DNA from: Somniosus microcephalus
Taxonomy: Eukaryota
DNA length: 64,000 nucleotides
NCBI GenBank assembly: GCA_052327205.1
Contig: CM126220.1
Coordinates: 30,628,001 to 30,692,000, forward strand
Direction of reading: 5' to 3'
Shown: in pieces, positions 1 to 64,000 of the stretch
Position numbering within the stretch: the stretch's first letter is position 1
Layout: every line of letters starts with the position of its first letter
The notes under the pieces: model-generated
What the model was told of the DNA's origin: nothing
The model's database searches: none
The model's input: only the letters and a program-made list of their open reading frames with translations
Made by a program: the position numbers and the translations under genes

Positions 1-120
1 TTCCAGATTTCCATTCCACTTTGTGTGATAAAGTGCTTCACAATTTCACTCCTAAATGGCCCAGCTCTAATTTTAAGATTATGCCCGCTTGTTCTAGATT
101 CCCCCACCAGAGGAAATAGT
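1..120 (-). mobile_element. CR1 LINE 3' fragment (old)
   Basis: Reverse complement reads like the CR1 ORF2 C-terminus (LFPLVGESRTSGHNLKIR...), similar to other CR1 copies in the window. Confidence 0.7.
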
Positions 121-1399
121 ATTCCAGGAAAGTTATTGCCTTCATAAGAGGAGGGGGAGAGAATGAGTAAATATCCCTGAAGCTAAAATCTAAATTGCTG
201 GTTTATTTAAAAGGGGTTGAAGTGTGCAGTCGGAACTGTTCCTCATCACGTGATTCTAAAACATAAGCCAACTTCTTCCTGGTCCCGCTACAACCTGACA
301 CACTTAACAGGGTGAATTATCACAAACATTTTTACAGTAAATTTCCCTGCTGGCCATGAAGAGGTTAGATTTACTGGACGTGTACTGAGACCCTTTCAGT
401 GATGGCCTGGGCATGATATGCCCTGATACCAGCACTCCCATGGCAACAACCCTGACATCACTGTAAGACTCACTTCCCACCTGTCCGGGGACTTCCAGCT
501 GATAACTCTGTTTTTCTCTCTCTCCTTCTCCCTGTCATCTCCCTGCAAGACTGATTCCATTCCATCTGATTTCTAAATTAAACATTTCCTTCTGTACTGT
601 TGCCTTTCGGCTGTTCTATTCTTTCTAAAATCTTTCAAATCATAAAGGCGACTTTAACAGATTTGATGTAACCCTGCAGTGGGCCCAAAACCCCCCACCT
701 CCTGCCTTTCTCTTTCCTTCACCTCTTTAAAAAAAAAACACACAAGCACATTTGAAATGTTCAATCTGCTCAGTCTTTTTAATAAAATTCCCCATCTTGA
801 AATGGTAATCACAAAAGATTTCCTAAAAAACTGTTATCGGGCTCCAGCCGATGTAATATGCTCGCGTGACACTTGAGGTTTGAGTGGTTGCCTGCTGCCC
901 TCTCTCAGGGGCCGATCTGTTTGTAGCCCTTGGCAATCGTTCAGGCCGCCTGGTGAAATAAATTGATTTCTTATAGCTGCAGTGCTGCGGGTTTAATGAA
1001 TCTGTTAGTAGCTGCTCTCTGCTCAAACTATCCCGGCCTTCTGTGAACCTTGATTTCATTAAACAGAGAGACTCCAACTCATCCGTTAAGGAAAGGCCAT
1101 GTCTTCTTTACGTGGGATTTCTTTTTTTTAAAACTTTGTTGTGCTTATTTGATAGACTAAACAGACAGCTGCTAGGCTAAAGCAGAGCACTGCATTCTGC
1201 AGAGTCCCCACAGCGCTGGTAGTTTTGCTATTTGTGTAAATAAATAAATATGAGGAAGCCCTTAAAACCAAACTCCAGTGACAATCCCTCTACCATTTTC
1301 CACCGTGATATGCGGGAAATATTATTTTCTCTGCGAATCAATATGGAAAAATATTTCTTTTAAAAGCGCACTAATTCTTATAAAATTGTGTAATAATTC

Positions 1400-1850
1400 T
1401 GTTCATCCTAATTTTCCTCCACTCCTCTCCCAGAAATGTTGACTCCCTGGTGTTGCACTATTGCACAGTTTGGCACGGGATGTGCGCTCGCAAACTGCCC
1501 GCCATATTGGACGCTTAGGAGCCCCTTTTACGCCTGAAAAACAGGTGCGGCGCCAATCAATTTCTCGCCTTGAATGTTCGCAGGCTACTTAATTATAGAG
1601 GACATTATTACTAAGCCCAATCCTGTCCACAGCCAATGCCCACACATGCATACTTTCCAGCGGGCAGTCACTGGATAGCGATCGGGTGGCGGGAGCCCTG
1701 GCTGATATTTTCTCCTCATTAACCCAGGTGTGATGTGGTCAATATTATTGCCCCAATTGCTACCTGACTGAGATCAGCTAACAGCATAGTGGAGACCTTC
1801 TGTTATGTATGGCCCATATATGTCACCCACGCTGGGTAGTGCATGTTCCA
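1400..1850 (-). mobile_element. Ancient SINE-like family copy, with a MITE-end remnant at ~1480-1570
   Basis: Shares the motif ctttccagc..gtcactggatagcgatc with reverse/forward copies at 8.7, 20.3, 23.5, 30.6, 35.9 and 56.4 kb. Confidence 0.55.
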
Positions 1851-2544
1851 GAATTGCTGTATTAATTATGATTATGGGCCCCAGACTGTTTTTTCAGACA
1901 TTATGCAGTGATCTGTTTATTGGACAATCTGATCACAGAGAATAGCCCTATGTTCAAAGAGAGCTCACTGGTTCGTTCCCAGAGAGCATGAATTTGCCTA
2001 ATAAGTTGTCTCACGGGGGATGTACTTTTTTATATAAAGCTCTAAGATGTTGCTGTTTGTTTGTTGTAGATTCTTGATACTTCTTAAGTGTCTTAGCAGC
2101 AAGTGAACGGCTAAAAGCCGTAAACAATCAGCTATACATGTCAGAGGAACAGCAATATCTTCAAACCCAATAGATCACAGCTCTATGGTTAATATTCCAA
2201 ATCAATCTACTTACACATAATAACAATTCCTGTTTTATCTCCATATCCAACTTGACCTCCAGGAATTGCAGGGGTGGGGGGGGGGGGATCAGTTGTAGGG
2301 TAGGGGGTGATATTGATCAGAGCTCAGGTGGTTTAAGATCAGTTTCATCTTATCCTGGTGATGGAACCCCATTAGATTTCATGCCGCCGTAGATTAATGG
2401 AACGTGCAGAAGAAATATTAAACACACCGTAACTTGTCTCTCTCAGGTATTTTCAGCAATAGAGGAAATGTCAATTACGGTTTTAGTGCAAGCTATAGGC
2501 TTCAGATTTGGAATGTGGCAGAATGCAAAGAAGGGACTGGCAAA

Positions 2545-2870
2545 ATACTGAGGGAGTGCCATGTGACATTAAACTGAGGCCGGGTCTGCCCTCTCAGGTG
2601 GATGTAAAAGATCCCATGGCACTATTTTGAAGAAGAGCAGGGGAGTTATCCCCGGTGTCCTGGCCAATATTTATCCCTCAATCAGCATCACTAAAACAGA
2701 TTATTTGCTCATTGTCACATTGCTGTTTGTGGAGCTTGCTGTGCGCAAATTGGTTGCCGTGTTTCCTACATTACAACAGTGACTACACTCCAAAAAGTAC
2801 TTCATTGGCTGTAAAGTGTTTTGGGACGTCCTGTGGTCGCGAAAGGCGCTATATAAATGCAAGTCTTTTT
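2545..2870 (+). mobile_element. Deu-domain SINE (SacSINE1/AmnSINE1-like) with L2-type tail
   Basis: Deu core ctctcaggtggatgtaaaagatcccatggcactatttt..gtgtcctggccaatatttatccctca and tail ggcgctatataaatgcaagtcttt. Confidence 0.85.
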
Positions 2871-2889
2871 TTTCCTCTTTTTTCTATTA

Positions 2890-3112
2890 TGAGGTCCGTC
2901 GCATTGCTGATGCTGAATGTAAACACCAGCTGAGGAAGTCTCATTTGAGAAATCAAGATTCTCAACCTGGTGTATCGGGGATCCACTGTTCAATCTACGG
3001 ATGCACATTCAGAGCAAAAATAGGTCTCGTCAGTCACCAAAGAACTCACTGCAAAGAATGAGGCGACATTCTTGCTGTCTTCTTCGATATCAAAGAATGA
3101 ACAGCGACGACT
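2890..3112 (+). mobile_element. RTE-clade LINE 3' fragment
   Basis: Encodes C..(Y)GCTFRAKIGLVSHQRTH, the RTE ORF C-terminal motif, followed by a short repeat tail. Confidence 0.7.
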
Positions 3113-3139
3113 ATTTCTGCAGCGGGGTTCAGTTAATTC

Positions 3140-3248
3140 AGTGCTATTTGTGGGAGCTTGCTGTGCGCAAATTGTCTGTTGTGTTTCCCTACATTACAAC
3201 AGTGACTACACTTCAAAAAGTATTTCATTGGTTGTAAAGCACTTTAGG
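3140..3248 (+). mobile_element. Deu-SINE tail, 5' half (interrupted by CR1; resumes at 8588)
   Basis: Matches 2720-2822; the continuation atgtcctgaggttgtgaaa..gctatagaaatgcaagtctttc is at 8588-8634. Confidence 0.8.
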
Positions 3249-3695
3249 AGATTCACCAGGATGTTACCTGGGCTGGAGTGCTTCAGCTATGAGGAGAGAC
3301 TGGACAGGCTGGGGTTGTTTTCCTTGGAGCAGAGAAGGCTGAGGGGGGACCTGATAGAGGTGTACAAAATTATGAGGGGCATAGATAGGATAGATAGAAA
3401 TGAACTCTTCCCCTTAGTAGAGGGGTCAATAACCAGGGGGCATAGTTTCAAGTTAAGGGGCAGGAGGTTTCGAGGGGATTTGAGGATGGTTGGAATCTGG
3501 AACTCACTGCCTGAACGGGTGGTAGAGGCAGGAACCCTCACAACATTCAAGAAGCATTTAGATGAGCACTTGAAACACCATAGCATACAAGGCTACGGAC
3601 CAAGTGCTGGAAAATGGGATTAGAATAGATAGGGCTTGATGGCCGGCACAGACACGATGGGCCAAAGGGCCTCTTTCTGTGCTGTATAACTCTAT
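3248..3695 (+). mobile_element. CR1 LINE 3' end (5'-truncated); tail split by Harbinger
   Basis: RRFTRMLPGLECFSYEERLDRLGLFSLEQRRLRGDLIEVYKI...WNSLP; the tail ataactctat continues as tatgactctatg at 8576-8587. Confidence 0.92.
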
Positions 3696-4432
3696 GGGGG
3701 AGAAATTCGGTATCGCCCCATTTGGGGCGCAATTATCGGCCGGGCGCAAAGATTAGCGCCTGGCGCTAATCATCGCCTCCAACTGCAAACTTGGCTTTTC
3801 TCGCCCCTGGAGGTGATTGGAGCGCTAAATCAGGCGCTACACAACTCTCTTAAGGCGCTAAGGCCAAGGAGCGAGGCGCTACCTCAGAGAGCAGGTGCAG
3901 GTGCTGTCAGTTAGCGATTGAACACAGACACACTGGCGCCGGTCAGTTCTTAAAGGGGAGGGTTGATCTTGCTCTGCAGCTACACCCTACTCACTGGAGC
4001 CTTGAATCTCGGCCTGGGCAGACCTGTGGCTAAATCTAGCAGCCAGACACTATAGAAAGGGCCAGGGAGCGAGCACAGCGCTTCTGCGAGCGGGCTTTGG
4101 AGGCTCTGGTTCGCGGGGTGGAGCGCAGAAGATCCATTCTGTACCCAAAGAGTGGCAGGAGGCCTTTGCCACGCGAGTACAGAAGAGTGTGGAGGGAGGT
4201 GGCTCAAAGCGTTTCCTCAAGCAGCATGGTGCCTAGGACCCCTGTGCAATGTAGGAAAAAGTTCAACGACCTCACTCAGGTCGTCAGGGTGAGTGCCTTT
4301 TTTTTTCAAAACCTCTTCATCCCTCCATCTCAACCTCACTTTATGGCCAGAGGGTCTTGAAAGCCCCAATGCCCAACACTCATCCAACACCTATGGCCCT
4401 TTCATCAAACACACACGCACATCCCACACTTT

Positions 4433-5188
4433 GCATACAGTAAGGGCTATTCAACTATGGGAGGCACATCAGGCAAGACCATGGCTGCATACAGTAAGGG
4501 CTATTCAACTATGGGAGGCATATCAGGCAAGACCATGGCTGCATACAGTAAGGGCTATTCAGCTATGGGAGGCATATCAGGCAAGACCCTGGCTGCATAC
4601 AGTAAGAGCTATTCAACTATGGGAGACATATCAGGCAAGACCTTGGCTGCATACAGTAAGGGCTATTCAACTATGGGAGGCATATCAGGCAAGACCATGG
4701 CTGCATACAGTAAGGGCTATTCAGCTATGGGAGGCATATCAGGCAAGACCCTGGCTGCATACAGTAATAGCTATTCAACTATGGGAGACATATCAGGCAA
4801 GACCTTGGCTGCATACAGTAAGGGCTATTCAACTATGGGAGGCATATCAGGCAAGACCATGGCTGCATACAGTAAGGGCTATTCAGCTATGGGAGGCATA
4901 TCAGGCAAGACCCTGGCTGCATACAGTAAGAGCTATTCAACTATGGGAGACATATCAGGCAAGACCTTGGCTGCATACAGTAAGGGCTATTCAACTATGG
5001 GAGGCATATCAGGCAAGACCATGGCTGCATACAGTAAGGGCTATTCAGCTATGGGAGGCATATCAGGCAAGACCCTGGCTGCATACAGTAATAGCTATTC
5101 AACTATGGGAGACATATCAGGCAAGACCTTGGCTGCATACAGTAAGGGCTATTCAACTATGGGAGGCATATCAGGCAAGACCATAGCT
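4433..5188 (+). repeat. 54-bp minisatellite, 14 copies, in intron 1 of the Myb gene
   Basis: Unit GCATACAGTAAGGGCTATTCAACTATGGGAGGCATATCAGGCAAGACCATGGCT; 756 bp = 14 x 54. Confidence 0.97.
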
Positions 5189-5996
5189 GTATATTTACTC
5201 AGACGCCGCCCTTTTTCTTGCAGGCCAAGCTGTCTCATAATAGGAGACAGCAGCAACGCACCAGTGGAGGGCGGCCTCAGCTTCAACCCCTCAGCGATCT
5301 TGAGGAGCGCATCCACAGGATTGTGGCAAGCCGGGTGATTGGTCCCGTCACCACTGGAGATGCTGACCCCGTTCTGGACAGCAATGGTAAGGTCAACAGC
5401 AGCCTTTGACGCTTTCAATCCAAATCACTAAATCGCTGCACTCATGCCTCCCTTGCTGCCACCCTGTCCTCACGCTAAAGCCACTCTTGTACCTCCCTGC
5501 TTTCAGATGGTGATTCACCAAGTGAGGAGCCGGGCCCTCAAGCTGCCAGTGAGAGTGAAGCTGAAGGCGAGGAGGAAGAGGAAGCCAGACCATCAGCGCC
5601 ACCCTCAACCGAGGCAGCCCATGCCCATACTGGCGACATGCCTACCCTGGAGGGGAGCAGGGGGGAATGGTCTGATGAGGGTGAAGCTCCAGGACCCAGC
5701 GGGCGGCAGCAACGCGATGGGGATAGGGAAGCTCGGGGGCCTTCTCCCCGGAGGGAGAGTATGGCCTCGAGTCCTGCTGCACTGGACGCAGACGAGGAGC
5801 GGGTCCTCGCTGAAATGAGCGCCCAGGCGGAGCAAAGGCACACTGAGCTCATGGCTGCAGTGGCAAGGTTGCCCGAATCCATTGAATCACTGGCAAGGAG
5901 TGTGGAGCACTTCGCTGTAGCACAGGCGGTTGCCACGCAAATGCTAAGTGCTGCAATGCAGTCAGTGGCTGGTCTCATGCAAACGCAGATTGAGGC

Positions 5997-6222
5997 TGTT
6001 ATAAATCTCATCATCAAGAAACTACTCATGAAATAATGCTGGATGGCCAGCTGGTGGCGCCGTCCAAGGAGTATAAATACTCGGGCGTGGGCCCAGCTTT
6101 CCAGGAACATTTTGTAAGACAAGGAGCTAGTGAAGTACAACTAGACTTCCATGTTCTGAAACAAGTTGATTAAAGCCTTGCTTTATACTCAAACCAAGTG
6201 CGTAGTGAGTTTTATTACATCA
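5997..6222 (+). mobile_element. Solo LTR (226 bp)
   Basis: TG...CA ends (TGTTATAAA...TTTATTACATCA), 5-bp TSD GAGGC (5992-5996 and 6223-6227), internal TATAAATA (~6072) and ATTAAA (~6169). Confidence 0.85.
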
Positions 6223-6933
6223 GAGGCCACGCGAGCACTGACTGCTGCCACCCTCGCTGGATCGGGCACATTTCCCCAGGGTTCTCACCGCACCACAGCA
6301 GGCCAGCAATCTGTGCTCCATCAGATTGCTCTGGATGCTGAAGTGCTGCCCCGTGGGAGTGCCAGTGTGTCGGTCGAGCAGGGAGTTGCTGTCCTCTCTC
6401 AAGATGACAGCATTGCTGCTGCCACCACTGGCACTTCTCCACTGCAGTTGCCACCACCTGTAGGGCAGACTGCTGCCGCCCATGCAGAGTTGGTGCAGTC
6501 AGCAGCCGGGCCCTCCAGGCCCAGAGCTGGTCCAGGCTGTCCCTCAAGGGCATCTGCAGTCTCAGTTTCTGACACTCAGCAGCCTTCCCGGAAGCAGATC
6601 ACCCTCGAAGGGCAAAAAGTAGGAGGTGTGGCAAAATGTTTTTCATTGTTTTATTGAAGGCTGAAGTTCGTGGTCAAATTTTTGTAACTGTTTTGGACAT
6701 TGTCTCCAGGTTGTGAGAGTCAGTTATGTGAATGACTGCTTTTATTTGTGTTTCTTTCTATTACTTTGTCATGCGGAAATGAGACACACAGAGTTTGTGA
6801 AATAAAGAAGTGTCTGTATTCAAAATGTACATGTTTGGTCTTTGCACTCATTGTTGCCTTAACCGGCTTAGGGGTTGCGGGTTGGTTTCATTCAGGTTGT
6901 TTGAATGGCAGAAGCCATTCCCTCAGAGGGGGC

Positions 6934-8065
6934 CTAGAAGCGACTTGCTATGAGCCTTTGACGGATGGCCCTTCCACTTTGTGCCTCCCTCCCGCCTTGG
7001 TGCTGCTGATGATCATCCTCCTCATCTTCCTCCTCCTCCTCCTCCTCCTCCTCTAGTAGTGCTCCAATGTCTGGTGGCATTGGCTGGGTCCTGAGGATTG
7101 CCAGGTTATGCAGCATGTAGCACACAACAATGAAGTGGGAGACTCGTGAGTACTGCAGGCTCCTCCAGAATGGTCCAGACAGCGGAACCGTTGCTTGAGC
7201 ACACCGATTGTGTGCTCAACGATGTTCCTGGTAGCTTGATGGCTCTCGTTGTATCGCAGCTCAGCAGGGGTGCTGGGCGTACGGAGTGGTGTCATCAGCC
7301 AGGTGCACAGAGAATATCCCTTGTCTCCGAGAAGCCAACCTCCTGGGTGATGCGGTGCCTGGAAAAGGTCTGCCACAGAAGTCTGGTGCAGGATGAAGGC
7401 ACCGTGGCTGCTGCCTGGAAAGTGGGCATTGACAGCGAGTATCAGCTGCCTGTGGTCACAGACCAACTGCACGTTTAAGGAATGGAAGCCCTTTCGGTTG
7501 CGGAAATCCTCGGCGCCCGCAAAGCCACATGCATGCAGTCAATGGCGCCCTGCACCATGGGGAAGCCCGCTATCCTAGTAAAGCCCGTTGCGCATTCTTG
7601 CTGCTTGTCCGGGGTCATGGGGAAAGAGATGTACTCTCGTCTCCTTTTAAAGAGGGCATTTGTTACCTGACAGATACAGCAATGCACCGCAAACTGGGAG
7701 ATATTGGCGATGTCCCCAGTAGCTGATTGAAATGAGCCAGTGGCATAAAAGTTGAGAGCCACTGTTATCTTCACTGCCACTGACAGAGACGTCCTGCTCC
7801 TCAGTTGAGGCTGCAGATCTGGCTGAAGCAGGTGGCAGAGCTCCATGACCAACTCCTTGCTGAATCGCAGCCTTCGCAAACAGTGCTCCTCAGACATATT
7901 AATGTAGGAGAACTGTTGGCGAAAAACCCTGGGAGGGTAAGGTCTCCTGTACCGAGGCCTGTTGGCCCTCCTCCGTCTGGCCATGATTGCCACTCTCTCT
8001 CTGCATCTCTGTGCCCTCCGAATGTGATGAAGAAGGATGACGTTCCCATCCATTGCAGCCCCCAT
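6934..8065 (-). pseudogene. Harbinger DDE transposase (HARBI1-like family), frameshifted
   Basis: [71 protein letters not shown], acidic tail; frameshifts near 7512 and ~7150. Confidence 0.93.
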
Positions 8066-8587
8066 AATATCTGGGCAATCAAAGTTATGAAGGTCAAAAA
8101 GCAAAGTACCTGCAAAGTTATGGTCAGACGCCAAAACTACCTCAGATAGCGTTGACTCAATGAAGAAGTCTCTCTTTCTCTCTCTGCAAATCTCTCTCTC
8201 TCTCTCAGAACGAGTGGTGCAAAAATGGCTACCACACAAAAGCCAGGAAGAGGCCCCCTTTAAATAGCGCCACCCCAGCCCCACAGCGACTGGGATGCAT
8301 TCCAGTCAACCTGTCGTTGGTAGCGCCAGGCAGAAAGGAGGGGGGCGCCACTGAATTTCCGGTCTGGGGCGCCCCAAGGGCGTTGCACTCTCGAATGACG
8401 TCAAGATCTGCATGTGCAGGAGATCGGGCGGTGTTGTTTAGCGCCGCCGCAAAATGTCTGGTCAATTTCGCGAGAGGCGCAGATATCGCCGCGCCCGGGC
8501 GCTAGTTGGTTTGCACCCCACTTAGCGCGGTCTTAAGGCACTAACGGGTGGCGCTACCAACTGAATTTTTCCCCCTATGACTCTATG

Positions 8588-8634
8588 ATGTCCTGAGGTT
8601 GTGAAACACGCTATAGAAATGCAAGTCTTTCTTT
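8588..8634 (+). mobile_element. Deu-SINE tail, 3' half
   Basis: Continues 3140-3248; matches 2826-2870. Confidence 0.8.
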
Positions 8635-8734
8635 ACGGTAAAATGAGGAAAATGTCATTTAATTTTAGTCCTGATTTCTGCTTTACTACTTGAGTGTCCT
8701 TATTCCGTGTCATGTAGGCTTTTCTATGTGAGTG

Positions 8735-9090
8735 ACGGGCCAGTAGGTAAATACACTACAGGATGTTCAACTGAGCCATCCAGAGCAAGAAACACCAGGG
8801 CCACTTCTTGGTCTGTGCTCTGTGCTCTGAAGCAGCAGTATGGTACGACAACTGGCCTCTTTGTCACTAGACCATGGAGGTCGAAAAAAATTAGCCAGTG
8901 TGCCCGCTCCTGATCACTGTCTAGTGACCTTTGCAAGAAGGTGCGTGTGTCCGGATGTCGGGTGAAAACAGGATCAGACTTGTCTGTGAGGCTTCTCGAG
9001 GTAGAATAGCCTTCCAACACTCACTGCCTAGGTTCGTACGTGAAGTTTGATCGCTTGGGCGAGGAACCAGAGAGCATCCATGCATGTGTC
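8735..9090 (+). mobile_element. Ancient SINE-like family copy
   Basis: ctcctgatcactgtctagtgacc..aggtgcgtgtg..caggatcagactt, shared with other copies in the window. Confidence 0.55.
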
Positions 9091-9093
9091 AGT

Positions 9094-9287
9094 GGGGCAA
9101 ATTTTCATCTTTGCCACCTGGGCACAAAGCATCGTCTGGGCAGGGCACAGAAAGGAAAGGCAGAGGGCAAGTCAGGACTGGAGCTTGCTGAAGCTCCTTC
9201 CATTGTGGGCATGCGTTCATCCCCACCTGATTTTCCTCTTTGCGCTCTGCCCAAGTGATACCTTAGGTGGTAAAGACAAAAATCTAC
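9094..9287. mobile_element. MITE-like element with degenerate TIRs
   Basis: gcaaattttcatctttgccacctggg pairs with cttaggtggtaaagacaaaaatctac. Confidence 0.55.
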
Positions 9288-10411
9288 AGCAGTGTCCACT
9301 GCAGAGGTGGGGAGAAAATTGGAATTAAAAAAAATAAAATTCTTCTTTTAAAATCTGCAAAGGCATTTGGCAGATGCTTTCACTTTAAGGAGTGCAGCTG
9401 ACAGATGTTTGGTTCTCTTACCATTGGCTGCACTCCTAAGTATAAATGGCCTAACCCGAAAGGAATTAATGTGAACCTAATGATCTGCTCTTGTATTAAG
9501 GCCTCCTGTTGCAGCAACTATAAATATGGAATTAGTCCCATGTGTTTGCACTTTCTAGCAATCGTGTCTTTGTATGTTGTGATGCAGCCCAGCAGTTCCA
9601 TGGAGACCAGCACCTGACAACAAATGTATAAACGAGAGGGCAGGGCAAGGAGGCCGATCTCCCATGACAGGAACAAAGAAAGATAAAGTTAAAGCACCTT
9701 GAAATCTCAAAGGGTTGACAAGGCTCAGCCGTGAATATTTGTTGCTTCTAATCTCTTCTTTATGGTGTGGAAGCAAATATTTTTTCATTAATATACAGTG
9801 GCATAGTGATTTTAAAATGACAGCAAATTCATTCCATCATTAGAAGGTATTAGGCACGGGATAATTGATGGCTGATAGTCTAGCTCGCTGCTTGGATGTG
9901 ACAATGGGCTTTAATTGGATGAGGTAGCTAGCTTTATCTACAACCCAGGAAGCAATAAGTTTGAAGCAATCACTCTTGACTTTGGGAAGGAGCCCTGTGG
10001 TGAAGAAATCTTTAAACTGCAGCCATTACTGTACAAAGGTATTATGTCAAGAACCATTCCCAAACCCACAATCCATTATTCACATTTGCAATGAATATTC
10101 CTGGGAATTTCTACCCAGGTTGGCAGTCTTAGGATTTTGGGGACACAGTAAAAAAAAAAATCACTGATGGGCCTCTTTTGAATTATTTGCAATGCCACAT
10201 TTGGTTTTTTCTTGGGCAAGTACAAAATATTGCTAATCCTAATTCATCTCAAATGCAAATTGAACATCTGATACAAAAACTCACAGAATAGTTTTCCAAC
10301 AGATATTAATCATATATTTATTGTAAACTTCCTTGGTGACTGACCAGGCGACTCCCAGCATCCTTTGAAGTTGGGATTGTGCACTACTGCCGATAGCTGA
10401 AGAATTCTGCT

Positions 10412-10726
10412 CCTTCTCTTCTTCTTCTTAGGCAGTCCCTCGGAACCGAGGATGACTTGCTTCCGCATTAGAAATGAGTTCTCAGGTGGCTGATGAGTCC
10501 AATGCGGGACCTACAGTCTCTGTCACAGGTGGGGCAGACGGTGGTTGACAGGGCGGGTGGGTGGGGTGCTTGGGTTGACTTGTGCTGCCTGTGCTTGGCT
10601 TCCGCTAGCTCCCGGCGAAGAGACTCGAGGTGTTCGGCGCCTTCCCGGATGCTTCTCCTCCACTTTGTGCGGTCTTGGGCCAGAGATTCCCAGGTGTCGG
10701 TGGGGATGTTGCACTTTTCCAAGGAG
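10412..10726 (-). mobile_element. RTE LINE 3' fragment with (AAG)n tail
   Basis: TWESLAQDRTKWRRSIREG..CPTCDRDCRSRIGLISHLRTH; near-identical to 21525-21860. Confidence 0.9.
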
Positions 10727-12929
10727 GCGCACTTTACTCAATGCTGGTTTTGTTGTCAGACAAGCAGACCACTGCATTGGGATCCATCAGGTTGTCTGCT
10801 TGATAGCAGCCAGCAATATTTGAGGGCCAGTTTGGGCTGTAAGGTGTAGAGGCCCCTAAGCAGGAAAATTACAAGGGGGTCCCGCATCCACCCTTCACCA
10901 CACATCAAGCTAAAGTGAATCACAACAGTAACAGCATATCATTCTTTCCCTCCAAATCTTATCACTGAAGGACATGGGGTGGGCGGTGGGGGGGGGGGGG
11001 GGGGTGGAGTTTCAGCAGGTTTAATCGAGCCCCTCTCCCTCGTGCAAATCAATTTATCAATTTTAAATTCCAGCACCAGTCCATTTCTTTAATGAGATAC
11101 GCTTAGGAATTAATGCTGTGCATCCTCGACCTCAAAATAGAATCAATCCCCTTCCATAAGCCCCAGAGAAAGATACTTTGATCGTTCAGACTATTAGATG
11201 AGATTATATTATATGTTCCTTCCTCACTCAATACTTCTGACCAAAATTCTTGACAGGGTCAATTTTGTTATACTTTATGCAAATCTGTGGCCAAGAAGGG
11301 GAGGGGAAATTTGGAGGGGAGATGACTACAGAGACAGGCAAAAGAGTGCAGTAATTATTTTAAATGAATTCATTGCAGTTCAGTCCCAACTCTGACTGAT
11401 TATAGTAATCCATCATCTTGCACCCCAATGCTGACTTTGAAATCAAATAATCACTTGTTAGTCTTTTACAAAATTAAAACCATTGACTTCACCAATCATT
11501 ATAGGCAATTATTGGTCACATCTAATTGATCAGTCATCCTCCGAGATCTATTCTACATTGTCAGCATGTCTGTGAGATGATGAAAATTTCATTTAACTTC
11601 CACAAGAATGGACTCCAAGAAATAATGGTTTTGTTTTTCTATATTTTCCTTTATATATATATATATTTTTTTTAAATTCCTGCTCTATAGCTCTGTAATT
11701 TCAGACTCTTTACCCCCATTCTTTTCTCAGATGTCTGTGTGCGTGTGTGTGGTAGTGGAGGCAGTGAAATGGTCTGGAATATGGGATCCAACACAATGAT
11801 CAGACTTTATCCGCTGGGTGGGCATGGGCAGTCTAGGTGACAGTTGTGGGCAGGTGGGTTCTGTTACCCTTCCCTGTGGCAGCGATAGGAACCCCCCACG
11901 CCCATGGATTTAGCTATTTTCTAGATGCCTTGTTAGGCAGAGGGGTGAACCTGTGGCCACAGAATTAGGAGCTACTCTTTCGTGCCACCCACATTGCTGT
12001 GTCTGTGTTTGCATTTTGAGCCATTGGGATCATTTCTTTCTCAGATGGGGAATTTTCAATCAAGCCGAATCAATGTGTAACATAAATATTGATGCTCGTG
12101 AAAACCATTGAACAGCCCCATAGGGCAAACATTCAATAGCCAATGGCAACCTTAATATGTAGCAAATCCTGGTTTTAAGTAGTGAAGATAGCAGCTGGTA
12201 AGTGAGATGAAGACTAATTTACCTTTAATATAATAAAAAGCTACTTAACTTAGAAAAAGGAATTAATAAATAAGAGGGAAGGCCCAAATCCTAACTATTA
12301 GCTATAAATAAGAAAATAAATAAAACCTGATGCCACCAATAGATATCATAGGCTCAATAAACTAAAAGTGAACATTAGAAATAATTAAAAGAAATTAGAT
12401 GAAATTTATCTGTTATTCATAATTTAATATTCAGGGCAAATCAGCATTAGAAATCTATAAATAAATAATTGCTGGAAATAACTAAACAATTAAAGTGGAT
12501 AATGGCAGCAGCAGAAAGCAGTATGTTAGGTCTGCTGGATGTGAGAATTTGTGGACAGTGAGACTGTCCTGGATGACCACAGCTGTGGGAAATGTTTCTG
12601 GTTTGAGTCATTCCAGTTCAGAGTCATTAAACTGGGGTGCAAGGTAGAGACACTCCAACACCTAAGAGAGGGAGAGGAATACCTGGATAGATTACTCCAG
12701 AACATAGTCATACCACATAGAGAAATACAGGTATAGTAAGAGAATGATGTGACTGACAGTCAGCGGGATAGCGGGTACCTAGTGGAGGTAGAGAAAGAGG
12801 AATGACAGAAAATGGTCCTGTCAACAGTTATAAGGTACTTGCTACCTGTGGGGAGGATAGCCAAAATGCCAGCCAAGGCAACATAGAGCAAGAGGCAATT
12901 CAAAGGGATGGTGGTGGGGGATGGAGTAA

Positions 12930-13862
12930 CACAGAAACAGAGAAGATAGGAGCAGGAGTAGGCCATTTGGCCCTTCGAGCCTGCTCCGCCATTCAATGAG
13001 ATCATGGCTGATCATTCAAACTCAGTACCCTGTCCCTGCCTTCTCCCCATATCCCTTGATCCCTTTAGCCTTAAGAAATATATCCAACTCTTTCTTGAAT
13101 ATATTTAATGAACTGGCCTCCACCGCCCTCTGTGGCAGCGAATTCCACAGGTTCACCACTCTCTGGGTGAAGAAATTCCTCCTCATTTCAGTCCTAAATG
13201 TCCTACCCCTTATCCTTAGACTATGACCCCTGGTTCTGGACTCCCCGACCATCGGGAACATCCTTCCAGCATCTAGTCTATCTAGGCCTGACAGAATTTT
13301 ATAGGTTTCGATGAGATCCCCTCTTAATCTTCTAAACTCCAGTGAGTATAAGCCCAATCGACACAATCTCTCCTCATACGTCATTCCTGCCATCCCAGGT
13401 ATCAGCCTGGTGAATCTTCGCTGCACTCCTTCCATGGCAAGAACGTCCTTCCTCAGATAAGGCGACCAATACTGCACACAATACTCAAGGTGCGATCTCA
13501 CCAAGGCCCTGTACAACTGTAGCAAGACATCCTTGTTCCTGTACTCGGACCCTCTTGCTACGAAGGCCAACATACCATTTGCCTTCTTAACCGCCTGCTG
13601 CACCTGCATGCTTACCTTCAGCGACTGGTGCACAAGAACACCCAGGTCTCTTTGCACTTCCCCTTCTCCCAATCTATTGCCATTCAAATAATAATGTGCC
13701 TTCCTGTTTTTGCCACCAAAGTGGATAACCTCACATTTATCCACATTATAGTGCATTTGCCATGTTTCTGCCCAATCACCTAACCTGTCCAAATCGTACT
13801 GGAGTTTCATGACATCCTCCTCGCAGCATACCCTCCCCACCCAGCTTTGTGTCGTCTGCAAA
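12930..13862 (-). mobile_element. Young CR1 LINE 3' part
   Basis: Open frame DDTKLGG..LQYDLDRLGDWAETWQM..YRALVRSHLEYCVQYWSP..WNSLP; tail cctactcctgctcctatcttc. Confidence 0.95.
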
Positions 13863-14528
13863 TAGAAAGGTTGTAGTCTAAATAAACTAGGGTTTATTTC
13901 TAGTGGGATAGAATTGAAAAGTAGGAAAGTTATGCTAAACCTGCATTGAACCTTGGTTAGACCACACTTAGAGTACTGTGTACAGTTCTGGTCGCCATAT
14001 TGTAAAAAAGATATAGAGGCACTGGAGAGGGTGCAGAGAAGATTTACAAGGATGATACCAGAAATGCGAGGGTACACCTATCAGGAAAGGATGAACAGGC
14101 TGGGTCTCTTTTCTCTTGAAAAAAGAAGGCTGAGGGGTGACCTAATAGAGCTCTTTAAAATTATGAAAGGTTTTGATAGAGTGGACACAGAGAGAATGTT
14201 TCCACTTGTGGGGAAGAGCATAACTAGAGGCCATCAATATAAGATAGTCACCAAGAAATCCAATAGGGAATTCAGAAGAAACTTCTTTACCCAGAGAGTA
14301 GTGAGAATGTGGAACTCGCTACCACAGGGAGTGGTTGAAGCGAAAAGTACAGATGCATTTAAGGGGAGGCTGGACAAGTATATGAGGGAGAAGGGAATAG
14401 AGGGTTATGCTGATAGATTTAGATGAGGAAAGACGGGAGGAGGCTCGAGTGGAGCATAAACGCCGGCATGGACTGGTTGGGCCGAATGGCCTGTTTCTGT
14501 GCCGTATATCCTCTGTAATCTTATGTAA
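13863..14528 (+). mobile_element. CR1 LINE 3' part (second family)
   Basis: VRPHLEYCVQFWSPY..LERVQRRFTRMIP..WNSLP; tail gggccgaatggcctgtttctgtg. Confidence 0.93.
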
Positions 14529-14969
14529 ATGGATTCAACAATAGGAATATAGCAGGTATCCTCTGCAGTCGCGATCGAGAATCCAAGAGGATGTGTTGCC
14601 TCCCCAATGCCTCGGTAAGGGACATTTCAAAGTGGCTGGAAAGGAATTGGAAAGAGGTCCATGTTGGAACCAATGAAATAACAGGGAGGAGGTCCTGCTA
14701 AAGGAGGGAAAAGCAGGAGGGTGGTAATGATCCAGATTCCTATCGTAACCACGTGCTAATTGATATAGCGATAAACAGATCAGGAAAGTGAATGTGGGGT
14801 TGAAAGAGTGGTGTGTGAATTGGATACTGGCACCAGAACTGTGACAGGAAGGAGTGTACCGCTGGGATGGGCTGCACCTGAACTGGGCTGGGACCAAGGT
14901 CCTAGTGGAAAGAATAAATAGATCTAACAAAGAGATAAAAACAGATTCCAAATGGATTGTGATTAAAAC

Positions 14970-15050
14970 AAGAAAAATAAAGACTTAGATAGCACCTTTC
15001 GCAAACTCAGGATGTTCCAAAGCACTTTACAACCAATGAAGTATTTTTAA
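14970..15050 (-). mobile_element. Deu-SINE/L2-type tail fragment
   Basis: Reverse complement resembles 2795-2870. Confidence 0.6.
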
Positions 15051-15081
15051 AGAATAGAAAGAGATTGGTCACAATATTATC

Positions 15082-15460
15082 ATTGAAACGTATAAAATTC
15101 TGACAGTGCTAGACAGACTGGAAGCAGGGAGGATGTTTCCCCTGGCTGGGGGGTCTAGAACAAGGGGTCACAGTCTCAGGATACAGGGTAGGACATTTAG
15201 GACTGAGATGAGGAGAAATTTCTTCACTCGGAGGGTGGTGAACCTGTCGAATTCTCTACCACAGAAGGCTGTGGAGGCCAGGTCACTGAATATATTTAAA
15301 ACAGGAGATAGGTAGATTTCTAGACCAAGGGGTATGGGGAGAGAGTGGGAATATAGTATTGAGATAGAGGATCAGCCATGATCATATTGAATGGCGGAGC
15401 AAGCTCGAAGGGCCGAATGGCCTACTCCTGCTCCTATTTTTCCATGTTTCTATGTTTCTA
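15082..15460 (+). mobile_element. CR1 LINE 3' end
   Basis: ETYKILTVLDRLEAGRMFPL..; (CTATGTTT) tail. Confidence 0.92.
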
Positions 15461-15498
15461 TTAGGGGTACAGACCAGCAAATAGTGGAAAGGAAGTGG

Positions 15499-16190
15499 CT
15501 ACTTTTAGCGCCCCGGAAAAATTAGCGCCCCCATGGCTGAAATTCAGTGGTAGCGCCCCAAGAGGGAAGCGGAGTGCTACTGGAAGCGCTTTGCCTCCCT
15601 CTTGGGGCACTGCGAGGGAATATCATGGCGCTGCAGCACGTCGCGCCACGGTATTGCAGGCCTTCTGCCCCTTCTTAAAGGGGAGGGGCCTTGCCCAGCT
15701 GGGCCACCAGGGATTGGAGTGCTAGCAAAAGAGAACGGCACTCAAGAGAAGTGCTGGGCTCATGGAGCGCAGCCGGCACTTCACGGGGGGGGGGGGGGGA
15801 GGGGGGCGGGTCAGGAGGCTGGGGACGGCAGCGGAGGCAGGTGCTGGCAGGCAGCCAGCAACAAAAATGGCCGTCCGGCATCTCGCCTTTAAATAGCGTC
15901 ACCCCAGCCGCAGGTATGCCCCCCTGACCCCGTCGGACATAGCGTCTGGCGGTAAGTCAGGGGGCGCTACCGAAGATCGCGGCCGGGGCACGAGCGGGGT
16001 GCTGCGCATGGCGATGATGTCATCGCCGGCGGCGCAGCGCCGTGGGGTGCTAACGGTTAGCGCCGCCGCTAACCTCCCGCTAAGTTTCGCGGGAGGCTTT
16101 GGCGGCGCTGCGCCCGGGCGCTAGTTGCTTTGCACCCCATTAGCACCATCTCAGGGCACTAATGGGAGGTGCAAAGCAACCGAATTTCAA
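15499..16190. mobile_element. Non-autonomous Harbinger derivative (MITE-like)
   Basis: 15884-16190 aligns with 8258-8570 (cctttaaatagcg.caccccagcc; cgcccgggcgctagttg.tttgcacccca); ttcttaaaggggaggg shared with ~3947; TAGCGCC motifs. Confidence 0.8.
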
Positions 16191-19100
16191 ACTCCCCCCC
16201 AGAATTATAATCATGGGGGAATTTAAACTATCTCCAATTAAACTGGCAGGGAGAGGGAGTGAAAGTGGAGAAGGGTTGGAGTTTTTGTCATGTGTACAAG
16301 ACTCCTTTCTGATCCAATATGTAAAAAGCTCAATAAGGGAGGAGACACTAGTAATAGGAATGAACCAGAGCGGATAAGAGGAATAAGCGTGGGAGAACAT
16401 CTAAGGAGTAGTGATCATAATATAATGTTTAAGATAATTGAGAGTTATCAATAGTAAAAAGACCAAAGTACTGTAATAGATTGGAAAAGAGTCAACTGTG
16501 AAGGAATGAGGATGAAGGTGAGGGAGGTAAACTGGAGAAAAATATTGACAAACAAGGAGGTCGAACAACAGTGCACAATATTTAATGGAAAGATCAATAG
16601 AGTTCAGGAGAAATATATTCCACTAAAAATAAGAACAAACTAGTCAAGAATGAGATTCCATGGATAAATAAAGAGTTGAGGATAAGATTGAATCTAAAGA
16701 AAAAGGCGTAAATCACAAATAATAAAGGAAAAGACGACAAAGGTGAATATGATGAGCTTAGGAAAGAGGTTAAAAAGACAATTAGGAAGGTAAAAATTGT
16801 AAATATAAAATGAAAATATCAAAGAATGTAAAAAGAAAAAAAACGTATTCTATAGTCACAAAAGTAACAAAATGAGAATTAAGATAATGAGAGGGCCACT
16901 AAAGGATGAGCAAGGTAAACTCACAGGAGATAACATTGGAATGGCAAGGATACTGGATAAATACTGGGCTTCACTTTTCACTGACAAAGAGGAAATGACA
17001 AAGTAGAGGGAATCAAGTGGGATATTACAACAGTTAAGATGGGAAGAATGGCAAAACTAGCCAGACTTAAGGAATACAAAACCTTGGGTCTAGATGGACT
17101 GTGCCTGCAGATACTCAAATAAACTCGGGAGGAGATAGCAGAGGCACCAGCATCCATAGATAAAAATTCAATAGAAAAAGAATTAGTGCTGGAGGACTGA
17201 CAGACAGCAGATGTAATTTCTATCATCAATAATTAATCCAGGGAACTATAGACTAGTTAGCTTAACACCAGTGGTAGGAAACATATGGAATCTTTGCCAA
17301 AAGATGAGGTAACAAAACATCTAGAGATGAAAGACTAAAATAAGAAATAGTCAGCATGGATTTTTAAAGGAAGGTCATGTTTAGCCAACTTTATTGAATG
17401 TAGTAACAGTAACAGAAAAAGTAGACAAAGGCAGTGTAGTGGATGTGGTGACTTTCAGAAGGCCATATAAGAGACTCATGACAAAGGTCAGGGTGCGTGG
17501 AGTCAGGGGCCTGGTAGCAGAATGAATTAAAAGATGGCTACAGAACAGAAAAGAGAGGGTAGGGGTTAAGGGAGGTTTCTCAGACTGGTATGAAGTGGAA
17601 AGTGGTGTCCTACAGGGATCTGCGCTGGGACCACTCTTGTTTACCAGATACATAAACGATTCAGACTCAGGGTTCGGAGGTATGGTATCAAAATTTGCAG
17701 ATGATACGAAATTGGGGGGTAGAGCTAATAATGTGGAAGATTGCACCAAAATACAGGATGTCTTAAACAGGCATGCAGAGTGGCTGGATAAATGGCAAAT
17801 TAAATTCAATATCGCAAAGTGTGAGGTCGTTCATTTTGGTAGGAGGACTAAGGAGGTCATTTTATTCATTAGAATGTAAGAAACCAAATGGAGTAGAGCA
17901 GCAAAGAGATCTCTGAATATAGATCCATATAGCGCTAAAAGTAGAACCGCAAGCTGAGAAGGCCATCAGGACTGCAAACAAAGTACTGGGGTTCATTTCT
18001 AGATGAATAGAATACAAAAGGAGGGAGGTAATGTTAAATTTATATAGAACCTTGGGTAGACCACACATGGTTTACTGTGTGTGGTTCTGGTCTCCATACT
18101 ACAAAAAGGACATTAAAGCACTGGAGAAAAAAAAGTATAGAAAAGATTCAAAAGGAAGGTAGAGTGGGAGGAGGCTCATGTGGTGTATAAACACTGGCAT
18201 TGACCAGTTAGGCCAAATTACCTGTTTCTGTTCTGTAGATTCTATGTAATTCATCCTGAGCTGAATTAATAATGTATTTTTATGTTTAGAAAGGCATGCG
18301 ATGGCATGAATACTGGTTTTATTGATAGTTTGTTCTCAAAATCATCTGAAGCAACAAAATATATTTGTCAAATTGTCCCGGTATGATATATCCTTATTTC
18401 TTGTTCTAATCTCTCCGACCTACATCTTGCTCATGGAATGTAAAGACCAATGTGACTTCTTCTTCCTTAGTTGTGTTTTTCACAGGCACTTAAGAAGTCC
18501 AGAAGGCATTAAACTGACGCACCCAGTGCTCTCTGCTGCCCTGACTCTCCACGGTTGTAGCAGGATTATCCTTTCCGGAAACTATCCCAGTGCTTGAATT
18601 CTGTTTTTAGCAGGAGTTGGAAAAAGCTCCTTTATGCTTGTTTAAAAAAAAAACTTCATTGTTCTTAAAAGTACTGCAGGGTTTTTACAGTACATGCAAC
18701 ACAAGTTAACTTGGCGCTCTTTCTCTGTATCTCTATCTTTCTTCCCCATCCCATTTTTAATCTCTGTCTTACTATTTGTCTGTCTCCTTGTTTCCTTATT
18801 TCTCCTTTTATATCCGTCTTTCCATTTTTCTCCTGGCTCCCCAATTCTGCCCTGCCTTTGATTTTGTCTCTCTTTCTCATTGCGCCCCTCTTCTCTACTA
18901 GTACCTCCTCTCTACTCATTTACAGAGGTCAATTGGACTCTTTCTCCTTTGTGAGTGAAAAGACCCCAGCTATGAATGCCCATATTAAAAACAGGGCTGG
19001 TAAAATGGAAAAGCATTGCTTAGCATTTTCAGTTAACTGGAACCCAGATTGTAATACATAAGGACAGTGAATAACAAAATGTCCACTGGATTTTGGCAGC

Positions 19101-19834
19101 TCATTTAGAACCATGTCCTATTCCTTGACCGAGAGCAAAGTGTCACTATTTCTGGCTGCTTTATCACAGAAGACAAGAGCTGGCTGCTCTTGGCTCTCAC
19201 CATCAGTACAGCTGCGTGAAGCACTCGGGGATCTGACCCCATCAACTGAGTCCCAGCAGAGTTCTACCGAGCATGCTCAGAGCTTGACGTGTGACTTGAA
19301 TGTTTTTCAACACTCAGACACAGATCTGATTGGAGGACTCCCTGGAGTCATGAAGTACTACTCAGTCCTACTTCAGAGAAGTTGCGTGTTGCCAAGGCAT
19401 GTGTTTGTCTGGGCTTTACCCAACTTTCAGGAACATCATTTTTATTTTAGATAGTGATGATAGGAGAGGCCTGTCAACAACATGAGCTTCTTTATAAAGG
19501 TCAAACGGCATGAATTTCTACTCTTGTTCCTCATTATAAATCTATTCTGCCATTTCCAACATTCCTGTCGAACTGTTATTTCAATTAGTTTTAAATAAAT
19601 TATTAACAATAAGCACAAAATATTTAAGCTGATATGTTGCTCAAACTAGGATTGTATTAGCATTCTGCTCTGACTGCTGAAAATCAACAACGTTTGATTA
19701 ACCCTTCGTGTGAGCACCTCAGAGGTTCAGGTGGGTAAAGGGATGTCTGGTGAGGTACTGAGCCATTGACCAGAAAGGACCCCTTTACCATTCCTAGGGT
19801 GTCCTGAATTCGCTTACAAAGTATTACAAATTAT

Positions 19835-20232
19835 TTAAAGCACAGAAACAGGCCATTCCGCCCAACAGGTCCGTGCCGGTGTTTATGCTCAAGCCTCCTC
19901 CCATCCCTCTTCATCTAACTCCATCAACATATCCTTCTATTCCTTTCTCCCTCGTGTGTTTATCTAGCTTCCCCTTAAATGCATCCATGCTAGTCGCCTC
20001 AACTACTCCCTGTGGTAGTGAGTTTCACATTGTAACCACTCTCTGGGTAAAGAAGTTTCTCCTGAATTCCCTATTGGATTTATCAGTGACTATCTTATAT
20101 TTATGGCCCTTAGTTCTGGCCTCGCCCACAAGTGGAAAAACATCTTTGCGTCTACCCTATCAAACCCTTTCATAATCTTAAAGACCTCTATCATGTCACC
20201 CCCTCAGTCTTCTCTTTTCTAGAGAAAAGAGC
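19835..20232 (-). mobile_element. CR1 3' end inserted in an ancient SINE-like copy (19720-20400)
   Basis: Reverse complement of the family at 13863-14528. Confidence 0.88.
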
Positions 20233-20599
20233 TTATCTTAATTAAGGCAATAGTAGAAAGACTATAATTGGCCTCAGTGCCCCTGGACTAGCAATGAGAA
20301 TAATCAAGCGGGGCTCCCACTTCTGGCCCACTTGTAATCACTATCACATGATTACTGCTGGAAAGTGCAGGTGTGTAGAAAATATTGGGCTCATCTATAA
20401 TTCATTTATCAAGAACACCCGAACAATGTAAAACCTGATTGGTTCAGCAAGGAGCAGGCCGAGCATGGGAATGAGTATTTAGAGCCGGACCTGAGTCAGG
20501 TGAAAGGGCCGAAACTGTTTCCATTGAGCGTGGGAATGAGTGTTTGGAGCCGGACCGGAGTCCTATGTAATACGTACCATGTTACCAATTACCACCGAT

Positions 20600-20985
20600 A
20601 GTTCCCAGCCCCACCTCTTCACCACTTCTCTCAACCCATCGACCTGCCTCCGTGCTATTAGACTGCTTGTCCTAAGCCTCAGGAAGAGCAAAGTTATTGT
20701 CTTCAGCCCCTGCCACAAACTTTCCTTCCTTGCCACAGACTTTCTCCCCCTCCCCAGGCAGTCCCTCGGGTTGAACCAAAGCATTCACAATCTTGCTACT
20801 TTGTTCGACTGAGCTGAGCTTTAAATCCCACATCCGATCCATTACCAAAACCGCTTGCACCTGTCTCTGCTGCAGTGTGCCCTTCTGCCCCTACATCAGC
20901 CCTGCACCACCACCACCCCCACCCCAGCCCCCTCCCCAAACATTTAAACACTCAGTTTTCATTTCCAGACTTGACTACTCTTATC
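20600..20985 (+). mobile_element. L2-clade LINE RT fragment
   Basis: K(S)KVIVF.PCHKL, ELSFKSHIRSITKTA, FISRLDYS motifs. Confidence 0.7.
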
Positions 20986-21524
20986 GTGAATTGGTTTAGG
21001 AGACAAACAAATTGACGGTTGTAGAAGGAAACAATTGGAATTGTGTACAAAGGGTTACGTTGTTACTATTATTTTTGCCCTAATTTTATTCATCCTCTAT
21101 TATTAGTGCCCTCATTACTTTGACCTTCATGAGGATTGTTATTGCCCTCAGATTCTGGTAGAATGCCTTCCATTCCATGAAAACTGTTATTTTCCTATGA
21201 GGCTGAGTTTTGTCCTTGTTTCTTTTACCAGCCTGAATCTCAAACTGCGGTTCTTTGCAATCTAATGGCTTCAGTAGAAATGGAAACGTGCTTTTGGGAC
21301 CAGCTGGTTACTGATGCTGGGCAGAAATTAAAGGGGCCAGAAACTCTCTCAGGGCTTGACCCAAATATTGGTTCTTACCACGAGGAGGGCAGAAGAGAGG
21401 GAGAGGTGCTCACATCCAGATCCTCTCCAACCTTCAGTGGCTCTGGCATTCCATCCATTGCTGTCACAACTAGCACCGACACCCCTTTTCTGTCCTTACC
21501 TGTGGTTGTTGGTACTGCTGTGGG

Positions 21525-21860
21525 ACAACCTCAAAGCCTCCTTGAAAAAGTGCAACATCCTCTCCAACACCTGGGAATCCCTGGCTCAAGACCGCTCAAA
21601 GTGGAGGAGAAGCATCCGGGAAGGCGCCGAACACCTTGAGTCTCTTCGCCGGGAGCAAGCGGAAGCCAAGCGCAAGCAGTGCAAGGAGCGCACGTCAACC
21701 CAAGCACCCCACCCACCCGCCCCTTCAACCACCGTCTGCCCCAGCTGTGACAGAGACTGTAGGTCCCGCATTGGACTCATCAGTCACCTGCGAACTCATT
21801 TTTAGTGTGGAAGCAAGTCATCCTCAGTTCCAAGGGACTGCCTAAGAAGTAAGAAGAAGG
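21525..21860 (+). mobile_element. RTE LINE 3' fragment
   Basis: DNLKASLKKCNI..WESLAQDRSKWRR..CPSCDRDCRSRIGLISHLRTH; AAG tail. Confidence 0.9.
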
Positions 21861-23294
21861 GAAGGTGAGAAAATTGTCTGGCTCCCCTAGCCCTCTCCCC
21901 CCCCCCCCCCCGAAGTCATTTAAATGTTAAATGTGGCTTGGCGGTCAAGGGTGGGTGGTTTGGGGAGGGAGGCGGGGGGGGAAATTTTGTGCGCCGTTCC
22001 AAGGGGTGAGGATCCAGCGGTAGGCCGCCTCGCCCCAATTTTCCTGCTCTACTGCCTGATTTTGGCCAGTGCAGCAGAAGAAAATCCAGCCCTGAGCTTC
22101 GATTTTGAAGAACATCACAGCTGAACCTGCACCTGGGCTCACCCAATTTCCACAAATGAGCACCTTCTGACAGGAGCACCGGATAACAATCCAAACAAAG
22201 AACCACGAGTGAAAGTTCTGCTCGGAGTGTTGGAGCCCCACAGCTGCTGCACCACGCTGATCAAATAGCTCAGCACAGACTGGAGATGGAACATGGGACC
22301 GTCCTGGCCTGAATGGTTTAGTATTACATTAGGTGGTGAGGACCATTCTACCAGACGAGTGAGCAGCTTCAAAAGCAGGTTTAAATAATGAAATGAGCAG
22401 GCCCAATCAAAGAATAGTGATACAGAATTGGATTAGTATCAGCCATGACAAATTCACATCCCAGCCCATGCCGCCCTCTTAGTGGAATAAGGACTCATGT
22501 TGGCAGTAGGCAATTGCCTGGGGAAACACAAGGAGATTAAGAGAGAGGAGGAGGGAATAAATGAATAGGACAAATGTAAACAATTCCACTGCTGGATTAA
22601 TAATAGACTATTGACTTAGCCAAGGTTTAATGACCTTATTTACATGCATGGTGTGACTCCAAAGGCAACAACAATGTAGACCGGTCAATAACCTCCATCT
22701 TTCTGTGCTGTCAAGCTGCCGGCCAGTGCTTTGGTTGGGGCCCAGCATAGGTCTCAGTCCCAATGGGAATAATAGACGAAGGGAACACAGCGTGCTGATA
22801 ACTCAAACCCTGCCACAGAACCCACAAGACGCTGACATTAAGCATTGGTCATGCATATAAACCTTGACAACACACTAGTTGTTTAGGGAAATATAATTGA
22901 AATGCTGTAAATACCGACAGAGTGGCGCATGAAAATCCCAGCGACAGAGAGACTGCTTTTAAAGGGGCATTATCTTTTTTCTAGAAATGTATGACAATCC
23001 CTTTTTAGTTGTTTGTGAAGTACTCAGCAGAATGATGTGAACGGTGTCAAAGTCTGTCACTGCATCATAAAAGTACAATTGCATTATTTACGTGTGATGC
23101 TGCAACATAAATATGCACAGTTCCTGTGGTTATATTTCATCCATGTTGACCAAGATAGGCCCCAGCACCCCCTTTCCACTAGGTCCTCTAGTGAGGACAC
23201 TGACCAGGCCCCCCTCAATCTTGCAGCCATTGCCCACTGATACCCATTGTCCTAAACAACCACACTAGCCAGTGAGTGTTGGAAGGCCATTAAA

Positions 23295-23400
23295 GGAAAG
23301 AAAGACTTGCATTTATATAGCGCCTTTCATGACCTCAGGTCATCCCAAAGCACTTAACAGCCAAAGAAGTACTTTTTGATGTGTAGTCTCTGTTGTAATT
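23295..23400 (-). mobile_element. Deu-SINE tail fragment
   Basis: aaagacttgcatttatatagcgcctttcatgacctcagg is the reverse complement of the Deu/L2 tail. Confidence 0.8.
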
Positions 23401-25444
23401 ATCCATAAGGCCACAGCAACAAAGCCTACTTCTGCCTTCAGCCAATGTCAAGACACACCCTTTTCAACAGAGGTCGCGAAATAGTGGTCAGGAGTGGGAA
23501 TCCTGCCTGATATTTGTCCACCTCCCTATCCCAGTGGCACTGAGAACAATTGTAACACATCGACTGCTGTGCCGGTTGAGATCAACTATCTCAGCATCTG
23601 CCGTCTCAGTGGTACACTGGAGGTGGTACTGCACGAGGGCATTGCCTTTACCCCTGGAGCCATCGGAGAGCTTTTGTGTGCCTTCTGAAAATCTGTGCTA
23701 ACAAACCTCCTTTGTTGCCATGGTCCAACACAAACATATCATCACTGTATATTCAGTCAGCAGAGCCAGCATTCAAGCTCTGGGTACTCCAGCCAAGCAG
23801 TCCACCTTCTGCTCCTAGATCTACTTGAGCCCATTGTAAACAAACAGCAAATGATTCACATTTCCAAAGGTAGAACCACAATCCTTTAAAATAAAACTGT
23901 AGGCTGAATAGGATAGATTTTCCAATAGTGTAGTTTGCTTCCAAATGATTAGAAACAGGCTCAAAGCTCACCTGAGGTGAAGTGTGCTGTTTCCATACCC
24001 TTTTTCACGGTCAGCTCATTATCATAATTAAGCATAGCTCCAAGTACATATTTGGATATGTGTAGGGAGCACAGGAGTGGGAGCAAAATATTGCTGTGCA
24101 GGTGAAATTTAAAGGGATGTGGAAAATGAAAGGGAAGTGCCAAAAGGAAAGGACAAAAAAACTTTTGCAGCCTTTGGAAAAGCTCCAAAGGCATTTCAGG
24201 TCATTGGAGGCCTTTGTCAAGGCTGAGGGGAGAGGGTGTTATGAAGTGCCATGTAGAAAGGAAGTGAATGGATTCAGGCATGGGTCCGCAGGGAAGCCCA
24301 GCACCAGATGCCACGTTTGATGACTGCTGAACTGGAGGTGGTACTGTATGAGGTGGCTGTGAGGAGAATGGGCTGGTTTGTTACTCTGCGCTGTCACCCC
24401 CAGAGGTCAACGTTGTAGCATTCCTGGAAAGAGATGGAAGCAGGCTTGTGGCTGACCCTGCCCATCACTGTCACGGGCAGTGTAACCCTATGGTGCATGT
24501 TCGTGGCAGGTGCCCTTGTGGCAGATGGCACAGCACTACGGACTTGGTCCTTGTGAAAACAGTTCCCTACTGTCATTGCCAGGTAGGTGTGCCAATACCA
24601 GCAGACATGGTTAGTGACACGTTGGCAGGTGCGCCCAATCCAGCTATGCTAGCTTTTGATCACTCTGGCATGCTTCTTTCATGCAGCAACAACGAAAGCC
24701 ATGAGAGCCTACCTTGGGAACTGGAGTCTCTGTTTGCTCTCATCCTTTGCCAAAGCGAGGTAGGTGCACTTCTGTCTGTAGATGGGGATATGAGGGTACC
24801 AGAGATTTAGTACAGGCCACCTCTGGTGTAAGCTGGCCTGCCTAGCATTCCTCTGCTGCTCTTCCACCCCTTCCTCCAGAAAGCTAAGATGGGGGGATTT
24901 CCACAAGGAAACCCATTGGTGGCAGTGATGGAGCTGCAGAGGGGGGAAAATATTCCGCCTCTGTGTTTGCTGCCCCACCATTTCCCGTTCATTAAAGTAA
25001 AAGGGTGGAAAGTCGCAGGAGTGGAGAACCCCAGCCGGTATGGTGAAATATTCTGCTGTACGTGCTGAATTATATTATGGAGATGATTTTATATTTGCAA
25101 TTGGTTTCTTTCGAGCTGCTTGAGGAATTGCTTTGGACTGGCTGGACACTGAGCCTGAATAATGTGATGTTACACTGACCCATTTACACTGAACAATTAA
25201 CACATTAGCATTCAGAAGAGAGACACCGGGTCATTAGTTTACTGATTAAATGCGAAACGTTTGTAGGAAATGCAAACTTAAAAGAAAATGATCTTTCTTA
25301 TGCAGTTAATAGAGCAGATTTCCATAGAAATGACTGAAATGCGGATACAGGGACCTATTTAAGTCTGTACATTTAAGGAGCTTTTACATTATAAAAAAGG
25401 GGGCCAATAGCAAGCACTCCATTCTCCGGCTGCTGGCTGCACTT

Positions 25445-26190
25445 AGAATCATAGAATGGTTACAGCACAGAAGGAGGCCTTTCGGCCCGTCGAGCCCGTG
25501 CTGGCTTTCTGCAAGAGCACTTCAGCTAGTCCCACTCCCCTGCCCTTTCCCCGTAGCCCTACAAATTTTTTTCCTTCAGGTACTTATCCAATTCCCTTTT
25601 GGAAGCCACAATTGAGTCTGCCTCCACCACCCTTGCTGCGTAAAAATGTTTTTCCTCATATCGCCTTTGGTTCTTATGCCAATCACCTTAAATCTGCGTC
25701 CTCTGGTTCTTGACCCTTCTGCCAATGGGAACAGTTTCTCTCTATCTACTCTGTCCAGACCCCTCATGATTTTGAACACCTCTATCAAATCTCCTCTCAG
25801 CCTTCTCTACCCTAAGGAGAACAACCCCAGCTTCTCCAGTCTATCCACGTAACTGAAGTCCCTCATCCCTGGAACCATTCTTGTAAAACTTTTCTGCACC
25901 CTCTCTAAGGTCTTCACATCCTTCCGAAAGACACAATACTCCAGTGGAATCCGAACTATATTATAAAGGTTCATGATAACTTCCTTGCTTTTGTACTCTA
26001 TGCCTCTATTTATGAAGCCCAGGATCCTGTATGCTTTCTTAACCGCTTTCTCAACCTGCCCTGCCACCTTCACCGATTTGTGCACATATACCCCCAGGTC
26101 TCTCTGTTCATGCACCCCCTTTAGAAGCGTACCCTTTAGTTTATGTTGCCTCTGCTCATTCTTCCTACCAAAATGTATCACTTCGCACTT
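25445..26190 (-). mobile_element. CR1 LINE 3' part
   Basis: HFGRKN..RDLGVYVH..LERVQKSFTRMVPG..; tail (ATTCT)n. Confidence 0.9.
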
Positions 26191-27167
26191 TTTGCCTTAA
26201 ATATGCTATTAAGGGGCCTAACGCCTGTTTTGGGATCCAAACTGGAAATTGGTTGACCCTAAATGCAGCAGGTTTAGGGCCAAGTAGACCAGGTCTACCT
26301 GCGGTCCTTAAAGGGACCGCTGGGGGCTGCCACCAAAAAGGTAAATTAAAAAAAAATACTTCTCCTAACGTGGAGTCAGGAGGACGACTCAGACTACTTA
26401 CCCAAGTCTCCAATGGGGAATACTGTTAGAGGCATTTGTAACACAGAAAATATTATTGTGACAGTAAGCGTAAGCAGATTATTGCAAATGTTGTAATTTA
26501 TTATGTCGTTATTACATTATTTCCAGTAGTAAGTGCTCAACTTCGTCGAGAACCCAAGAAAAAATATTTTGACCGATTTCGTTGGTTCATCTTTTCATTT
26601 TTTTATTGATAACTGTTGCTAATTACCCATTTTTGATATGTGTGATTTGGAATATCCTTTTTGGTAGTTTTCATTACTGGACAAGCCATGTGCTAAAGGT
26701 ACCATCTTAAATAGATAGATTTCATTATATCCCTAAGTTAGTTCCCAGTGTACTGAAGCAAGTCTTTCTGCAGGGTTCGAAGCTGGATATCACCGGGGAC
26801 TATGTCATTCATTGGAATAGAACACTTCTATTTTGGGACCTTGGTTCAAAACCAGTCCACATTAATGAGGTGCGATTCTCTCTCTGCTGGCTGTACGGAT
26901 TCTAAGTGTAATGTGTTTGGCAGTCTCATGCAGAGAAGCCACAGGAATAGTGAAATGCCAAAGTGGCACAGAGGGTTGCTTTTCTGAAGCTGGAATTAAG
27001 GCGCCTAATTGAAGGTTCATAGAGGGAGTTTTACTCTGCAGCAAACCCATGCTATGTCTGATCTTAGAGGGATTGATAGGACAGTGTAGAAGGATCTTTA
27101 CTCTCTATCTTAAGCTATGATTTAACTGATCAAGGTGTTCTTTATGGGGAACTTTTACTCTGTATCG

Positions 27168-29255
27168 AACATAGAAGATAGGAGCAGGAGTAGGCCATTC
27201 GGCCCCTCGAGCCTGTTCCGCCATTTAATGAGATCATGGCTGATCATCCGAATTCAGTACCCTGTCCCTGCTTTCTCCCCATATCCCTTGATCCCTTTAG
27301 CCTTAAGAAAGATATCTAACTCCTTCTTGAATATATTTAATGAATTGGCCTCAACTGTCTTCTGTGGTAAAGAATTCCACAGGTTCACCACTCTCTGGGT
27401 GAAGAAATTCCTCCTCATCTCAGTCCTAAATGGTTTACCCCTTATCCTTAGACTGTGACCCCTGGTTCTGGACTCCCCCGCCATCGGGAACATTCTTCCT
27501 GCATCTAGTCTGTCTAGTCCTGTTAGAATTTTATAAGTTTCAGTGAGATCCCCTCTCATTCTTCTAAACTCTAGTGAATATAAGCCTAATCGACCCAATC
27601 TCTTTTCATATGTCATTCCTGCCATCCCAGGTATCAGTCTGGTGAATCTTCGCTGCACTCCCTCCATGGCAAGAACATCCTTCCTCAGATAAGGCAACTA
27701 AAACTGCACACAATACTCAAGGTGTGGTCTCACCAAGGCCCTGTACAACTGCAGCAAGATATCCTTGCTCCTGTACTCGAATCCTCTCGCTATGAAGGCC
27801 AACATACCATTTGCCTTCTTAACCGCCTGCTGCACCTGCATCCTTACCTTCAGCGACTGGTGCACAAGGACACCCAGGTCTCATTGCACTTCCCCTTCTC
27901 CCAATCTACTGCCGTTCAGATAATAATCTGCCTTCCTGTTTTTGCCACCAAAGTGGATAACCTCGCATTTATCCACATTATACTGCATCTGCCCAATCAC
28001 CCAACCTGCCCAAATCATACTGGAGTTTCTCTATATCCTCCTCACAGTACACACGCCCATCCAGCTTTGTGTCGTCTGCAAACTTGGAGATATTACATCT
28101 AGTTTCCTCGTCTAGATCATTTATATATATTGTGAATAGCTGGGGTCCTAGCACCGATCCCTGCGGCACCCCACTAGTCACTGCCTGTCACTCTGAAAAA
28201 GACCCTTTTATTACAACTCTTTGCTTCCTGTCTGCCAACCAGTTCTCTATCCAATTAAGTACCTTACCCCCAATCCCATGTGCTTTAACTTTGCACGCTA
28301 ATCTCTTATGCGGGACTTTATCGAAAGCCTTCTGAAAGTCCAAATACACCACATCCACTGGTTCTCCCTCATCTATTCTACCAGTTGCATTCTCAAAAAA
28401 TTCCAGTAGATTAGTCAAGCATGATTTACCTTTTGTAAATCCATGTTGACTTTGTCCAATCCTGTCACTGTTTTCCAATTGCTCTGCTATTACATCTTTT
28501 ATAATGGACTCTAGCATTTTCCCCACTACCAATATCAGGCCTACCAGTCTATAATTCCCCGTTTTCTCTCTACCACCTTTTTTAAATAATGGGGTTACAT
28601 TAGCTACCCTCCAATCCATGGGAACTGTTCTGGAGTCGATAGAATTTTGGACGATGACCAACAATGCATCTACTATTTCTAGGGCCACTCCCTTAAGTAC
28701 CCTAGGATGTAGATTATCAGGCCCTGGGGATTTATCGGCCTTCAATCCCGTCAATTTCCCTACAAATACTGATTTCATTTAGTTCCTCCCTCTCATTAGA
28801 CCCTATGTTCCCCAACTTCTCTGGGAGGTTATTTGTGTCCTCCTTTGTGAAGACAGAACCAAAGTATGTATTCTTTGTATGTAGTCTGCCATTTCTTTGT
28901 TCCCCATTATAAATTCCCCTGATTCTGACTGCAAGGGACCTACGCTTGACTTCACCAATCTTTTCTCTTCACATATCTATAGAAGCTTTTACAGTCAGCT
29001 TTTATGTTCCCTGCAAGCTTACTCTCACACTCTCTTTTCCCCCTCTTAATTAATCCCTTTGTCCTCCTTTGCTGAATCCTAAACTGCTCCCAATCCTCAG
29101 GTTTGCTGCTTTTTCTGGCCAATTTATATGTCCTCTCCTTGGATAATTTCCCTTGTTAGCCACGGTTGAGTCACCTTTTTTGTTTTATTTTTATGCCAAA
29201 CAGGGATGAACAAATTCTGTAGTTCAGCCATGCGATCTTTAAATGTTTGCCAAAT
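27168..29255 (-). mobile_element. Young CR1 LINE, ~2.1-kb 3' part with RT domain (frameshifted)
   Basis: [69 protein letters not shown]; same family as 12930-13862. Confidence 0.95.
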
Positions 29256-32200
29256 TATACCTGACCTGGGAAAGCTCGATGCTGTCACTAGCATTGGTGT
29301 TAAGTTGTCAAAAATGAAAAAAAACAATTAACTATCACCGAAAGCATACATATAATAAAAATTAGAGATCTGGGTTTGCAGGGTGACTTCTACATCCATC
29401 ATGGAATTATGATTGGCTGAAAGGAACACATCAATTTAGAATAATATTTTCATATCTTTTTTTCTGCAAAACAGGAAAGGAACTGCATGCTTGCACCTCA
29501 TCCAAACAAATTCCAAATTGATTCCAAGAAGGCTAGAATGTTCCAATGCTTGAGATAGTGCTGTCGACAGATGTGAACTGTGTTGTGCACTAGTTAGCAC
29601 CAGTGTGAGAGAGGGTGTTATTTCAAAGTACATCTGATGGGTGACATGATTTATCAGGGCCACTAATGGAAAGCTTAGCTGTTACATTCAACTGAAGAGT
29701 GATTCAGTTTTAACTGTAAGAAGATTCTACATGAGGTTCTCTCTGTTATAACTCTTTATAAAGTGGCTTGAAATGTACCATGGCAGGACTCACCGTGCCA
29801 CCATCTTGTACACTGCCAAGATGAATACTTTGCTCCATCAGTCATTTTTGGCTTCCGAGGCCAAAATTCCTGATGACATGGACCTTTTAAACATCAGCCA
29901 AAGCCTTATTTGTTTTAATAATCGGGACTGCTTCACTGAGGTGGGCCAGACTGGAGCCTCACAGATCATTCTGACTCCAAGTTAAATTTGTGCTGGCTGT
30001 GGGAGCCAGAAAGCAAAGATTGTGGAATTGGCTCCAAGTTAATGATTCCTTTTCTGAAGTTCCTGTCTAATACATTAGAAGAACCATTAAACAGCCTTAT
30101 GTTGACCAGCCTGGGATCTCTCTTTCTCCCTGAGCATTTTGTTTTAAGAAATAATCCGAGTGAGCAGTATTAGACATTGACTGCAAGTGGCAATCAAATC
30201 AGTAAGTTGTGATTCTGCCACCAAAAGTTTGAGTATTAAAATGTAATTTGAAGAATAGCACTTCTCTTACACAGGCATTACTGCCATTTTTACTTTGGAT
30301 GGCATGAGCAGACCGGGTTCAACTTGCTCACTCGCCTAATGTTATTTTGGTGCCCACAGAACGGGGCCATTGCCTGGCCTTGGAGAATCATTCCCGAGTG
30401 AAAGTCTGAGTGCAGGAGGCTATAGTGCAGTCAAATCCACTTGTAGATGGAGTAGGAAAAGGTTTGGAGGAGCAGCCGGTCAGCCAAGCAGAAAGGTCCA
30501 GGACAGATAGAGGAGAGGAGTGAATCCAGGATCTGTCGGACCAGAAAGGTTCAGGATTCCTAATGTGATTGGTGCTGAATTAGCTGGAACAGCAGTTGGG
30601 GTGCTCGAGATGGTTACACACGGGAGAAACTAGACAGGGTTCCTGCTTCTGATCACTCGTCAGTGTCTCCCGCTGGAAAGTGCATGCGTGGGCATCAGAT
30701 GAGGATGGGATCAGGCTCAATAATCCTTTCCAACATTCGTTGCCTATGCTTACACATGAAGAACGACCACTTGGCTGAGGTACTTGAGGATGGCCAGCAT
30801 CCATGGTACTGTGCCCCATTGGGAGTCAGAATCTTGAGAAAAGGGGAAATAAAATCACTCAGTGGGGATGGTGGATTTGAAAGTAGATTAAAGATAGGAC
30901 TGAACCGTGAGACATCAGTTTAGTATCATGCTAGGGTCTCAACCTACACTTGCAGTGTGAAATAACTCCCTAAAGGAGAGTGAAGCAAGCAACCTATAAT
31001 GTGAATTACATCTCATATCATAAGACATGTGTGGCATTAAAAATGGACCTTGCCCTCCTCTGGGATTGACCCTGTTGTTGCCAAGACACTTTTACTCATT
31101 TTGTTCAGATAGCCAAAAGATTAACATAGTGCAAACCAAGCTCGAAATGTGACCGAATCCTCCACAGCTTTCCCACGCACTCTGGAACTCTTACAAATGA
31201 ACAGGCTTTATCGCCTGGACTCTGTTATTGCCTGAGCACCATTGACCCTGATAACAAGCAGAGAGAAAGGTACAATTCAGCAAAACAGGAAGCAGTATCT
31301 GACTATCTGGCAATTAGCGGCAGTCCTGAATTGATGCGTTGAACTATCTTTTTGGTCCTTAAATGAGTCAATACTGAAAAAAAAATAGAAAAAGAAGATT
31401 TTTTTCCCCTCTTTTGGCTTATTCGCATTTTAATGGAATCCTTGATCACTTAGCTAAGAATCAAAACCTGACAGTATCTTATTCAACTTGTTTATAGTTA
31501 TCAGTGCAGATAGTTGTGATCACTTTCGTGCCATTTCCCCATTTTTGAAAACGTCTCAGGTGTAGCATTATGAATCTTACATAATCTAGCATATTATTGG
31601 GTAATGACATAATTAACTGGTTAACTGTGAATGACCCTGAGAATAACCAAGTCTGCACTACTAACCAGTGCTGGTCAGCACTCACCGGCACTTTAACAGC
31701 CGAGTAAAGTTAGATTAAACAGCTGCTCTGCCCTTGCTTCCCGATGCCTTTTCTAACTACCAAATGAGACGACACTGGGTTGTCCCAGTGTCAGCAAACA
31801 AAAACCAGACAGAAGTGGCCCCTTTTCAGAGGGGCACAACTAATAAGGAACTAAACCATAAAACAATGGAAACTGATAAAATTAAATAATAATGTTATTA
31901 TCGATGTCCACTACGCCCTCCAGTCCCTGCGGTGCCCCACTGGTCACGGAAGGCCCCAAGAGTACCAGCGGACAAGGCGTGCTCCTTCTCCAGGGCCACC
32001 TGGGCATGGACAAGACTGCGGAATAGAGGCAGGCAGCCAGAACGACCACCCCCATGGGATGCATGTTGGTTCTAGAAAAGGATTAGTAATTTTGTTCTAT
32101 TCACTGTTGTTGTCCCAAAACCAGCACTCTGTGCTAATTGGCACTTCAAAAGATGAGCCATAGAGTTGTTCAAAGTGGTGAGCCGTGCTGCCGAGCAGTG

Positions 32201-32370
32201 CTACCTCCTGATATACCGATCAGTCAGTTATTGGTGATCATTCGAACTACAGCTCAGATCAATCACTATAGCCGGAGTCCACCTTTCGGCCTGTCAACGT
32301 GGCAGTCCAAATTCCACCAAAGCGAGTCTCCCCATCAGTACTCCTCCAGAAAGTCACTTACAAAGGGGTA

Positions 32371-32500
32371 GGGGGCGAATTAACCTCGGAGCTTCTCTCG
32401 CTCCACTGCCGTAACGACAGCGGAAACCCCGTTAACATGTGTAAACGGACCTGCCGAAGTTACGGTGCCGAAGCAGGAGAAGGACTGAGGAAATTCACCT
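32371..32500. mobile_element. ~130-bp fold-back MITE
   Basis: gggcgaatt..cctc..ttctc..ccgtaac..ccgtt mirrored by aacgg..gttacgg..gagaa..gagg..aattcacc. Confidence 0.65.
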
Positions 32501-33929
32501 TCATGGTCAACTCTTGGGGTCCTTTGGATTATTTCTGTCTTTTAGTTTATTAAAAAAATACATATATTTTTGCTTCAATAGAGATGCTGATATCATTAAG
32601 TGGGCCATTTATTAGAGGTTACAGTGACAGTATCATTTTAGTGTTGTACATTAATTCAACTCTGCAATATGGTGGGCTCAGTAATTTCCCCCCCCACTGT
32701 TTCCTTACATCATACAACATAAGACTTGGAACAAGAAAGAGCCATTCAGCCCATCAAATCTGCTCCTTCTACAGACAACACATACTATCCAGTCTTGGCT
32801 AATGAAAGCAAAAGTGTCAGAATCATTCAAGAGACAGTTAAATTATGCAATGGGGGGAGACTGTAAGTTTTCTTTATTCTAGTTGGATGAGCTAAAATGG
32901 GTTGAATGGCCTCCCTCATCTGTATCTGTCTTGTGATCAGCAAAAGTGAATTCTTATTTTCTGCAATAAGCTAGCATAGCACTCTCTAGAACTCGCTTCT
33001 ATTCTAACTACTGCAAGCTCTTTTTTTTACTGGTTTACAAATGAGTCCTTTCTTATCCCTGACTTTCCGTTAGTTCTTGTGGGCCGCTGCTGGAGCTGTG
33101 CATCTCGAGACACTACATGTTGAAAGCAGAGCACTCATTAAAGCCGGAGGCAAGAGTCAGACCCGAATGTGTTGCTGTCTTGGTCAGTTAGTGGACAGTG
33201 TTTCCCAAATGTTTGGCCCCTGTTCCAGCAAAGCAACTGATCATAAGAAGTAGCTGTAAAAGGATCATTGGTTATTTCACAGCTCTTCTCAGTTTTAATG
33301 CAACTTGGTTTGTCTCTTTTCAACTGAAGAGACAAGTCTGTTTTCTGCGTGGGCCCTTGACTGGCACTGGAAGATGTGCTCGGTTGAATGGGCTCTTTGC
33401 CTGGACTTGGAATGGGTTCTCAATTGAATGGGGTCCTTGTTTGGTTTTGGAGTGGATTCCCTGGCCTATTGCTTTAGGTTAGTGAAGCAGGCAGTATAAA
33501 TGGAGGCAAGTAGATATGTTTCTTGAGAGAAAAAGAATTGAAGTATACTGTGAGAAGGTGGGGCTGATCTATTAATGGTGGACGGGCTTGTTGGGTTCAA
33601 TGGCCTCTTCCTATTACAGAAAATCCGTATGCTTTTATCATTTTTAATCTATTTCTCTGATTTCACCATTTCTAGTCACCTTCTATTTTAATTTATGTAA
33701 CAATTTTGCAGCCTCCTCTGTCTGTAGAATCTATTTCACTGTGAAACATGACTAACATGGTACAAAAGACAATTTCAACAGTCAGCATGCATCAGTGACT
33801 CTGTAATACGTAAGTGTTTTAGAATGATAAGGCAATGTCTTTTTTTATATTGCGCTAACTTAAATATGTTAAGTAGTTCTAATTTGCATAATTCATGTAT
33901 AGTTTCATGCTTTTAGCATAATAAAAGCA

Positions 33930-34430
33930 TAATTGGGGCTGTTGCTTTTTACTATTTTCATAAATGACCTAAATAGAGGTGTTGAGGTAATGGTCCGCAA
34001 GTTGGCAGATGACACAAAAATTTGTGAGTGTCAGGTCTGCGTAGGAGAAGGAACTTCTGCAAACAGATCTAAATGTGCTGGGGGAATGGGCCAAACTCTG
34101 GCAGATGGTCATCTAAATAAGTGCAGGGCAATGCACTAGGGCAAGATCAATACCAAGTGTACTTACATGCTACATGGTGCCAAATTAAAATCAGTTGAAA
34201 GAAAAGGATCTTGCCGTTATTGCTCGTAACTCTCTAAAGATTCATGACCAATGCTGAGAAGCCATCGCCAAAGCAAACAGGGTATTCAGTTGCATAAATA
34301 GAACTGCTCAATATAAAACAAAGCACACCATCTTGTACAAGACCCTGGTTAGACTGCATTTGGAATACTACATCCAGTTTTGGTCCCCTCACATGGTGGG
34401 TGATATAGAAGCTTTGGAAAACATCCTGTT
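33930..34430 (+). mobile_element. Old CR1 RT fragment
   Basis: LLFTIFINDL..ADDTKI; YKTLVRLHLEYYIQFWSP. Confidence 0.8.
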
Positions 34431-36012
34431 AGGGGACATGGTTGTCTTTCTGCTGTCCTTTTTCTTCCTTTACGTTCTGATTTTGGTTGCTCCTCACATG
34501 GTAATGTGTAGACATATGGCTCTTTCCACCCATGGGGTGGTTCCTTCCTTTTATTTTAGTGAAGTTTGTGTTCTTACAGATGATAGATAGCTCAGTGCGA
34601 TAATTAAACACTTTCCAATTTGGGCACGTACTATTAGTGTTGAGCATTCCCAAGTCAGAAATAGCATGGTTAGATGCAGTCTAAAGCTCCTGCTACACTG
34701 CCCCATCTACGACCTCCAGACGAAGTATAGCATAAGTTAGATGTAGAGTGAAGTTCTCTCTCGCTGTCTCTGCCATTCCAATCCACCTGCCTCAGTCAGT
34801 TCTGGACTGCGTTTTACTCCAATCCCCCTCATTCTGTTAGTCCCTGAGATGCCTGCCACTCCGATCACCTGCCTCAATCTGTGCCTGAGCTATCCATCAC
34901 TCATAGCCTTCTGCCTCCGCCCTTAGGCTGCCTGCCACTCCAATGCCCTGCTTCAGTCAGTTCCAAACTACAAAGCATTTACAAAGTGTTGGAAAATCAT
35001 TGCTAGCTTTAACATCTTCAGGCAGAACACTGCAGCCTAACAGTAACACTCTGCTGGCATCTACATCTGACAGCAAAGAGGAAAACAAGGCCCCCCCACT
35101 GTGTACATTCATTAGAAGCCTTTGAAATGAAGATATTAAATAAAGCAAGGTGGAAGATCTCTGCCCTTTATTAGATGATGTTCAAACCAAACACAGCACA
35201 GGATAAGCCTAGCATCTAAATGTTTCTTGCTGGAGGCTCTAAGGTGTGAGGGGCCACGGTGGGCGTCATCGTAGACTGGGTTGGTTCAGCGCTATATTTT
35301 AGCATGCTTCCTCGAGGGTTGGTTATTTACATACATCCCTTAATTACCATCTGTGCACCCAGCGGCGCTCTCTCTACAAAGCGAATGCTTCCATCTGTTG
35401 ATGCTGCTCTCTTACAGCGATCCAAATTTTTCCCATCTTTGTGTCTTGGCAATGAATGTCTTATCCTTTTTTTAAAAAATGTTGTTTGTTTTCCCAGAGC
35501 TCATCTGGGAAACATTTGCTAATTCCTTTTCCCAGTGAACTTGAATCATGGAAAAATGTAATGTAAAAAGAAATTGTCAACCTTACTTTCAAATAATCCA
35601 GATTTCTTTTTGTATATTCTTCAATTTAAAATGAATTCAACTATTGCAATAATGTTTCTCATTAGCGTATTATTATATGAGTCTCAGCGTGATTAATATG
35701 CACTGGCAACTGTCATTTCATGAATATTATTATCAGTCTTTCATCTCTATATTGAATAAATATTTTGGAAATCAGGAATAAAAGCATCTGTATGTTCCTC
35801 TTTAGCCTTAGTTGGTAAAAATAATGACCTGTGAGCAAATGTGCCAGGCCAGACTCGAGCTAGCTGACCTCAGCTGGACTACGGTTAGGGTGCTACAATT
35901 GGATTCAGTGGACTAGGTAAGGGAGAGGAAACATTAGCCAAGGTTCCTGCCTCCTGATCATTAAAAACAGGAAGCCCTGCTGGAAAGTGTGTGTGAGCAC
36001 GCACGTCAGTTG

Positions 36013-36501
36013 AGAACAGCACCTCATCTTTCGATTAGGCACTCTACAGCCCTCTGGACTCAACATAGAGTTCAACAATTTCAGATCATAACCTCGGCCC
36101 CTATCACATGTATATATTTTATTTTTTTTATCCACTTTTTGTTTGGCCCCTTTTTTTCTTCCCTCCCACGTGGCAGCTGTCCTTCATTCTGCCAGCGCAA
36201 TTCACACCTCATCTAGAGCCATCCTTTGTTCCTTAACCTGTCACGTTACCACCTCCTCTCGCCTTGAATATCTCTTAATGTCTCTCAATGTCTCTTAATC
36301 TCTCCTGCTTTCTATCCTATCACTGACCTTCCCTTTAGTTCTTTCATCCCCTCCCCCTTTTCCCAGCCCCTAAATTTGCTTTCCATTTCCTGCTTTTTTC
36401 CAGTTCTGATGAAAGGTCATCGACCTGAAACGTTAACTCTGTTTCTCTCTCCACGGATGCTGCCTGGCCTGCTGAGTTTTTCCAGCATTTTCTGTTGTTA
36501 T
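36013..36501 (+). mobile_element. Penelope-like retroelement 3' fragment
   Basis: EQHLIFRLGTLQPSGLNIEFNNFRS* (GIY-YIG ORF C-terminus), pyrimidine-rich UTR, hammerhead motif; flanked by duplicated TTGAGAACAG. Confidence 0.85.
36402..36438 (+). ncRNA. Minimal type I hammerhead ribozyme motif
   Basis: AGTT-CTGATGA-A-AGGTC(ATC)GACCT-GAAAC-GTT-AACT: catalytic core, 5-bp stem II, AGTT/AACT stem I, palindromic AACGTT in place of stem III. Confidence 0.75.
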
Positions 36502-37169
36502 TTGAGAACAGGATTGGGCTTGACTGCGATGCCTTTCATGTTCAAATATCCAAATGCCACTCACTGCCTAGACTCACCTGTGAAGAACGTCACTTGGGTA
36601 AGATACTGGAGGGCCTGAAGAATGTCGCTGAGCATGGGTGAATGCCATCAGGAAAAGGAGGAAAAAGTTGTGGGAGGAAACAGAAATTAAAAACTCAAAA
36701 TATATTATCAGTCATTCTATTATAATTCCTCTCCCACTTTTTGCTTTCTAATTCCGCGTGGTAACTGGCGGGAATAGTAACCTAGTCACCAGTATGACTG
36801 CTACAGAGCAGCTGGCTGCCCAACAGGAGCAGTCAGGTTTGAACTGCATGTGATGGTGACCAGGTGCTGGTCTTATATGGTTGTTAAGGGTCCCTAATAA
36901 TCCAGCATTGGATCATCAAGGAAACCAACTGTCTACAGGTAAAAGTCTTGTGTTTGGTAATCTTTTTCATTTCAGATATTAAGCGCACTAAAACTCCCCC
37001 CAAAAAAGCCAATCATTTCCTGCTAGTTCCATAACCTGGGGGAAGAGCCAGAGATTTATAAATATCTAGCAATCTACAATTACCCTCTAATTGATCTTTA
37101 GCAGAGCCCAAGAGAAATTAGCCTCTGAAAGACCTCAGGATATACCTATTAAAGGGACAGGCAAGGTGA

Positions 37170-38372
37170 CATAAGAACATAAGAAATAGGAGCAGGAGTA
37201 GGCCAATCGGCCCCTCGAGCCTGCTCTGCCATTCAATAAGATCATGGCTGATCTGATCCTAACCGCCAATCTACTATCACAGAACCATCTCCTGAATCTA
37301 ACAGAATTAGACACACAAAATAGGAGCAGGATCAGGCTACACGGCCCCTGGGCCCGCTCCGCTACCCACAGGGCCATGTCCGATCCGAACCTAGACTCAT
37401 GTCCAAATTCCTGCCTGCTCCCCGTAACCCTTCATTCTCTTTACTTCTAGGAAACTGTCTATTTCTGTTTTAAATTTATGTAATGATGTAGCTTCTACAG
37501 CTTTTTGGGGCAGCATATTCCATGGACCTACCACCCTCTGAGTGAAGAAGTTTCTCCTCATCTCAGTTTTGAAAGAGCAGCCCCTTATTCTAAGATTATG
37601 CCCCCTAGTTCTAGTTTCACCCATCATCGGGAACATCTTCCCCGCATCCACCCGATCCAACCCCTTCACAATCTTATATGTTTCAATAAGATCGCCTCTC
37701 ATTCTTCTGAACTCCAATGAGTAGAGTCCCAATCTACTCAACCTCTCCTCATATGTCCATCCCCTCATCCCCGGGACTAACCGAGTGAACCTTCTTTGTA
37801 CTGACTCGAGAGCAAGTATGTCTTTTCTTAAGTATGGACACCAAAACTGTATGCAGTATTCCAGGTGTGGTCTCACCAATACCTTGTACAACTGAAGCAA
37901 TACCTCCCTATTTTTATATTCTATCCCCCTAGCAATGAAAGCCAACATTCCATTGGCCTTCTTAATCACTTGCTGCACCTGCATACTAACCTTTTGAGTT
38001 TCGTGCACCAGGACCCCCAGATCCCTTTGTACTTCAGTACTTTCCAGTTTCTTGCCATTAAGATAATAACTTGCTCTACGATTTTTCCTGCCAAAGTGCA
38101 TAACCTCACACTTTCCAGTATTGTATTCCATCTGCCAAATCTCTGCCCACTTACTTAGCCTGTCTATGTCCCCTTGCAGTTTTTTTATGTCTTCGTCACT
38201 CACTACTTTCCCTCCCATCTTAGTATCATCTGCAAACTTTGATATGTTACACTCGGTCCCCTCCTCCAAATCGTTAATATAGATTGTAAAGAGTTGGGGA
38301 CCCAGCACTGACCCCTGCGGAACACCATTAGTTACTGATTGCCAGTCTGAGAATGAACCAGTCTGAGAATGA
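37170..38372 (-). mobile_element. CR1 LINE 3' part with intact RT frame and two tandem 3' tails
   Basis: ORF 37397-38416: [31 protein letters not shown]; tails at 37311-37400 and 37170-37264. Confidence 0.93.
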
Positions 38373-39019
38373 CACATAGCTCTATCATAGAAGCAGGGGA
38401 GTAACATGCATGACATGGTCTAACACTCCTGTTGTTTCAAAACCGTATTCTCCAATTCACCAAAATCAACACCACAGCGATCCAGTAATAATTATCATGG
38501 TTTTCAACAACATCATAGTTAGCAGTTGAACCTTTGCTTACGAACTTCATCTTGCAGATTGGCTTCTTCTTCTAGATCTAACCAGTGATTGAAACAGTGA
38601 CACCTAAGAGAACATCTCTAAATGCTCAGAACCAAACTGATATATCATTACAACCAGCACTGTTGGTCAGACTTCAATCTCTGTAAAAAGCAATGATGCT
38701 CCATGAACACCAACACTTAACAAGGAAACTGGGCAATTTAATTAAACATCAGAGGCTGTGGATCAGAGAGAAAGAGAGACTATTACAATCATGGCTCAGG
38801 ATTAAATGGCTTGTTTTCCACTCAAGTGATTTGAGTTTCACACTATAGATGATTTTCCAGTTGGTCATACTCATTGAAAACCAGTTATTCCTGGACCATG
38901 ATCATCATATAACATCCATTTGATTAATTTTAAATTACACTACTCTGTGTAACACTCTGTGATAGCAATAAAACGAGGTTTTACTGAGATGTGTGATCCA
39001 AAGGGATTATATTAGTACA

Positions 39020-39370
39020 ATTTGATTTTACATGTGTTTAACTATTGCATGTTTACCCATTGTGTGTTTATTTATTGCATATTTGTGCCATTGCATATTT
39101 ACTCTGTTGCATATTTACCCCATTTCATGTTTCATTGTTGCATACTTACCCTGTTGCATGCTGACCCCTTTGCATGTTTACTCTGTTACATGCTGACCCC
39201 TTTGCATGTTTACTCTGTTGTATGCTGATCCCTTTACATGTTTACTCTGATGCATGTTTACCCCATTGCATATTTACCCCATTTCATGTTTCATTGTTGC
39301 ATGCTTACCCCATTGCATGTTTACTCTGTTGCATGCTTACCCTATTGCATGTTTACCACATTGTATGGTT
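39020..39370. repeat. Degenerate ~16-17-bp tandem repeat (TTGCATGTTTACCC-like)
   Basis: Repeated ttgcatg/tttacc units; an internal ~160-bp duplication (catatttaccccatttcatgtttcattgttgcat twice). Confidence 0.8.
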
Positions 39371-39639
39371 ATCCTTTAGAGTGTTTATCCCTTTGCTTGT
39401 TAACTGTAATATTTCATCTAACTCTTTGGTGATATTGATTGGTTTGGAGGTATTCAGCGCATGAGAGGAATCGTCTTGTCAAGCTGTGGACACCATCTAA
39501 TACTCTTGCCTGTATACCTGCTACCTAAGCTCACTTGTGAATGGAACAGCAGTATAGCACACTGATCAGGAAAGGAATAGTGAGTTATCATGGATAATAA
39601 TATGAAATTTTTAGCAGTTTTTAGCTCTTTTAGTAAGAA

Positions 39640-40330
39640 AAATAAATAAGGCACATAGTTATATTAGCAGAGGGATAGAGTAGAAATCAAGAGGTTACAT
39701 TGTTGCTGTCTATGGCATTGATCTCAGTTTGGAGTAGTGTGTGTAGATCGTTTCCTAACCGTAGGAAGGATATTATTGCACATTGTTTACTAAAGTAAAA
39801 GGCTCAAACCCCAGTGGATGCAATTTAAAAGTTAGGAAATTAGGAGTTAAAAGGGAAGTTGGGGGAACTCTTTTACCTCAAGAGTAATAGACCTTACAGT
39901 CTCTCTTGCTCGCTCAGGCCCTCTGACTCCAGCCATCTCTCCCTCCCTTCAGTCCATCAGTGCTGGCATAGCCTTCAGCCATCTCAGCCTTATTCGACCG
40001 AGATCCCTCTCTAAATCTCCCTACCTCTCTCTCTCTTTACATTCAAAAGCCTTCTCCAAACCCTTCTCTTGACCGATCTTCAGTTACCACCCCTAACCTA
40101 AATGCTCAAGAGTCCATTCGCTTTCTTCTTCTGTGTGACAGATTAAGGATGTTTTTCTCTAAATCTAAGGTACAATATAAATACACATTGTTGTTTTAGA
40201 ATTGTGTAACCAGAGAAGAAATTGAGGCAAACATTAATTTGGTTTAAGAAACAATTAGATGCATTTTTGTAGAGAGAAGGGATTGAGGATACGGAGAGAA
40301 AATAGGTAAGTGAGGTTATAAATCTATCAA
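39640..40330 (+). mobile_element. Very old CR1 3' remnant interrupted by an L2 tail (~39900-40195)
   Basis: CR1-like gcagagggatagagtag..ttggagtagtgtgtg and tttaagaaacaattagatgcattttt; L2-like aaaagccttctccaaacccttctcttgacc. Confidence 0.55.
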
Positions 40331-42028
40331 AAAAAGGCCTGGGTTATTGGGTCAATTTGTTTTTCATCTTCCTAAAAATTGTTACATACTAAAACATCTT
40401 GATTTCTACAGGCATCTCCCCAGCCAAACTGTAGAACAACAGTGTCCAGTGTCACATAAAGTTAACGTTGAATTCTCTGTTTGAGGGCAGCCTCGGGAAC
40501 ATAGCGCTCAGAGCTTCTCAAACACTGCAAATCTGTCATGTTACTGTTAATATAAATGGCTACTAATATGCAGATCATCTAATAAATTGATGTTTGTATT
40601 GCACTATCTACTCTTAAGTATGTGTCTCACAAAGTGTGTAAAACATTATAGAAGATCAGGTAGATGCTTAACAGGGGCTGCACTGTGCTGCAAAATGCTT
40701 TATATCACCTCGAAGTGTACACCTCTGATAAAGCAGATAAAGATTGTGGGAAATTGACACTGAGCATGAGTACAGCATATCAGCAGTTACCTGCACAACG
40801 AGATATAAGAGCCAGCACACAGTGTCAAAGAGGCAGTTCCATTTTTTATGATAGTTTCCCATGGGAAAACTGCCTCTCAATAACACATTACAGCTTAATT
40901 TCAGGACTCTATAAATCTTGGGGCCGTATTGTGTGCCTCTGTGCTATAAGATAAAGAATACTGTACCATTGTGCTGATAAGGAACTCAGTAGCACTGGGC
41001 AGACACTACAACAGAAATAATGTTACATTTCTTAATATGGGACAACTTTGGAAAATTCTTGCACTTCAGGACGATTGAGCGAGCCAACATGAGCTGGGAG
41101 AGGGCTTTAATATCCCGGCATTAGCTGGGAAGAGGGTTTAACACACTGGCATCAACTGGGAGAGGATCCAACACACTGGCATGAGCTGGGAATGTGTCAA
41201 ACAATCCGGCATGAGCTGGAAATGGGTCAAACATCCCGGCATGAGCTGGGAATGTCTCAAACAATCCGGCATGAGCTGGGAATTAGTCAGACATTCCAGC
41301 ATTAGTTGGAAATAAGGCAAACACCTCAGCATGAGCTGGGAGTATGGCAAACAGCCCGGCATGAGCTGGGAATGAGTCAAACAATCCGGCATGAGCTGGG
41401 AATGAGTCAAAAAATCAGGCATAAGCTAGGAATGAGGGAAACACTCCAGCTTGAGCTGGGAATGAGTAAAACAGTCCGGTCCTCTGCTGGGAATGAGTCA
41501 GAGACCCCAGCATCAACTGGGAATCAGTAAAACACGTCAACATGAGCTGGGAATGGGTTGAATGACCCGGGATGAGCTGGGAATGAGTCAAACAATCTGG
41601 CATCAGCTGGGAATGCGTCAAACACCCCAGCATGAGCTGGGAATGAATCAAAAAATCCGACATGAGCTGGGAATGGGTGAAATAAACCGGCATCAGCTGG
41701 CAATGGGTCACACACCCCGGTATCAGCTGGGAATGGGTCAAATAACGCGGCATGAGCTGGGAATGGGTCGAACGACCAGGGATGAGCTGGAAATGAGTCA
41801 GACATCCCAGCATGAGCTGGGATTGAGTCAGACACCCCAGCATGTGCTGGGAATGAGTCAAACAACCCAGCATGAACTGGGAATTAGTCAAAAAATCTGG
41901 CATGAGCTGGGAATGAGTAAAACAGTCCGGTCCTCTGCTGGGAATGAGTCAGAGACCCCAGCATGAGCTGGGAATGAGTCAAATATTCCGGTTGTTGCTG
42001 GGAATGAAACAAACAATCCGGCATGAGC

Positions 42029-42111
42029 ATCAGCCATGATCTCAGTAAATGGCGGCGCAGGCTCGAGGGGCCGAATGGCCTACTCCTGCTCCTATCTTCT
42101 ATGTTTCTATG
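42029..42111 (+). mobile_element. CR1/HE1-type 3' tail inserted in the satellite
   Basis: atcagccatgatc..gcaggctcgaggggccgaatggcctactcctgctcctatcttctatgtttctatg. Confidence 0.9.
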
Positions 42112-44629
42112 AAATGGGTCAAACAATCCGGCATGAGCTGGAAATGAGTCAAACAATCCGGCAAGAGCTGGGAAATGAGTCAAATAACCCGGCATCAGCT
42201 GGGAATGTGTCAAATAACCCAGCATGAGCTGGGAATCAGTCAAATAACCCGGTATCAGCTGGGAATGAGTCAAATAACCCGGTATCAGTTGGGAATGCGT
42301 CAAACACCCTGGCATGAGCTGGGAATGAGTAAAAAAATCCGGCATGAGCTGGGAATGAGTTAAACAGCCCGGCATGAGCTGGGAATCAGTCAGCTATCCC
42401 GGCTGTTGCTGGCAATGAGTCAAACAATCTGGCATGAGCTGGGAATGGGTGAAAAACCCCAGCATGAGCTGGGAATGAGTCAAATATCCTGGCATGAGCT
42501 GGGAATGAGTCGGACACCCCAGCATTTGCTGGGAATCGGTCAAATATCCCAGCATGAGGTGGGAATGGGTTAACCAATCTGGCATGAGCTGGGAATGAAT
42601 CAAACAATCCGGCATGAGCTGGGAATGGGTCAAATAATCCGGCATTCACTGGGAATGTGTCAAATAACCCGGCATCAGCTGGGAATGTGGCAAAAACACC
42701 AGCATGAGCTGGGAATGAGTCAAAAAACCTGGCATGAGCTGGGAATGAGTCGGACACCCCAGCATTTGCTGGGATTCGGTCAAATATCCCAGCATGAGGT
42801 GGGAATGGGTTAACTAATCCGGCATGAGCTGGGAATGAGTCAAACAACCCAGCATGAGCTGGGAATGGGTCAAATACCCCAGCATGAGCTGGGAATGGGT
42901 CAAACAATGCGGCATGAGCTGGGAATGAGTTAAACACCCCCACATGTGCTGGAAATGGGTCAAACAATCCGGCATGAGCTGGGAATGATAGAAAAACCCG
43001 GCATGAGCTGGGAATGAGTTGGACAGCCCAGCATGAGTCAAACAATCCAGCGTGAACTGGGAACGAGAAAAAATCCTGGCATGAACTGGGAATGAGTCAA
43101 AAAATCTGGCATGAGCTGGGAATGAGTTAAACGATCTGGCATGAGCTGGGAATGAGTCAAACAATCTGGCATGAGTTGGGAATGGGTCAAATACCCCAGC
43201 ATAGGCTGGGAATGCATCAAACAATCCAGCATGAGCTAGGAATGATAGAAAAACCCAGCATGAGCTGGGAATGAGTCAAACAATCCGGCATGAGCTGGGA
43301 ATGAGTTAAACACCCCCACATGTGCTGGAAACGGGTCAAACAATCCGGCATGAGCTGGGAACGATAGAAAAACCCGGCATGAGCTGGGAATGAGTTGGAC
43401 AGCCTAGCATATGCTGGGAATGGGTCAAATACCCCAGCATGAGGTGGGAATGGGTTAAGCAATCCGGCATGAGCTGGGAGGTATGAGCTGGGAATGAGTC
43501 AAACAACACGGCATGAGCTGGGAATGAGTCAAACAATCCGGCATGAGGTGGGAATGGGTTAAGCAATCCGGCATGAGCTGGGAATGAGTTAAACAACATG
43601 GCATGAGCTGGGAATGAGAAAAAAACCCAGCATCAGCTGGGAATGAGTCAAACACTCCGGTGATCTGCTGAGAATGCATGAGCTGGGAATTGGTCAAACA
43701 CTCCGGTACAAGCTGGGAATGAGTGAAACAATCCAGTTCTCTGCTGAGAATGCATCATACACCCCGGCATGAGCTGGGAATGATTCAAATATCCCGGCAT
43801 GAGCTGGAAAAGGGTCAAACATGATCTCGGAGAGGATCAAAAAATCCGGTATGAACTGGGAATGAGTCAAAAACCTGGACATGAGCTGGGAATGAGTTAA
43901 AAACCTGAACATGAGCTGGGAATGGGTCAAATACAGTGGCATGAGCCGGGAATGAGTCAAACAATTCTGCATGAGCTGGGAATGGATCAAATACACCGGC
44001 GTGAGCTGGGAATGAATCAAACAGTTTGGCATGAGCTGGGAATAAGTCAAACAATCCGGCATGAGCCGAGAATGGGTCAAACAATCTGCATGAGCTGGGA
44101 ATGAGCCAAACAATCTGCATGAGCTGGGAATGAGTGAAACATCCCGGAAAGAGCTGGGAATGAGTGAAACATCCCGGAAAGAGCTGGGAATGAGTGAAAC
44201 ATCCCGGAAAGAGCTGGGAATGAGTGAAACATCCCGGAAAGAGCTGGGAATGAGTGAAACAATCCGGTTCTCTGCTGAGAATGGGTCATAGACCCGAGCA
44301 TGTGCTGGGAATGAGTTAAACACCCCGACATGAGCTGGGAATGTGTCACACACCCCGGCATGAGCTGGGAATGAGAAAAAAAGCCAGCATCAGCTGGGAA
44401 TGAGTCAAACAATTCGGCATGAGCTGGGAATGAGTTAAACACTCCTGCATGAGCTGGGAATTGGTCAAACACTCCGGTACAAGCTCGGAATGGGTCGAAC
44501 GACCCGGGATGAGCTGGGAATGAGTCAAACAATCTGGCAGGAGCTGGAAATGGGTCAAACACATTGGCATGAGCTGGGAATGGGTCAAACACATCGGCAT
44601 GAGCTGGGAATGGGTCAAACAATCCGGCA

Positions 44630-44787
44630 TTAGCGCCTTAAGAAAGGTGTGTAGCGTCTGATTTAGTGCTCCAATCACCTCCAGGGGCGATAGAAGCCAA
44701 GTTTGCAGTCGGAGGCGATAATTAACATTAGGTGCTGAACTTTGCACTCGGCTGATAATTGCGCCCCAAATGGGGCAATACCGAATT
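44630..44787 (-). mobile_element. Harbinger left-end fragment in the satellite
   Basis: Diverged reverse complement of ~3704-3861. Confidence 0.9.
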
Positions 44788-47700
44788 ACAATCTCAAAAA
44801 ATCTTGCATGAGCTGGGACTGAGTAAAACAATCTGGTCCCATGCTGGGAATGAGTCAGAGGCCCCAGCATGAGCTGGGAATCAGTCAAATAACCCGGCAT
44901 GAGCTGGGAATGTGTCGAACAACCCGGGATGAGCTGGGAATAAGTCAAACAATCCTACATAAGCTGCGAATGAGTCAAATAACCCGGCATCAGCTGGGAA
45001 TGGGTCAAACAATCCGGCTTGAGCTGGGAATGCATCAAACACATCGTCATGAGCTGGGAATGGGTCAAACAATCCGGCTTGAGCTGGGAATGGGTCAAAC
45101 AATCCGCCATGTGCTGGGAATTAATCAAGGAATCCAGACTGAGCTGGGAATGAGTCAAATAACCCGGCATCAGCTGGGAATGGGTCAAATAACCCGGGAT
45201 GACTGGGAATGGGTCACACACCCTGGCATTAGCTGGGAATGGGTCAAGTAACCCGGCATCAGCTGGGAATGCGTCAAACACCCAGCATGAGCTGGGAATG
45301 AGTCAAAAAATCAGGCACGAGCTGGGAATGAGTCAAAAAATCAGACATGAGCTGGGAATGGGTTAAGCACCTCGGCATGAGCTGGGACTTGGTCAAACAC
45401 CTCGACATGAACTTGGAATTAATCAAACAATCCGGCTTGAGCTGGGAATGGGACAAAACCCAGGCATGTGGTGGGAATGGGTAGAATGACCTGGGATGAG
45501 CTGGGAGTGAGTCAAACAATATGGCATGAGCTGGGAATGGGTCAAACACCCCGGCATGAGCTGGGAATGAGTCAAATAATCTGGCATGTGCCGGGAATGG
45601 GTCAATAATCATGGCATGAGCTGGGAATGGGTCAAACATCCTGCATTGTGCTGGGAATGGGTTGAACGACCTGGGATGAGCTGGGAATGGATCAAACAAT
45701 GTGGTCTGAGCTGGGAATGAGTCAAACACCCCGGGATGAGCTGGGAATGATTCAAATAACTCGGCATCAGCTGGGATTGAGAAAACACCCCGGCATGAGC
45801 TGGGAATGCGTCAAAAACTCTGGCATGAGCTGGGAATGAGTCAAAAAATCTGGCATGAGCCGGGACTGAGTGAAACAATCCTGCTGGGAATGAGTCAGAG
45901 AGTCCAGCATGAGCTGGGAATCGGTCAAATATCGCAGTATGTGCTGGGATTGGGTCAAGCACCTGACATGAAAACGTAGAGGGTCAAAAAATCCAGCATG
46001 CGCTGGGAATGAGTCAAAAACCTGGACATGAGCTGGGAATGGGTCAAATAACTCGACATCAGCTGGGAATGGAAAAACACTCAGGCATGAGCTGGGAAAG
46101 GGTCAAATAACCCGGCACATGCTGGGAATGGGTCGAACGACCTGGGATGAGCTGGGAATGAATCAAACAATCCGGCATGAGCTGGGAATGAGTCAATTAA
46201 CCCGGCATAAGCTGGGAATGGGTCAAATAACCCGGGATGAGCTGAGAATGGGTCACACACCCCAGCATCAGCTGAGAATGGGTCGAACGACCCGGGATGA
46301 GCTGGAAATATGTCCAACAAATCAGCATGAGCTGGGAAAGGGTCGAATGACCCGGGATGAGCTGGGAATGAGTCAAATACCCAGCATGAGCTGGGAATGA
46401 GTCAAAAAATCCGGCATTAGCTGGGAATGAATTAAACACACTGGCATAAGCTGGGAATGGGTCAAACACTCCAACATGAGCAGGGAATGAATCAAACAAT
46501 CTGGCATGAGGTGGGAATGAGTTAAACAATCCGGGATGAGCTGGGAATGAGTCAAATACCCAGCATGAGCTGGGAATGGGTCAAAACCCCGGCATGTGGT
46601 GGGAATGGGTCAAACACCCCAGCATGAGCCGGGAAAGGGTCGAACGACCCGGGATGAGCTGGGAATGAGTCAAACAATGTGGCATGAACTGGGAATGGGT
46701 CAAACACCCGGGCATGAGCTGGGAAAGGGTCAACAACCCGGCATGAGCTGGGAATAAGGCAAACAGCCCAGCATGAGCTGGGAATGAGTCAAATAGCCCA
46801 GGATGTGCTGGGAATGAGTCAAACACGCCAGCATGAGCTGGGATTGAATCAAACAATCCGGCATGAGCTTGGAATGACTCAAATAATCCGGGATGAACTG
46901 GGAATGGGTCAAACACCCTGGCATGAGCTGGGAATGAGAAAAAACCCCGGCATGAACTGGGAATGAGTCAAAAAATCTGGCATGAGCCGGGACTGAGTGA
47001 AACAATCTGGTCCTCTGCTGGGAATGAGTCAGAGAGCCCAGCATGAGCTGGGAATCAGTCAAATATCCCAGTATGTCCTGGGAATGGGTCAAACACCTGA
47101 CATGACCTGGAAAAGAGTCAAACACCCCGGCATGATCTCGGAGAGGGTCAAAAAAACCGGCATACGCTGGGTATGAGTCAAAAACCTGGACATGATCTGG
47201 GAATGGGTCAAACACGCCAGCACGAGCTGGGAATGAGTCAAACAATCCGCATGAGCTGGGAATGGGTCAAACAATCCAGTCCTCTGCTGGGAATGAGTCA
47301 GAGAGTCCAGCATGAGCTGGGAATCAGTCAAACAATCTGGCATGAGATGGGAATAGGACAATAATCTCGGCATGAGGTGGGAATGGGTTAAACAATCCGC
47401 CATGAGCTGGGAATGGGTCAAACATCCCAGCATGAGCGGGGAATGGGTCAAAAACCCCAGCATGAGCTGGGAATGAGTCATACAATCCGGCATGAGCTGG
47501 GAATGGGTTAAATAATCCGGCATGAGCTGGGAATGGGTCAAACGACCCGGGATGAGCTGGGAATATGTCAAACAATCCGGCATGAGCTGGGAATGAGTTG
47601 AATGACCTGGGATGAACTGGGAATATGTCAAACATGACCGAACGACCCGGGATGAGCTGGAAATGAGTCAAACACCGCAGCATCAGCTGGGAAATAGAAA

Positions 47701-50700
47701 ACAGCCCAGCATGAGCTGGGAAAGGTTCAAAAGCCTGACATGAGCTGGGAATGCGTCAAACGACCTGGGATGAGCTGGGAATGAGTCAAACAATCCGGCA
47801 CGAGCTGGGAATAAGGCAAACACCCCAGCATGAGCTGGGAATATGTCAAACAATCCGGCATGAGCTGGGAATGGATCGAACAACCCGGGATGAGCTGGGA
47901 ATGAGTCATACAATCTGGCATGAGCTGGAAATGGGTCAAACAATTCGGCATGAGCTGGGAATGAATCAAATAATCCGGCATGAGCTGGGAATGAATCAAA
48001 CAATCTGGCATGAGCTGGGAATGAATCCAACAATCCGGAATAAGCTGGGAATGAATCAAACAATCTGGCATGAGCTGGGAATGAATCAAACAATCCGGCA
48101 TGAGCTGGGAATGTGTCAAATAACTCGGCATCAGCTGGGAATGAGCGATCACCCAGGCATGAGCTGGGAAAGGGTCAACAACCCGGCATCAGCTGGGAAT
48201 GGGTCGAACGACCCGAGATGAGCTGGGAATGAGTCAAACAATCTGGTATGAGATGGAAATGAGTCAGACGTTCCAGCATGAGCTAAGAATAAGGCAAATA
48301 CCCAAGCCTGAGCTGGGAATAGGTTGAACGACACGGGATGAGCTGGGAATGAGACAAATAACCCGGCATCAGCTGGAAATGTGTCACTCACTCCGGCATC
48401 AGCTTGGAATTGGTCAAATAACTCGGCATGAGCTGGGAATGAGAAAAAACCCCAGCATGAGCTGGGAATGAGTCAAAAACCATGACATGAGGTGGGAATG
48501 GGTTAAACAATCTGGCGTGAGCTGGGAATGAGTCAAACACCCCGGCATGAGCTGGAAATGGGTCGAACAACCTGGGATGAGCTGGAAATGGGTCAAACAA
48601 TCCGGCATGAGCTGGGAATGAATGAAACAATTTGGCATGAGCTGGGAATGAGTCAAATAACCCGGTCTGAGTTGGGAAAGGGTCAAAAACCCGGCACGAG
48701 CTGGGAATGAATCAAACAATCTGGCATGAGCTGGGAATGAGTCAAATAACCCGGTCTGAGCTGGGAAAGGGTCAAAAACCCGGCACGAGCTGGGAATGAA
48801 TCAAACAATCTGGCAGGAGCTGGGATTGAGATATATAACCCGGCATGAGCTGGGAATGAGTCAGACATTCCAGCATGAGCTGGGAATATGGCAAACAGCC
48901 CGGCATGAGCTGGGAATGTGTCAAACAATCCGGCATGAGCTGGGAATGAGTGAAACAATCTGGTCCTCTGCTGGGAATAAGTCAGAGACCCCAGCACGAG
49001 CTGGGAATCAGTCAAATATCCTGGCATGAGCTGGGAATGAGTCGGACATCCCAGCATGTGCTGGGAATGAGTCAAATACCCCGGCATGAGGTGGGAATGG
49101 GATAAACAATCCGGCATGAGCTGGGAATGGGTCAATTAATCTAGCATGAGCTGGGAATGGGTCGAACAAACCAGGATGAGCTGGGAATGATACAAATAAC
49201 CCGGCATCAGCTGGGAATGGGGCACACACCCTGGCATCAGCTGGGAATCGGTCAAATAACCCGGCATCAGTTGGGAATGTGTCAAACACCCAGGCATGAC
49301 CTGGGAATGAGTCAAAAAATCCGGCATGAGCTGGGAATGAGTTAACCACCCCGGCATGAGCTGGGAATGGGTCAAAAAATCCAGCATGAGCTGGGAATGA
49401 ATCAAACACCCCAGCATGAGCTGGAAATGAGTCAAACAATCCGGCATGAGCTGGGAATGTGTCACATATCCCGGCATCAGCTGGGAATGGGTCAAACAAT
49501 CCGGCATGAGCTGGGAATGAGAAAAAACCCTGGCATCAGCTGGGAATGAGTCGGACACACCAGCATGTGCTGGGAATGGGTCAAATACCCCGGCATGAGG
49601 TGGGAATTGTTTAAGCAATCCGGGGTGAGCTGGGATTGATTCAAACAATCCAGCATGAGCTGGTAATGAGACAAATAACCCGGCATGAGCTGGGAATGGG
49701 GCACACACCCCGGCATCAGTTGGGAATGCGTCAAACACCCCGGCATGAGCTGGGAATAAGACAAAAAATCCGGCATGTGCTGGGAATGAGTTAAACACCC
49801 CGGCATGAGCTGGGAATGAGTAAAAAAACCAATGCATGAGCTGGGAATGGGTCAAACAATCCAGCATGAGCTGGGAATGAGTGAAACAATCTGGTCCTCT
49901 GCTGGGAATGAGTCAGAGACCTCAGCATGAGCTGGGAATCAGTAAAATATCCTGGCCTGAGCTGAGAATGAGTCGGACACCCCAGCATGTGCTGGGATTG
50001 GGTCAAATACCCAGGCATGAGGTGGGAATGGGTTAACCAATCCGGCATGAGCTGGGAATGAGTTAAACAATCCGGCATGAGCTGTGAATGAGTTTAACCC
50101 ATTCCCAGACCATGCTGGGGTGTTTAACAATCCGGCATGAGCTGGGAATGACGAAAACCCCCAGCATAAGCTGGGAATAAGGCAAACACCCCAGCATGAA
50201 CTGGGAATGAGACAAATAACCTGGCATCAGTTGGGAATGGGTCAAAAACCAAGGCATGAGCTGCGAATGAGTCAAATAACCCGGCATGAGGTGGGAATGA
50301 GAAAAAACCCCAGCATGAGCTGGGAATAAGGAAAACACCCCAGCATGAGCTGGGAATGTCAAACAATCCGGCATGAGCTGGGAATGGGTCGAACGAATCG
50401 GGATGAGCTGGGAATGAGTCAAATAAACCGGCATGAGCTGGGAATGGGGTACACACCCTGGCATCAGCTAGGAATGGGTCAAATAACCCAGCATCTGTTG
50501 GGAATGCGTCAAACACCCCAGCATGAGCTGGGAATGAGTCAAAAAATCTGGCATGAGCTGGGAATGAGTCAAAAAATCCAGCATGAGCTGGGAATGAGTG
50601 AAACATCCTGACATGAGCTGGGAATGAGTCAAACAATCTGGTCCTCTGCTGGGAATGAGTCAGAGACCCCAGCATGAGCTGGGAATCAGTCAAATATCCC

Positions 50701-51984
50701 GGCTCTTGCTGGGAATGAGTCAACCAATCCGGCATGAGGTGGGAATGGGTTAAACAATCCGGCAGGAGCTGGGAATGAGTCAAACAATCTGGCATGTGCT
50801 GGGAATGAGTCAAACAATCCGGCATGACCTGGGAATGGGTCAAACAGCCCGGGAGTAGCTGGGAATGAGTCAAACAATCCGGCATGAGCTGGGAATGGAC
50901 GAAACACCTCGGCATGAGTTGAGAATGGGTCAAACACCCTGGCATAATCTGGGAATGGTTCAAACACCCTGGCATAATCTGGGAACGAGTCAAACAATCC
51001 GGCATGAGCTGGGAATGGATGAAACACCTCGGCATGAGTTGAGAATGGGTCAAACACCCTGGCATAATCTGGGAATGGTTCAAACACCCTGGCATAATCT
51101 GGGAATGAGTCAAACAATCTGGCATGAGCTGGGAATGGGTCAAAAACCCCAGCATGAGCTGGGAGTGGGTCCAACATGCCAACATGATTTGGGATTGGGT
51201 CAAACAACCCGGCATGAGCTGGGAATCAGTGAGGCACCCCGGCATAATCTGGAAATGAGTCAAACAATCCGGGAATAGCTGGGAATTGGTCAAATACCCA
51301 GGCACGAGCTGGGAATGGGTCAAACAATCCAGCATGAGCTGGGAATGGGTCAAACACCCCGGCATCAGCTGGGAATGAGTCAAATAATTCAGCATGAGCT
51401 GTGAGTGGGTCAAACACCTGATATGAATCCTTAGTTTGTCAAACATCTTGATATGAGCTGAGGTTGAATTGAGCATGCTGGCATGAGCTGGACTTTAGTC
51501 AAACCCCTTGGCCTAGTTGGGAGTAAATCAAACATCATAACTTGATCTTAGATTGAGCCAAATATGCAGGCATGAGCTGGGAGTTAGTCAAATACCTGGC
51601 ATTAACTGGGAGGGGATTAAACAATTTCAGCATGAACTGGGAGTGAATCCAACATCTGAGTATTGAAAGGCAAGTTTTAAATATTTTGCATTGTACGGCA
51701 ATAGTTCAGTTACAATGCTCATATCAGAGTGCAATTATAGCTATTACAGCTTATAAAAAAATAAAAGTTGGCTGCAAAATCTCAAATAATCAAGTAAAAC
51801 TCACAACAGGCTATACAGCAAATACCTTACATGCACATGACATCATAGCAACCTATCACCTTCATCTATATCCGTAACAAAAAAATCTATTAAAACAGAG
51901 AATAATGGATACCTGAGGTGATCATTGAAGGGGGAATATGAACCATTATATTATATATATATACAGCAAGAATGAAGCTCAACC

Positions 51985-53650
51985 ACATAAAACAGCGACC
52001 TGAACCCTTGAATTACATTCCAGTCTGTAACTCATTCCCAGTATATTCCATTATACTATATATAAACAATCCAACCCCTCACTTAGACTCCAGCCTGTAA
52101 CCCACTCCCAGCTATGCACTATACTTTCACTAAAACACAATGGGCTGCCCATTCACTATCGTCTCTTTTGTGCTACTGTCAAAGATCAATTGCACCTACA
52201 GGAACTTTGGCCTCAATAACCTGGAAATTGGGCCATGGGCATTTCTGGGCGCAAGCGGAATGTAGTTCATCCTCCCCGCACCTGAATGGTGAGGTCCGAA
52301 GCTCTCCAGATATTGGACCTCGGGCCCGATGGTGAAGACGACTCCAAGTTAGGGCTGCTGCTAGCGTCAAAGCATCCCTCAGGTAAGTGTTGTCGGGGAT
52401 AGGGATGGAGGGGTCGGTGTCAGGGGTCACGGGGGTCAGGTTGGGAGCAGAGGAGAGATTGGGGTTGTCGGGAGCAGTGACGATGGGTTGCGGGAGAATG
52501 GATTGAGAGTGCAAATCAAGTCCTTTAATGTGCATATGCATAGGTCCTAATGCCTGTTTCAAGCATGGGTAAAGGAGACCTCTTCCTTGTTCCTACCCAA
52601 TATGGCAGACGGCACATTTCCAGATGGAAACTTGCGCATGCTTCGTGCCTGCCATATTTGGTGCTGCACGGACCAATGTCTAGGCCAGCATGTTGGGGTT
52701 GATGCCAAGATTTGCTGATAGTGTCCGCCCCTCACTCCCCAGCCTAAGGTTTCTCACTCCTCTCCTGAGCAGAGAGTCAGTTTGGCCTTGGATGTAATTT
52801 AATGTCATTTTCAAAGTTACTCAGATAATCATCTCGTTCACAGTACAGTCTGACTAGGAGTACTCAATGAGATGCAGAGTCTGGTGCATGCTCAGGCCTC
52901 ACTGATGCCTACTGATGAATGTTAAAATGCTGGGTACAGCCCGCACTGTCAGGCTCTACCTCACTTGCACCTATTTCCATTTTTATTTTTCACTTGTGTG
53001 AATTATCTCTCCACTGGGGAGGAGAGAAATCATTCACTCCTGTAAAATAAATAGAGCTCCTGGTGATTGTAACAGGGTTACTGGGGAGTTTTAGTGGCTC
53101 TTACCTCCCCTCTTAAACAGCATTTGCTGAGCACTGCTTTTGTCTGGAGGTGTGTGAGATTTGAAAGCTTTGCTACAAAGACACTAATGAATTCTTCTGT
53201 CTGTACCCAAGTGTTCAGTGAGGTTTACTTCACACCTGGAAAAAAATCACCCACAGTAGACAAGACTGCAATCACAGTGAGAGGTTGAGGTGACATCAAT
53301 CTATTCTATATATAAACTATCCGAGCACTTTGATTAGATTCCAGCTGGTAACTCATTCCCAAACAACGTTATTCTATATATAAACCATACAAACTCTTCC
53401 ACCAGATTCCAGCCTGTTATTCCTCCTGGGTATCTATTATTCGATATATAAACCATCCAAACCCCTCAATTACATCCCAGCCTGTAACTCATTATCTGTT
53501 ATTTGGCATAAACCATCAGAACCCCTCAATCACATTCCAGCCTGTAATGCACTCCTGGATACTTGTTATTCTGCACATTAAATCATCCAGGCCCTTTTAT
53601 TGGATAACACTCGTTCTGTTACTCACCATCAAGTGCCTGTTATACTATTT
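51985..53650. repeat. Degenerate ~65-bp tandem repeat (ATATAAACCATCC..CCCCTC..ATTCCAGCCTGTAACTCA), split by unrelated DNA at ~52115-53300
   Basis: Units at 51985-52112 and 53300-53650; a MITE-like GC-rich segment at ~52220-52690 lies between them. Confidence 0.7.
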
Positions 53651-54089
53651 CTAAACCATTCAAATCCATCAATCAGTTTTAAGAACAGATTAATTGAATC
53701 AGATAAAAGCACTGCAAAGTTGTCTCACCAATTACTTCCTGGCCTCTGCTTCCTTCTCCCTACCCACTGCATTTTAATGTTATCCCCCACTGTGCAGCTT
53801 ACCATTGTCCCCGCACAAACTTTCTTCTCTCTATATATTCCCACAGGACCAGACATTCCGACTGCAGGCACCACTATAGGAATCTCTGGCTATTGTACAA
53901 TTGTGTAGGAATCATGTCTGCTAGGTGATAGTTACTGCCGGCAGGAAAAATGACTGGCAATGGGAATATAGGAACAGGAGCAGGTTGTTTGATCCAAGAA
54001 ACTTGTTCCACCATTTTGTTAGCCAAGGCAGTTCTATCTTTTTCATTTCAGTAGCCCTTGCCTTTTCTCCACACCCCTTAATACCTTTA

Positions 54090-54390
54090 CAACAGCAACT
54101 TGCATTGACATAGCACCTTTAACATAGTAAAAACATCCAAAGGTGCTTCACAGGAGCGTTATCAGGCAAACTTTAACACCAAGTCACATAAATAGATATT
54201 AGGACAGGTGATCAAAAGCTTGAACAAAGAGGTAGGCTTTAAGGAGCGACCTGAAGGAGAGAGGTAGCAAGGCGGAGAGGTTTAGGGAGGGAGTTCCAGG
54301 GCTTAGGGCCTCGGCAGCTGAAGGCATAGTGGAGTGATGAAAATAAAGGATGCACGAGAGGCCAGAATTGGAGGAGCACAGCGATCTTTC
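54090..54390 (-). mobile_element. L2 LINE/SINE 3' end
   Basis: Reverse complement of the family at 56940-57240. Confidence 0.85.
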
Positions 54391-55124
54391 GAAGCATTTA
54401 CCTATCACCCCATCTACTGCATGTTGTCATGTTGAGAGATTATTACTAGGTGTAAAAAGAGGTTATTTGTCCCATGGTGTGTATGCCAGAACTATCTACT
54501 CAAATCCCATTTCCCTGCTCTTTCCCTTAAAGGGTATAGGAGGATCATTGGTGCTTCCCCTGACCTCACAAAAGCCATTGGCAGACCTGTTTTTTTAGGT
54601 TTATCTGAATGGTCTGCCATTGTCCCTTTAAGGACTGCTTGTTCAGCTACTCAACATTCAACTTCAGAGTGGAGCGTGTAACTGCGCCCATTGGAAGACC
54701 AAAATTGCATTGGGTCCTAAATAATTTAATAAATAATAATAAAGCAGGGTCCCACCCTCTTTGGGTGGGAATGCTGGATGCCTACTTTGAGGCCTGCTCA
54801 AAAATTGCATCGGGTGGATCTCAAGTGTGAATCAGTGCAAAGTTTTTTTTAAATTTGATTTGCTATCATTACATTCACATGGAAAAACGAGGGCAGGCAG
54901 GCGAAAATCTCTCTCGCTGTCTCGAAGTAATGATTCATTGTAATTTGGGCGGCACCCAGACTGGTCTGCAAATTAAAGTAGTGCTGTGGACTCCAGGCAC
55001 TGTACCATCGTGTGATAAGTTGCATGCTTACCAATGCTGTTTAATTGTAACAGAGCAAGCCATTAAATTGAAGTTTTCAGGATTACAAAGGGAAAGCTGG
55101 TTAAAGCAACTTATTCCCTATTAT

Positions 55125-55400
55125 TCAACGGTTCAAACACCAGGGAACACAAGTTACAAATTAGGAGCAAGAATGGAAGTCAGGCAGAACTTCTACACCC
55201 AAAAGATAAGGCAGTTGTAGAATAAATTACTGAGGGACGACATTACAGCAGACAGTATAAATGGGTTCAAGAAGCAATTAGATGTTTTTATTGAGAGAGA
55301 AGGGTTTGAGATATACTGTGAGTCGGTGGGTCATGGAGGTTGAGCTATCAAAAAGGAATGTGATAGTTGGATCTAATAGCCTTTTCCTGTTCCTAAAAGT
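55125..55400 (+). mobile_element. Old CR1 3' remnant
   Basis: TPGNTSYKL..RQNFYTQ; ttcaagaagcaattagatg. Confidence 0.6.
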
Positions 55401-55611
55401 CACTTATATTCTGGTAGACTGGCGCATCTGAAAATGTTTGTACCAAAATGATGGTAAAATAGAGGAATAAGTTGCACAGAAATGCAGTTTATGCATTGAG
55501 ATTTACCATAGGTACTCCTGTGCAACATACTAATGTTAGACCAACCTGTTCCCGACTAGTGTCCGTCAATCTGGCAGGGTACGTATGATTCACAATAACT
55601 GCACAGAGTCC

Positions 55612-55750
55612 CTCACTGTGTGACTGTATGGAGTTCCAGTTGATTCATCAGGGTAAGGGTTATTCATTGTGCAACTGTATGGAGTTCGTATTTATTTAGC
55701 AGGGTTAAGGATTATTCACTGTGCAACTGGAGTTCCAGCTTATTCAGAAG
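55612..55750. repeat. ~52-bp degenerate tandem repeat (about 3 units)
   Basis: cactgtgcaactgtatggagttc..cagggtaaggg.ttatt repeated. Confidence 0.6.
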
Positions 55751-56579
55751 TGGCAGCGTTAAGGGATAGATTGCATTTGTATGTATTATTCTGACTGTAC
55801 AATAAGGACCATTCTGGTTACGTGAACTTACTGTGAAATAATACTTTATCTCCTTTCTGAGATGAACCTGAATTTTGATTATGGAATTACATATTTCCAT
55901 TGATGGCTGAGGGTGCTGGGATTTTTTTTTAAATATTCTATTTCTATTGAGAAATTGCAGTGTGATTTTAAATGTAGTTAGAATGCATTGGGCAGCCTCG
56001 CCTGCAGTCTGTTACTGGTACTTTAATACTCTGTGCATCAAACAGCTTCCGGATCAGAACAGGGAAGCCTGATTTGACTTTTTTGGGGGGAAAATGATGA
56101 TTTCTCATTTGTTCTGGGCAGAGGTGCACTCACGATAAGACATAGGCATGGACCATGGGCAAATGGTCATGGGGCAAGGATCATGGGGCAAGGGTCATGG
56201 GGCCATCAGGTAGCGTGATGGGGTTAGAGACTTTGCATTTGATTTTTAAAAAATCTTTTCCCCCCTTTTCTTCCTCCTCTCCTGAAAATGCTGAGTCTTC
56301 CTGGGTTACAGCTCCACATGCAGTCCGCCGATCCAACACCCACGTGGTGAGCCCTGACAGTGGTGTCAACAGGACTTTCAATTGTTGGCGCCATCACAGC
56401 CGAGCCTGACCCTATCCTTGCCCAACAATAACACACACGCACTTTGCAATGGGGATCAATTGGTAGTGATCAGCAACGTGATCTCCCTCAATCTTTCTCC
56501 TGCCTAGACCAGCAGATCTTGAGGTCAATTGTAAGGCCACAACTACCACCCCAGCAGAGATCAGATCGATCAGCAAATA

Positions 56580-57245
56580 TCAGGGACAGGATCGTTCTTG
56601 TCATAACATCGTCCGTCTCTGCCCCACCTCAGCTCCTCTGCTGCTGAAACCCTCAGCTGTGCCTTTCTTCCCTCTAGTCTTGTCTATTCCAATGCACTCC
56701 TGGCCGGCCTCCCACCTCGCACCAACCCTACTTGAGCTCATCCAAAACTCTGCTGCCCATATCCTAACTCGCACTGAGTCCCGTTCACCCTTCACCCCTG
56801 TGCTCGCTGACCTACATTGGCTCCTGACTCAGCGACATCTCAATTTTAAAATTCTCATTCTGGTTTCCAATTCCCTCCAATGGCCTCGCTCCACCCTGTC
56901 TCTGTTAGCTCCTCCAGTCCTACAACCCTCCGAGATCTCTGCGCTCCTCCAGTTCTGGCCTCTTGCGCATCCCCGATTTTCATCGCTCCACCATTGGCGG
57001 CTGTGCCTTTAGCTGCCTAGGCCCCAAGCTCTGGAATTCCCTCCCTAAACCTCTCCACTTCTCTACCTCGCCTCCTGTTAAGAGACTCCTTAAAACCTAC
57101 CTCTTTGACCAAGCTTTTGGTCACCTGTCCTAATATATCCTTATGTGGCTTGGTGTCAAATTTTATTTGATTACGCTCCTGTGAAGCGCCTTGGGACATG
57201 TTACTATGTTAAAGGCGCTCTATAAATGCAAGTTGTTGTTGCTGT
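56580..57245 (+). mobile_element. L2 LINE 3' end inserted in an ancient SINE-like copy
   Basis: LELIQNSAAHILTRT..TPVLADLHWL..FKILILV; tail ggcgctctataaatgcaagttgttg. Confidence 0.9.
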
Positions 57246-57889
57246 TGTCTGTGTGGCTTGGTACGCACTGGGCAGCACATTTCCCAACTGAGCCATCAGA
57301 GGAATATGAAATGCCTTCTTGGAACAAATGACGGTTTATTCTTGCAGTTCATTTACCAGCAATTAGGTTGGTGCATATTCTATTAAGACGCACCCGGCAC
57401 AAGCGCAGGGTAAGTGCGAGACCTCACTGCAAGCACCTAATGCAATTGATTGCTGCGTGCAATCAGTTTATCTCATTAGTTATGCGATTCTCCACTCCAT
57501 TCGCTCTCATATCCAGAATGTAAATGGCATATCAAGGAATGTGACATCACTGGAGTGATTTGAATAATAACCAAATGCTTTTTCTAGTGCGGCTGTGTTT
57601 AAAGATCACATGTAAATCAAATGTCAGGGGGGGGAAAAATTGCTTTTTAGGCTGTCAGGAAAACAATTTAGCATCAGTTAGAGGTGACTGTTGGTAGCTG
57701 TCTGAATTATGCAAATGAAATCTCACGGCAGTCAGTCCGAGCCCCTCGTTTGCGAAAGGAAACAGTAACGTTCTTTAACCCCTGAGTAACCTTGCATCGG
57801 CAGACAGTCCACGTAAGATTGACACAGATGTCCCAGCTGCCAATCCAGACATTTTTGTGTTGATCTCACTGTTTTGCTCTGTAGTAGAG

Positions 57890-57977
57890 ATCCCCCCCCG
57901 ATCCCCATCCCCCCCCACCGATCCCCATCCCCCCCCCATCCCCACCATCCCCCCCCCATCCCCCACCGCCCCGCCCC
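57890..57977. repeat. C-rich (CCCCATCC)n low-complexity tract
   Basis: Repeated C runs separated by AT/AC; G-quadruplex-capable on the minus strand. Confidence 0.85.
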
Positions 57978-58019
57978 GTTTTCCCCTCCTCCATTTTTGA
58001 AGGCAGGAACGGTTTCCTG

Positions 58020-58195
58020 TTCCTGTTAAAAGGATTTGATCGGGTAAACAGAGAGAACCTATTTCCTTTGGTGGGGGAGTCCAGAACAAGGGGGGTGCAT
58101 AAGCTTAAAATTAGAGCTAGGCCTTTCAGGGGTGATGTCAGAAAGTACTTCTTCATACAAAGGGTAGTGGAAATCTGGAACTCTCTCCTCCAAGG
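58020..58195 (+). mobile_element. CR1 fragment
   Basis: GFDRVNRENLFPLVGESRTRG..FFIQRVVEIWNSLL. Confidence 0.8.
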
Positions 58196-58339
58196 CTAGG
58201 ACAATTGACCACCCTCCCAGCTTCTGCCGGGCAGGTAAGATTATAATCACCCCCTCGAGTGTTTGCTTTACTTGTTTCGCTATGTTGTGTCATTCACTGG
58301 TAAATTCTATTGATATTGATGGCTCCGTTACAAAATTAT

Positions 58340-58990
58340 GGGGTAGAAATTGGCTTGTGTTGCGCCTCTTTATTGGGTGTAAAACAGGCTCATCGAATGG
58401 CGGAGCAGGCTCGAGGGGCCGAATGGCCTACTCCTGCTCCTATCTTCTATGTTTCTATGTTTCTATGGGGTGGCCTGTGCCCAGTCTTCGCAGATGTTCG
58501 GCCCACGGCTAACTACTTTAGGTGTTCCTGGCCTTAGGCCCCTTGCATATGTTAATTCGGGGCCTAATGCGTGTTGAAGTACAGTACCTCTGTGCCAAAT
58601 TGAGCTGCGCTGAGCAGAGCCAGCTACGGGCATGCTCCGCTCAGGTTTTCCAGGCATCATATGGCCTAGAAAATGGCTGCCACTGAAAAGGTAAGTGCAT
58701 TTTTTTTTAAACTTTTAATGTGGAGGAGCAGAAGTGCTCCTCCTGGCTCCACAGTACTCCTGCTGGCTGCGATCGGCGCTGAACACCCCACCCCCTGCCA
58801 GGGACTATCCTGAGGGCCGCTGCCGGCAATGTAGACGGCCCAAAATCGAACTCTTCCCTTGGTCGAGCTGCCTGTGTTGGCGCGATGCACACTGGCCGCT
58901 TGCCCCGAATATGTAGATGAGGCCTGAGGTCCAATTTGGGTGCACACTGCTCCCCTAACAAAAATCTGTCTCTGCTGGTCAATTTGCCTT
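58340..58990. mobile_element. MITE-like element containing a CR1 tail (58391-58467)
   Basis: Starts GGGGTAGAAATTG (resembles the Harbinger TIR); the inserted tail is nearly identical to 42050-42111. Confidence 0.55.
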
Positions 58991-60394
58991 TCCATTACAG
59001 ATTGTAATACAATCTGTGTAAACAAAAAAAAGTTCATTTATGTTGGTCTTTCAAATGCTTCGACATTTCAATCTACCTTCCAGGGCATGAGCCATCCTCT
59101 TGGAGGGCAGTGCACAGGCAGCTTTGAGAAATATGTGGAACCAATTCTTAGGAGCTAATGTCTAAGAAGGATGACAGAGAGCTGAAGTATGTCAGTGGAG
59201 GAATTGAGCCCCAAAGGGAAGGACCCTCCAGAGAGCTACCTGTGACAGGGGCAAGTCATAGAAGGAAGTACAGCAGACAAGGGTTGGATCCTTCACCCAC
59301 ACTCAGTGATATCGACAGACAAGGAGTGCTCCTGGAACACAGGGTTGTGAGCATGAGATTGTTACACTGTAGGCTGCAGCTGTTGCACAGTTATAGTTCA
59401 AATTACATTGCTTCCTGCATCAGGTTGGGCACAGTTAGCTGAGCAGGATGATTGCAGGGAATCTATTGACTACACTGGTCCACAATCAATACCTTCGATC
59501 ATCCAGTGAGAGATTTCACCACAGGTTCATTTGTAGACCAGCTGGGTGGGATTAAGGTGGCAGCCACAGCTACCACGATACTTGTTCCAATGTCCTCTCT
59601 GGATCTTCATCATCCATCGAATCAATTTTCCAATGCTTCTTGATATTAACACTACCATTAGTGGTAAATTAAGCTGTGATTCTAATGTCTTTTACTTCAT
59701 TTTGTCTCCATTGCCTTTTTTATGTTGATGTAGGCCATGAGAAAACATTTTAGATTCTAAAGTAGTCCAAACATTGCACAATGCTCCATCCTTCCTTGCA
59801 AGGCTAGCACTTCCTGTTTCTGGAAGGTTCTAGCTTACATGATGGTCCTTTTTCCTTATAGTTGATTTTGTCTAACTTATGTACGTAGATGATAGCTTAC
59901 TCGATTGATGATTAATCCTTTAAACATGTTGCACATCGTGAAAATTGTTGAAGCTCTATGTTTTGCAGGCATCTTGAAGATCATCAGCAATTGTATAGAG
60001 TTATGGCAGGTCTCAGGATAACTGATCCAATTGGAGTTGCAAGGATACTCCAGGTGTGTTTTAGGTATGGGAACCAATGAAGAAAGCAGTGAGGGCTCTG
60101 GCGAAGGTAATAATTGTGGAAGGAGACGCTGATGGGAGATTGCTGGACTTGCAGCTGGGTTGGTTGGGGTTATGAGAAACGGCATGGGGACTGATAAAAG
60201 GGCAATGACAGCATTGGGAATTACAACGAAAATCCTAGGGAGCCTGAAAGAGGCAGAGACGTTGGCATATTCAGAAGCAGCACTAGTCCTGGTGATACAT
60301 CATTGAACTTCCTCAGTAAGGGCAAAAAAGGCAGAGTCTTAGAGAGACACATGGGGAAGGAGAATTAGGGATTGGGTGGTGAGCAGATTAGGCA

Positions 60395-60700
60395 ATGCCC
60401 TTTCACTTCTACAACCAAGTTCAAATCCAGCCCAGACTGATTGAAAGTTGCCTCTGTCTGCTGGCTTTAAGGGCCCTATGTGAAATGAGTCTTAATTCAA
60501 TTCCTCATGGACATTGGCCCACAGCCTGAAATGCCTCTAATTCGACATTAATTGGCAATCTCATCGGTGAGGCTACCGGAGGGCTGAGGTGGGAAGGTAC
60601 CCTTCTGAGGCTCAGGCTGAGGCGCATTGTTAGGACAACGTAGACAGAGCTTCGGTCTGCAGCTGACCCATGTTGTATTTGATGTGGCAATGCTTGGTGG
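60395..60700 (+). mobile_element. LF-SINE-like element
   Basis: Ordered blocks aatccagcccag, cctatgtgaaatgagt, ttcctcatggaca, taattggcaatctca, ctgaggcgcattg match my recollection of the LF-SINE consensus. Confidence 0.65.
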
Positions 60701-62924
60701 GGCTGGGCGGAGGGAGTTCTACTCTTCATTTAACCTCCTGCTGTAAACGCTTGATCCAGACACCAGGTGCAGAAAACGCGAAGGGAAAGGAATGGATGTG
60801 ACGGAATGCAGTGAAGGTGCAACAGCCTGGTCTGATCACAATCAGCATGCCTTCTCACGCTAATGTCATAATCGGCGATTAAAGAAAATGTTTCGTTTTC
60901 TTCAGATGAACATTAACTGTGAAGCATCATTCAAATTCATCATTGGAGACCAACCGCACTCTGTCAGTGCGTTGAATTACATGGCACTGTGGTTTTTTTC
61001 CCCCTCTCTTCCCCCCCCCTTGAAAAGAAGAGAATGCAGAACAATATGTAAATGGTGCAGGGAGGGAAGAAGCAGCGAGATGGGTCCGCGGCATTTAGTA
61101 TTCAGGTGCTGTTACCAGAAGCCAATTAATCAGCCCGGTGGCAGGAGCGATGCGGAGAGGATGAGTTCAGCCTTCATGTTGATGAGGCTGGTCCGGGGCA
61201 AACGGTGCTGCACCTGAGCTCACAGCTAGAGATGCAGAATATGGGATCATGGGAATAGCTTCAATCCTTTGTCTTTTTGTGGAGGATGTAAAATGTCAGG
61301 CTGCGAGGGCTGGGTGCGTAATATCTACTTTAAGCAATTCAAGCAGCGGGCACTCTGCTTAACCCTTTCAAGCACACCCAATGTCATTTTTAAACTGACT
61401 CTGCACTCCTGACAGATTTCATGGTTGAAGTCCATTTAAATGTGTGTTTAATTTGTACACTTCCGCAGCACTTAACACTCAGAAGACTGGAAATTACTGT
61501 GCACGATGTTATTGTATGAAGGCTTAACACACTCGGGCATCAAGCCACTTGCTCCACTATTTTAATGGGAGCAATGACCAATTTATTTTCAAAGAGCTAA
61601 CACCTCTGTTAAAACACTGGACAAAGGAATTGAAATCTCACTGCGTATTTTCTAGACTTGTATCTTTAAACATGTCCAGGTGGGCTTAGAGATTACCCCT
61701 GATCATGATTCCTACTGACATAGTAAACACAGTGGCCCAAGAAAATCTTCCTCCATTCTGAAAAAAAGTTGGTAACATGATATTTTCCGAGTGAAGCAGT
61801 AAATATTGCTAAAATAAAAAAATAACAATTGTCAGCAGCATCAGAGAGGGAAAAGGATGCCAAGAATACAGTGATATCTGTGTTGACTTATACAGAGACT
61901 GACGGATCTTGAAAAGTGAGTTGAAAGATGGAAACGAATCAAGTTTTTTTTTAACCTGATTTAGATATAGAATACCAGTTATGGAGGAGTGAGTCACAGA
62001 ATGGAATTTCATCTGAAAAGTTCTTACCTGTCTCAGTTCCCTTCTTTCTCTCATGATCTTCAGGCTTCTGAAACTTAAGCTTGCCCTCACTTAATGTACC
62101 CCATCTTCTCTTTAGTTCTTCCCAACTTTCAGGCAACGTAAGGCCTACTTCTGGCTTTTCTGGGTGAAACATTGGATTTAGTGCAGCTTGTCAGTTAAAT
62201 GCAGTTTTTTTGTAGCGGAGTGAGGCGACCGAATTAGTCTTTTCACCTCTCGAGCCCCGATTTTAACTCGGGGCGGGAATCGGGGGCTGTGGGGCCCAAG
62301 CGTGCGGCGATCAGTCTGGACCCCCCGGAGCGTGAGGCCCCAGGGGGAATTTAGCTCCCAAGCCTAATTTGAATGTCCTGACCCTGACTCTGCCCGAATC
62401 CTGCGCGGGTGAGGTCAATGCCGGCAAGTGGGAGTGGAAAATCGTGGGGGTGGGGGGCGTTCAGACCATCGCCAGGGAACCATGGCAACGGTCCCCCCAG
62501 CAAGGTAAGTGGGGCGGGGGAGTAGGGAATCTGTAAAGTTCGTAAGCAGGGGTAAACCCGGGGCAGGGGTTCCATCTTGGAACCTTTAAAAAGTGAACGT
62601 AAAACACTTACCTGGGCCTCCTGTGGTCAGGATGCTGCCTGCTGCTGGCTTTCATTGACTGGTCAGAGGCTGTGCGGCTCTTAGTCTAACCCTAACCTGG
62701 ACAGTTAAAATGGCGTGTGCATGCCGATGATGTAATCGGGGTGCAATTTCACCATTTAAACGAAGGCCCCACTTTCCTGGGACGGGTGGCCTTCTTGTGG
62801 CTGATTTCAGGTATGTTAAGATGGTGGAGATGCATTGGGAACCTGATGTGAGCCCCCCTTTGTCATCTTAACATCCCGCCCACACTGTACTCACTGGTTA
62901 AGGGGAGTTAAAATAACTCCTTAG

Positions 62925-63200
62925 GACCTTAGTTTGAATCCAGCCCAGACAGATGAAATGAAAATCCTTCTGTCTGTTGTCGCTTCGGGTTCTATATGAA
63001 AAGAGTTTGAGGCAGCCACAACTCAGTTGCCAGTGGGCATGGGCCCAAAGCCCAAATTCAGCACCATATTGACAATCTCACTCAGAGAGATCACACGATG
63101 GCTGGTGTGTTAAGTGGTAAAATGTCACACTGGTGCAGTAGGGGATGCTCTTCTGATGTTTCAACTGCAGCATGTTATTGGGGCAGAGTAGAATGATCTT
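62925..63200 (+). mobile_element. Second LF-SINE-like element
   Basis: gaatccagcccagac..tctgtctg..ctatatgaaaagagt..gtgggcatgggccca..attgacaatctca aligns with 60420-60570. Confidence 0.6.
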
Positions 63201-63341
63201 GGGGGATCATTTTGAACTTACTGCCAGAGTGTAAAACCAGCATTGCGGGTCGGGTGCCCGTTAAAGAAACTGCCCGATTTTCCTTTCTGTCGATCGGGTG
63301 GCTTCTATAACAGGTCAGCAATAAATTAAAAATTACCCCCC
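63201..63341. mobile_element. Short MITE with 3-bp TSD (CTT)
   Basis: GGGGGATCATTTT...AAAATTACCCCC ends; CTT at 63198-63200 and 63342-63344; internal inverted repeat. Confidence 0.65.
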
Positions 63342-63950
63342 CTTTGCTCTGCATCTAACCTGTTAGTTACCTGAACTGACGGTGTTTGATGGGACAGTGT
63401 AGATGGAGCTTTATGCTGCATCTAACCTGCTCAGTGTTTGACCTGGGACTGCTTGATGGGACAGTGTAAAGGGAGCTTTACTCTGCATCTAACCTGCTCA
63501 GTGTTTGACCTGGGACAGTGTAGAGGGAGCTTTACCCTGCATCTAACCTGTTCAGTGTTTGACCTGGGACTGCTTGATGGGACAGTGTAGAGGGAGCTTT
63601 ACTCTGCATCTAACCTGCTCAGTGTTAGGCCTGGGAATGCTTGATGGGACAGTGTAGAGGGAGCTTTACTCTGCATCTAACCTGCTCAGTGTTTGACCTG
63701 GGACTGCTTGATGGGACAGTGTAGAGGGAGCTTTACTCTGCATCTAACCTGCTCAGTGTTTGACCTGGGACAGTGTAGAGGGAGCTTTCCCCTGCATCTA
63801 ACCTGTTCAGTGTTTGACCTGGGACTGCTTGATGGGACAGTGTAGAGGGAGCTTTACTCTGCATCTAACCTGCTCAGTGTTTGACCTGGGACTGCTTGAT
63901 GGGACAGTGTAGAGGGAGCTTTACGTGAGGTTTAACCTGTGCTATACTTG
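63342..63950. repeat. 67/54-bp minisatellite (GGGACAGTGTAGAGGGAGCTTTACTCTGCATCTAACC...)
   Basis: Unit starts at 63391, 63458, 63512, 63579, 63646, 63713, 63767, 63834, 63901. Confidence 0.97.
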
Positions 63951-64000
63951 ACCACAGATTTCTTGATAGAGCTCGATTGTTTCTAATCCATGTTTTGTGA

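Follow-up and report, generated by a model that had tools for sequence, protein, structure and literature searches.

Organization of the element and its two genes

Positions 3696..8575 of the window, which is the whole 64,000-nucleotide stretch of Somniosus microcephalus DNA that was analyzed, hold a full-length copy of a Harbinger-superfamily (Nuwa-like) DNA transposon with a family consensus of ~4.19 kb. The copy is bounded by 16-bp terminal inverted repeats (TIRs) that match each other at 14/16 positions (left TIR with a GGGGG start, 3696..3711, plus strand; right TIR, 8560..8575, minus strand). These are flanked by the target-site duplication TAT (3693..3695 and 8576..8578), which is recognized from the sequence and from the duplications at other copies. 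Both ends, 3696 and 8575, are also present at other family copies. The subterminal regions harbor clusters of a GGCGCTA motif, with five motifs on the left (3754..3881) and five on the right (8265..8556), where the consensus has seven. The consensus ends contain 12 of these motifs vs none in the internal 3.6 kb, and the motifs likely serve as binding sites of the Myb protein. The element was inserted into the 3′ end of a LINE (3024..3692, plus strand), recognized from its sequence, which gives no Pfam match and is presumably CR1-like. An 8-bp tail repeat of the LINE forms the insertion site and picks up again at 8579; this tail site is shared with the insertions L059, L108, and L126.

The transposase pseudogene (6934..8065, minus strand; consensus 380 aa) matches PF13359 with an E-value of 2.2e-28. 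The catalytic residues D176, D252, and E288 are kept in both the consensus and the copy, and the GAID, GDKGY, and IVEHTIG motifs are all found. A putative TATA-like motif lies upstream (8259..8266, minus strand) and is identical in 47/48 other copies. The conserved candidate poly(A) signal of the gene is located at 6650..6655 (minus strand, 39/49 copies). The TTTATT at 6741 that had been proposed for this role is a private mutation, as 38/48 other copies read TTTTTT there, whereas the AATAAA proposed for the second gene (6801..6806, plus strand) is kept in 41/49 copies, or 40/48 without this one. A sequence search of the PDB with the transposase gave no solved structure at E-values up to 1.

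The second gene encodes a Myb/SANT protein on the plus strand. Its model is predicted from the consensus ORF and the splice dinucleotides and comprises exon 1 (4052..4288, PF13873, E 5.8e-11), intron 1 (4289..5223), exon 2 (5224..5386), intron 2 (5387..5506), and exon 3 (5507..6622). Both predicted introns are of the GT-AG type, and the four dinucleotides are canonical in 47/49, 48/48, 46/48, and 49/49 copies. Among eight junction choices compared, only 5224/5386/5507 yields the long consensus ORF of 451 aa. Read-through of intron 2 meets stops, and the match to an elasmobranch protein (P0008) runs ungapped over the predicted intron 1 junction. In two RNA runs, no spliced reads at the predicted junctions were seen among the 15 joints listed of 62. 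When longer homologs were sought with the exon 1 protein, not one of the 127 candidates reached an E-value of 1e-6, which is weak evidence. Intron 1 is filled by a 54-bp minisatellite of 14 units (4432-5193) that is expanded in this copy and was absent from the original prediction.

Target-site choice and relation to known elements

The locus is a real two-gene element of an already known kind, the PIF/Harbinger superfamily, and the predicted class, boundaries, and gene model are upheld. It combines the features of the superfamily in its broad sense (PHIS): a DDE_Tnp_4 domain with its DDE triad, a Myb/SANT gene inside the TIRs, and TIRs with a 3-bp target-site duplication. Perfect 3-bp duplications flank 36/49 two-ended copies and 7/13 further copies, and the predicted ends do recur. 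Other lengths were rejected (2 bp, 9/49; 4 bp, 0/49; 5 bp, 1/49). The duplicated triplet is degenerate. The TWA of the narrow-sense PIF/Harbinger group (Han 2015) occurs at 8/42 unique sites and the CWG of the NuwaI group (Han 2015) at 3/42, neither being the rule here. TAT/ATA was considered as the typical duplication of the family and discarded, since 15/35 sites in the first sample and 0/7 in the second are not a robust pattern.

The target flanks resemble those of zebrafish Harbinger3_DR (AAACAC...GTCTTT): 7.23/12 positions are matched on average over 35 sites, vs a background of 3.42 (SD 0.26, maximum 4.26 in 2000 draws); seven further sites match at 6.71/12. A C is preferred before the duplication (48/84 symmetrised ends), and the preference reaches positions 4-6 on either side. 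The target logo was computed without L096, which has duplicate flanks. The palindromic preference would account for repeated insertion at the same position within other repeats, the LINE tail among them. The members of the pair L057/L104 share a site in opposite orientation, as do those of L059/L126.

Harbinger3_DR, listed as NuwaI-2_DRer in PMC4482050 Table S5, was compared through its published features, as given in parts of PMC3016246, PMC9710019, and PMC9179366. It resembles the shark family in length (4204 bp vs about 4190 here), in the pairing of DDE_Tnp_4 with Myb_DNA-bind_5, in its short TIR and 3-bp duplication, and in its target flanks. Its HDx and GD blocks are likewise separated by 23 residues, counted by eye from Fig. 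S3 of PMC4482050, and the Nuwa likeness of the transposase as a whole is a comparison of motif blocks by eye. The two differ in the triplet (degenerate in the shark family, with CWG as rare as given above), the TIR (12 bp there vs 16 bp), the Myb protein (221 aa vs 451 aa), the transposase (343 aa vs 380 aa), and the subterminal motif (9 bp vs a 7-mer). From the NuwaI group, the shark family has the GGG-starting TIR, a length close to the ~4.4 kb of that group, and the domain pair (Han 2015). With the NuwaII group (PMC4482050 Table S7), it has in common the two genes, GG-starting TIRs, and the C before the duplication, and NuwaII_TRub/SENKUSHA1 with C-NNN-G is a precedent for a free center. 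The C-TNA-G target of that group (Han 2015), in contrast, is not the rule here (TNA 7/35, C and G together 13/35), and the preference extends farther outward.

It is conceivable, though we consider it rather doubtful, that these copies represent a shark lineage of Harbinger3_DR-like transposases that kept the 6+6-bp palindromic flanks and largely lost the central CWG requirement, with duplications outside all PHIS groups defined by target-site duplication. If so, the consensus pair would offer a naturally occurring variant in specificity with which Harbinger target choice could be mapped, and a candidate vertebrate vector with a sequence bias.

The closest proteins found are elasmobranch entries named “putative nuclease HARBI1” (P0001, P0008, and others), which are automatic gene models. 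The best match is 72% over 80% of a natural copy’s transposase and 69% to the consensus, a near-identical protein being absent among the 120 listed; the Myb part of P0008 is 47% identical over residues 5-113. Harbinger in sharks is already published at the superfamily level, where Tourist/Harbinger elements are the commonest DNA transposons of a reef shark (PMC12498223). Harbinger was not found in the elephant shark, and other cartilaginous fishes were suggested for study, according to a part of PMC9179366. The word “harbinger” does not appear in the main text of bioRxiv 10.1101/2025.06.08.657570.

Copy number and decay of the family

The family has at least 2,000 copies, as exact 22-mer counts gave 2,676 (sister families included) and 2,088, with controls at 0. 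The sequencing data compared were a single run (X7) and two RNA runs for organism label C and a single run (X1) for label A. With the organism labels C, D, E, and F, shares of 0.32-0.56 were noted, a hint that the family is spread beyond one species. From these copies, 62 full-length ones were examined: a first set of 49, in which the 48 other copies were ranked by their similarity to this one, and 13 from one contig. Such sampling could overlook a subfamily that is young and small. Loci without one end inside the retrieved stretch made up 25/73 of the first sample and 7/20 of the second.

Sequence change in the copies looks neutral. The private non-CpG divergence has a median of 1.45% (range 0.98-3.83, 46 copies), and the present copy lies at 1.39%, about the family median. 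Among singleton changes, omega is 0.86 (p 0.2) for the transposase and 1.10 (p 0.39) for Myb, and stop codons are close to the neutral expectation (12 vs 15.2 and 20 vs 18.1). A transposase dN/dS of 0.6 in an uncorrected test was gone after correction for the substitution spectrum and restriction to singletons. Changes that several copies have in common show constraint in Myb residues 1-100 (omega 0.16, p 0.0017, 13 changes). The selection tests were run without L096, L093, and L066, and the corrected singleton test also without L058. The tree of 57 copies is star-like, with a median terminal branch of 0.025 vs 0.0012 for internal branches. No near-identical pairs were found among the 62 copies except two pairs with common flanks, and the closest pair of the second sample is 4.98% apart. 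The CpGs, noted earlier as retained in large number, are in fact decaying: 142/183 are kept in this copy and 77% across copies, vs about 2% non-CpG change.

Private change of ~1.5%, its neutrality, and the star-like tree make recent activity, as originally predicted, unlikely. With a rate of 7e-10 per generation and a ten-fold interval, both from another shark species (PMC10587355), the age of the family is estimated at about 2e7 generations (1e7-1e8 over that interval), and transposition likely ceased millions of generations ago. The strongest alternative, which we nevertheless regard as improbable, is that the family is still weakly active and that rare copies with open ORFs (such as L113), or copies that complement each other, would supply transposase and Myb in trans to move full-length copies or MITEs. 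Many MITEs do have the same ends. The transposase is open in 9 and Myb in 4 of the first 49 copies, and approximately full-length ORFs occur in 3 and 2 of the further 13; an open Myb of 452 aa in L043 at first scoring was not upheld by stricter tests. Both ORFs are open together in 1/49 and 0/13, among these copies only in L113, in which the DDE triad is likewise complete and no splice site is lost. However, L113 has 1.9% private non-CpG change, including substitutions that adjoin catalytic motifs. Family-like RNA reads do fall on L113 (8,990 and 15,418 in the two runs), but they cover introns and both strands, and only 44 and 78 of them, respectively, are at least 99% like it.

Lesions of the copy and origin of the locus

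The reading that the copy is nearly intact and could be restored from its own sequence has very little left in its favor. Its ends, splice sites, and DDE triad are kept, and its private divergence is ordinary for the family. The lesions listed originally are real but incomplete. The start codon of Myb is ATA, vs ATG in 44/48 other copies, and exon 3 is interrupted by a 226-bp solo LTR (5997..6222, TG...CA) with the 5-bp duplication GAGGC. This LTR has no counterpart in the other aligned copies and belongs to an abundant repeat (96-98% for the 40 of 3100 candidates that were scored), with a 5-bp duplication at 10/12 loci. The two transposase frameshifts noted before stem from a 13-bp deletion after 7514, in the catalytic core, and a 1-bp deletion near 7158. 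A third one had been missed: a 71-bp deletion after 6589 removes Myb residues 418-441 and puts the basic C-terminus out of frame. Further lesions that had escaped notice are a 39-bp deletion after 5393 in intron 2, a 6-bp deletion near 7145 in the transposase, and residues that deviate from the consensus (18 in the transposase, 24 in Myb), some of them subfamily alleles. These include T178M, C323Y, and, within the HD motif, D226G. The conserved aspartate of that column is present in 81/120 relatives listed, similar to the catalytic columns (98/120, 89/120, and 77/120). The missing 13 bp and 71 bp and dozens of substitutions can be read from sister copies only, so the proposed rebuilding from a single copy fails. 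The multi-copy consensus, by contrast, has both ORFs open at 380 and 451 aa. As an active autonomous element, the copy is contradicted by its broken ORFs and by the lack of near-identical dispersed copies among the 62. The idea that the locus is a HARBI1/NAIF1-like gene pair domesticated for a host function, suggested by the names of the database relatives and by known co-domestication of such pairs (part of PMC9710019), is refuted for this copy by its broken genes, intact TIRs and duplications, and thousands of neutrally changing relatives, and is given practically no credence.

The copy is thus very probably a broken full-length member of a multi-thousand-copy, two-gene Harbinger-superfamily family that stopped transposing long ago. 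In the mechanism envisaged, the spliced Myb/SANT protein would bind the repeated subterminal GGCGCTA motifs and bring the DDE transposase into the nucleus; both steps are modeled on zebrafish Harbinger3_DR as described in parts of PMC9710019 and PMC9179366. The transposase would then cut at the 16-bp TIRs and integrate the element into a palindrome like ARACWC-NWN-GWGTYT, duplicating 3 bp of the target. After insertion, the solo LTR, three frameshifts, loss of the start codon, growth of the minisatellite, and neutral point changes would have accumulated, and a candidate working version could be deduced from many copies only.

The individual copy at 3696-8575 contributes nothing past its family. 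What is documented is a large two-gene Harbinger family in a cartilaginous fish, a result of modest importance, and what may be reused is the consensus, in which both ORFs are open, together with a candidate binding motif for Myb and a palindrome that is shared with Harbinger3_DR and has a loose center.

Structure of the element and its genes

The element spans 3696–8575 and is bracketed by TAT triplets, and sequence comparison finds its 16-bp terminal inverted repeats (TIRs) to be alike at 14 positions; the ends, imperfect TIRs, and TAT duplication of the original prediction are hereby confirmed. Pfam places Myb_DNA-bind_5 on the forward strand (E 5.8e-11) and DDE_Tnp_4 on the reverse strand (E 2.2e-28), and the transposase and Myb genes are convergent. 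The Myb splice junctions proposed earlier are also supported, being the sole long-ORF combination among eight tried. Their dinucleotides are canonical in 47/49, 48/48, 46/48, and 49/49 copies, and reading through either predicted intron meets a stop. Junction 1 is covered by an ungapped alignment (residues 5–113, 47%) to P0008, a shark gene model made by automatic annotation.

Intron 1 harbors a 54-bp minisatellite (4432–5193, 14.1 units). The 14 units of the window copy compare with 0–9 marker matches in 48 other copies (mostly 2–4), so length changes inside the element. The minisatellite also yields repetitive 297- and 325-aa reading frames, which are probably incidental.

The left flank, for which Pfam returned no match, resembles the C terminus of ORF2 in a CR1-type LINE; the LINE's 8-bp tail repeat is split by the element. 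Elsewhere in the window lie a 163-bp piece of the family's left end (44625–44787, 89% alike), a diverged stretch resembling its right end (15886–16187, 68%), and a 10-kb tandem array of about 310 copies of a 30-bp unit (41115–51416).

Family size, consensus, and relatives

The transposase-side search gave 13,053 first-look candidates, 40 of which were scored, at 90–94% (self match aside), and the left-end search gave 4,455. Exact 22-mers from the transposase and from Myb exon 2 occur 2,676 and 2,088 times, respectively, with no occurrence of the controls; the former count takes in sister families such as those at loci L124 and L126 (81–88% alike). These two are full-length, with the same TIRs and transposases 87–89% identical to the consensus. 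A TIR-plus-motif pattern had 30,420 matches, a tally that takes in both ends, overlapping matches, sister families, and MITEs. Of 12 loci fetched from this list, 8 hold elements with internal deletions, about 0.7–1.3 kb long; L116–L123 are such MITEs, which have TIRs and subterminal regions in common with the family (78–93% alike) and lack both genes. Both ends were present in 48/73 loci fetched around the best matches and in 13/20 of a further sample from contig C1.

The consensus from copies, suggested originally as a check, has two open genes: its 4,187 bp (29 copies) encode a 380-aa transposase and a three-exon, 451-aa Myb protein. The consensus ends contain 12 copies of the 7-mer GGCGCTA, and the interior has none. 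The transposase's best-scoring protein relatives are elasmobranch, which makes the 6.4-Gb genome probably that of a shark or ray. Diagnostic alleles in a 46-copy alignment suggest about three subfamilies with numerous mosaics, a possible sign of recombination or gene conversion within the family. On contig C12, L084, L086, L090, and L093 have a left flank in common, which suggests that a segment was duplicated locally. A different ORF (L050, 5108–5488, reverse strand), Myb/SANT-like by eye, lies some 500 bp beyond a family copy and is probably part of another Harbinger family. The literature search found no title or abstract start describing the family, which does not show it to be uncatalogued.

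Target choice and proposed mechanism

At 42 unique sites (84 symmetrised ends), position −4 is A in 68/84, position −5 a purine in 76/84, and position −1 C in 48/84. The duplicated triplet is loose (TAT/ATA 15/42, TWA 8/42, CWG 3/42), its middle base being A or T in 39/42. Agreement with the Harbinger3_DR flanks (PMC3016246) is 7.23/12 over 35 sites, versus a background of 3.42 that is not A+T-matched. Among 64 sites, the LINE-tail site was reused independently by the window copy, L059, L108, and L126 (reversed), and that of a second repeat by L057, L124, and L104 (reversed); L038 and L052 form a third pair at one reused repeat site.

The family falls within the PIF/Harbinger superfamily in its broad sense (PHIS). 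Its duplication differs from that of every narrow group (TWA, CWG, C|TNA|G) in PMC4482050, but C|NNN|G is given there for one family, a precedent for a loose triplet center. For the zebrafish element Harbinger3_DR (NuwaI-2_DRer), PMC9710019 and PMC9179366 describe a Myb protein that recognizes subterminal motifs, interacts with the transposase, and carries it to the nucleus. By analogy, the family may work alike: its Myb protein would bind the subterminal motifs, bind the transposase, and take it into the nucleus, and the transposase would cut and paste the element.

Decay and age of the family

The window copy is broken. Its Myb start codon is ATA (ATG in the consensus), exon 3 is interrupted by a 226-bp solo LTR that has a 5-bp duplication, intron 2 has a 39-bp deletion, and a 71-bp deletion after 6589 removes Myb residues 418–441 and puts the basic tail out of frame. 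The transposase has 13-, 6-, and 1-bp deletions. Residue differences from the consensus number 18 in the transposase and 24 in Myb, and glycine replaces D226 of the HD motif (this column is D in 81/120 relatives versus 98, 89, and 77 for the DDE triad columns). A single copy does not reveal the bases it has lost, so the claim that the transposon can be rebuilt from it fails. The minus-strand poly(A) signal predicted at 6741 is private to the window copy, the conserved one lying at 6650. The LTR (5997–6222, TG...CA) belongs to a family of short solo LTRs, for which a first look gave 3,100 candidates; each of the 12 loci inspected (L070–L081) looked solo, 10/12 with 5-bp duplications.

Median divergence from the consensus is 2.9% overall and 2.0% at non-CpG positions, with 77% CpG survival (49 copies). 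After subfamily-polymorphic columns were dropped, private non-CpG divergence had a median of 1.45% and a minimum of 0.98% (46 copies). A rate of 7e-10 per generation from another shark species (interval 1.4–14.1e-10; PMC10587355) gives an age of about 1e7–1e8 generations. This estimate is rough, yet the age is not a recent one, and the "recently active" proposal is not supported. A 57-copy tree has a star-like shape and contains one subfamily of 7 that is more distant; the sole close pairs, L092/L096 and L086/L093, are duplications, because flanks are shared within each.

Both ORFs are open in only 1/62 copies, L113 (301–4604; G000:C2:147560993-147565296), which retains the DDE triad and canonical splice sites and has 1.9% private non-CpG change. 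RNA runs X13 and X14 placed 8,990 and 15,418 reads on this copy, mostly 88–95% alike, covering both strands, introns, and element ends; none of the 15 listed joints, from a total of 62, is a predicted splice. Such coverage is consistent with read-through of numerous host transcripts.

Changes confined to one copy (singletons) are neutral in both genes, while those shared between copies are constrained in the Myb domain, the expected outcome of selection during transposition and subsequent decay. The window element is a real, correctly classified, dead copy of an old and abundant family.
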